Source: Eledone cirrhosa (taxonomy: Eukaryota). From it: a stretch of 64,000 nt of DNA. Each line of letters opens with the position of its first letter. The stretch's first letter is position 1. Made by a program: the position numbers and the translations under genes. The stretch is from the NCBI GenBank assembly GCA_964016885.1, contig OZ024740.1, positions 129,394,001-129,458,000 on the forward strand, in the 5' to 3' direction. The notes below the pieces were generated by a model. It saw only the letters and a program-made list of their open reading frames with translations. It was not told the origin of the DNA and did not search any database. Shown in pieces: positions 1-64,000 of the stretch.

Positions 1-49
1 AAACATGCTGACTATTATACTGTCTGCTGTCCATTAAATATATATTTAT

Positions 50-262
<213 letters not shown>

Positions 263-742
263 ACTATTAATGCGATTGTGAAATCAGATCAAAATGACCA
301 TATATTCTTGTGATGATTTATAGTGCGTACGTATAGTGCTTTATCAGTTTGATTAAGATACACTTCAATAATTCCTAATTACATTACAGGATAATCATGC
401 TTGATTTATTACAGTAGATTTATAACAAGATATCTTGTTTTTACCTGTCTTGAATATGCTCGTTTAATCTGCGTTTTTATCATATGGTTTCAATACAAAG
501 TATGTAATGAAATTTAGAACAAAGTCGATTTAAGAATTTACCAAGCACTTTTATGCTGTAATGTTTGCTGAATGATATATAACATTGTTCTTAATAGGAA
601 TCAACTCAGTTTCAGAAGATGTTTCAAAGGAAAAACATTAAGTTCTAATTGAATACCATTTTAATTTCACTTTCCTCACAACATGCTAAATGTGAAATCC
701 AAGTTGTTGGCCAAGACCCGTATAATTCTAGAAATGATACAA

Positions 743-774
<32 letters not shown>

Positions 775-1104
775 ATGTGTCTGTGTTTGTGTGTGTATAT
801 GTGTATGTGTGTGTGTGTATATATGTATATTGTATAAGGAGAATATCAGGAAAAAACACTGAACGTTTGATTAGTTGATACATGTATTTATAGTCTTCAA
901 TATGTGTTTCACCACAGCTATTTGACCGCATACACTATCTAAATTATTACGTATTCCAACATGACGCACTGTACTGTCAAATATAGCATTTCATAAGCGA
1001 TCAATTGTTCCTCATATTTTAACTATAATAAAGAAATGAGTGCGGGACTGCATCCAGAATATATTTTTTAACCCGTTTGTAAAATAAGTTGGATTACTTT
1101 GAAT

Positions 1105-1296
1105 AAATTACTGTTTCTAATTTTGGGGCACAAGGCCATCAAAAACCCAGTACATTACTGGTACTTTATTTTATAGACCCCGTAAGGATGAAAGGCAAAG
1201 TTAACCTCGGCGGAATTTGAACTCAGACCCTAAAGGGACGTAACTATGCTGGAAAGCATGGCGTCCAATCCTCTACCGGTACTGCCAATCCACCGC
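1105..1296 (-). mobile_element. tRNA-derived SINE, family A
   Basis: The minus strand has A-box-like GGATTGGCAGTACCGG and B-box GAGTTCAAATTCC, then the body GCCTTTCATCCTTACGGGGTC..TAAAATAAAGTACCAGT. Five more copies occur in the window. Confidence 0.85.
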
Positions 1297-1810
1297 ACTT
1301 TTTTCAATAAATAATGAATGAATATTACATAATTTATCTACTAAATGTTGTGGCTGTTGATTAAATATATTGTATAGATTATTTAAAGATTCACTTCTTT
1401 AAAATTGTCAAATGTCAACACTTCCGGTTACGGGCCGTTATATTATAAGACTTATAATCGCATATATTTCCGTCGCTAATTTTCAACTAATGCAGTTTAT
1501 ATATAATATCGTCTTTTTTTAAATGTATCATGGATTACGTTACTGATTACAGGAGACAGTGTAACACAGTCCTCGTCTAATTTATGTGTGTATGGTCAAT
1601 ATACACACTACACATGCTAGCAGAAAACCACACGGCAGGTATTTTTTCTGCTAGTATATGTAATTGAGAATGTAATTTACTTTGCTACAGTTAGTAGAGT
1701 TGCCCTCTCCATATGATGCATTTGGGATGGTCGTATATGCCAAAGAAAAAAATAACACATTGTGAAAGTTGTCAAGCCATACATTTCCTAAACGCGACCC
1801 TATTTAATGA

Positions 1811-1885
<75 letters not shown>

Positions 1886-1915
1886 TAAATTTGAAGACTA
1901 AAATCCAAAGAGGGT

Positions 1916-2050
<135 letters not shown>

Positions 2051-2275
2051 TTCGTTTCTGAATTTGTTTAGCAAGATTCTTTATCTGAAAACGTGTGTTG
2101 AGACCGATATTGTTATGCTTTGGGAGGGTCATGATGCCATAAGAAACACACGCACCCAACGCTTTCAATCCAATTTTTTATAAATTCGTAAATTTATAAA
2201 AAAAAAGGAGTGAAATCAACTGGTGCGTGTGTTTCTTATTGGCAACATGACCCCCCCCCCCTCAAGCATAACAAT
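2051..2275. mobile_element. Short fold-back remnant built from the terminal repeat of the PLE family at 47912-49750
   Basis: 2108-2157 and 2222-2275 are inverted repeats. 2051-2135 aligns by eye to the reverse complement of 49670-49750. (TA)n on both sides. Confidence 0.7.
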
Positions 2276-3017
2276 ATATATATATATACATATATATATT
2301 CTCATACTCTCTGACATTCTAATCTCAATTTTGCTTGTTTTTCCTATCGTAAAACTTTCTGTAATCTTCGACCGTAACAAAACATAAAATTTGACCATAC
2401 TACGGATTAAAGATAATATTACTAAATTGATGTGCGCTAAGATACAACGCTACAATAATTAAAAATATTAATAGAAGGAACGATGGATATGTTAATATGC
2501 TCAGTGGTATATTATATCCCCTGCCATATTACGTGTCCCACAAATACATAGAAAAAAGGATAATTAGATATAATGTAGTATTAGATAAAGTATACTTGCA
2601 TATTTAGGTTTTTGGAAGCTACGTGATGAATTCAAACAAAATTACAATTTCATTTCGTCGGAAATAAAATTCCAAATTTCATCAATAGAAAGAAAATGAA
2701 ATATTCGCGGCATTCACAACTTTAGTGTGCATCTAGGGTTCGCTGATATCTGAACGTCAATAAAGATTACCAGAGATTTATACACATCAATTTCTCATTG
2801 TATTTGAAATATGGTATTAAGTAATTAAAATAATGTAAGTGTTTATGTATAGAAACCTAATTCAAATTGGGGAATTGTGTCAGAATATATTCGTACATCA
2901 AAGCACATGTGTCTATAGAGATATTCATATACAAACATACATACACACTCATGTACACACACAGACCGAATGCCATACTCAAAAACACACAAACACACAT
3001 ATCTCTTTCTCTCTCTC

Positions 3018-3062
<45 letters not shown>

Positions 3063-3150
3063 ATCTCTCTCTCTCTCACTCTCTCTCTTTCTCTCTAATC
3101 TCTCTCTCTCTCTATATATATATATATACATATACACACATACATATATA

Positions 3151-3227
<77 letters not shown>

Positions 3228-3348
3228 GCGCGCGCGTGTGTGTGTGTAAGTAATCATAATTTCGCTTATGTAAATTGTCTATGGAGAAACGACAGTGTAA
3301 CATGTTAATCTCCTCAATGTTATTTAGAACTCACTTCGTGACCATCAA

Positions 3349-3399
<51 letters not shown>

Positions 3400-3402
<3 letters not shown>

Positions 3403-4142
3403 CAGACTGTATGATGCGTGTATAAGAACAGCAATGTTACATGGTAGTGAGACCTGGGCGCTGAAGGAGGAAGTCTTACGTAGATTAGAAAGAAATGAAG
3501 CCTGCATGCTCCGATGGATATACGTGATGTAATATACGCGAACGGCAAAGCATAAATTAATTGAGAGAGAGACTGAGAATAAGAAGAATCAAATGCTGCG
3601 TGCGGGAGAGGCGGTTGCGTTGGTATGGACATGTCATGCGTATGACGGATGACAGCTGCATAAAATGGTGCAGAGCACTAGAAGTCAATGGAAAACGCGG
3701 AGTGGTGAGACCTGGGATGAGGTCATAAAAGCCGACCTTACCCATTTACACCTCTCAAATGCGATGACACACGACCGTGACCTCTAGCGTCACGCAGTAA
3801 TACAGAGTACCCGACATCCCATGAGTACAAGCCGAAGCTGAAGCATATAGACAATATGCCCGCACACCCTCAAACTGCAAAGTGGTCGCGGAGGTGCCAC
3901 GGCAAAAAGCACCCAGCCCACACTGTAAAGTGAACGTGTAGGCGCCACGGAAAATAGCACCCAGCACTCAGTGTAAACGAGGTTGTTGTTAGGAAGGGCA
4001 TCCAGCTGTAAAAATCAAGCCAAAATCAGATCCTGTATTTGCAAGGCATGGTCAGCCGACCAGACACTGCCCACGACATGACAACCCGTCTAACCCATGC
4101 TAGCATGGAAGAACAGACGTAAAACGGTGATGATGAAGATGA

Positions 4143-4145
<3 letters not shown>
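3400..4145 (+). mobile_element. RTE-clade LINE, degenerate 3' fragment
   Basis: Frameshifted translation gives GSETWALKEEVLRRLERNEACMLRWI and RLRWYGHVMRM, typical of the RTE RT C-terminus. Ends in a (GAT)n-like tail and lies between (TA)n tracts. Confidence 0.8.
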
Positions 4146-4193
<48 letters not shown>

Positions 4194-5121
4194 TACATAG
4201 ATACGTAGATATTATAAACAATTCTGTAAGCAGTATATTCACTACCATCTCTCTCTCGTCTACGTAACGATTGATCGATCGATCGGTTCAGTAATTTTCT
4301 ACTAACTCCCGCCTATAGGTAGTAGAAAGATAAACTCTACCGTAAAGCGGTATCAACAATAAGAATGCTGGAAATGAATAGATTAATCAATAATATCCTG
4401 TTTGAGCAAACGAACGCAGTTTTTACCGTTTCCAATTTCCCTTAGATTTGGACGAAAACAATATACCTTTCTTAACAATATAAGTTTTACCACTATGTTC
4501 TCGTGTCGTTAAATATTTAGAAGTCATCATTTTCAATTCTCCTCTTTTCTACCTACATTTGTGTTCTTCATAGTCATGCATGCAGAAACATATAAACATG
4601 AACACTTCTAAATAGAAACACACATTAACTAACTAACACGAATAAATGTGTAATGAAATATACAGGAAGAGAAAAGAAACAAATCAGAAAATTATGTACG
4701 TGTCTGAATATAATAATTCTCTTCCTATATATAAAGCATGAAGTTGAGGCTGTATGTGTATATGACTGACAGCTTATGTAGACCTCTCATATGATTAACA
4801 CATGTTCTCCTTAATACTCTAAACACATTAGTTATTAAATTAGTTATAGAGAGCATTAGATGCTAATTATACTAGTTTTGTCTTCATCCTTTAATCATTT
4901 TCTATGTTGTGTTTTCAACACGTATCCCTTACTAAACCTTAAAATAGACACGACACGACGCAAATACCATTAGTATATATGAATACAGGTACGCAGACAT
5001 GTACCACAGAGATAGATATTTATATATCAGTATAAGTACTCAATGCCTCTATCATTATATTTCATCATGGCCAGCATCCCTTGAGTGTTCGCTAAATAAC
5101 ACCCATATATATATATATATG

Positions 5122-5698
5122 GAAACAATGAAACGAAATTTAATTTCTCACTCTTAGTACGGCTGTTACTTAAATATAAGTATGCATACGTACATACATA
5201 TATGTATACAGACGTACAGTAGTATGTATATATATACATACATGCACATATATATATGTACGTATGGATTCACCGAACATTTATTATAATGCTCGGTTTG
5301 TTTATAAACAATTTCGTTTCATTTTTTCCATTTATCGTTTTCGGTGCGCCCGGCCGATTAACTCACTCGATATGCAAATTAGACTACTCAGCCGTTAATA
5401 TACATAAGGAAAGTATATACTTTCAGACGTTTAATAATCTGGCAGAAAGGTATACGGTGCTGACGATATCTAATAAACTTAAAACTAGTACATCTTTCCT
5501 TTGTCAGTATTGAACAAAAGAGCAACGATGGATGGTAAACACTGTACAGCTTAATTCGGGATGTTTGTTTACAAACAAACCGAGCATTATAATAAATGTT
5601 CGGTGAATCCATACGTACATATATATATATATATATGTGTGCATGTATGTATATATATACATACTACTGTACCTCTGTATACATATATGTATGTACGT

Positions 5699-5704
<6 letters not shown>
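5122..5704. mobile_element. Older copy of the ~520-bp HHR-unit family, with an inverted partial copy
   Basis: 5310-5704 is similar to 45586-46060. About 5185-5308 is the reverse complement of 5567-5704. The HHR at 5455-5495 reads CTGACGA...AAAACTAGTA, with GAAA mutated. Confidence 0.8.
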
Positions 5705-5761
<57 letters not shown>

Positions 5762-5764
<3 letters not shown>

Positions 5765-5897
5765 CGGAAGAAATGTGGTAAGGAAGCAGGTAGACCATAC
5801 GCACCAAAGTACTCAATACTTAGGGTAGTAGAGTGGGTAATATGAACGAGTAGGGCCCCGACGGCTGAGCTCAAGCCGTCGGGGTCCTACTTGTTCC

Positions 5898-5898
<1 letters not shown>
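5762..5898 (+). mobile_element. ~137-bp element ending in a GC-rich hairpin
   Basis: GAACGAGTAGGGCCCCGACGGCT-GAGCTCA-AGCCGTCGGGGTCCTACTTGTTC hairpin. Copies at 47266-47401 (opposite strand) and 42162-42286 (degenerate). Confidence 0.8.
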
Positions 5899-5981
<83 letters not shown>

Positions 5982-6478
5982 CCATCCTTTATTCTGGCGT
6001 GATTTTATATGCTTAACTTATCAATTCATGTGAGCCGGTTTTCAACGGAAGACCTAATTGATACCTGATATCATGTAGTATTAAATGCGACATATGCACT
6101 GGTGAGCAGTAATAGTTTTCACTGGTAATTATGTTGTTTATTTTGATTACGATAATTAATACATTTTTTTATGCCTATAGCTACAATTAGTAATGTGTGT
6201 GATCATTTTATATTTCGATTACTTTCTGCCTTGTCATAAGTATAAAAAAATATAATACTTATTTTTACATATTATCTTAATATAATGCTCTTGTAACCTA
6301 TATATATATCGTCTCTTCTGCTGGACACCACCAGAGGGCGAAAGCCTCGGTGTTTTTGCAGAGCAACGGTTTTCTAAATATTCATCTATAAACATACTGT
6401 GTTTCTTTAGAAATACGAAATTATAATACATATCTGTATACAGCTTTGCCTGAAGCTAAATCCTAATTATATTCTCTC

Positions 6479-6581
<103 letters not shown>

Positions 6582-6716
6582 CTCTCTCCTCTCTCTCTCT
6601 GTCTATATATATAAATGAAGTAATTCCGTCGGAAAGGTCCAGGAAAAAAGAGTGCTCTATGTAGATAACAGAGCTTAATAGAAAATCCAAATTCAATAAA
6701 CAGACCAGGATTTTTA

Positions 6717-6770
6717 CATTCTGATGATTGAAAGCAAAATTCTTTGCTTTTAAGAAACCACTAGTAAATG
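6717..6770 (+). ncRNA. Minimal type I hammerhead ribozyme
   Basis: CATT-CTGATGA-TTGAAAGCAAA/TTTGCTTTTAA (stem II)-GAAA-CCACTAG-TA-AATG. Stem I is CATT/AATG and the cleavage triplet is GUA. Confidence 0.75.
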
Positions 6771-6889
6771 GAATAATTACGTTATGTTGTTTATTACATA
6801 ACTATATATATATATATATATAAATGGAATAGAATGAAACGAAATTTCATTTCTTACTCTTAGTACGGCAGTTACTTAAATGTACATAG

Positions 6890-7037
<148 letters not shown>

Positions 7038-8374
7038 TGTGAGTGTGTTTTTCTGTGTGTGTATCTATCCACGAGTGTCTAAGCCTATAGTTATTGTTGT
7101 GCGCGCCCAATTTTGGCTTTCTTGAAATTACTGCACGATATTACATATTTATCAATATTTGTCTTCACACAAACAGGGATGATTCTATGAATAGTCATTT
7201 CCTACATAAACAGGTGTTAACATGTGCAGTAATAGTAAATGTTTTATTTTTTATAGATGATTCCAAATTTAAATAATGTTTGACTATATTATAATATGAT
7301 TGACATATGACTCCCCATCTATTTATACACAAAATGTATAATATTAAAAACAGACAAAGAGATGAAATATAAAAAGACTACACTTCAATATCCGACCTCA
7401 CTGCTTTACGCTCAAACACGTTCATTTTATACTATTTTCATGCTATGAGGAATAAACTAAATACCAGTAATATATTAGAAAGAGAAGGTAACCAATTCCA
7501 CACTAGTCTAATGTAAGCGAACAGTATGTTTGTGCCAAGTGAATATAAATCAATATGGCATTGTAAAGTTACAAAGTAGAAAAGAAAGGAAAGACATTCC
7601 AATTATTCCAGTACTGCACAAATAAATTATACATACAAACATATTGGCAGATATATGCCTATTTACAAAATGTCTCTATGATCAATCCGAAGCTAAAATA
7701 AACGTTGGAAAACATAGAGATTGTATTGTATTGTATTATAATATAATATAATATATTATATTATATTATATTATATTATATTATATTATATTATATTATT
7801 TATGTTATATTATATCATACCATACTATTCTCTTTCCTTTTATAGTGTAGACATCATGTCCATTCTATCGTAACTATGAACCACAGGTAGCCACAATCAG
7901 AAGGCAAAATTATGGTTTAATAAAATCAATTACCGTTTTATGTTTGGAAAAGCTGTTTTCGATATATTATAGCCATATAAGAATAGGTGGATTTGGCTGA
8001 AAGCTGGTTAAATAAGTGTCTCCCAATACAACAACTATACCTACTACCCACCAACAGCCACGCTTAGATCATAACTAAACATGCTATTAAATCTGTCGGA
8101 CTGAGTTTGCCACTCCACCACACTTCATACTCTATACAAATTACATTCTCAGGTGTAGAGCAAAAGTTAGTTTCATGTTACCTCCACATCCATTATTATT
8201 TACCTACACCATTTCCATACGTCTTGTCTTATATCTCTTTCTGACTCAAAACAAATAATTTTATTCGTAAAAAGAAGTTGTTTCCCATGACATTTGATAG
8301 TAAGTCCAACACCCTTACGACTAGGCCACGTGCCTCCACACGCACACATGTATACACACTCACACACGCACACG

Positions 8375-8416
<42 letters not shown>

Positions 8417-8420
<4 letters not shown>

Positions 8421-8562
8421 AAAAGCATTAGAAATGTGCAACCGGTAAAACTTAAAACCAAATCTGAATAAAAACCAATACTATTACTAATTTTTACTTA
8501 TTCCTAATTACACTATTTTTCACTGGGAACAATTTGTCACCATTTTCTTTTCCTTTCACCTA
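8417..8562 (+). mobile_element. Single-arm relative of the 61606-62007 palindrome family
   Basis: TTTGAAAAGCATTAGAAATGTGCAACCGGTAAAACTTAAAACC...GAACAATTTGTCA matches 61847-62002. Flanked by TA runs. Confidence 0.7.
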
Positions 8563-10131
8563 TATATATAGAAGCTCAATGAATTTAGAAAAGATTTATT
8601 GACCATCTATTTGATGCTCATCAAGTGTTGCATTTAAATCTTATGATGAGTATATAACTAATTCACATTCCAGTATATATGTAATTTCAAAGTATTTGAG
8701 CGGAAAATCTTGACAGGCTTTCTCATTTATATACATAAACGTGTATATACATATACGTTTCAAAGACACGTTCGTGTAAGATTCGATGGCCATATAAGAA
8801 CATGTAAATACCTCTATATATACTGTCCTTTCTCGAAAGTGCATAACGTATATAACTAAGGAAATAAAACATCCTCGCACATGTGACATTATATTCCATG
8901 AGAACATAAGTTACGGCAAACGTAATAAGACATATCTCATTGCTATTCATTGAGATTTTCGAATATTTATTGGGCATTAAAGAGTGTACTAGTTCTAAAT
9001 AATATAGTACTCTTCGGAATTCCAGGTCCTGGATTACCAGAATCATAACTGCTTAATGACCGCTGTCAGAGATCAGTCTACAGGTTGTATATATTTATAG
9101 CAAACAGTTGTGGACCAATACTAGAGAAATGTGGCAGGTTTTAACTCTATAAGCGAATAACTGTGGACAACAGCACAAGAAATTCGCAACTGAAATATTA
9201 CCAATAGCATCGCAACTAAAATGCAATACATTTCATCTTCACAGATATTTTTTAGCCAGTTGGAATTCAGTGAGTTAGGAAGGAACAGCTGACGAGTGGC
9301 CAAAGATTTGCTAGTTAATGTAGATAACCTTTAATATAACATATATAGCAAACTTTCCATGAAAACTAGCAATGATAAAGGGATGATTTATCGAAGCATA
9401 ACATGACATGTTATATTAGAAATAACCGGCAGTGAACAGAATAAAAGGAAAAATACAGGAACAATGGAATTACTAACTTATTGAATGATACTTTAATATT
9501 CGAATAATACAAACTTTCCGATTTAGTAGGGAAACTATGATAGGACAACAGATGTTGTAAATTTCAAGATTGGAAACGCATTCATACGTGTACATATTAT
9601 AGATTTTTTAAACTATATATTATTGTGCTTACTATGCTACGGGTCGGTTGCTGACTGCGAAGCCATAACATATTTATACGATTTGAAATGTTTATGTGTA
9701 GTCTTCTGCAGCTATTGGCGAGATCGCAGTCCTCAGTTTTACTGATGCTTATACGAATGTGTGTCAATTTTCCACATACTAGAAATTCTAAATCATCCGT
9801 ATTTTCATAGAGAAAAGTTCTCATTAAAACATCTAAAATCTTTAACAATATTATATATATATATACATATATATATATATGTGTGTGTATATATAAATAT
9901 AAATACTTATATGATTAGTCCAGGCGTATTTTCCTCAACCTGTTAGTTCTTTCGTTACTTTGGTATATTGTGTGTTAGATTTTGCCTACCACAATGTTCA
10001 ATTTGTCAAACTATTTAAACGTATGTTATTATTCTGAGGACCTACCTTGTCGAGTGCTTGCTAACTCATTCTTATAGTAGGCCGAATTTGTTTGCACACC
10101 GCCAGAGATTCGATGTTACTAAGTATCCAAT

Positions 10132-10273
<142 letters not shown>

Positions 10274-10360
10274 ATCTGTATTGATTCGACCCGACCCTTG
10301 TAGGCTCAGCAGACATATGTTGGCAACTACAGAATTATATATACATATATATATATATAC

Positions 10361-11380
<1,020 letters not shown>

Positions 11381-11439
11381 TTTATATATATATATATATA
11401 TGATATTGTTGATGTCGTCAGATGTTTTAATGATATATA

Positions 11440-11770
11440 TGTCAATAATATTAATACATGGAATATATATATATGAAACCATATTTTTTATATTATACGT
11501 ATTTCAAGTGTACTAATATTAAGTACGCTTTCGTTAGATAAAATATGTAATATTTGGTGTTAAGATAGTGACATATCTTCATGTGAACTTAATGTTTATA
11601 GTTTCAGTGAACTGAATGTTATAAGTTCAGTGGAATTATTTAATGAAGTTCACATGAAGAAGTGTTACTATCTTAGCACCAATTATTATATATTAGTTCT
11701 CTTGAAATACGTATAATAAAATAAATATGGTTCTGTAAAGATATTTTCCATTTATTAATATTATTGATAT
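11440..11770. repeat. Degenerate fold-back element with an HHR remnant
   Basis: Arms pair by eye (AACCATATTT..TATTATACGTATTTCAAG with CTTGAAATACGTATAATAAAATAAATATGGTT). The right arm has ATGAAGA...GAAA-TACGTA-TA-ATAAAATA. Confidence 0.65.
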
Positions 11771-11869
11771 TAATGATACTCCGAACAAATTTTGTGGAGT
11801 GATTCTAATCTGTTGTAAAATTAACTTTGTTGAATAATCAACAAACCAAATTACTTATTGTTTATATAT

Positions 11870-11922
<53 letters not shown>

Positions 11923-12187
11923 TGTCATTGCAAACAGAAGTCTGGTGAGCCTACAAGGGTCGGGTCGAATCAATACAGATCAAACCGTGACACGATCATT
12001 TTTTTACTGTACATCGAATAAGTGAATAAATTAAATGACAATGTTGCACCTCGTCCATGCTAATAAACAATAGTACATTTTCATTAGTACAACCCTAAAA
12101 TATATATTATTATCTGCGCATCGAGTGTTAACTCTGTTGAACTAACATGAACTTCACGCAACAATTCTAAATTATATATATATATAT

Positions 12188-12385
12188 TTGTCGATCGACA
12201 TTCGTAAGATCGGACGGAGGAAACAATGTTTCCGTTGGTCCTTCCAATTTCTAATACTATCTATCAGTCGCAACTCCAGGTAGAAGGAGAAACGCTCAAG
12301 GATATAACACATCACCCAGTCCAGGAATTTAACTGACAACCTCACGATTGCGAATCCAGATATCTAACCAATCAGTCACATGCAG
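12188..12385 (-). mobile_element. tRNA-derived SINE, family B
   Basis: Reverse complement resembles 17418-17553 (CCTTGAGC, AACATTGTTTCCTC, GTCGATCGACAA) and has a degenerate tRNA-like head. Confidence 0.6.
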
Positions 12386-12590
12386 CGATTCTTTGCTTAA
12401 ACTCTAATCTGTTATTTTAATATGAATATAAATTTTTTAAAAAGTTCGCTCTACATCGCTGAATACAATAAATGTACTGTAACTTTTTCAAGAGCAAGAA
12501 TGTGGGGCTCAGTCTATTGACATGTCTTTAAAAATGAGGCCTGTTTGCATAATTGCAAACGATTCGAATATTATTATTGCACATTACATT

Positions 12591-12676
<86 letters not shown>

Positions 12677-12687
12677 CATATATATAT

Positions 12688-12995
12688 ACAAAGTGTAAAA
12701 ACTATAAAATTTTAGTTTAGAACATTTATTAGCTGACAATTGTTTCCTCCAGAGGGAAGTCTGGTATCATCGGAGCATAATGAGTGTCAAAAACGTGTAA
12801 CTAGGATCCTAGTCATTTAGAACATTTAAGGTACATAGTTGTTATTAGTGCCAAATGCATCATGTGGAGGTTCAGGAGTTAATAAGATGTTCTGCTTGAA
12901 ATAACACAATTAGTGGCAGCACTGCTTGGAAGTGTAATAGGTATAAGTAAAAGCAAAAAGCACAATATATATATATTTGTATATGTATATATATG

Positions 12996-13035
<40 letters not shown>

Positions 13036-13056
13036 GTGTGTATATATATGTGTGTT

Positions 13057-13096
<40 letters not shown>

Positions 13097-14286
13097 TATG
13101 GGTGTGTGTGTGTGTGTGTATAAGTGTGTGTGCAGATATATGTGTGTGTGTGTGTATATGTCTCACATATGTATATGCCTTATATTATGCATGCATATAC
13201 TGCCTATGTAAAAACTATCTAGTTATAATAAACTAATTTTAAAAAAATATTTTTAAAACGCACACACAACTTTAAAAGATAGCAATTATATAACCAAGAA
13301 TATTTTATATTTTATATTTTATACACTCTATATAGATTAATTTATAACACTACCACAATATTATAACCACCCTTAATTTATCAACGACATCAATTACCTC
13401 CATTTGTTATTAACCCCCTTTAGAACATCCTGTGTAAACTTATAAAAGTAAGTAACTTAACGGTTTACCAACAGCTTAATAACGATTAATACAAACCTTA
13501 GAAAAGATAATTTACAGATAAAAAATGCATAAGATACCTACAATAGTATACCTACAATAACAACAATAATATACCTACAATAACAACATGGCCAGTAATT
13601 CGGAGGAATTTACATTTAACAAACAAACACATATTGACTATAAACGACTTAAAATAATCCCATGGTTAATAGCTGTGAGTAACAAACAACACATGCACAT
13701 AAATACGAAATACAGCACAAACATACTTAAATGAAAATCACATACCCAACTCTATCACGTGCTTTACATTACACCTTACATGAAAAAAACGTACATTATC
13801 ACACACGCCTCTCTAACAAATTGCACACTATCTTAAATGTTTATAACAAATATAACATGGTTTAACACCCCACGCAAAATATGTTTATTTCAACTACATT
13901 ATAACTATTTCCACATAGATGCACTATTGACTGTATTGACTCCTGCATTGTACACATTATCCCTGCTTATAACTTCTTTCCTGTCTTTTTTGCTTGTCAT
14001 TATTTTGCTTGTGCTTTTTGCTTTTACTTATACCTATTACACTTCCAACCAGTGCTGCCTGTAATTGTGTTATATCAAGCGCAACATCTTATTAACTCCT
14101 GAATCTCCACATGATCCCTTTGACGCTAATAACAACTATGTACCCGAAATGTTCTAAATGACAAGGATTCTAGTTACACGTTTTCGACAATCCTTATGCT
14201 CCGATGATTCCAGACTTCCCTCTGGAAGAAACATTGTCAACTAATAAATGTTCTAAACTAAAATTTGATCGTTTTAACACTTTGTA
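12688..14286. mobile_element. PLE remnant with ~280-bp inverted pseudo-LTRs, each carrying an HHR variant
   Basis: 12688-12965 is the reverse complement of 14008-14286. HHR-like motifs at 12726-12780 (-) and 14194-14246 (+): GCT-CCGATGA-(T/A)CCAGA/TCTGG-GAAA-CA(A)TTG-TC. Confidence 0.75.
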
Positions 14287-16049
14287 TCTCGGCTCTGTAA
14301 AACACTTAAACATTTGTATTGAGCCTTTTGTCATACCAGTAACCAGATAATGAGGTTTTTTTTAATAAAAAAAAAAACGATATATACTACACGGGTGAAA
14401 GTACAAGGAAAAGTAGTCGAAAATACAACTGGATTCCTTTTAGAATATGTATTTGTTTCCTTTACCGGTTTTACATTTCTTATGCTTTTCAAAAGTAAAT
14501 CAAATACCGATCAAGAATAAAACTAAAATATATAGTGGAGCAATCTATACTCTATGAAAACTATACATCATTTTTTATAATGATCAATTGCAAACATTGT
14601 GAACAAACTACAGTTTATATCAGAAGATCCAATAAATTAATCGGAATGTATTTTTCTTCCGTTCAAGAAATTATAGGTCACTTTCAACACAATGTATTTG
14701 AGTCCAAAATACATGCTTCTAAACATGATCAGCCATTTATCCCGATGCTATAAACATGTTCGCCATTCCTTTTATTTTAGGTCGCCTAAGCACAACATAT
14801 CAATTTGACTGTACTTTTCGAAGTCTAGTTTTATGCATTTAGTAGACGTTTGTTAATTTCACCTTTTTACGCAGGTCTACAGAGAATCTATTCCATTCGG
14901 GACATTTTTAGTTTTTACCATACATCATTTTGATATACGTTTTTATCAAATTCATGAAGAAAAATATCGAACGATACATCGCACCCTACCTTTATTGTAG
15001 AAGAAAAACGAATAAACACTCACATATTAATAAAAAAAAAAACAATATAGCTTCAAGTGAAATATAACAGTAATTACATATTAAAATAACGTAGACAAAT
15101 ATTTCGAATTTTCTGTCGCAAAATCTATATCCCATTATTTACGACGAATCAATATGTTTAATAATATAAATCGTGCATCATGAGATTTAAACATTCATCA
15201 TATATAACGAACTTAAAACGTAGAATGTGAAGATTTGTTAAGTGCTAACATAACTGAACACAAAATGTACACAATTAACGATGCCCTATATCAGTATTTA
15301 CTTAGCCTATATTATGAATGGAAATTAGCCTTATGTTGTATAAGTTAGAACACGTTTTATTGCACTTAGGAATAATCTATTAGTTGCATTTCTACTGCTC
15401 ATATACATATTCTAGAACATATTATAACAGTAAAATAAAATGACAACGCAACAACAATACACACATACGGTGTAGACTTGTACATTTGCAAAAATACGTA
15501 AACATGCTTAAAAGAAATCAAATATATTGCACGTATTTACTCAAGATTTATTAATACATTATTTTGCTATAAATGCTTAAAACGCTCTTGCAGTCGAGTA
15601 GAACATGAAATCAAGAAACCTACGAATAGTATGCCAGTAAATAAATAGGCAATTCATTACCGATACATGTTAATGGAATCATTTGTTTGTTTTTTCAGTT
15701 TTAAAAATAAAGCTCTCTTCAGTTTGGTAATCCTCTTTTGCTACGAACGTGCATGATGTTTTTTTACATAAATCCTTCATACAGCCAATTGAAATTAAAT
15801 ATCCTTGTAAATTATTTAACATTTAACACATCTATGTGTGATAATGCATTCATACACGACTGATTACGAAGTCAGATATTGTTCTGTTTCCTAATTTTCA
15901 TTTCATATTTGTATTCATATAAAACTTAGACCCAAATGCGGATGTATGATATTAAACACAAATATGTATTGGTCAAGTGTTACGATTTCCATAAAGTAAC
16001 CCACACACACACACTATCCACATATATGTGTATACACACACACACACAT

Positions 16050-16138
<89 letters not shown>

Positions 16139-16696
16139 TAGATATATATATAGATATAGATATATATATATTAATAAAAGAAATTCCAACTCTGTCTGAT
16201 TTACTCGTTTTATTTACAATCCTTTAAAATTTATAATGGTATTAGAATGAAATAGTATGGTAGGATATTAAATGCTAAGTGTTAATTGAACAAGTACTTT
16301 CATGCTTTCGCAATCTTCAGGTTCAAATTGTGTGGTGACAGTCAAGTTTGCAATTTTCAACTGAGAGTTGAGAATGTTATTAATATAATCTTCTATACAC
16401 AATCATACACAGCTGTGTATGTTTATCTCTCTCTCTATATATATATATATATACATATATATTGTATATATATATATATATATTTATGTAGGGGGAGTAA
16501 TGTGTGATGTACGTAGTAATGCTATGAGTCTTTATAAATTATGTAATTTCTGGATCTTCTAACTTAAGAAAATCAAATAAAAGATATCTATCGACAATGT
16601 TTGACATCTTCCGATGCAATGTATACAGAATTTGTATTACCTCTAAGGGATTGTAAGTAAAATATATGAATTTTCACTATAACAGGAACAATAGTA

Positions 16697-16770
16697 TTCT
16701 TCTTCTTCTTCTTCTTCTTCTTCTTCTTCTTCTTCTTCTTCTTCTTCTTCTTCTTCTTCTTCTTCTTCTT
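16697..16770. repeat. (CTT)n microsatellite
   Basis: Pure trinucleotide run; it produces the poly-K ORF artefact. Confidence 0.97.
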
Positions 16771-17417
16771 GCCCACCGAGGAGAGGATTAGTGAGTAGAA
16801 CCCTCAAATACTTCTAATGGCTACTGTCAGAGAGAGCCCTCTGTGATTGATCTGACTAGATCTCAAAGAAAGACTAGCCATGAACATGAATTGTATCCAA
16901 ACATCGTGCCCGAGGTCTACACTTGAACCTTCTGCTGCTTGGTTTTAACTGTAAGATCTCCAAAGCGATTCTTTCCCGAGCCATTCGGGATCTCACAATC
17001 CGGAGATTGAGTGAAGAGCTAAGCACTCTATCAAGTAGGCTACTCCAAAGTTCCTTCTTGAATGATGGAATGCAATATCCTAAATTATATTGATAAGAGA
17101 GCTTGGAAGATGAATAAAATATATGATGGTTTCATCTTGGATATCCCTGCATTATTAGCGTCTCTTATCAAACTCTGCATTCGTACGACAAGTCGATTAT
17201 ATTTACTCAAAATGTGATTCGAAATAGTGGAGGCTCTACACCTGCGATTAATCGATTTGATCCATTTTGATGATTGTTAACTACATTATGGTTGACATTT
17301 TGTTGGCATAAATATTTTCCATGAAATTTCACCTATGTTATGCACATATACGCACATAAACATAGACACGAACACACATACATGCATATAGGCATATATA
17401 TATATATATAAATATAT

Positions 17418-17553
17418 AGGCTGTGTGGTTGTGAGTTCGATTCGCGGACGGGGCTATGTGTTGCGTCCTTGAGCAAGACACTTTCTTTCACGTAACTCCT
17501 TGTAAATGGAACATTGTTTCCTCGGTCCGATTTGACGGAAGTCGATCGACAAT
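17418..17553 (+). mobile_element. tRNA-derived SINE, family B (internally deleted)
   Basis: GGCTGTGTGGTT, B-box GAGTTCGATTC, then GTCCTTGAGCAAGACACTT. Confidence 0.65.
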
Positions 17554-17756
17554 TCATTTTTCATATATATATATTATAAAGAGTCGGAAGCCGGGGGGTG
17601 AGCTCTTGCCCTTTCAACTGCTCGTTTCAATCTGATTGCCGAAGTGTCTGGCAGTTGACTGGCCTAATCATCAGTGGGTGTCGTTTAGCCAAATAAGGGC
17701 ATACATTATATATCCTATCCTGAATTCCTTCACATGTTTGTGTTTATATATATATA

Positions 17757-19041
17757 GGGCGGGGAATTTTCCCGAGATACATGCACGAGTTCTCTTCAGA
17801 GGTCTCTTTCCCTCATCATCGCTGCCATGTCATGCGTCTCCAGGAGACTGGTGTCTGTCTTTAGGGCATCAACATATGTCAACCTCGGCCTCCCTCTTCC
17901 AGGGTATCCATGCAGGGGTTCCCTCCGGAGGAGTGAGTGCAGTACTAACTCTGGATGTCGGTAAGCATGTCCAGCTAAGCTCAGCTCTGAGGTCTTCATC
18001 CTCAGTGTATTTTGATTAATGTTCAGAGCCATTCACAGCATTTTCGTGTAGCATCCATCCACCATCTGAGTGAGTTTCTTGGTCAGTGCCCAAGCCTCAG
18101 ACCCGTACAGCAGCCCAGACTCCACTACATCAACGAAATAACGGATTCTCAGGTCTTTACGAATGTCCGTCGTTCACACCGACTTGAAACTGTTTCACGC
18201 CGCCCTGGCGGCCTTGCTCTTTCTCTCGACCACATCATCTTCTGTATTCCCAATCTTCACTCCCGAATAGAGAAAGTACTTACCCAATTCTAGCGGGTTC
18301 CCGCCTACATTAGTAATCTTCTCTGGCTTCTTAATACTCTCTACCAAGTACTTCGTTTTAATCTCATTCATTCTCAGCCCCACACTCTCCAACTCCTACA
18401 TCAACTCCTCTACTTTCTTCACTGTGTTTGTCACCAGAACCATGTCGTCAGTGAATTCATCATCCGATAGCTTTTTCTCTTTAAATCTCCTGCTCAGAGA
18501 CAGTGTTACAGTAAAGCATAGTCCTGGTGTTTCTCCAGCACAAGGTGCATATAATAGTCCACTGCGATGAGAAAAATGTAGGGAACCAATGTATTTCCCT
18601 GGGGCACTCCAGCCAGTATCTCAGAGAACTCCGTCATCCCATCAGGTGTAAAGATTTGGGGTTTGGTGTTGGTGTGGAGAAGTGATATCAGGTCCACTAC
18701 CCTCTTGGGGATTTCATAACCCTGTAAGATCTTCATCAGGCAGTGACGGTCCACAGAATCAAAGGCCTTCCTTATGTCGATGAAACCCATGACAGCAGGA
18801 GGGCTCTTTGTTCTAGCTCCCACAAATATCCTCCTCAGCATCATGATGTGACTGTTGGTTGATCTTCCTTCTCTGAAGCCGTTCTGGTTATCCCTGTTCT
18901 TCTTCTCCATATCGGACTGGATCCTGTTAAGAATAATCTTGTTGAGGGCCTTTGCCCCAAGTGATATCAGTGAGATCCTCCTGTAGTAGTTGGCGTTAGA
19001 GAGATCTTCCTACTTTGGCACTGGGATGATGCTACTGACCC

Positions 19042-19045
<4 letters not shown>
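17757..19045 (-). mobile_element. RTE-clade LINE, 5'-truncated RT pseudogene
   Basis: RT motifs NQNGFREGRST, FIDIRKAFDSV, GVPQGNTLVPYIF and EFTDDMVL, then KIGNTEDDVVERKS, with stops and frameshifts. TA tracts at both ends. Confidence 0.92.
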
Positions 19046-19130
<85 letters not shown>

Positions 19131-19179
19131 TATAGATATATGTATGTATATGTATGTATGTATGTATATATGGTTAGGA

Positions 19180-20630
19180 ATTGTTGGGTTTGTAGCTGTC
19201 TGGCTAGGTGAGTGTTTATATGCATGTGTGCGTCTTTGTGCGCATCCAAGTGTATCTGCCTGGTCAACTTTATATACAATAACCGTGGCCAGTGGTTAGA
19301 ATTATATTTATAACAAAATCTTTTTTTCAGCCCACAATTTCTTTGGTAAGAAGAGCATCAGCTCCCGCCAAAATATATATTTTCTACAACCCAGCTTGAC
19401 ATCCCACTACAAATATATATGTTAGTCAACCCAGATAGTCTCAAATCCTTTATTAAGAAAAGCTTGGCTTCCCTCTACATAAAGTCAAATCTTTGCAGGA
19501 GACACATGCGAAGGGTTGCAACATCATTTCCCCCCCTTCGTATTTTAGATCAAAATGAACCTCTCAACCCACGCGTTCCAAGAAACATAAACCAGGCTTC
19601 GATTGCAAATCTACCATCCGGGTTATAAAACGTCGAAGTCAGTTATAGGAAGGAGAATTAAAATGATCCTGGATAAAATTATACTCAAAGATAAGCAATA
19701 TGCGAGGCTTAGTCATGGCGGAGTACACAAGAAACCGTCTTCTGGTTCCAAAGCATCACCGATAAAGAGAAAATCACGTTTATCCAGTTCGACATCGATA
19801 ATTATTACGTCTCGATAACAAAACCACACTTGGAGGCCGCAATTGATTACACCCAAAATATTACAAACATTAATGATGAAAATAACCGGTAAATTATCCG
19901 AACTATGAAGACCTTCTTGCTTTTTGAAAAATCCACCTGGATAAAAAGGACCCCAGACTTACCCTTCGACGGAGGTTACAGACCTGATAGGCCTGTACAT
20001 ACTCAAGAAACTAATATAATGGTTTCCTGATCTCGGAGTGGACATGTACAGAGATGATGGGTTATTCAAATAATATCCAATACTCAACTTTGTCAACCTT
20101 GTTACATTAACATCTATCGTTGTCTTTTCAAGTGCATGTTTGCGTTGATGAACTGGATCGCTTTTCCTTGTTTTCGCACTTTGGCAATCACTGAACATGG
20201 ATACATCTTTGATTAAGGAAATCATCTACTAGGTCTGAAACCAATGTTATAGACCTGTTATCTGAAAGTCACGTTAGCCATGTGTATGTGTGGGGCAGAC
20301 ATCCACAGAGACACACACTAATATATATGTTTCTATAAATATAATTTCACCCCCTCCCAACGACAATTCTTTCTCAAGTGGACCAGACAGATACACTCGG
20401 ATGCGCAAAACGATGCGCACAAACATATAAACACTCACTTAGCGAGGTATCTACACACACAACCACGGCTTAAAATAACATTAATTTGAAGTGAATTTAG
20501 AATTGGATAAATAATTGTACTTTATTTGGATGAACCACATCCACTGATGATAACTCCAGTAACCGCCAAGCCTCCTCGGAAATCATTCTGGAAGTAGCCT
20601 GTTGAAACGGCAAATGTCACGACTTTATAT
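19180..20630. mobile_element. Highly degenerate PLE-like remnant with inverted terminal repeats
   Basis: 19180-19270 is the reverse complement of 20376-20465. The interior reads as decayed coding sequence on the minus strand. An HHR-like CTGATGA...GAAAC is at 20544-20622. Confidence 0.45.
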
Positions 20631-20714
20631 CATATATATATATCCTCCCCTATTCCAAGAAATTTCTACTGTTATGAATAATGTCAAACCAGTTTCAAAC
20701 TGAATCCATCCTGA

Positions 20715-20769
<55 letters not shown>

Positions 20770-21052
20770 TTCTGTGTTGGTGTTGATGAATATGATGATA
20801 ATGTTGATGCATTTTATCTAAATAGAATATGTTTTATAGCAAACAAAATAATTGAATAGACATATTATCTGAATTCACCTATAGAGTAAAAGAGATGTTC
20901 AACACAAATCTACTTATAATTTTTATTTCAAATATTGCATAGCTATTATTTACGGCCACATCCATACAATCATACATGCTCTCAGAGTAATACAAACACT
21001 TACACACACACGCACATACACACATATACACAATCACACAGTCATATATATG

Positions 21053-21089
<37 letters not shown>

Positions 21090-21329
21090 ATGCTGGGTTC
21101 AATAGGGGGTAACCACTGTAAGTAATGTACTCAATACATAGCAGAGTAAAAATATTTAATATAGAAATGGGTTCAACGGGATTAGAACTTTTACATTCCA
21201 AGGGAATCATCAGGAAAGCCGAGGAATCATCAGGGCTCTCCTGATGATTTCCTTCGAATGAAACAGTTCTAGTCCTGTAGAAGCCATTTTCCGTCTGTCC
21301 TATCGTTTCTGCGTGCAACTGCCACAAGG

Positions 21330-23330
21330 AGATCTTTCCGAATACTTACATACCATCCTCACCTCGTTAGTCGTCAAACTTCCCTCCCACAACCACGATA
21401 CCAATCATGCCCTTAGACTCTTTAACTCCTTCTCCCTGCCTCCTGGCCCCGCTGGGCTTTTGTTAACCTGGTGTTCACCGCCATCTATACCGACATCTTT
21501 CATGATGACGGTCTCCGCGCTCTCCGACACTTTTTAGACTTACGCCCTACTTCTTACCTCAGCACTACCACTCTTCTCCGTCTTGCCGAGTTTGCTTTGA
21601 TACTCAACTCAATGGCTTTTCCTTTTCCGGTGAATTCTACCAGCAGGTCTCTGGTGTGGCGATGGGAACCGGAATGGGACCAAATTATGCCAAATTGCTT
21701 GTTGGCTACGTCGAAGCCCAGATCTTCGCCCAGAACGCTGATCTACTCCTGAGCTATACGGTCGTTATATCGACGACTATATCGGCACCAACTCTCTATC
21801 ACGGAAACAGCTCGATTGGTTTCTATCTTTTGTCCAATCTATCCATGCCGCTAGCAACTTCACCACATCCATCTCCAATTCTACTGTCTCTTTCTCGATA
21901 TCTCTCTATCTACCAATCACTATCACCACACCCTATAAACCAACCGAGTCCCACTCTTAGCTCAACCTCACCTCCTCCGATCCACACAACTCCAAACACT
22001 CCATACCCTATTCCCAATTCCCCCGTCTTCTTCAGCTCTGTAGCCAGGACGACGATTTCGAAACCCATTCCCTTCAGATGACTCCCGCTTGATCCAGCGT
22101 GGATATTCACCCACCCTGATCCAGCTGGCTCTCAACAGCGCCCGTGAAACCGGCCGTACCACATCACCCTCACCTCACCACTTTACAACTCCGGGGACAT
22201 ATCCTCAGTTCCTTCCACCCCCTCTCTACTGACCCCGTCACTTCTCGTTTTTTTCCTAACCCACCTATTACCGCATTTAAGCGCACTGGTAGCAACCACG
22301 AGGTCATGGCACGCAGTTCCTTCTCGTCCTCTGCAACGACTCCACCCAGCTGTCATCCTTGTTCTCCTCCCCGCTGCAACACTTGTCTTTTCAATTCCAC
22401 CCTCACCACTCTCCTAGGTCCTAATGGGTCATTGCGTATCCGCCACTCCTTCACCTGCACCTACACCCACGTGGTGTCTGCTCTCGAGTGTTCTCTTTGC
22501 GGGTCCTTATACATCAGACAAACGGGGCGCCGTATGGCTGAGCGTTTTGCTGAGCATTTCAGGGACAAACGACTCGGTTTGGATACTCCCGTCGCCCATC
22601 ATTTCCGTTCTGCAAGTCACTCTTCCATAAATGTCTCAATCCTTGATGACCTTTTACATTACGGATCACAGGCCTGGCGCACCAGGACTGAACAGAGTCT
22701 GATGTACCGCCTTGTCTCTTGTTTCCCCCATGGACTCAACTTTCCGCCCCAATTCCTTTAATATCCCGTCCGATATCACACATACGAATCCTATGGGTCC
22801 CTTATGGCCAGACAAATATACTCTTACAACTAATACAGATCAACAACATATGCACACTCCACTTTTCCTTACACAGATCTGTATATATATACACACACAC
22901 ACACCCTTATATTAACATAGCTTCGTACTTACAAGTACACACACACACTCTTTTTATTTACATATAAACTCACATATTTCCTTAGCTTCGTACGGACGTA
23001 TAACAACACACACACGCGCTCTTTATACAAAAGTTTTCTTTTCCATTTCTGGTAGACGCGCTCCATCATCGACGTTTGTAAAAAAATATATCATACACAA
23101 AATGCCAGCATAAACAATTTTCCAAGACATGTCAACATGAATGGACTTGTTATTTTTATCAACATACATTCCCATACCCCCACACTCACACACACCCGTC
23201 GCTTCAATCTATTTTATTTCTCACTCTTTTTTCTGAAGAAGGACTAGCGTCCCAAGACCCCGTTCCTGCTATTTCAAGCGTTAACCTAATATATTCCTTC
23301 CATACACTGTACCGAATGTGTTGTTATTTC
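21330..23330 (+). mobile_element. Penelope-like element (Neptune-type), frameshifted RT plus GIY-YIG and 3' pLTR region
   Basis: GVAMGTGMGPNYAKL, RYIDD, a Cys-rich linker (CHPCSPPRCNTC) and HVVSALECSLCGSLYIRQTGRRMAERFAEH...PHGLN. Stop at 22761. Degenerate CTGAAGA-AGGAC/GTCC at 23233. Confidence 0.85.
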
Positions 23331-23388
23331 TTTTTACCACACACACATACACACACATACACGCAGTGACACACACACACGCGTACAT

Positions 23389-23432
<44 letters not shown>

Positions 23433-23437
23433 ACACA

Positions 23438-23501
<64 letters not shown>

Positions 23502-23548
23502 TATAAATATATATATATGCAGAACTTATATTTAATTTGTTGATATTA

Positions 23549-23735
23549 GGTTGATTGGCAGTACCGGTAGAGGGGCGGAAGCCATGCTTTGACGAATACA
23601 GTTACGGCCCTTTCCAATCTGAGTTCAAATCCCGCCGATGTTAACTCTGGCTTTTATCCTTTCCAGGTCGATAAAATAAAGTACCAGTAATGCACTGGGT
23701 AATTTCTGGTCGAACCAGAAAGTAGAAACAATTAT
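23549..23735 (+). mobile_element. tRNA-derived SINE, family A
   Basis: GATTGGCAGTACCGGTAGAG...GAGTTCAAATCCCGCC...GTCGATAAAATAAAGTACCAGT. Confidence 0.85.
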
Positions 23736-23748
23736 TATCAACTTAATA

Positions 23749-23781
<33 letters not shown>

Positions 23782-24970
23782 ATAATAAGTTGTTAATAAT
23801 GATATATAAAAGATAATAAACTGTTACCCCAACAAATTGCATGCTATAGGTCATTACAGTTTAGTGGCTTGTTTTTTCTTTCTGTTTTTTTTTAATAATA
23901 GCCAAATTTACTTCAGAATATTGCCCAGATACAGTGTTCACATTAATTCGAGTGTAACAAAAAATATAAAATTATGCGATAGAGCAGAAGGAATGGTATC
24001 CACTTTAAGACGTTTATTTATATATTTACTTGTCGTTGATATTCAGTAGAGAAATAGATGAGCTTGCTTGATAGTCATGCAAAAGATTTAAACAAATTAT
24101 GTCATGCTGTTCGGAGGAATGTAAATTTGATTATATCAACCACGGTGCCTTTGGTGCCGATATTTTCTTTATAAAAAAACGCAACTCTCTTTACAATTTA
24201 CGTTTGTTACATTTGTATGTGTCCATACACAACATTACTGAGAATTTAAAAGCAAATGCAATGAAGGCGTAAGTATAAGACCATAGTAAACTTTACTAAA
24301 TACGAAGAAGTTTAGTGCGTATACTGAAATCAATGGAATAAACCTGAGCCCAAAGGTGTCTAAAATAATTGTTGAAGTATTAGGTAGTCAACACTGCATT
24401 AAAATTGATTAAGGCCTGTTTTTAATTTTAAATCGATTATAAAAGGATTGTGTAAAACATTCGGAAAAACCAGGAAAAAGTAAGTATATAAATGCCATAT
24501 GAGCCGTGAGATTCGTCAAGCTCTCTTCCTCAACTTCAAAATCAGACGAAACTCCACACTGGGTTTTCCAGTTAGTGTACGTATCGCCTTAAAACAAGAA
24601 AAAAACAAGACATCATATATTTTCAGAGAATTTAACGTAATTTATTTCCTTTATCGTTCTTACAACAATACTTGTAAGGCAATATTAGTTTCACAATATT
24701 TTTGTAATCATTTCCTGGTTTCCACGAAATATATTGTAGCAAATTTCAAATAGGAACAAAAACGTAGATTAAAGATAAAAATAGAATAAATAATAGTTCT
24801 GAAAACCAAATAATATATCAATTACTGAGAGGAAAAACATCATTATAAATTACAATGCAATTATATTTTTTGTATATTTATTTAGCCACAATATTTCTTC
24901 ACGTGTACTTTCACTGAAACATTCTCACACATAGAAACCGAGTGACAAACACATTTATATAGACATACAC

Positions 24971-25055
<85 letters not shown>

Positions 25056-26051
25056 GACAGAATGAGAGTGAGAGAAGGAGAGAGAAACAGGTTACATAAA
25101 CAATTGTGTGTAAGGTACACTTTATCCTTATTTTGGTACACGCAGATTATCTATGTATATACATACATACAAACACACACATGCACATCATACGCGTAAA
25201 AAAAAAATATATATATATATATATACATATATGGGTGGGGCGTATATTTGCATGTGTGCATATACATTATGCAGATACGCACACATTCTTTATATATACA
25301 TATATGCATATATATATATATATATACATATATGCATATATATATATATATTTTTTTTTTTTTTTGTTTAATAAACATAAAGTGTGTATAACATAAAATT
25401 TCCTTTAATATATTAACAATTTAACATTTTATAAGATTCCTATATCTTAAATTAAATTAAAGAATCCTTTATATTTTTTATGTATATGTTATATACGTAG
25501 TTAGATATGTATATGTATTTTTATAAGTGTGTATATATATTTATATGTACGTATTTTTTGCGTGTGTATACGTGTTATGTAATATATAGATCTTTAATAA
25601 TATATGGATTTCTTAATATATAGATCCTAAATGTTAATATATTGATCTCAATATTTAACTGATTAACTAAACATCTTATCATATTTAAACAATGGTTAAA
25701 TTTCTCATATTATATATGTATATTCCATTCACGATTATTAACATTTCTAATTTTTATTTATTCATTTCATCTCAATTGTTAAGTTAACTCAACAAGATAT
25801 GACTTAGAGTTTTTCGTCTCTCTCATGCGTTCCGTCTCCTCTCTGTCTCCATATTTATCTCTCTGTTCATTCTGCTCTCTCTCTCTCTTTCCTTCTCTAT
25901 CTTTCTATTTCTCCGTAACCCAACCGCTTATTTAAAAAATATCCAATACTAATAATTAACGCTATAACTCCAGTATCCGGGAGCTTCCAACAGTAATGGT
26001 TGCATTCTTTAAGGGTATCTCAATATTTATTTATAAAGCTGATCTATATTA

Positions 26052-26116
26052 TATTTTATCTGATGAAAGCACACCATAATTTAACTTGGTGTCCTTGAAA
26101 TATGTATAATGAAATA
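26052..26116 (+). ncRNA. Minimal type I hammerhead ribozyme in the 5' pLTR
   Basis: TATTTTAT-CTGATGA-AAGCACACCA/TGGTGTCCTT-GAAA-TATGTA-TA-ATGAAATA. Stem I is 8 bp and the triplet is AUA. Confidence 0.8.
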
Positions 26117-26293
26117 AATATAGTTTTATAAATATAGTTTCCATTTTTTAATATCGTATTTTTACTCCAAATATTTGTTGATTGCTTTGCATCAGTTATA
26201 AAATATTTGCTTGTTGTATCCCAACAAATTAAATAGAACTCTTACATATATTCTACTCCTGTATTGTCGAGCGCTTTATATTATAACTGGAAA

Positions 26294-28483
26294 ATGGAAT
26301 TCTTTAAGATCTCTTCTTCTCTAAATGACATACCTTTACCTAGGAATAAAGATTTTTTAAACAATTAATAAAAAAACCAGGCTCTTTTATAAGAAGATTC
26401 AGGTGGCTTGCTTTCCACTTCGATAAATCTAATCTAAATGAAAATGTCTCCAATCTGGATAAAATCTACAAATCTGAAAAAATCCACCACCCCTCAACAA
26501 ACTACTAATGGATATTGAAAATGATATCATATCTATCATCCAAAGCATCACATTCAAAACCAACTTCAAAGGCCAGGATTACTTAAGAAATATTAAAAAT
26601 AATATTGAAAACTTGTAGAAAACGGAGAAAATTCTAGTCAACTCTGACAAAACCAATAATCTTTACGGAATACAAAAGGACACTTATAACGATATTATAT
26701 TAAATGAATTAAGGAAGAAATACAAAGTAGCAAATAAAGATGACCTTGAAAAATTGAATACAGATGCCTCTTATATAATGCATGAACTAAGCAACCCTTC
26801 ATGCCAAGGAAACCTAAGATTAATATGAAGGATCATAAAAGGAACTTCGAAACTCATTTACCAGTCAGATTAATTGCACCATCTAAATCGGACCTTGTCA
26901 GACTTAGCAAAAATATTCTAGACAGAATAATACCACAAATTAAAAATTCATCTTATTTAAAATTATGGAAAGGAACTAGTGAAGTTATCGATTGGTTTAA
27001 AGAAATTAAATATAATTATAATAATAAGTTTATTCAGTTGGATATTGCTAACAATTACTCATCTATCACTCCTAATCTACTGAATAAAGCACTAACTTAC
27101 GCATTTAAGCATACAGACCTAACTAGCAATGAAATGCACATTATATTATCGGCACGGAAAACAGTAATAGAATTTAATAACCAACGACTAGGGCAGATAA
27201 AAATAATAATCTTTATATAACCATGGGAACATCCGATTCCGCTCAGGTAACGGAACTTGTGGGCCTCTTTATAATTAATTCTTGACATAGGAAAATACTG
27301 AGATAACCGGAGGTTTATATCGTGACGACATGCTTTTACTTATAGAAAATAATAACTGTGAACTAAATAGAAAAAGAAAACAAATTATACAATTGTTTAA
27401 TTACCTTAATCTAAAAGTAGAAATAGAGAATAACCATCAAATAGTTAACTTTCTAGATGCAACACTAAATCTTAACACATGTCTTCATTATCCATTTCGC
27501 AAACTAAATGAGAACTTAAACTACGTCAATTTTAACTCTAATCACCCCAGATCCGTTAAAAATACTATAGTGAACTCTGTACAGGAACGAATTTCGAGAA
27601 TTTCAGCTAATAAGAATATATTAGATGAAAAAGCACATTATTACAACGAAGCGTTAGATAGAGCTGGGTATAGAAATAAAATTAAATACATTGATAATAA
27701 TTAAAATACAACAACTAACCATAATCGTAACAATTTTAACTATGGTAACAATTTTAACAACTATAATAGAAAACCTTATATTAATTCAGAAAGCGGAAAA
27801 AGAAATATATCTAGGAACATATTATTGTTCGCTCCTCCTTTCTCATTAAATATTAAAACCCCTATTGCTAAACCATTTTTTAAAGCTCTGGAAAAATGCT
27901 TCCCTAGAAAATATAGATATTACTCAATTTTTAATAGACATGCTATAAAATTAACTTAAAATTTAGCGCAAAATATTAATAGAATTAATAATAAAGAAAT
28001 ATAAAACCTAACCAAAATACCACTAATAACCCAAGCAGTATCCAATTTGATAAATGTAACTGCAGAAATAAATCTAACTGTCCGTTAAATAACAATTGCT
28101 TAGCTAAAAATATAGTATATGATTGTAATATAAAAACTAAATTAAATTCATTTAATATTGTGAGATCCACTTCCACAGAGATTAAATCCCGCTTCAATAA
28201 CCATACGAATTATTTTGCAGATCCAAACAAAAAATATTCAACTTCTCTATCTAGCCTATTATGGGATCTCAAACTAAAGAACGTTGTGTATTCGTTGATT
28301 TGGAATATTATTTCGAAAGCTACTCCTTTTAACTCTTCTTCAGAAAAGTGTGATCTTTGTATAGAGGAAATATTCTTTATATTAAAGACCAAAAATTGCC
28401 TGAACTTAAGGAATAATTTATTCAGTTGCTGTAGACATAGATTAAACTCAACGTTTAAATATAAATATAATTTTAAAATGTAA
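26294..28483 (+). pseudogene. PLE reverse transcriptase / GIY-YIG endonuclease ORF, multiply frameshifted
   Basis: N-terminal DIPLP..FIRRFRW, then PVRLIAPSKS, LDIANNYSSI, MGTSDSAQVTELVG, LYRDD, VNFLD, SNHP, CNCRNKSNCPLNNNC, IVY, KSRFNNH, CDLC and C-terminal SCCRH. Confidence 0.88.
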
Positions 28484-28720
28484 AACTATATAATTAATTA
28501 ATTAATTTAATTGATATATTGAACCTGTCGATAAATCATTAGATTCCTTCATCCTTTTTTGAATGATTATACACTCAAATAAAAATAACATTTCTTCCTA
28601 AATATAAATAAATATAATATAATTAAACTATTCTATATAAATATACTGAGAGCTCTTGAGGGGAGAAAATATTTCTTATATTTTTTATTTTTTATTTTTT
28701 ATTTATTTATTTTTTATTAT

Positions 28721-28886
28721 TTGATTGGCAGTATCAGTAGAGAGTCGGACGCCATGCCTTCCAGCATAGTTACGTCCTTTTACGATCTGAGTTCAAATCC
28801 CGCCGAGGTTGACTTTGCCTTTCATCCTTACCGGGTCGATAAAATAAAGTACCAGTAATGCACTGGATAATTGCTGGACTTGTGCC
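28721..28886 (+). mobile_element. tRNA-derived SINE, family A, inserted in the PLE 3' region
   Basis: Same head, B-box and body as the other family A copies. Confidence 0.88.
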
Positions 28887-30187
28887 TAAATTAGAGACAA
28901 TTATTTGATAGCTTCTCCTATTTTCGAAAGTGTATCCTTTCAAAGTGTCTGTTTATTTTTCTTATGGATATAAAATTAAGTTAAATATACGTAGAACATT
29001 TTCTATACTTAATATATTAAACATACTATTATTTTGAAATTATAACTTAAAATATTCAAAATTTCTTTATTTAAAGTTATATTGATTTTAAAGTTATATT
29101 GCTTATAATTATATTTCCAAATCGTAATATAGTTCTTTTGTATTTTATGTACTCAATTATACTATGTAATGTATTTATATGTACTTCTATCTATATGTGT
29201 GTACATATGTATATGTGTGTATTGACATGCATGTACATATGTTTTATGTGTGTATTGACATGCATGTACATATGTTTTATGTGTGTATGTCTATCTGTAT
29301 GTTTATATAAACGTGATGCGTATCTACCTATTTGTGAGGGTACATATCTGTATGTATATTTGGGAATTGTGTATGTACATGTGCGTGTTTATCCATATAA
29401 TTCGATCGCACTCATGTATAGTGATTATCCCAAGATTCGTGACAAAAAAACATATAATACCTGCCATAAATACATAACAGGTAATCTTATAAAACTTATA
29501 TAAATTGTGTTTAATAACATAAAGTGTGTATAACATAAAATTTCCTTTAATATCTTAACAATTTAACATTTTATAAGATTCCTATATCTTAAATTAAATT
29601 AAAGAATCCTTTATATTTTGTATGTATATGTTATATACGTAGTTAATATGTATATGTATTTTTTTAAATGTGTATATATATTTATATGTACGTATTTTTT
29701 GCGTGTGTATACGTGTTATGTAATATATAGATCTTTAATAATATATGGATTTCTTAATATATAGATCCCAATTTTTTATATATTGATCTCAATATTTAAC
29801 TGATTAACTAAACATTTTATCATATTTAAACAATGGTTACATTTTTCATCTTATGTATGTATATTCCATTCATGATTATTAACATTTCTAATTTTTATTT
29901 ATTCATTTCATCTCAATTGTTAAGTTAACTCAACAAGATATGAGTTTTTCGTTCTCTCTCATTTTGTCCATCTCCTCTCCCTCTCCATATTTCTCTCTCT
30001 GTTTATTCTGCTCTCTCTCTCTCTTTCCTTCTCTATCTTTCTATTTCTCTGTAACCCAACGGCTTATTTTAAAAATATCCAATACTAATAATTAACGCTA
30101 TAACTCCAGTATCCGGGAGCTTCCAACAATAATGGTTGCATTCTTTAAGGGTATGTCAATATTTATTTATAAAACTGATCTATATTA

Positions 30188-30252
30188 TATTTTATCTGAT
30201 GAAAGCACACCATAATTTAACTTGGTGTCCTTGAAATATGTATAATGAAATA
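30188..30252 (+). ncRNA. Minimal type I hammerhead ribozyme in the 3' pLTR
   Basis: Same core and stems as 26052-26116. Confidence 0.8.
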
Positions 30253-31219
30253 AATATGGTTTTATAAATATATTTTCCATTTGTTAATATCGTATATATA
30301 TATATATGCTCGTGTATATATGTGTGCCTGTTTTTTTTATTTTCATAAAATTCTTCAATCATAATATTGCTAGCTGTATGGAAATCAAAAGACATTCAAT
30401 TATAGGCACTGAAATGGTGAAATTCAACGATCCAGTTAATTGATTTTTAACAACAACTAATTGACCGCTTTTGCGAATATAGATTTCTTTAAGTAAAATG
30501 AGATCTCGGATAGATGAATATGCTTAAGTGGGTGTTGTGGTGTTTGTGCTAAAATCAAATACAATAAATACCAAAAGAACAACACAGTAAAATGTTTCCA
30601 AGTGGATATAAATAAATGATAGTTTTAGGTTGAAGACGGATAAGTACACTTAAGGCTATATCAACTAAGAAACAATACATATTAGAAATAACAGTCATGT
30701 TTCTTTAAATTTCCCCTTACTACCTCCTACAACGAAGGATATTTAAGAGAATGTCATCCCTTCCTCGTATAAGAATGGCCAGAATACTTTTGATCATGTA
30801 TTTACTTAATCACGTTCAATCTGTGGCTAGAAAAACAAACCTGCGAATGAAAGTTGTATCCTCCAAATAGCTACACGGTCTGATTGAAATACGTGATAAG
30901 CATCTACTCGTCAATATACACTAGCAGAAAAGTGCCACAGATATCAAGAATAAAATCAAATGATAGTAATTATCACGAAAGCCAGGGGGCAAACGAAGAA
31001 CGCTTACAATTCATTCCAACTAATTTTCTCTAATTTGGGTGACAAGCAAAATAAGTCGGTATCTTTTATGTGAAATGAAAATTTGACATTGATTCTTGCA
31101 AGAATAATATCTAAATGGATGAAGATTAGAAATACTGTAATACATTATACATATAATGTTGTTCATAAATACAAAGAAAACATACACTCGCGCGTACTGC
31201 AGCTCCGAATATAGAGGAG

Positions 31220-31710
31220 CCGAACTCCCACTGTCATATCCTCCATCTCTCTCGCCTTCCCCATCTATCACTATTAAGAGCAAATGGAATCCCATGGGCC
31301 GGCCGTCCCACGGCCCGGGTGGACTGAATAGAGATGGCGCTTCCACGGAGGATGATGCGGTAGATGCCCTGGATGAGCCATTCCATCTCACAAAGCTCAC
31401 ACCTGCGGATAGCCAGCACAACGCCAATCGTGGTGAGTAGGAAGATATCCCTAGAGCTAAGGACACCATAAGTCTTCAATGCGAGGTGCTCGACCGCAAA
31501 ACTGTCGAAGAGAAACCGATACTTGGAGAGTTTATCCTCCTCAGTCCGACGTGCAGCAGAGCCTGGGTTAGTCGCAGCTTGCACTACGTTGCCGCTGTAG
31601 AATGTGTCGCTGCATGTAGTATCCCAGACAAGGAGTTCAGCACTGCAGAATGGGAAGATGATCATGGCGTCTGCCCTTTCGCCGCTCCCTCGGTCTGGAC
31701 CAGGACCTAC
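31220..31710 (-). mobile_element. CRE-type non-LTR retrotransposon 3' fragment (restriction-like endonuclease)
   Basis: DRGSGERADAM..LVWDTTCSDT..GSAARRTEEDKLSKY..LKTYG..IILRGSAISI fits the RPDG/WD.T..DT/K..KY/ET.G/QRGNA pattern of CRE RLE domains. Confidence 0.75.
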
Positions 31711-32430
31711 ATATGTGTAAACATGAAAACCTATAGTATCAACATTATCCTTTGAGATATTTTCATATATAAAGTGTTATATCGAATACATTTGGTATAT
31801 AATGTTTGGAAATCAATGATATATCATGACTGAAGAAGACACAACTACTGGGCATGTGGTGAGTGGGTTAATTCAAAACCAGTACATAGCCAGTGCTCAC
31901 TTCGCCTCGAGTTGCTTGATGAAAATCTACATTAAGCTTAGAGGAATTGAATGCAGTATGTAACGTGAGCAAATAGATATTCATTGTGATGTTTAATGTA
32001 TGAAACAAGGAAATATCATTTCAGCAGATATTTTATATAAATTTATAGAAATCATTCAAACAATGTTTAGCGAAATAAAATAATCTGAAAGATTTCATTC
32101 GATTAAGTACGTCTACGTGCTACAATCATTAAAAAGAAATAATCCCAAATATATAGTTTTCAGTTTACTTTCTATAAATATGTGTTCCATCTTAGTCTGA
32201 GATTTTAACAGGATATATTGATGAAAACTGTGCATTAAATCTCTATATTTTTGCGTGCTATCGATATATGATAATACAATATATCAGAGAAAATTAGAGT
32301 AATTGAACTTCGTATATTTTGGTGATATATTCAATCTTTATTTGTTACATTGCTTATATATTTATACACAAACAAACAAAACGCACACACGCACACGGAT
32401 ACACGCAACCACATATATACATACATACAT

Positions 32431-32603
<173 letters not shown>

Positions 32604-33916
32604 CATACATATAAAATGCACACACATATAGTATAATTTCATAATTTAAATATTCAATTTATATGAAAAGACAAGTCGACGCTTTTCAATTTCATTCTCA
32701 TTTAAGTTGTCGCTTTTATATATCTGCTTCGCAGTTGGTTGGCCATAAACCTGATGGTTAAAATGGAATATTGAAAGAGAAAACAAATTCTACCTCTTTT
32801 CTTTCATTCGTTTTTTTTAAATCTTAGCATCTCTATTTTACTTCCATTCAATCTCAGTCGATCGTAAACATACACGGGCACACACATACGTGCACACACA
32901 CACACTCACATGTGCACACACACTCACACGTGCACACCCACACACAGACACTCACATGGACAAGCATGAACAGGTTATACAGAGCCTATTACTTTGTTTT
33001 AACAATTACTGTAACATTTTTCAATCTCTTTGTTTTTATCCTTCTGCAACAATTTTTCTATTTCCACATTAAATTAACTAATTTTATACAAATCTTCTTC
33101 CACTTAGTTATACTTTTTTACAGAACGCCATGTATGTGAGTCATTTTCTTTTTTTTAATTTCCTTCGAAGCAACGTATTCTTCAATTCTTTTCTTCTCAT
33201 TCCATGCTAATAGCGTCGCCTTTCCCCCCTCTAATCCAATAATCAGTGTTCTTGAATTTCACTTGTAGCTAGTCTGCTTGAAAAAAAAGAAAATTGTAAT
33301 TTCTTTCAATTGCTTCCCTCCTTTCCTTTCCACTCCATTTTCTAAATATTTCTCTTTTGTTTTTCTCTCACTGATCTGAGCACAGTAATCACCTGTAACA
33401 CTATAACTGGAATGACCAAAAAGAATTCCTACATTTCTTTGTATTTTATTCTGACATTTTTCGAAATGCGATCGATCGCAACACTGAAATTCTAATGGAA
33501 ATATCCAACAGTATATTATTTAGATTTCAGAAAACGTAAGAATTTATCATTAGAAGAAAACGGCGTTAATTAAAGCTACTAGATCGAAATGAGTACTTCA
33601 TTTTTTGTTTCTTTTTCCAGATTTATAATCAAGCAGAAAAAAAGCTAAAATTCTTTAAAAAAAAATTTAACGTGGCAAAGAAAACCTATTGGGTGAGAAA
33701 ATTGCTCATTTAAATATAATTTAAATATTCTCATTAATTAGCATTTCTTTTGAAGAAACTCAACACAGCCTAATTTCGCAGTTAATGTAGCTGTTCAATT
33801 TTTCCCTGTTAATATTTACTTAAAAAAAATTGATGGTGCTCGTATCATAATGACATTCTGTTTTTTCTTCCGTCTGTAGTTTTAAAATGGTAATTGCAAC
33901 ACACATATACTCTGTA

Positions 33917-33978
33917 TTGAATATATTAGCCATAGATTGAATATATTAGCCATAGATTGAATATATTAGCCATATATT
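33917..33978. repeat. 20-bp tandem repeat, 3 units
   Basis: ATTGAATATATTAGCCATAG repeated. Confidence 0.9.
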
Positions 33979-34915
33979 AAGCAGTTTCATTACTCTGTAC
34001 TGTAGTACATGCTATATTTGCTCATATGACATCAGATTTAAACAATCGGTTTTTTGTATGCTGTAAGGGAATAGTTACAGTTAAAATTCAGAAGCAGAGA
34101 ATGACGTCAATTATACTTAACATATTTATGTGGAAGCAAATTCGTATGATCATTATATAAGTGTAGTTAAATTGTGCGCGCAATTAATGGATTTTCATAT
34201 AATAATGTGTGTAATTGAAATGTATTTGACACCAAATGCTCAACACAGCCCGCAGTTTAAAAAAAATACAACGGATTTATAACAAGAGACAGATTAGCTT
34301 TCGCCTATTTCCTAAGAGAATTAATGGTGGATATCTAATTTCATTCCCTCGCTGAGAAAACGAATATCATAATTTATTCGCAGCAACGACATTTATAGAA
34401 GCTCCTTACGATTAAATATGTTCCATTTTTTAAATTTAAACATAATTAAGAAAGGCAAAAACATTCAGCTTATACAGAGACATTGCAATACAGTTTGAAG
34501 GAACGCTTATAAAACTGGATGGAAGGAGCCCCTCGGTTTCGACGATAATTATTACAGTTTTTGATCTATGGAACGACCTTCTCGTGAAGTTAACGTACAA
34601 AACTCGGGGAATTTCACAGCTAAGTGTAAACACATCTCTCGGAGATATTAACTGTGATCCAGTTGGTAAAACTGATCCGATGAATCGCACAGTGAGGCAA
34701 TCTAACTGGCTTTTAAATAACGTTGATTACCACTTGTTAAATCACAATGTCTGTGTTGATCCAAGATATCCCATAGTAAAGCATGATTCCAGAATATTTG
34801 TAATAATTCCACTATGCTACGTTCTCAAATTCAAGTATATCTAATACAGTCATGCTCTAAATACTTTCAGCCTGTAATTGTATAATATTATTTGTATAAT
34901 ATTATTTGTTAATAA

Positions 34916-35105
34916 GGGCGGTGGATTGGCAGTATCGGTAGAGGGTCGGACGCCATGCTTTCCAGCATAGTTACGTCCCTTTACGATCTGAGTTCAAATC
35001 CCGCCGAGGTTGACTTTGCCTTTCATCCTTACGGGGTCGATAAAATAAAGTACCAGTAATGCACTGGGTAATTGCTGGCCTTGTGCCAAAAGTAGAAACA
35101 ATTAT
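34916..35105 (+). mobile_element. tRNA-derived SINE, family A (most complete copy)
   Basis: GGCGGTGGATTGGCAGTATCGG, GAGTTCAAATCCC and the full body. ATTATTTGTTAATAA occurs on both sides, a possible TSD. Confidence 0.9.
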
Positions 35106-38100
35106 TTGTTAATAACACATTTCATGGACGAACATGCTTCCCTCTCCGTATTAGTCAGGTTAAATGTACTCACAATTAGAAAATGAAGCTGCTTATAAAT
35201 TTTAATTCTAGAAATATATTCGGAAATCTACATAGTTCAATGTATCGAACGCCTTTCTGCCATACCTAATTCAAATGAAACCGGGGTATTTTTTAGCTTT
35301 AATAATACAAAAATGAAGACTTATGCTACATTGAAGAGTATGTCAATCGGTTTAGTGCAAGTACTGCACTCTTCCTTTTTTCACATTTACAATTGCAAAT
35401 ATGAAACAAAATGAATTGCGATATTTAACGCGACATACAATACAATGCCCCAAAAAGAGGGATCAAAGCTGTGTGCGGGGAATATGATTTAAGCAGCGTG
35501 ACACAACTAATAATTTTCAAGAACTATGAGTCAGAAGATGCTGTAACAAACCTAATAAAAATCCAGCCAATCTCCCCAAATAGCACTTGTAGATGAAGTG
35601 TTCATATTTACTCTTCTTGTTGCGACGCCATCGAATAACGTTATACACGATCTGGGTTTATGAGTAAATCTGCTACTAATATTAGTAAACAGTCGATAAT
35701 CTTAGTTGTGCCGCGTGAATTTAATTATACATAATATTTTACGCAAGTAGCCCGGTTATCTAAATTGATGTATGATTTATTTGAAGAGTTAAAGTTAAGT
35801 GAGACAACCTCCTTCATTATGTAGTATCCAATAATATCATAACATCCGGATGTAATCTATCAGATGTCAAATTCTGTCTTTGTGGTGGTTATAATCACGT
35901 CAATACATGGATTGTCAGAAATAACTCCGTGAAACATTTGTAACGGAGATGTGTACACAGCTCAAGCTTTTCTGCAGTAAATTGTGGTTTTTAAACTTTC
36001 AGGGAAGCTAAAGAAAATAGCAGCCTAGTGATTATGCAACACAATAATCCTCTAGCATTCACATTCTGAATCTTTTGTCGGGTACATATATAAAATAGTG
36101 AGCCTCTAACAGACCTGGAATATATGGACTCTTAAAACAACTATATTATTAGGTATGATTGTATGAGTGAAAATGTATCGAGCAACTAGAATATTTCATC
36201 TGCTATACATTGTTGTCAGCGTAAATGTTTAGTTTCTTATGGGCAAATGTTTTGTTAACTAATGTGGAAAGCGTCTCAATCTGTACATTTTCATTTGAAT
36301 ACACGCAAAATATAGCTAAAGCTACATCATGCCATAGCAGAACAAGAGTAAAGAAAAACAACCAGAATGAAGAAGTGGAACAGAAAAGAACGAATTGTCA
36401 TTGAAGAGGTCACTGCAAGTATGATGAAAGGACGTTTGAAAACAGCCGAATAACTAATAATAAAACTGAAGTAAACATCATATAGTGTCAATATTTTTAT
36501 TGGTAAGATTGGCAAAATGACCATCCATAAGCATGTCTAAAAATGAATAATTCTGATGAATAAAATGTGAAATCTGCAGATACTCTAACATGGTTATATA
36601 TTTAGATTTTTACCTGTGATTATTGAGGAATTGGAGAAGGTTAGCTTTTGCAACAACACAAACTTCAAAATATTGTGTTTCACAGAACCAGAAATTACTG
36701 CTGTTGACAGGAAAGCACACTTTATCAATGGCGGGTTAATCACGAAAAACATAACAGAAATGTACCATATAGTAACTGTATAAACACATGCATGGATATA
36801 GAAGCATATGTTTCTGTACATGTATAAATCAGAACATACTGATCAACATAAGCTAGGAAATCCATACCTGCACATACAAACAAATACCCTCTTTTGTCCA
36901 TAATTACTTAGTTGATATCTACATTCTAATGAAAGTATCTGCCAGAAAACGATTGTTTTTTTTATTGGTGAGAAACTAATGGAAATAAAAAATAGTATAT
37001 ACCTGAAGAACACACTTACAGACATATGCATATATTCATATTGAAATACATACAAACATACATACACACAATATAATGTTAAAAATTATCGAAAATAACG
37101 CTCATACTGGTCTAATGGGGCATGTGTAGATATTCTACCCTGACAATACATTTAGATTTGTTCCTACAATCACTGGAGCTCTTGAATATGTTACACATTT
37201 TGAGAAGCTCGCTTCGTAGAACCATAAAGAGCTTAGCTAGTTAAGAAGTTGCAAGTATTGTCCATTAATGGAATTGTAAAAATATGCAAAGCCTTTCAGA
37301 GTTATAGCAAAACGCTACTGTATATAGACATGTTTAAATAAAGAGAGAAAATAGGCACGTATAAGCATATAACTCAAAACATACAAATTCACATACGCAA
37401 TAACATCTATATCTGCACACGCGTAAAGACAAACACATACATATATATCTATATACCTATGTGGTGTTGTTTATATTCCAAAGTACTTTTATTGTTTCTA
37501 CGTTAGAAAGCCTCTCTCTATTGGTGAAATTGTATAACATAATAAAACTTGAAGAACATACATGCATACATACATACGTACACAGTAGCGTTTATCACAA
37601 TATCCTCGATTAGTTTCAATGTTGGTAATGAATCCAAAGCCTTATTCAATCTAATAACTTGCTGCCTATATATTAATCTATAAGTTGGGTGTCTCATCTT
37701 GTTATTCTTTTCAGTTTTGAATGCGAGTATGTCTATCTGTTGTGTCTTTCCTTTATTTATCTATACCCCAATATATATTTAATTACATAACTACTATATA
37801 AACACTCGGTACTTTGATTTGTATTAGTGTGTAATACTGTATAATACTTCTAACTGAACACATTTTCTATCTACTTGACACTATTTATCCCTTATAAACT
37901 CTCACCTCTTCCTAGTGTTTTCTCTCCACCTGTTTTACTGAACCGTCTATCATCTCTTTCCTATATCCCTATCCCATGCTTACTTAGTTTTTCCTTAAGC
38001 ATGTTAATGATCAATAGCCATCTTGGTAAATAATCTACTTGATTTCGCTAAATAGCACACGTAATAACTTAGCTGTCCCGAAATTCATGACCGCTCCATT

Positions 38101-39834
38101 TCCGTTGTGTTTCATTGTTAAATATACTTCTCATGTATACTCAGTCATGAAAATACCACAAGCAGTCTTTTCTGTCAACTGAATAACTATTGTACGTATG
38201 GTTAAACGATAGATAATCTTACTCTGTTTAATTGCAACGTTGAAAAATCGGAACTCTTAATAATTCCATTCTAAGTGACTTATGCAATACATACATTTTA
38301 TTAAATCACATAATATCAATCACAAAAATTAAATCAAATGATATCATACATTTTATTAAATCACACATTTTTCGAGTGACAGAAAATATATTTTACAATA
38401 TCACGAAATATTATATTACAATGTGTTATCGATTTAAGTGTGTTACCGTTCTGAATCCCCGATCAGCAAGCTGACGTCTGCATGCCAACCATGACAACAC
38501 AGTATTTACTTGAATAGTACATACAACTGCATTATCCATTTTGTATTATACTTTTTAATAGAGAAATATCTGCAATTTCTATGAGCCTAGGCAATCATGA
38601 GAAGACGGCTTCTCTAACACGTCATTATTGTTCAGCTCCATGTTGAATCTGGCAGACAAGATATGATCAAAGGTGTTTACCCTTTAGTATCCCTATTCTG
38701 AAATTTAAAATGTAGTGGTTGATTTGAAGAGGATAGAGCTGCTAGTTGGTCTGTTCAAGCAAGCATATAAAGGTAGATTCGCTTAGATTTTAATGCGGGA
38801 ATTATCATAATATAAATTCCACCAGTCAATTCATAGCATTATAATTCATTTATTTAAACAAGCTTACTATCATAATTACTCACTGCGATATAGCATGAAG
38901 GCCTCCATACTTTTGGTCAAATTTCATACTATAAATCTTTTAAAATAAGAACGATGTGGTATTTTTGAATATAGAATGCCGTCAACTTGTGCGAGATGGC
39001 CATGGCTTCAACAATATCCTAAGATGTATTTCAGTGTTGATCCGCTGCTAAGTAACAATGGATTTGTATTCAGTGCAAAGCACATTAACGACGTTTCCCT
39101 TATAACAATGAGTATACGGCTTGTCCACAATTTATACAACGGCAGAATATACAAATTATGACTTTAACTCTTATGCGCAAAGTAGTTCGGATAGTATTTT
39201 GCTTAAATTTTATAAAGAATCTTTACGAATTCGGCAATTTTATGAGACATTATATAGTTGTTATCCTTATATATGTTGTTAACTTAGGAATAAAGGCATT
39301 TAGAATATTTTTCACCTGTAGATAGTGTAGGAAAGATCAAACATATAATGACAGGTAATCCAGGATGCTACACAGTCAAATCCAGAGTTTAAGAAAATTA
39401 TGAGAAAAATAAGAAACAAGGTCACCCTTTTATTTGTTACCTATGGCTCAGTTGTGCAGGTTCTCCAAGAATTTAGTGAACCATACACGTTATACTAATT
39501 TATTTATCATTCTATAGTTTCGTTTATCAGAAAGTTACTACTCTTTTATATGAAAACCAGATGGATATTCGTAATTAAACATATGGAATTACATACCTAT
39601 ACTATTCATATATTCTTCCATATCCAGACACACACACACACACGCACACATGCACATACATACACAGACAGAGACAGAGACACATGCACACGAACACGCA
39701 TACACACACCTGTATATATATATAGGTTTGTGTGTCACTAACATAGCGTAGTTCTTTATAGATGTGCACCGGGGAGTATATACTATATATTTATGTATGG
39801 CAAACATACAAGTGTCAACAATTGCAAATTCATC

Positions 39835-40590
39835 TGTTAGAGGAGGTTTTATGCATGCGGCGCCTTTGATTCTTAAGCCGATTCATTGTGGATGTTGGGT
39901 ATCCGTTCGTCTTCAGTACTTCTATGGCGTGTTCAATGTAAGTGATCTGGTCCTTTGTCTTGCTACATTTATTCCGGATACATGTAAGATCATTTCTTAA
40001 GTATCCGGTTTTAGCTCGAAGGGAAATGCACAAATAGGTATCTGCTGGCAGATTTGCTATATAAGTTATTGGTGTATATAGCACATTCGTCTGTTACTCC
40101 AAGTTGGAAGTCCAGCAGATACAAGGAACCATTTTAATCGGGGTGTTCTGTGGTAAATCCTCTAACATCAGCTTCACGAAATTACCACATTTAAGCGAAA
40201 GCATGACCACATATATCCACAAAGCTATCCGCAAAGGAGGACTGGACATACAATTAGCACACTCCGGCACTTCCCTGCGTGGATACCAGTCTAAAAAGCA
40301 ATCTAGAGACAAGCAATGCTCACTGACTAACTGCCCAATCCTCGATACAGCTATGTCCCAGTGGACACATGTAGTATACTGGATTGAATACAACAAATGC
40401 AAGGAGTTCTACATAGGTAACACGACTCGAGCCAACGATACTCGCATTAAAGAAGACCTCAACACACATGCATCCTCATTAAAAAAACACATTGACAAAT
40501 GTAAAGACATCAGCCAACATATTACAGTTACTATTAAAGCCAATGATAGAAATGTGAGGAACTTAAGAATAAAGGAAATTAGAACTTAGC
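39835..40590 (+). mobile_element. PLE fragment (RT thumb plus GIY-YIG) with internal inversion
   Basis: Minus 39835-40157 reads FTTEHPD*NGSLYLLD...LKTNGYP. Plus 40158-40589 reads KLPHLSE...HVVYWIEYNKCKEFYIGNTTR...RNLRIKE. Confidence 0.8.
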
Positions 40591-40823
40591 ACGTATTAAT
40601 TGACATAAAAAGACACACACACAGACACACAAACTAAACATCTCATACAAAAACGAAAATGTATTTCGCGAAATACTATATTGGGAATTGAGGCCATTCA
40701 CGGGAAAAGCGAAATAAGCATAAAAGAAAACGCTTGAAAAAAACTTAGAACAATTTAAAATTAAAATAAAAATGTTATCCCAAAGAGAGGAAATTGAAAT
40801 ATTATATATATATATATGTGCAT

Positions 40824-40860
<37 letters not shown>

Positions 40861-42019
40861 CGATGAATTTGCTTCAAAATAGTAAAAAATTATATTTTAA
40901 TCCTTCTATTCTACCTGGACCAATATATCACCTGTTCAATTGAATCGACGTTTATGTCGAATTGGCTGACATGTAGCAATAATTTTGAATAGAAGAATGA
41001 AAAATATCTTTGAACCAACATTTTTTTATATCCAATATCGTTACGCATTTGTATCGAAACATCTTTCTTCTATAAAATAGCATTTCCTATTTATATGGAT
41101 TATAGTGTGTTATTCAACGTCAAGTCCGAAGATGTTTGAAATATTCTGATAGTGCGATCCAGTTCTCCTTAATATGCACAGTAATATGCGCATTCGTTTT
41201 CTATTCTATAACCAGAAAACAATTAAATTTTGAAGCGATGGAAATTATGTGCTTCAGAAATTCCATAAGTTTATTTTGTCTAGAGATTAAGTGAAATTAT
41301 CAGCCAAATAAATATGAATCGGCCTAACACTTGAACTTTGTAGTATAGGTAATTAGCTGGTTAATTGATTTATCTTGGCACAGACATCTTGGTATGGTGC
41401 GAAGTTTAATTGACATTGCCTCGTTTGTTTTCCTCAGATGTATCGCCAAATTTAAATCTATTTCCAACAAAATTGTTATGGAACGCATTTCCCAATGCAA
41501 AATATTGTTTGACTGTATATGTGTTTTTATCTTCTTTATGGGAGGACCGGGAGTATAGGTAAATATTTAAATCAAAAGTACATAAAGGGAGATCACAATA
41601 ACTTAGTTGGTATGTGAGATACAATATGTTATGTCATGCTTCATTATAAGATCGACAATTGCTGTATGTTTATACTTTAAAATAATCACATAAAACATAC
41701 ATGATATATGTCTAAAGTGCATGCGTTCTTAATGCATAATTCGTTCGCACGCAAGCTTTGTCGCATAGATGAAATTTGGTGATTCAACCAAATCAAAATC
41801 ATTGATCACAGATTGAACTGCATCTTATGTTCAGCAATATTTATTTTATCCGAACAAATCTAGACAACCCTGATCTTACCTTTCATTGCACGTAGTTCAA
41901 TCAAAATAGTTAGAACATGGCTGATATGAAATAAATCATGTTTAGCTACCTCACCATCAACATTATCATCCGCATTATATATATATATATATAAATATAT
42001 ATATGTATATATATATATG

Positions 42020-42102
<83 letters not shown>

Positions 42103-42103
42103 T

Positions 42104-42153
<50 letters not shown>

Positions 42154-42161
42154 CATATATA

Positions 42162-42286
42162 TAACAAAAGAATTGTGGTAAGGAACCAGATGGATCATAA
42201 CGTACCAGAGTACTCAATACATAGAGAGTCCAGAAATAGCCGTCGAAACGGCTTCAGCTCTGCCGTCGGGGTCATACTTTTTCCTA
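42162..42286 (+). mobile_element. Degenerate copy of the 137-bp hairpin-ended element
   Basis: TGTGGTAAGGAACCAG...GTACTCAATAC...GCCGTCGGGGTCATACTT matches 5762-5898. Confidence 0.7.
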
Positions 42287-43189
42287 TACACACACACACA
42301 CACACAAACACACACATATATATATATATATTATATATATATATCAAAATGTGACCGAGAAGTATATGCATTTCTTTCTGAACTTACTCATTCAACTATC
42401 GTTCTCAACTTTCACCATTAATATAGTTAATTTACCAAGACATTATATTTCGTGACAAGTGGACAATTTATATACTTATTCTACTGCCTCCTCTAACTTA
42501 CATTTCATTTATCGATTTCAAGAAAGTGAAAATGCAACACTCTTCCGCTAAAAGAGTATACGTTTTAAGTAGTACACTACATTCTCTTAGAAATATTTAG
42601 CTCTTAACTGAATTATATCGAGACAATAGTGAAATAATATAAATCAGCATTTATCTCAGAGTTTTGAAGCACATGTGATATTCTAGTCGTTAATTTTCGA
42701 GTAATAATATCGTACCATATGTGATGTTATACCATATTATTAGATTTGTCCTTAAAGAAATCGATGTAAAGATACTATTTATTAACGATTATGATTTCCT
42801 GTAATGAGAATGAATTTTATCGGATCCATAGCTCTTATATTACATCTTCGACTGTGCATTGATATTATTTGTTCAATTCATGGCACTGGAGATTTATTAC
42901 GTGATGCTGATATATTTTATCTGCTTCGTTACATTGTAGTATCCATAATAATTCTATCTCACATACGATTCCTGGAGTGATAGTAGAAATATAGGTGTTA
43001 ATCTCATAAAAAGACTGGTACAAAATTAATCATGACATTTAAAAGAGATACATAATCCGCTATATTCTACAGCATCATAATCAGGAGAGATTTTCCGAGA
43101 GGCATATAGAGAGATATAAGAGTAATCTACAGATTTGTATCTGCCCATGAAGCATTATTAAGGTAAAATATCTGCCTATAGTTGCAAGA

Positions 43190-43530
43190 GGGAGACGGTA
43201 TTCAACCGTGTCCCTCACACAGATCGCACCAACATTTTCTTTTTGCAATAAGGCCTAGGATTATATAATAGAGTAGTCAGTTTCTGTGGTGGACGAGATT
43301 GAGTGTCTGGCATAGGGCGACATTTATCTTTCCCATACATCACCATACTTATCGAATACCATGTGATGAGGTAGAAGGAAAGGAAAAATGATTGTCCAGT
43401 TTCAACTCCTACTAAATTTGTCAAACTGCGCTCGTGAATGGCAAATATCACTGATACAATATGTCTTCTCTTAATATTTGAATCTATATTAGTAGTAGAA
43501 TATTAGAATATTAGGTGAGTGGACCTGCAG
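43190..43530 (-). pseudogene. Possible decayed PLE GIY-YIG domain
   Basis: IFAIHERSLTNLVGVETGQS resembles VIYAI.C..C...YVGETGQ. The match is weak. Confidence 0.3.
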
Positions 43531-43604
43531 ACATAAAAATTATGACGGATGGATTCTAAGTGAATCTTCCTCTTTAAGACATGTGCATTCTATTATATGG
43601 ATAT

Positions 43605-43656
<52 letters not shown>

Positions 43657-44753
43657 CTATATTTCCAGACTTATCTGTGCCGCCCCCAGATTAATTTGTA
43701 TTTCTTCTTACACCCTTCTTACAAAATAAAACACATATACTGACCTGTGTATAATGTTACAATTTGATAGGACTAACTGTCTTTGCATACGGCATTAGTT
43801 ACATTTAGTTTTATATTTTACGGTTATTTCACTTGTATAATATGAATTGTGATATTTTATGAATGGCGTTTGTGTTTTCTATTTGCCGTATGATTGATGT
43901 TCCAAGGTTTAATAACGGTTCATGATATTGTAGAGTAGATGCCTCATAATGTGTTATGTTGCGTGACTTCATGAGAGAAACGGGGGTCAATGAATCGTGT
44001 ATGGATTATGTACGTGCAGCAGTGAGAACTCTGAGTGTGTTACAAAGTAAATCGAATGTATACATGAATTTGTGTCAGAAGACGATTTTGCTTGATATAC
44101 AGTCTTCACCAGTTTTCACCAGTTTTCCACAGTTTTCCCCGAATTAATAACATAATGAATATGTAATTATGTTTATATACTTTTATAAACAAATTTTGCA
44201 TAGGATCTATACCATTAAAGAAAATTCGCCAAATTATACTTAAATATATAAGTGAATTGTTGGGTAACACGTATATAATGTGTTTGTGTAAGAATATAAA
44301 CATTCATTTCATAAAGGAACACACCAGAGAAATATGGCGACTTCAAACATGTCGCATGATACGAAATGCATGTGTTTCCTCCTATTTTCTAAATTCGTAT
44401 AAATTCAACATAATTGGGACATATACGCAACGTGAAGAAGTTCAGACTCTCAAAATATTGTCTCATATAATATGGATTCAGGAAATGTGTTTTCAAATAA
44501 GAAAATCATTCAATGCATCCTTTCCAATTGAAATTAAAGCATGCACTTTGTTTATTATAAAGAGACTAGGTTTAATTGTCAGTATAATTTTTGGATATAT
44601 ATCCATATATATATACATACATATATATATATATATATACTTCGAAATAAAATGAAAACGAAATTTCATTTCTCACTCTTAGTATGGCACTTACTTAAAT
44701 GTAAGTATGTATGTATACGTACATACATATATGTATACAGACGTACAGTAGCA

Positions 44754-44839
<86 letters not shown>

Positions 44840-45734
44840 CAGGTATACATACATATATGCACGCATCAGTTTAGCGGACGCTTATTCTAACGCCGCTTTG
44901 TTCGTTTGTAAACAAACTGAACAGCTTGAATTTATGCCATACGGTGTTAAGGCAACCACGTCATCTTTTTGTTCAACACTGACACAGGAATGATGTACTA
45001 GTTTCAAGCTTGTTAGATATCATCACCACCGTATACCCATCTGCCAGATAGTTGAACGTTCGAAAGTATATACTATATAGCTATATTTCCATATACTATA
45101 TAGCTATATATACTTTCGGGAGAGATGACCCCTTAGCGTTTGTCAATGCAGAATTCTAGGAGAAGGAAAACTATGATATAACACCTGAAACCCTGATGGT
45201 ATCCAATGATGTTGACTTGTTCTTCTTTTTGGTAAATATCATCTTGGTTAAGAGAGTGGGACTGGCTTTGTGCTGTGCCTTTGCTCACTATAAAAGCTTC
45301 ACGGCACAGGCATTACTTTATATCTGGAGATCTCTCTGCACTTGTCCTCACATGGTACCATCGGCCCAGCACTATGTGTCAATAATTGTCACAAGTGTAG
45401 TGTTTGTACCAGAGGTTTCAAGTCGCTGGCTGGACTAAAAAGTCACACTCGTTCAGCGCTTCGGTAGGGGTTCTCCTACATGGATATAAAGTAGTGGCCG
45501 TACTCGTAAACGAGTTGGCAGCCACCATGTACGTATACATACATACTTACATTTAAGTAAGTGCCATACTAAGAGTGAGAAATGAAATTTCGTTTTCATT
45601 TTATTTCAACTTATCGTGTTCGGTATGCCTGACCGATTTAACACACTCAATATGCAAATTAGGCTGCTCAGCCGTTAATTTTCATAAGGAAAGTATATAC
45701 TTTCGAACGTTCAACTATCTGGCAGATGGGTATA

Positions 45735-45775
45735 CGGTGCTGATGATAGCTAACAAGCTTGAAACTAGTACATCG
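45735..45775 (+). ncRNA. Minimal type I hammerhead ribozyme, tandem unit 1
   Basis: CGGTG-CTGATGA-TAGCT-AACA-AGCTT-GAAA-CTAG-TA-CATCG. Stem I is CGGTG/CATCG, stem III is palindromic CTAG and the triplet is GUA. Confidence 0.82.
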
Positions 45776-45926
45776 TTCCTGTGTCAGTGTTGAACAAATA
45801 GGTGACGTAGTTGCCTTAACACCGTATGGCATAAATTCAGGCTGTTCAGTTTGTTTACAAACGAACAAAGCGGCGTTATAATAAGCGTCCGCTAAACTGA
45901 TGCGTGCATATATGTGTGTATACCTG

Positions 45927-46018
<92 letters not shown>

Positions 46019-46255
46019 TGCTACTGTACGTCTGTATGCATATATGTATGTACGTATACATACATACTTACATTTAAGTAAGTGCCATACTAAGAGTGAG
46101 AAATGAAATTTCGTTTTCATTTTATTTCAACTTATCGTTTTCGGTATGCCTGACCGATTTAACTCACTCAATATGCAAATTAAGCTGCTCAGCCGTTAAT
46201 TTTCATAAGGAAAGTATATACTTTCGAACGTTCAACTATCTGGCAGATGGGTATA

Positions 46256-46296
46256 CGGTGCTGATGATAGCCAACAAGCTTGAAACTAGTACATCG
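46256..46296 (+). ncRNA. Minimal type I hammerhead ribozyme, tandem unit 2
   Basis: Same motif 521 nt downstream, with one change in stem II. Confidence 0.8.
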
Positions 46297-46545
46297 TTCC
46301 TGTGTCAGTGTTGAACAAAAAGGTGACGTCGTTGCCTTAACACCGTATGGCATAAATTCAGGCTGTTCAGTTTGTTTACAAACGAACAAAGCGGCGTTAT
46401 AGTAAGCGTCCGCTAAACCGATGCGTGCATATATGTGTGTATACCTGTATGTATGTATATATATATATATATATATATATGCATGCTACTGTACGTCTGT
46501 ATACATATATGTATGTACGTATACATGCATACTTACATATATATA

Positions 46546-46622
<77 letters not shown>

Positions 46623-46684
46623 AATCATATATACATAATCATATATATATATATATATATATAAACACATATATACATATATAT

Positions 46685-47110
46685 TTTGAGTATGAGTTGG
46701 TTGTTTACCGACACATCAGTATGCAGGTTGGAGCATTCAACGAAGTGCGCAGGTTGGTTTGTTCACTCCGGAGTAATGTAACATAATATGAGTAATTCAA
46801 ACATGTTAAAGTTGGCTTCGCACATTCTAATTCGCTGCTATATATATTTCAGTGACAGCTATTATTGGCTCATCAGGCAGTAAGAATTAAAGAAGAAAAA
46901 ACATGAAAGCATCACGTTGTTATATGTTCAACCCTATTAATTCATCTATATGTCCAGCTCCTGTGTGTGTTGTTAGTCCTCAAAGGAACTGGAAGCAATT
47001 GTTACTGTCTGACGAGGTCACAGCCAATAATGGCTGTCACTGAAATATATATAGCAACGAATTAGAATGAAGGAGGCCAACTTTAATATCTCTGACTTAC
47101 ACATATTATT
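46685..47110. mobile_element. Fold-back HHR element, same family as 59855-61485
   Basis: Left end TTGAGTATGAGTTGGTTG...GAAGTGCGCAGGTTGG. HHR on minus at 46834-46881 (stem II partly deleted) and on plus at 47004-47058 (CTGACGA...GAAA-TATATA-TA). Confidence 0.8.
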
Positions 47111-47233
47111 TTGGCCCTTGCCATTCTGAGTTCGAATCCCGCCGAGGTTAACTTTGCCTTTCATCCTTCGATAAAATAAAGTACCAGTAATGCGGTGGAT
47201 AATTGCTGGCCTTGTGCCAACAAGTAGAAACAC
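47110..47233 (+). mobile_element. tRNA-derived SINE, family A (5'-truncated)
   Basis: GAGTTCGAATCCCGCCGAGGTTAACTTTGCCTTTCATCCTT..GATAAAATAAAGTACCAGT. Confidence 0.8.
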
Positions 47234-47265
47234 CTATTATATATATGTATATATATATATATATA

Positions 47266-47399
47266 GGAACGAGTAGGACCCCAACGGCTGAGCTCAAGCC
47301 GTCGGGGTCCTACTCGTTCCTATTACCCACTCTACTACCCTAAGTATTGAGTACCTTGGTGCGTTATGGTCCACCTGGTTCCTTACCACATTTCCTTCG

Positions 47400-47401
<2 letters not shown>
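47266..47401 (-). mobile_element. 137-bp hairpin-ended element, second well-preserved copy
   Basis: Close reverse complement of 5762-5898. Both flanks are (TA)n. Confidence 0.85.
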
Positions 47402-47435
<34 letters not shown>

Positions 47436-47437
<2 letters not shown>

Positions 47438-47895
47438 GATATTTACAAATAGAAACTATATTTATAAAACCATATTTATTTCATTATACATATTTCAAGG
47501 ATACCATGTTAAATTATGGTATGCCTTCATCAGACAAAATACAATATATACCAGTTTTATAAATAAACATTGACGTACCCTTTCAAAATTGAACCGTTAC
47601 TTTTGGAAGACAACAGGATATCCTGATGTCTTCCAAATGTAACGATTGCATTTTGAAAGGGTACGTCAATGTTTATTTATAAAACTGGTATATATTGTAT
47701 TTTGTCTGATGAAGGCATACCATAATTTAACATGGTATCCTTGAAATATGTATAATGAAATAAATATGGTTTTATAAATATAGTTTCCATTTGTTAATAT
47801 CGTATATTTACTCCAAATACTTGTCAAGTGCTTTATATCAGTTATAAAAATATTTGCTTATTGTATCCCAACAATTTAAATAGAACTTTTGCATA
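47436..47895. mobile_element. Spacer-less palindrome of the pLTR 3' end of the 25365-30295 PLE family, with an HHR on each strand
   Basis: Arms 47436-47619 and 47620-47804 are centred on CAGGAT|ATCCTG. HHRs at 47477-47541 (-) and 47698-47762 (+). The right arm extends about 90 bp, matching 26158-26250. Confidence 0.9.
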
Positions 47896-47911
47896 TATAT
47901 ATATATATATT

Positions 47912-49890
<1,979 letters not shown>

Positions 49891-50149
49891 TATAGCTTTG
49901 AAAAAGACCGAAGACTTTTAATTATATATATTTCAATTAACGAACATTTGTTCCACACCATAAGATATGTAGTTAATTATTAGTTAATCAGTTATATGGC
50001 CAAAAGTTTGGATTCATCAGAATTAATAAAAAAAAATATCCAAACATTTTTACCTCTTCGAATCATTTTCATACGGATTATCTACTTTAATAAATCTCAA
50101 AATTTGAGGTGCAATAACATCTTTCCTTATATATATATATAAATATACA

Positions 50150-50204
<55 letters not shown>

Positions 50205-50235
50205 TTTGATACACTCATTGAATCTTGTTTAACTC

Positions 50236-50278
<43 letters not shown>

Positions 50279-51508
50279 ATATGTTATATATGTATATTCA
50301 ATGTGTGTGTATGTGTGTGTCTATAAATTATTTTTATTCATTGTTAAGTACATGATTATATATCTTACCATTGACTCATCCGATAAATATATGTAAGCTT
50401 TACTGGGCAGCTAAACATATTTATATATGACGTATTACAAAAGCACCGTAAATATAAACGTAGACAGATTGCCTCTGGTTTGTTGCGACGAACGCCCAGT
50501 CAATAGACGTGAGTACAATTCTGATTGTGTGAAAAATTGTGTGTATAATTGTGTGGGTTTGGCTGTGTATTTGGGAATTTTGTACTTTTTATGTTTTAAT
50601 GAGGTCTATTAGAAATGGATTTTATATGTGCACTTAGATCTCTTGCATTCTTTAAAGAGATTCCTATCGATAAAAAAGCATACATAATATATGCTCAATA
50701 ATCAGCTACTAAAAAATCTTAGTTATTGAGAACGTTACATATATACATACACGTATCTTTTAGAGAGTGCATATATTTCTTTCTTGTTTAGAACGATGAC
50801 ATCACTTATTGAACCTATATCTATGAACATATCTAAATCACTTACCAGTATTTATTCAAATCGTGATTCTAGGACAGCATTAATAAAAGTTGTATTTCCA
50901 TTTAAAACTTCATATGAGGGAGATATGTGTGTTATTTCTAGCAGATGGTTTCCATGAGCGCTTAGCGTCACCATCGATATCTCGGCAATTGTTATTAGGA
51001 TTCTACTGGTGCATGTATGGTTGTGTGTCTGTGTGTATGTTTAGGGCTATTACATATGCATTACTCAAGCTATTTATCTACATTAAACATTACATTGTTT
51101 GGGGCAAAGATCAAAATTAATAGGAAAATAATTCCATCAGTCATTAATGTCGCCTTGTTCAAGAGATCGACAATGAAACTAGAATAGTTAATGAGATTTG
51201 TGCAAGCGTGTTTTGGACAAGATGTCAAAATAAGTAGGCAAAATAGAATAAGTATCTGCTAATTGATAAACTGTCTTAGATTTCCGGCTTCAAAATGGGT
51301 ATGAGGTTTTTGAATTTTACACTTTCGATTCAGTAATTTTCTTTGACAGGCTGGAGTGAATAAATTAAAGGAACCTTATCGAGTGGTATTGCTTGAAATG
51401 TCTAACCATTAGCAATAGCGGGAATACTCATCAAAATTTAGATACCTTATCACCTTTATTTTCTCTCCATTTCTATCATCACATACTCAATGTATGTTTG
51501 TATGCATG

Positions 51509-51545
<37 letters not shown>

Positions 51546-51576
51546 CTATCTCTATCTCCCCCTTTCTCTCTCTTTC

Positions 51577-51647
<71 letters not shown>

Positions 51648-51790
51648 GTAGACAACGAAGCGTATATGCATAAACATACCTGCACCGTGTCGTATTTGTG
51701 ACAGTATTGTATTAGCTCAATGTAAAAGAACAGAGCCGTTATATGTAAAATAATTCAAAGCACGCCTACATACTCATACAGTTTTTATTT

Positions 51791-51835
51791 ACTGACAGTG
51801 TTTCATCCATACCATGTGGCAGGAATCATCAGAGC
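51791..51835 (-). ncRNA. Minimal type I hammerhead ribozyme, left arm
   Basis: Minus strand: GCT-CTGATGA-TTCC..GGAT-GAAA-CACTG-TC-AGT. Confidence 0.7.
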
Positions 51836-54534
51836 TTTATAAACAAAAATATAGTGCTCTACCAAGCTTAGTCACACGAACATTAGATATAGAGTGCATG
51901 ATAATAATGGGGAGATCGGAAATGGAAAGGATGGAGAGAATGCGTAATGGGGTTGTTAATCAACATTAGAGCTACATATGAGGATAAAGGCAGATTTTCT
52001 CACAAGAGGTGGAGGCACATGAGGGAACACAGAAACAAATAGAGCATTTAACGATAGTTTAAAAAAATATGATAATAATAAAGTAAAATAACAATAAAAA
52101 TACAAAAAGATAAATAGATAATTTAAAAAAATAATTAAAAAAAGTTAAGCACTCAAAAGCCAGAGGAAATTATGCATTGGTCACTATATAGAGCAGGTGA
52201 TTTTTGTTTCCCATAACCTAGAGTTATAGAAATACTAAGGTTCCTTCAGAAAGTCTAAAGGGGATTTTATTCCTCCCCATAGTATACATAATTAGGGTAT
52301 ACCAATAGGTTACGGAATTACGTGGACCAAGGGTGCTAAACCTGCACATAGACAGGCACCACATCAATACAAGCCAAACACAGACAGTGGGGTTAATGCA
52401 TGGTCAAGCTAAAGCAAATAATACACAGCAAATATGGTTTAGTCTCTGTATAAGGCACATCTGGCGAGGAGTCACGACATATGTGTTTCCACCGTAGAAG
52501 TTAATCCAATCGGTTTCATACGCCCGGATTTGCGAGAGGTTATATTATAAGAAGATCGTCCGTAGATGGTAATCCAGTCTAGAATTTACAACATATGTAG
52601 ATCGTCCGTAAAACGTAATCCAGTCTCATTCATATGCTCATCAAAACATATCAACACATATAGTAGTATGCGTTACAGGCTGATGTTACACATCAAAGAT
52701 CCTCCCATGTTTAAATTTCCAGACCGCGATGTACTATATGTCCAAGTTGCAGCTCCAAATTCCGTATAACCATATTCGTCACACCTAATCCAGCCGCGAC
52801 CGCATCCAAATAATGCCAGGTTAAATGCAGCAGTAATTGCCCTTTGACCAATCGCGCACACGTGGATTAACAATCAATACGAGACAGAAAATAACACAAA
52901 GTGCTCAAATCAGTAAATCCACCAGGCACCGCAGTATGTCCATTAGGTGAGGCCATACCCATATAGGTATACAATAATTATGTAAGACAGCTCTCATACC
53001 CCGCAATAATCCGGGAACTCTGCTCCGCAAAGAATAAATAAAAACACTGCGATAGGTATATACACACCAATCCATGACGTTGAAGGCACATACGGGGTGT
53101 TACTCCTTTCAGTCACCAAATAATGACTTTTCAATGACAGAGAAAGGGGGACTTCTCTATCATGTCGTCTATGAGGCTATTTAATTCGAACTACCATAAA
53201 CATTCAGTCACCAACAGAGTTATCACACTGAATCAATAAGATTCGTACAACAAAATATATTATTATTATCGGACCTCCAGAATTGTCAAGTGGGTCATAC
53301 CATAGACTATTAAATCGCGGTTAACGTAGGATATGTCCATAAGCCCAAGGTTGACTTTATTAATTCTATTATAGGGAAGTGTTCATACAGGGTCAGGTTC
53401 AAACAGAAAGAATAATATATAGGTGCTACGGTAAAGGGAACACTATTTAACTTAAAGGTGCAGGTAAGGTGTCCCATTCCACGGCATGAGTCACATATAT
53501 TGCCAAGTATGGGGATCGGGTAGTGTAGGCATGTCCCGCAGCAGGAAGGGTCTATCAATGGAACAAGATACGCCTGTATGGGTCTGTGGGACCAACCAAA
53601 TGGGGTGAGTAGTTGAGATACCTTCCGCATAATAGCCATGAACTGGTATACCCGATATAGTACCATCCCCCATCAAGGAGAGATAATTCTTGGGACGCCA
53701 CGCTATCCATCAGGGACCAAAAATGCAAAAATTACATTCTACGGACGATATACATATGTTGTAAATTCTAGACTGTATTACCATCTACGGACGATCTACT
53801 TATAATATAACTCCTTGCCAACAGGGGCGTATGAAACCGAATGGATTAACTTCTACGGTGGAAACACATATGTCGTGACTCCTCGACAGATGTGCCTTAT
53901 ACAGCGACTAAACCATATTTGTTGTGTATTATTTGCTTCAGCTTGACCATGCATTAACGCCACTTTCTCTGTGTTTGGCTTGTATTGAGGCGGAGCCTGT
54001 CTATGTGCAAGTTTAGCACCCTGGTCCACGTAATTCCGTAACCTACTAGTATACCATGATTATGTATACTATGGGGAGGAATAAAATCCTCTTTGGACAT
54101 TCTGAAAGTACCTTAGGGGTCACTTAGTATTTCTGTAACTCTAGGTTATGGGAAACTAAATCACCTGCTCTATATTATGACCAATGCATAACTTCCTCTG
54201 GCTTTTGTGTGCTTACATTTTGTAATTATTTTTTTTTATTATTTATATATATTTTTGTATTTTTATTGTTATTTTACTTTATTATTATTATATTTTTTAA
54301 CTATCGTTAAATGCTCTATTTGTTTCTGTGTTTTCTCATGTGCCTCCGCCTCTTGTGAGAAAATCTGCCTATATCCTCATATGTTACTGTAATGTTAATT
54401 AACATCCCCATTACGCATTCTCTCCGTCCTTTCCATTTCCGATCTCCCCATTATTATCATGTACTCTATATCTAATGTTCATGTGACTAAGCGTGGTAGA
54501 GCTTATACTCAGCACGATATTTTTTGTTTATAAA

Positions 54535-54579
54535 GCTCTGATGAATCCTGTTCCATGGTATGGATGAAACACTGTCAGC
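54535..54579 (+). ncRNA. Minimal type I hammerhead ribozyme, right arm
   Basis: GCT-CTGATGA-ATCC..GGAT-GAAA-CACTG-TC-AGC, with a GUC triplet. Confidence 0.78.
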
Positions 54580-54696
54580 AAATAAAAATTGTACGAGTAT
54601 GTAGGCGTACTGTTATTTCTTTTACATATACATATATACGGTATATATATATTTATATATATATGTGTGTAGTTTATATATATATACACTACACAA

Positions 54697-54786
<90 letters not shown>

Positions 54787-55533
54787 TGTGTGCGTGTGTA
54801 AAAACGGGGAAATCAATTACGAACGAAATATTCGAATGCAGGAAAGCACAGGTGTGTCATTGTTATGTGAATTTAGGGCTATATTAATTAAAGCATGTTT
54901 CCAATTAAAGTGGAATATATGACTGCTATTTCTAGCATATATGTTGGCCGAGAACCTCCATATACATATACAAATATATCCTACTTCATATTCGGATATA
55001 TCAGTGAATCTATATGGTAATTATTAATTTTTATTATTGTAAGATTACTCTTGTAGATTGCTTATAGGGTAGATAACATAAATGCAATATTTTATGAACA
55101 ATTGAACCATCGATTGGATTTCAGTGTCCTGCTGAGATGGGTAATGTGAGCCTTGTAATTGAAAATATGAACCTTGTACTTGAAAATATGTTATTTAGAA
55201 AATATTGCTCTCGTTTTCTCGAGTTCTCTCAAATCGGACGAAAGAGAAATACTGCACAAGAATAGCTTATTGATCATTTGCGTTTGGCCAACATTAGCAT
55301 AGTGCCAAAAATAATCTAGATAATTGGTCAGGCAGACCCTATTGTATTTTCTATATATGAAAATCTATTCACGTAGTGTTAGTCTGACCTTACACAGAAA
55401 ATATGTTTTTATGACGTGTTTGCTTAAACACACGAAGCAAATACATTATTTTGATGTCGTGGGTTAAGACAATAATTTCTTAAAATAAGGATGAGATCGA
55501 AAGTAAACTTATTTCCACATGTCAAAACATCAA

Positions 55534-55594
<61 letters not shown>

Positions 55595-55595
<1 letters not shown>

Positions 55596-55960
55596 TGAAA
55601 AATTGAGCAAGTATAAGGACCTGGAGATAGAAATTGGAAAAATGTGGAAATTCAGAACTAAAACAATACCACTGGTTGTAGGCGCTCTAGGAATGATACA
55701 TAAGGGGTCTAATGATTACTTATCGCAAATCCCAGGAAACCCGCGTATTGGAGAAATACAAAAGATAGTACTAATGGGAACTGCCCATATACTAAGGAAG
55801 ATTCTGTGAATATAAGTACATCACAAGTCTAAACACCTAAAGATGCATGTGTGAGTATGTATGTTCTTTCTTGAACATGGCGGACCTTGTTGTCTCTTGA
55901 GGTCACTGGTTGTGACTTGGTGATAACTCGTATGAACATAAAGCAAGATAAATGCAACTG
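55595..55960 (+). mobile_element. Dong/R4-clade LINE, extreme 3' fragment between (TAA)n tracts
   Basis: EKLSKYKDLEIEIGKMW..TIPLVVGALG..IQKIVLMGTAHILRKIL* followed by a 3' UTR. (TAA)n at 55535-55594 and 55961-55987. Confidence 0.85.
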
Positions 55961-55987
55961 TAATAATAATAATAATAATAATAATAA

Positions 55988-57710
55988 AGAATCAAGGGTA
56001 ATGATGTTACCAACTATAGACCTATCACATGTCTGTCCTTTATGTGGAAACTGTTGACAAGAATTGTGTCTGAGGAAATCTACCATAACCTGCACACTAA
56101 CAACCTGTTATCGGACGAACAGAAACGATGCCGAAAGAAGTCCCGTGGTACAAAGGACCAGTTACTTATTCATAAGATGGTAATGAGGAATTGCAAGAGG
56201 AGACACACTGGTCTTGCCATGGCAAAAAGGTATTTGACATGGCGCCTCATTCTTGGATCACCAAAAGCCTAGAGATCTTCAGGGTGGCAGATCACATCAG
56301 ACAGTTGTTGACCAAAAGTATGAAGTCTTGCAAAACAGAGTTAACATCAGCTGTAGAATCCTTGGGAGGCGTGAAGATCAAGAGAGGTATCTTCCAGGGA
56401 GATAGCCTGTCCCCTCTGTTGTTTGTCCTTGCCCTGATGTCCCTGACCATTATACTGCGAAAAGTGAGAGGAGGATACAAGTTTGGAAAGGGAGGGCTTA
56501 CCATCAATCACCTCCTCTTCATGGACGATCTTAAGCTCTTCGGGAAGAATGAGAAGGTTTTGGATGTGCTTGTTGACACTGTCCGTATTTTCAGCAATGA
56601 TATATGTATGCAATTTAGTATTAGTAAGTGTGGAGTCCTTGTGATTAAGAGGGGTAAATTGAGCAGAAGCAACGGAATCCAGGTACCAACAGGTGAGATG
56701 ATAAAGGAAATTGATGCTGAAGAAGGATACAAATATTTAGGTGTTCTCGAGGCTGATGACATCAAGAACAAGAAAATGAAGGAATTGATAAGATCTGAAT
56801 ACATTCGGAGGAGTAAGGAGCGTATTAAATTCACATCAAAACAGTAGGAATGCCGTAAGTGCAATACATTTCCCAACTGTGTCTATTATTAGGTACAGTG
56901 CGGGAATTCTGACATGGAATGCTGCTGAACAAAAAGAAATGGATAGGAAGACTAGGAAGCTATTGACTATCTACAACATGTTACACAAAAGGAGTGATGT
57001 CGATAGACTCTACTTTGGGAGATATGAAGGTGGAAGAGGTCTTATCAGCATAGAGGACTGTGTTCAGATGGAGAAAAACAACCTACACAAATACGTGACT
57101 GATAGTAGGGACCCTAGGCTCAGAATTGCCCAGACACTTTATAAAGGCTGGAGACATGATGGGCAGCGTGATCCACTGGCACCTATGCAAAATAAACAAT
57201 TTACCACATTCTGATAAGTGGAATGAGCATAAGCCAGAGTCTGTGATGGAAAACGATCAGCTGAATGTGCTGTGGGATTTTAGGATACAGACGGGAAAGA
57301 AACTGGAACACAATAGACGTGACCTGGTGGTTTTGAACAAGGGAAAAAGATCGTGCCTGATTGTGGATGTAGACTGCCCATTCGACACGACAGTGTAAGA
57401 AAAGGAGAGGGCGAAATTTAATCGATATCAGGACATAAAATGGGAGGTAAAAAGGATATGGAACTGCCATGAAGTCAGAGTCGTCCCGATTGTTATGGGC
57501 GCACTAGGTACTAACTCAAAGAGTTTCCAAGGATGGTCAAAGAAAATTAGTCCATCTCCGCTTTTTGGAACACTTCAAAAGGCATGCTTGCTAGGAACAG
57601 CAAGAACTGTCCGATACGTCCTGAATATCTGAGGCTGCAGGTAGCGGATTGATATTCATTTCAACAAACTTTCCAGTTAAATGACATCAATGACTGAAAC
57701 TCAAAAAACC
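55988..57710 (+). mobile_element. Dong/R4-clade LINE, 5'-truncated RT plus RLE pseudogene
   Basis: NYRPITCL, GIFQGDSLSPLLF, HLLFMDDLKL, YKYLG, GGRGL, RHD, LWDFRIQT..HNRRDLVV and VVPIVMGALG. The zinc-knuckle region appears deleted near 57125. Ends in a TAA-rich tail. Confidence 0.92.
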
Positions 57711-57723
57711 ATAATATTAATAA

Positions 57724-57911
57724 TAATTGTTTCTACTTTTTGGCACAAGGCGAGCAATAATCACAGTTTATTACTGGTACTTTATTGTATCGACCCCGTA
57801 AGGATGAAAAGCAATGTTAACCTCGGCCGGATTTGAACTCAGTCTGTAAAGGGACGTAACTGTGCTGCAAAGCATGGCGTCCGACCCTCTACCGTTACTG
57901 CCAATCCACCT
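57724..57911 (-). mobile_element. tRNA-derived SINE, family A
   Basis: Reverse complement of the 34916 copy. Confidence 0.88.
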
Positions 57912-58788
57912 AATAATAACGATGAAAATAATAATTGTTAGTTTTGGATTCACTTCAAAACCGTCTTGCTTTTGGCAAGAAAAATTGGATATAACAATTT
58001 TCATGTGATTTTTCCAAGGGTATTTTAAGTGTAAGTGAGGCGAAATAAATTCACGTTATGTGTTCAGCTTGCCGGTATATTACCTTTTGCACTATGATGC
58101 TTACCATGTCTAATAATGATAGGGTAGTTTGAAATAAAGAGGGTTTGAGAAACATAGAGCGGTAATAAAATGAATAATAATCCCTATTTCTCACATTGAC
58201 TCATAGCTACACATATGTTTGCTATATGTATGTTTCATTGTGTCGAAAACAGTATATTACTCATCATATTAACCATGGGCAAATCATATTTTAGGACATA
58301 TTAATGTGCTGCAAATTGTCATTCATTCGAAAATATATATTTAATATAAGTAAATTATCAGATATATCAACGTATTTTATTGATATTTTTTTAATTCATA
58401 TTTTTTGAAACAGCTTAATTCACTGAAATAATCAAAGTTTACGAATTTACCACATATATTCTTAGATAAAACAAATGGCTTCAGAAAGATATCTTTTTTT
58501 TTTGTATCCGTATATTAAATTCTTACATATTTGATAAGCATATCATCAAATTCTGCATTTTAGTGTACGAGTGTATTTGTCTAAAGGGATGTTGCCGAGG
58601 TAAAATGCGGAGTTTGCAGAAAAGGGATCGGTTTTCTGTTTTGTTTGTATATTGAATAAATAAACCATTTAGTAAGTACGTGTCGATCCTCACTAACCTT
58701 CTAGACCTTTTCGATATGGTCGGTTTTGTACGTTTTCTTGTTTCATTGACCGACGGGTTATACACGGTTCTTTAACATTATGGAAAAT

Positions 58789-58866
58789 TTGACTTATCAT
58801 GTTCCGTTCACATATAATTATAAAATCATTTTATTATTATATGTGAACGGAACATGATAAGTCAAC
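58789..58866. repeat. 78-bp hairpin
   Basis: TTGACTTATCATGTTCCGTTCACATATAAT pairs perfectly with ATTATATGTGAACGGAACATGATAAGTCAA; the centre is AT-rich. Confidence 0.9.
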
Positions 58867-59765
58867 TCTATTTCTATTGCGCTAAAGCAGAAATGCAATC
58901 ATTATTTTCAATTTTGTTTTAATTATAAAATATATTTAATAAATATTTTATTATATATATTATTTGATAAAGTATTAATACGTCTAGAATAGAGGAATGC
59001 CAAAGTTACTGCAAATGAACTGAAAATATAAGGAAATGCTTAAAACATTATATTAGCAGAAATAACACTAAATGATTTCAATAAATAAATAGAGTAGATA
59101 TTCGATCTATCTCTAATAAATAATTTCTAAAGAATGTATCTTGGTATTCATAGAGAAACTTGAAATTTTGCAAATTATTTCAAAGATTAAGTATACAATC
59201 GAACATTACGTTGAACTTATGAGTCATTCCTGAATGATAACTTTTTGGGCTTTCATTTACTCAAGGATATAATGTACAAACAAATATAAATAACGAATTC
59301 GTTATTCCCGTATGGAAAACTAATTATATGGATCAATCGTGTTCATTATATTTATTGAATAATTGATCACATGCCAATTAAGAGTCCATGTCCATCATTG
59401 TAGTAGGCAAACTATATTAAAAACCAGAGACGATGACAGAATTCTTAAGAGTCAAACAATGGGTGGCGTATGGCTAGATGAAATGCTTATGAAGCATGGG
59501 CATGTGTGGGACCTAGACTTGATTCTGTCAACGAGAGGAGATAGATGTGGCATTAAAATGTCTCTGTGAGACTGACAGTGGAACAGTTGACAAATAGAAC
59601 ATAGGCTACTGCAATAGCAGTAGAAACGCCTGCGAAATGAGAGAGAACGTCTGTGGACAATAGGCTAATATTTTTGTGTTAGAGAGAATACCAACATTCG
59701 GGTTGCTTCATCGGCTCTCTCTCTGTCTCTCTCTTTCTCTAGATATATATATATATATACATATA

Positions 59766-59854
<89 letters not shown>

Positions 59855-59857
<3 letters not shown>

Positions 59858-60558
59858 AGTATAAGTTGGTTGTATACCACACCTCAGTATGCAGATTAGA
59901 GCACTCGACGAAGTGCGTAGGTTGGTTTGGTTACTCCGGAATAATGTAAAATAAAATAAAATAAATAAGTCAAATGTTTAAAATTTGGCTTCGTTTATTA
60001 CTGCTATATATATTTCGGTGACAGCCATCTTTGGCTGTGACCTCTTCAGGCAGTCCGAATTAGTGTGCTAGAGACGAGTACACATGTTGTTGAGGTGTAT
60101 AACTTTGTCAATACTGTGATATGTCCAGTTCCTGATGGAGTTATTATTTCACTGAGGAACTGGAATCATAGGAATTTAAACAAACGAATTTCAGCGCCAA
60201 AGGGCCTATTCTCCTCTCATTGGTCAGTTGTTAGAACATTCCTCAGTCAAAATGTTCTAACAACTGACAGAGAATGTTCTAACAACTGACCAATGAGGGG
60301 AGAAGAGGCCCTTTGACGCTGAAATTCGTTTGTTTAAATTCATATGATTCTAGTTCCTAAGTGAAATATCAACCCAACCAGGAATTGGACATATCAGAGT
60401 ATTGATAAATTTATACAACTCAACAACATGTGTACTCGTCTCTACCACACTAATTCGGACTGGCCGAAGAGGTCACAGCCAAAGATGGCTGTCACCGAAA
60501 TATATAGCACTAATAATCGAGGCCAAATTTTAAACATTTGACTTATTTATTTTATTTT
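59855..60558. mobile_element. Fold-back non-coding element with an HHR on each strand, copy 1
   Basis: Arms about 59950-60241 and 60274-60558. Intact HHR at 60000-60054 (-) and a mutated HHR at 60459-60511 (+). The left arm has a ~90-bp extension. Confidence 0.9.
60000..60054 (-). ncRNA. Minimal type I hammerhead ribozyme
   Basis: Minus strand: ACTGC-CTGAAGA-GGTCACAGCC/GGCTGTCACC-GAAA-TATATA-TA-GCAGT. Perfect 5-bp stem I and palindromic stem III. Confidence 0.85.
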
Positions 60559-60574
60559 ATATATATATATGAAT

Positions 60575-60701
<127 letters not shown>

Positions 60702-60702
60702 G

Positions 60703-60770
<68 letters not shown>

Positions 60771-60772
60771 CA

Positions 60773-61485
60773 TTTTGAGTATATGTTGGTTGTATACCAA
60801 CACCTCAGTTTGCAGATTGGAGCACTGGACGAAGTGCGCAGGTTGGTTTGGTTCCTCCGGAGTAATGTAAAATAAAATAAAATAAATAAGGGAAATGTTT
60901 AAAATTTGGCTTCGTTTATTACTGCTATATATATGTCGGTGACAGCCATCTTTGACTGTGACCTCTTCAGGCAATCCGAATTAGTGTGGTAGAAACGAGT
61001 ACACATGTTGTTGAGGTGTATAACTTTGTCAATACTCAGATATGTCCAGTTCCTGGCTGAGTTATTATTTCACTGTGGAACTGGAGTCATATGAATTTAA
61101 ACAAACGAATTTCAGCGTCAAGGGGCCTCTTCTCCTCTCATTGGCTAGTTGTTAGAACATTCCTCAGTCAAAATGTTCTAACAATTGACAGGAATGTTCT
61201 AACAACTGACCAATGAGAGGAGAAGAGGCCCTTTGACGCTGAATTCGTTTGTTTAAATTCCTATGATTCCAGTTCCTCAGTGAAATGACAACCCAACCAG
61301 GAACTGGACATATCTGAGTATTGACAAAGTTATACACCTCAACAACATGTGTACTCGTCTCTACCACACTAAATCAGACTAGCTGAAGAGGTCACAGCCA
61401 AAGATCGCTGTCACCGAAATATATATAGCAGTAATAAACGAAGCCAAATTTTAAACATTTGACTTATTCATCTTATTTTATTTTA
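60773..61485. mobile_element. Fold-back HHR element, copy 2, in tandem with copy 1
   Basis: Same layout and same central junction as 59855-60558. HHRs at 60921-60975 (-, GAAA changed to GACA) and 61378-61432 (+, core intact, stem I weakened). Confidence 0.9.
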
Positions 61486-61503
61486 TATATATATTCATAT
61501 ATA

Positions 61504-61577
<74 letters not shown>

Positions 61578-61605
61578 AAAGAATAGAGGTGTAACACACA
61601 AGTTA

Positions 61606-61999
61606 TTATATATTGGTAAACGGAATAGAAAATGCTTACAAATTGTTCACAGTTGAAAAATGGTTTAATTAGGAATAAAAGAGTATTACTGATTGTATGG
61701 CTTAGTATTCAGTTGTGGTTTTAAGTTTTTAAGTTTTTACCGGTTGCGCATTTCTAAATGCTTTTCAAAAATAAATTTGAGATAGAGTGTACGTGCTGTT
61801 TGCTCTGATCAGAGCAACAGCACGGACACTCTATCTCAAAATTATTTTTGAAAAGCATTTAGAAATGCGCAACCGGTAAAAACTTAAAAACTTAAAACCA
61901 CAACTGAATACTAAGCCATACAATCAGTAATACTCTTTTATTCCTAATTAAACCATTTTTCAACTGTGAACAATTTGTCAGCATTTTCTATTCCGTTTA

Positions 62000-62007
<8 letters not shown>
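61606..62007. repeat. ~400-bp spacer-less palindrome
   Basis: Arms are nearly identical and centred on GCTCTGA|TCAGAGC at 61808/61809. Bounded by (TA)n. Confidence 0.92.
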
Positions 62008-62049
<42 letters not shown>

Positions 62050-62199
62050 AAATTAAGACAAATTAAATGAATTTAATCCAAATCGAAATTGTGGGTGTCA
62101 GGCCATAACGACGTGCGCCATATCGCCCTGAAAATAAGCTCGAAGATTTTGTAGGTCCGAGCATTTTATAATAACTAGAAATTGATTAACATATATATC

Positions 62200-62437
62200 A
62201 ATAAATATAAACATGAATAATCACAGGAGATAATGTTTACAAGCGTAGCTAGTAGGTAACAAATAAATAAAGTTGACTAGAACTTCAAAAATAGATACCT
62301 TTTAATATGATTAATCATATTAAAATGTATCTATTTTTGAAGTTCTAGTCAACTTCATTTATTTGTTGCCTACTAGCTATGCGTGGTTACACGCTTGTGA
62401 AGATTATCTCCTGTGATTATTCATGTTTATATTTATG
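62200..62437. repeat. ~240-bp spacer-less palindrome
   Basis: Centred on ATATGATT|AATCATAT at 62312/62313, with a small indel between the arms. Confidence 0.88.
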
Positions 62438-62487
62438 TATATATATGTTAATCAATTTCTCGTTATTATATATATATATATATGCAT

Positions 62488-62530
<43 letters not shown>

Positions 62531-62538
62531 TATATATA

Positions 62539-62663
<125 letters not shown>

Positions 62664-62699
62664 ATATATACATATGTAGGAGGTGAGTTTTATTGTAGT

Positions 62700-63633
62700 A
62701 CAATAAAGCAATGCTGATATCGGATAAGAAGCACTCTACGGGTTTGTAGGACTGGAGTATACATAATATATAAGATCAAAAGCTGGTTAAATGAGTTCCG
62801 TGTATTTCATTATGCGCATTTCAAAAACAAATATCATCATGCAATAACATTTGTGTTTTCATCAGATAAAATAGGAGGACATGATATGAAGGTTAAAAAC
62901 ACTTGTGGATAGTGCAGTTTTAAATCAACATATGAAAAGTAGTTTTAGATTGATGTGTCATATTGGGGAAACATTTTTTTTTTGAGGGGGGAGGTTGGAA
63001 AGGATGAAAAAGAGGAGGAGATGAGAGTAAAAAGTGGAGGGGGAGGAGTATAATGAGGAAGGATGAGATAGGAGCAGAGATGGCTGATAGAGAGAGAGTG
63101 ATAGCTTTTATAACTGAGAAAAATATATTGTTTTACATAGAGAGGTTGAAAAACCGTTGGAAGATATTGTATAAATTAAAAGATTTTGAAAATTAACGAA
63201 GAGAAAAATAATGTAAAGTTAAGGTTTGTATATTGAAGGGTTTAATAATATGTGCGATGGAAAGAAAATGTTGATATGTATTATTAAAAAAACAGAAGTA
63301 ATGTAAGTAAGGATATATTGTGAGATGAGCATGAATAAGTTAGATGAAAGTGAGAAAAAAATAATGAATAGAGGATGAATAATCTAACGTCAAAAAAATA
63401 TTTATGTTTACGAATGATTTTTTCAAGGTGAAATAAAGTAAGAATATAGTGTATTGTGTAATAATTGTTTCTATGTTAGGCACAGTGAGAAAAGGTACAG
63501 ATTAGGGGTTAAAAATTAAATGAAAAAGAAAAGAAAAGGGAAAAGGAAGAAAGGGAAGTGATTAATAGGAATGATATAGAATATGATAAATACCTTTGAA
63601 TTAAGGTAGAAAGATGGGTATATTTTTAAAGAA

Positions 63634-63727
<94 letters not shown>

Positions 63728-64000
63728 CTTTGAGAAAGAATGCTATAGTTAATAATATTGGAAAAAGAATATCTAACCTATCTTTTAATAAAAACATCTT
63801 CGATGCTGACACCAAATACTATAATAACGCGCTTTCTTTAAGCCGGCTATCCTGGTAAAATCAAATATAATAAAGAAACAAATTCTAGAAAATCTTACAG
63901 TAGAATAATTAATCATGATCATTCCAATAACTTTAATAAAAGACCTAGATACAAAAACATAATCTGGTATAATGCTCCTTTCTCCATCTCTATTAATAAT
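62700..64000. mobile_element. PLE related to 25365-30295: inverted pLTR followed by a plus-strand ORF fragment running off the window
   Basis: 62700-63634 is a purine-rich tract resembling an inverted pyrimidine-rich pLTR and contains an HHR. 63722-64000 encodes NAIVNNIGKRISNLSFNKNIFDADTKYYNNAL, similar to NTIVNSVQERISRISANKNILDEKAHYYNEAL. Confidence 0.75.
62803..62873 (-). ncRNA. Minimal type I hammerhead ribozyme in an inverted pLTR
   Basis: Minus strand: TATTTTAT-CTGATGA-long stem II-GAAA-TGCGCA-TA-ATGAAATA. Stem I is identical to that of the 26052 family. Confidence 0.82.

What the first reader, a model, noticed from the sequence alone, without database searches (positions are those of the whole stretch)
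44645..46530. 521-nt tandem HHR unit resembling a non-LTR retrozyme that could yield a circular RNA
Seen: head-to-tail copies with intact HHR cores whose GUA sites (after 45770 and 46291) are exactly 521 nt apart. The unit has no ORF and contains its own (TA)n tract. An inverted copy has a C3G core mutation (44991-45031), and older relatives lie at 5122-5704 and about 6825-6890. Established: minimal HHRs with palindromic stem III (here CTAG) cleave as dimers, and metazoan tandem-HHR retrozymes give monomeric circRNAs. Inference: read-through transcription could release and circularise a 521-nt monomer, which may be an undescribed retrozyme family in this lineage.
Basis: partly seen in the sequence, partly recalled or inferred. 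Interest (0 to 1): 0.75.

Follow-up and report, generated by a model that had tools for sequence, protein, structure and literature searches.

The report
Penelope-hitchhiking hammerhead repeat, two-armed insertion
This is one insertion of an abundant protein-less repeat whose units each carry a hammerhead (self-cutting RNA) motif and whose copies end like Penelope-type jumping genes, so it is likely pasted in by a borrowed Penelope enzyme, possibly from an RNA circle that nobody has yet detected.

Summary
In detail: type I hammerhead cores with predicted cut sites after 45770 and 46291, an inverted C3G copy and no ORF. But 521 nt is locus-specific (family spacing 426-573 nt), the second stem II carries a mismatch, and a LINE-derived piece sits between the arms. 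The genome holds 10,500 exact copies of a 35-nt core. The locus is one two-armed insertion in (TA)n. All 37 of 37 sampled insertions with two readable outer ends carry the ~60-nt Penelope 'tail' on exactly one end. Units within an array share one haplotype, often with array-private changes, as if one unit were copied repeatedly. No copy was the pLTR of an intact ORF; three of 74 loci are fused to Hydra-clade Penelope coding pieces, which names a likely driver. Verdict: a non-autonomous Penelope-mobilised element of the animal non-LTR retrozyme kind, a new family of a known kind. Cleavage, transcription and the circle are untested; published data show weak, protein-assisted cleavage and uncut templates for such ribozymes. 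This scan has already reported similar two-armed hammerhead families elsewhere in this genome.

The parts
44595..44639 (.). Left (TA)n-rich target flank
44640..45074 (-). Inverted arm, about 0.85 unit, 5'-truncated; its outer end (about 44640-44700) carries the ~60-nt tail; own TA tract 44757-44858
44990..45032 (-). Inverted hammerhead copy, C3G plus stem I and stem II changes; predicted inactive
   Evidence: C3G abolishes cleavage per PMC11167929
45075..45119 (.). Fold-back/slippage filler at the inversion junction, built from the unit's palindrome
   Evidence: origin inferred
45120..45527 (+). 5'-truncated piece of a separate, young ~620-nt LINE-derived repeat (C2H2-like remnant, ATGT/TA tail), joined to the plus arm by a short microhomology
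   Evidence: zf-C2H2 E=8e-4, below cut-off; 2332 candidates, best others 97-98%
45527..46537 (+). Plus arm, about 1.9 head-to-tail units, ending at the untailed 3' end
45652..45704 (+). Octamer ATGCAAAT (45652-45659) and TATA-containing palindrome (45689-45704); possible internal promoter, repeated at +521
   Evidence: sequence; 0.91-0.93 identity in older copies against 0.79-0.83 on either side; motif name recalled, function inferred
45734..45776 (+). Type I hammerhead 1: 6-bp stem I, CUGAUGA, U.U plus 4-bp stem II, GAAA, palindromic CUAG, predicted cut after 45770
45771..46291 (+). Predicted cut-to-cut monomer, 521 nt (437 nt plus 84-nt TA tract)
45927..46015 (+). Internal (TA)n tract; its length sets the unit length
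46073..46135 (+). Tail segment: its two borders are the two fixed 3' ends of family insertions (inferred reverse-transcription start sites)
   Evidence: PMC11167929
46255..46297 (+). Type I hammerhead 2, core intact, private T>C at 46272 weakens stem II; predicted cut after 46291
46538..46600 (.). Right (TA)n target flank
5122..5704 (.). Older-subfamily two-armed insertion; core has G12A
6825..6890 (-). Older tailed-end fragment, no ribozyme

Best explanation
This is a two-armed insertion of a high-copy, ORF-less hammerhead repeat in a (TA)n tract, likely pasted by the reverse transcriptase-endonuclease of an autonomous Penelope-like element (PLE; best candidate a young Hydra-clade family), which likely copied one unit sequence repeatedly, possibly from a circle made by hammerhead cutting and ligation. 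Shown: unit anatomy, copy number, (TA)n flanks, two fixed 3' ends about 60 nt apart, tail on exactly one arm, one haplotype per array, fusions with Hydra coding DNA. Inferred: the enzyme nicks both strands of (TA)n, starts cDNA at the two internal RNA sites (as shown for the anole PLE), and the two 5'-truncated cDNAs are joined head to head. The starts lie about 300 nt downstream of the ribozyme cut, so arms of several units need a template that continues across the cut site: a ligated circle (about 0.5), or uncut or end-jumped linear RNA (about 0.4). Untested: transcription, cleavage, ligation.
For: 10,500 exact 35-nt cores, control 0; 15,100 copies of the 25-mer after the cut. In 85 position-sampled loci (93 insertion groups), 37 of 37 with both outer ends readable have one tailed and one untailed end; 119 of 125 3' ends are followed by (TA)4+. 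These are the PLE marks of PMC8557442 and PMC11167929, and the autonomous Hydra family shows inverted arms and its own ~95-nt tail. 105 full units in 52 arrays: median difference 0.28% within (150 pairs), 3.6% between (5310 pairs); subfamily haplotypes run through both arms; 11 of 24 multi-unit arrays have array-private changes in all units. No pile-up of 5' ends at the cut site: 1 of 42 sites picked by the downstream motif alone. Common hammerhead variants fall only at N7, loop 2 and G.U to A-U in stem I; 166 of 179 cores intact. L111 and L114 join this unit to Hydra coding DNA with the tail on one outer end only; L166 is a head-to-head fusion with a related Hydra piece. TA-shortened circle folds at z=-6.1 against 40 shuffles. 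The axolotl Amex2 ribozyme, also U.U at stem II, cuts as a dimer and gives circles.
Against: Minimal PLE hammerheads cut poorly in vitro; only 1 of 9 Xenopus dimers cut; in the anole PLE cleavage was dispensable, protein-assisted, and uncut RNA was the main template. Naiad PLEs show tails and tandems without canonical hammerheads, so these marks do not prove a circle. 17 private changes are shared by some but not all units of an array (12 in the old array L120; also L119, L024, L148, L149), pointing to some DNA-level duplication or conversion; only 53 of 78 units have their nearest neighbour in their own array (partly expected with young subfamilies). The Hydra family shares no sequence with the unit; the fusions are 3 of 74 loci and could be successive insertions with target deletion; abutment within 150 nt was 5 of 14 Hydra-bearing loci against 0 of 8 others, a small sample, and L149 looks like a plain insertion. 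Neptune/Nematis-type PLEs here also end in (TA)n. Only 50 of 10,596 GIY-YIG candidates were inspected for a homologous parent. Hammerhead conservation is partly built in by how loci were picked.
Confidence: 0.8

Rival explanations
1. Same non-autonomous PLE-driven element, but the template is uncut linear multimeric RNA (or linear monomers with RT end-to-end jumps); the hammerhead is weak or a passenger and no circle forms. This rivals only the circle step.
For: Uncut RNA is the dominant substrate and ribozyme mutants still insert in the anole PLE; weak cleavage of minimal ribozymes; no pile-up at the cut site fits uncut RNA equally; tails and tandems in hammerhead-less Naiads.
Against: Copying linear multimers with 5' truncation cannot lengthen arrays, yet arrays of 7, 11 and 14 units exist; array-private changes in all units need a single-unit step; common ribozyme variants keep the fold.
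Confidence: 0.4
2. The copies are 5'-truncated ends (pLTRs) of an autonomous PLE not yet found, with no independent life cycle.
For: Ends, tail, inversion and target are PLE-like; the search for a parent covered 50 of 10,596 GIY-YIG candidates.
Against: The unit runs directly into the next unit in multi-unit arrays; none of 74 loci of 5-10 kb has an ORF framed by two units; several subfamilies evolved as ORF-less units.
Confidence: 0.08
3. Single or partial units insert by retrotransposition and arrays then grow at DNA level (unequal exchange, slippage at TA tracts, conversion), as satellites do.
For: 17 partly shared private changes, mostly in the old array L120; the 2026 preprint proposes local amplification.
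Against: 148 singleton changes against 17 partly shared, and nearly identical units on both inverted arms of young arrays L113, L142, L148; the tail rule holds whatever the array length.
Confidence: 0.15
4. A DNA-level element (MITE/foldback) whose inverted arms are terminal repeats; the hammerhead motif is incidental.
For: Inverted arms and TA flanks.
Against: Arms have variable 5' truncation, two non-identical fixed ends, many single-arm copies and head-to-tail multimers.
Confidence: 0.02

Closest known systems
Animal non-LTR retrozymes (Cervera and de la Pena 2020, PMC7229834, parts 2-4 of 6 read; Li, Clavereau and Pollet 2026, 10.64898/2026.07.22.740005, parts 1-3 of 5 read)
   Same: ORF-less tandem units with a type I hammerhead each, under 50% GC, dispersed monomers to multimers, predicted self-paired monomer, coexisting PLEs; U.U at stem II base as in axolotl HHR_Amex2; unit length inside the 51-972 bp range of the preprint.
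   Different: Longer than the 170-400-nt circles shown by northern blot; variable internal TA tract; two-armed insertions with a one-sided tail, not described for retrozymes in the parts read; no homologous pLTR parent found, unlike 24 of 57 Xenopus families; RNA not shown.
EN+ Penelope-like elements, Hydra clade (Craig et al. 2021, PMC8557442, passages and section 11 read)
   Same: (TA)n target, partial tandems, inverted 5'-truncated arm, tail at one end, hammerhead with palindromic helix III.
   Different: No ORF; tail about 60 nt rather than 30-40; no sequence similarity to the Hydra family found fused to it.
PLE minimal hammerheads (Cervera and de la Pena 2014, PMC4209133, parts 1-2 of 4 read) and the anole Poseidon element PAc (Frangieh et al. 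2024, PMC11167929, parts 1-2 of 4 read)
   Same: Small palindromic helix III suited to dimer folding; two fixed insertion ends bounding a tail, matching two internal RT starts.
   Different: Lacks the usual G10.1-C11.1 pair; here the ribozyme lies about 300 nt upstream of the starts in a non-coding unit.
Non-autonomous Chlamys PLEs such as MRC1 (passage in PMC8557442)
   Same: Non-coding, multicopy head-to-tail insertions driven by a PLE.
   Different: Those share 3' sequence with their driver, and most Chlamys lack canonical hammerheads.

Membership tests
Animal non-LTR retrozyme | At least two consecutive tandem units each with a type I hammerhead | tested here: met
Animal non-LTR retrozyme | No protein coding capacity; no ORF attached | tested here: met
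   74 loci of 5-10 kb, none with an ORF framed by units
Animal non-LTR retrozyme | Dispersed high-copy mobile family | tested here: met
Animal non-LTR retrozyme | Stable, self-paired predicted monomer | tested here: met
   z=-6.1 with the TA tract shortened, 40 shuffles
Animal non-LTR retrozyme | Self-cleavage as monomer or dimer | not testable with these tools
   motif only; Rfam below threshold
Animal non-LTR retrozyme | Expressed as linear and circular monomers | not testable with these tools
   only contig sets without library record were available
Animal non-LTR retrozyme | Target-site duplications longer than 4 bp when present | tested here: inconclusive
   flanks are (TA)n, duplications cannot be read
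PLE-mobilised element | [quoted passage not shown] | tested here: met
   37 of 37
PLE-mobilised element | Inverted 5'-truncated arm and partial tandems | tested here: met
PLE-mobilised element | Microsatellite (TA)n target | tested here: met
   119 of 125 ends
PLE-mobilised element | Sequence homology to the pLTR of an autonomous PLE | tested here: inconclusive
   none in 50 GIY-YIG loci or the Hydra family; most candidates not inspected
Autonomous PLE | RT plus GIY-YIG ORF | tested here: not met
Hydra clade (candidate driver, L127/L114 family) | C-terminal GIY-YIG with CxCX5C linker, CxxC and CxH motifs, hammerhead, (TA)n target | tested here: met
   translation, ends, definition; motif match only, no tree built

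The most novel reading that the evidence does not exclude
A Hydra-clade Penelope enzyme recognises this unrelated non-coding RNA by structure alone, primes at two internal sites from both strands of a (TA)n break and rolls round a hammerhead-made RNA circle, sometimes jumping to its own mRNA. The fused insertions would then be the first direct genomic identification of the driver of an animal retrozyme, and the octamer/TATA block would make the unit self-transcribing.
Probability: 0.3. Interest if true: 0.72.

Novelty: new member of a known kind. Interest (0 to 1): 0.5.

Why it matters
The papers read propose, but do not show, that PLEs mobilise animal retrozymes and that circles are the template. 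This family supplies testable specifics: two exact start sites, a strict one-tail rule, single-haplotype arrays on both arms, and a named young Hydra-type ORF found fused to it. With the published PLE in vitro assay, driver identity and circle-versus-linear template can be tested directly. The class of element is known, and this scan has reported the same architecture for other hammerhead families in this genome, so this locus alone is not surprising.

Tried and rejected
RNA evidence: no RNA holder listed; contigs of four runs without library record were laid and cannot show ends, strand or a circle, so they were not used. Two motifs seen at loose ends, tried as handles on a parent element, had 0 matches in the genome. 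L102 and L085 looked like ORF plus unit but are older units inserted at or beyond the 3' end of unrelated PLEs. The excess of the downstream over the upstream 25-mer (15,100 against 11,002) first suggested truncation at the cut site but is due to older subfamilies. Rfam microRNA hits come from TA-rich hairpins, below threshold. Free folding of the 43-nt motif does not form helix III; a constrained energy evaluation returned an invalid value and the two-motif cofold did not give the dimer ribozyme fold; only the helix III duplex (-6.8 kcal/mol) was computed. L149 is read as insertion beside a Hydra copy, not a fusion. L022 was dropped from the private-variant count as a young copy nested in an old one. 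Pfam did not recognise the window's PLE fragments well. A look-up of earlier findings by sequence found nothing.

Full report
Observation. Two type I hammerhead motifs lie at 45734-45776 and 46255-46297 with predicted cut sites after 45770 and 46291, 521 nt apart, and a third, inverted copy has C3G. The unit has no coding frame. Rfam finds nothing at gathering score and weak HH9 matches below it. The base of stem II is U.U, helix III is the palindrome ACUAGU, and copy 2 has a private change in stem II. The length 521 is 437 nt plus a TA tract; 70 spacings in sampled arrays run 426-573 nt. The relative at 5122-5704 has a broken core and the one at 6825-6890 lacks a ribozyme.

The locus. It is one insertion between (TA)n tracts: a minus arm 44640-45074, a fold-back filler, a 5'-truncated piece of a LINE-derived repeat (45120-45527) and a plus arm 45527-46537. 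Whether the LINE-derived piece was captured during copying or inserted later with a deletion cannot be told.

The family. The genome is 3.0 Gb; earlier notes of this scan call it a cephalopod, which I did not test. It holds 10,500 exact copies of a 35-nt core, control 0, and 15,100 of the 25-mer after the cut. I sampled loci by position from the first listed matches on contig C1. In 85 loci there were 93 insertion groups with 1 to 14 ribozyme units (48 with one, 26 with two, 19 with three or more). Of these, 37 had both outer ends readable, and all 37 had one end at the short site and one about 60 nt further on; 49 showed one readable 3' end and 7 were unclear. 119 of 125 ends are followed by (TA)4 or more. 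Inverted 5'-truncated arms, a one-sided tail and microsatellite targets are the marks of Penelope-like elements (PMC8557442, passages). In the anole PLE the tail is the stretch between two internal start sites of reverse transcription (PMC11167929, parts 1-2 of 4).

Is it only a pLTR? No locus showed an ORF framed by two units: ORF scan of 60 loci and tblastn with 12 PLE peptides on 74 loci of 5-10 kb. Of 10,596 GIY-YIG candidates I inspected 50; two had older units nearby, both separate insertions. A homologous parent is therefore not found but not excluded.

How arrays arise. Among 105 full units in 52 arrays, the median difference is 0.28% within and 3.6% between arrays. Each array carries one subfamily haplotype, across the inversion too, apart from one nested case. 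Of 24 multi-unit arrays, 11 have array-private changes in every unit, this locus included; 148 private changes are singletons and 17 are partly shared, 12 of them in one old array. This fits arrays born at once by repeated copying of one unit sequence, with some later DNA-level exchange. The 3' ends lie about 300 nt downstream of the ribozyme cut, and 5' ends do not pile up at the cut: 1 of 42 sites, with breakpoints spread along the unit. A cut linear monomer is thus an unlikely template; a circle, an uncut multimer or end-to-end jumping remain.

Is the ribozyme real? In 179 copies the only common variants are at N7, in loop 2 and G.U to A-U in stem I, and 166 cores are intact; part of this conservation is built in by the sampling. 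The axolotl Amex2 ribozyme with the same U.U base cuts as a dimer and its repeats give circles (PMC7229834, parts 2-4 of 6). Against: minimal PLE ribozymes cut weakly (PMC4209133, parts 1-2 of 4); 1 of 9 Xenopus dimers cut (preprint 10.64898/2026.07.22.740005, parts 1-3 of 5); the anole ribozyme needed protein and was dispensable for insertion. The monomer with its TA tract shortened folds as a circle at z=-6.1. An octamer and a TATA palindrome upstream of the ribozyme are better kept than their neighbours; newt satellite 2 has an snRNA-type promoter (seen as a passage and citation in PMC2220036), so an internal promoter is a lead only.

The driver. L114 runs from a Hydra-family untailed 3' end back through its EN and RT into this unit, with this unit's tail at the far end; L111 is the reverse, with this unit's untailed end and the Hydra tail; L166 is a head-to-head join with a related Hydra piece. 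That family has an open frame of about 660 aa with the CxCX5C, CxxC and CxH motifs of the Hydra clade, is young (top 40 matches 99-100%) and shows inverted, tailed insertions of the same build. It shares no sequence with the unit. Template switching within one insertion is the simplest reading, since the one-tail rule is kept, but successive insertion with deletion is possible, and other (TA)n-ending PLEs are present.

Comparison and novelty. By the genomic criteria this is an animal non-LTR retrozyme, a class already proposed to be non-autonomous PLEs. The RNA criteria could not be tested. Searches for octopus or cephalopod with hammerhead, Penelope or retrozyme and general retrozyme and PLE searches listed no paper on such a family; the squid genome paper only counts 235 hammerhead matches (passage). 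Supplements and repeat databases were not seen. Earlier notes of this scan, read, describe two-armed hammerhead families in this genome, one with ends 59 bases apart and one linked to Hydra elements; some may be subfamilies of this one. They agree but are not independent support. One note's editing marks were not seen in my sample.

Verdict. Real, a new family of a known kind; PLE mobilisation about 0.9 likely, retrozyme-type non-autonomy about 0.8, circular template about 0.5, Hydra as driver about 0.55. Interest 0.5.

Noticed in passing
window 25505-30339: A decayed Hydra-type PLE: frameshifted RT and GIY-YIG pieces (26786-28483) between two direct repeats 4136 nt apart, each with a hammerhead (26054, 30190).
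   Followed up: partly
window 47429-47810: Perfect head-to-head palindrome of the same pLTR family with hammerheads on both strands (47539 minus, 47700 plus).
   Followed up: no
window 46839-47100 and 59879-61488: Another hammerhead family (TATATA helix III) in inverted and direct arrangements.
   Followed up: no
window 62676-64000: A tailed, inverted copy of the candidate Hydra driver family at the window's end.
   Followed up: partly
window 21509-22761, 40065-40589, 48300-49735: Decayed fragments of three further PLE families; RTE-like and other LINE pieces at 10327-11516, 18506-19009 and 56176-57214 (labels from recalled motifs).
   Followed up: partly
L091 (G000:C1:145870000-145876500): Near-intact PLE with CX3CX2C linker, 938-aa frame and ~900-nt pLTRs ending in (TA)37; by eye its pLTR has a U3/A8-type hammerhead variant with a CCGG palindrome.
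   Followed up: partly
L094 3' region and window 16326 (minus): Hammerhead with U.U at the base of stem II and a GTAC palindrome downstream of an autonomous PLE ORF, the same build as the finding's ribozyme.
   Followed up: no
window 45120-45527; L152-L158: A young ~620-nt non-autonomous LINE-derived repeat with a C2H2 remnant and ATGT tail, 2332 candidates; in L152 it sits in the TA tract of an older unit of this family.
   Followed up: partly
L123:3002 onward: An RTE-like LINE tail is joined directly to the unit at nearly the same ATG-TAC site as the LINE-derived piece in the window; possible hotspot.
   Followed up: no
L127:4507, L145:3838: Head-to-head joins of this unit with ends of other short repeat families, possibly arms copied from different RNAs.
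   Followed up: no
window 6610-6780: A different hammerhead-like repeat (long stem II, CACTAG helix III) next to the older end fragment.
   Followed up: no
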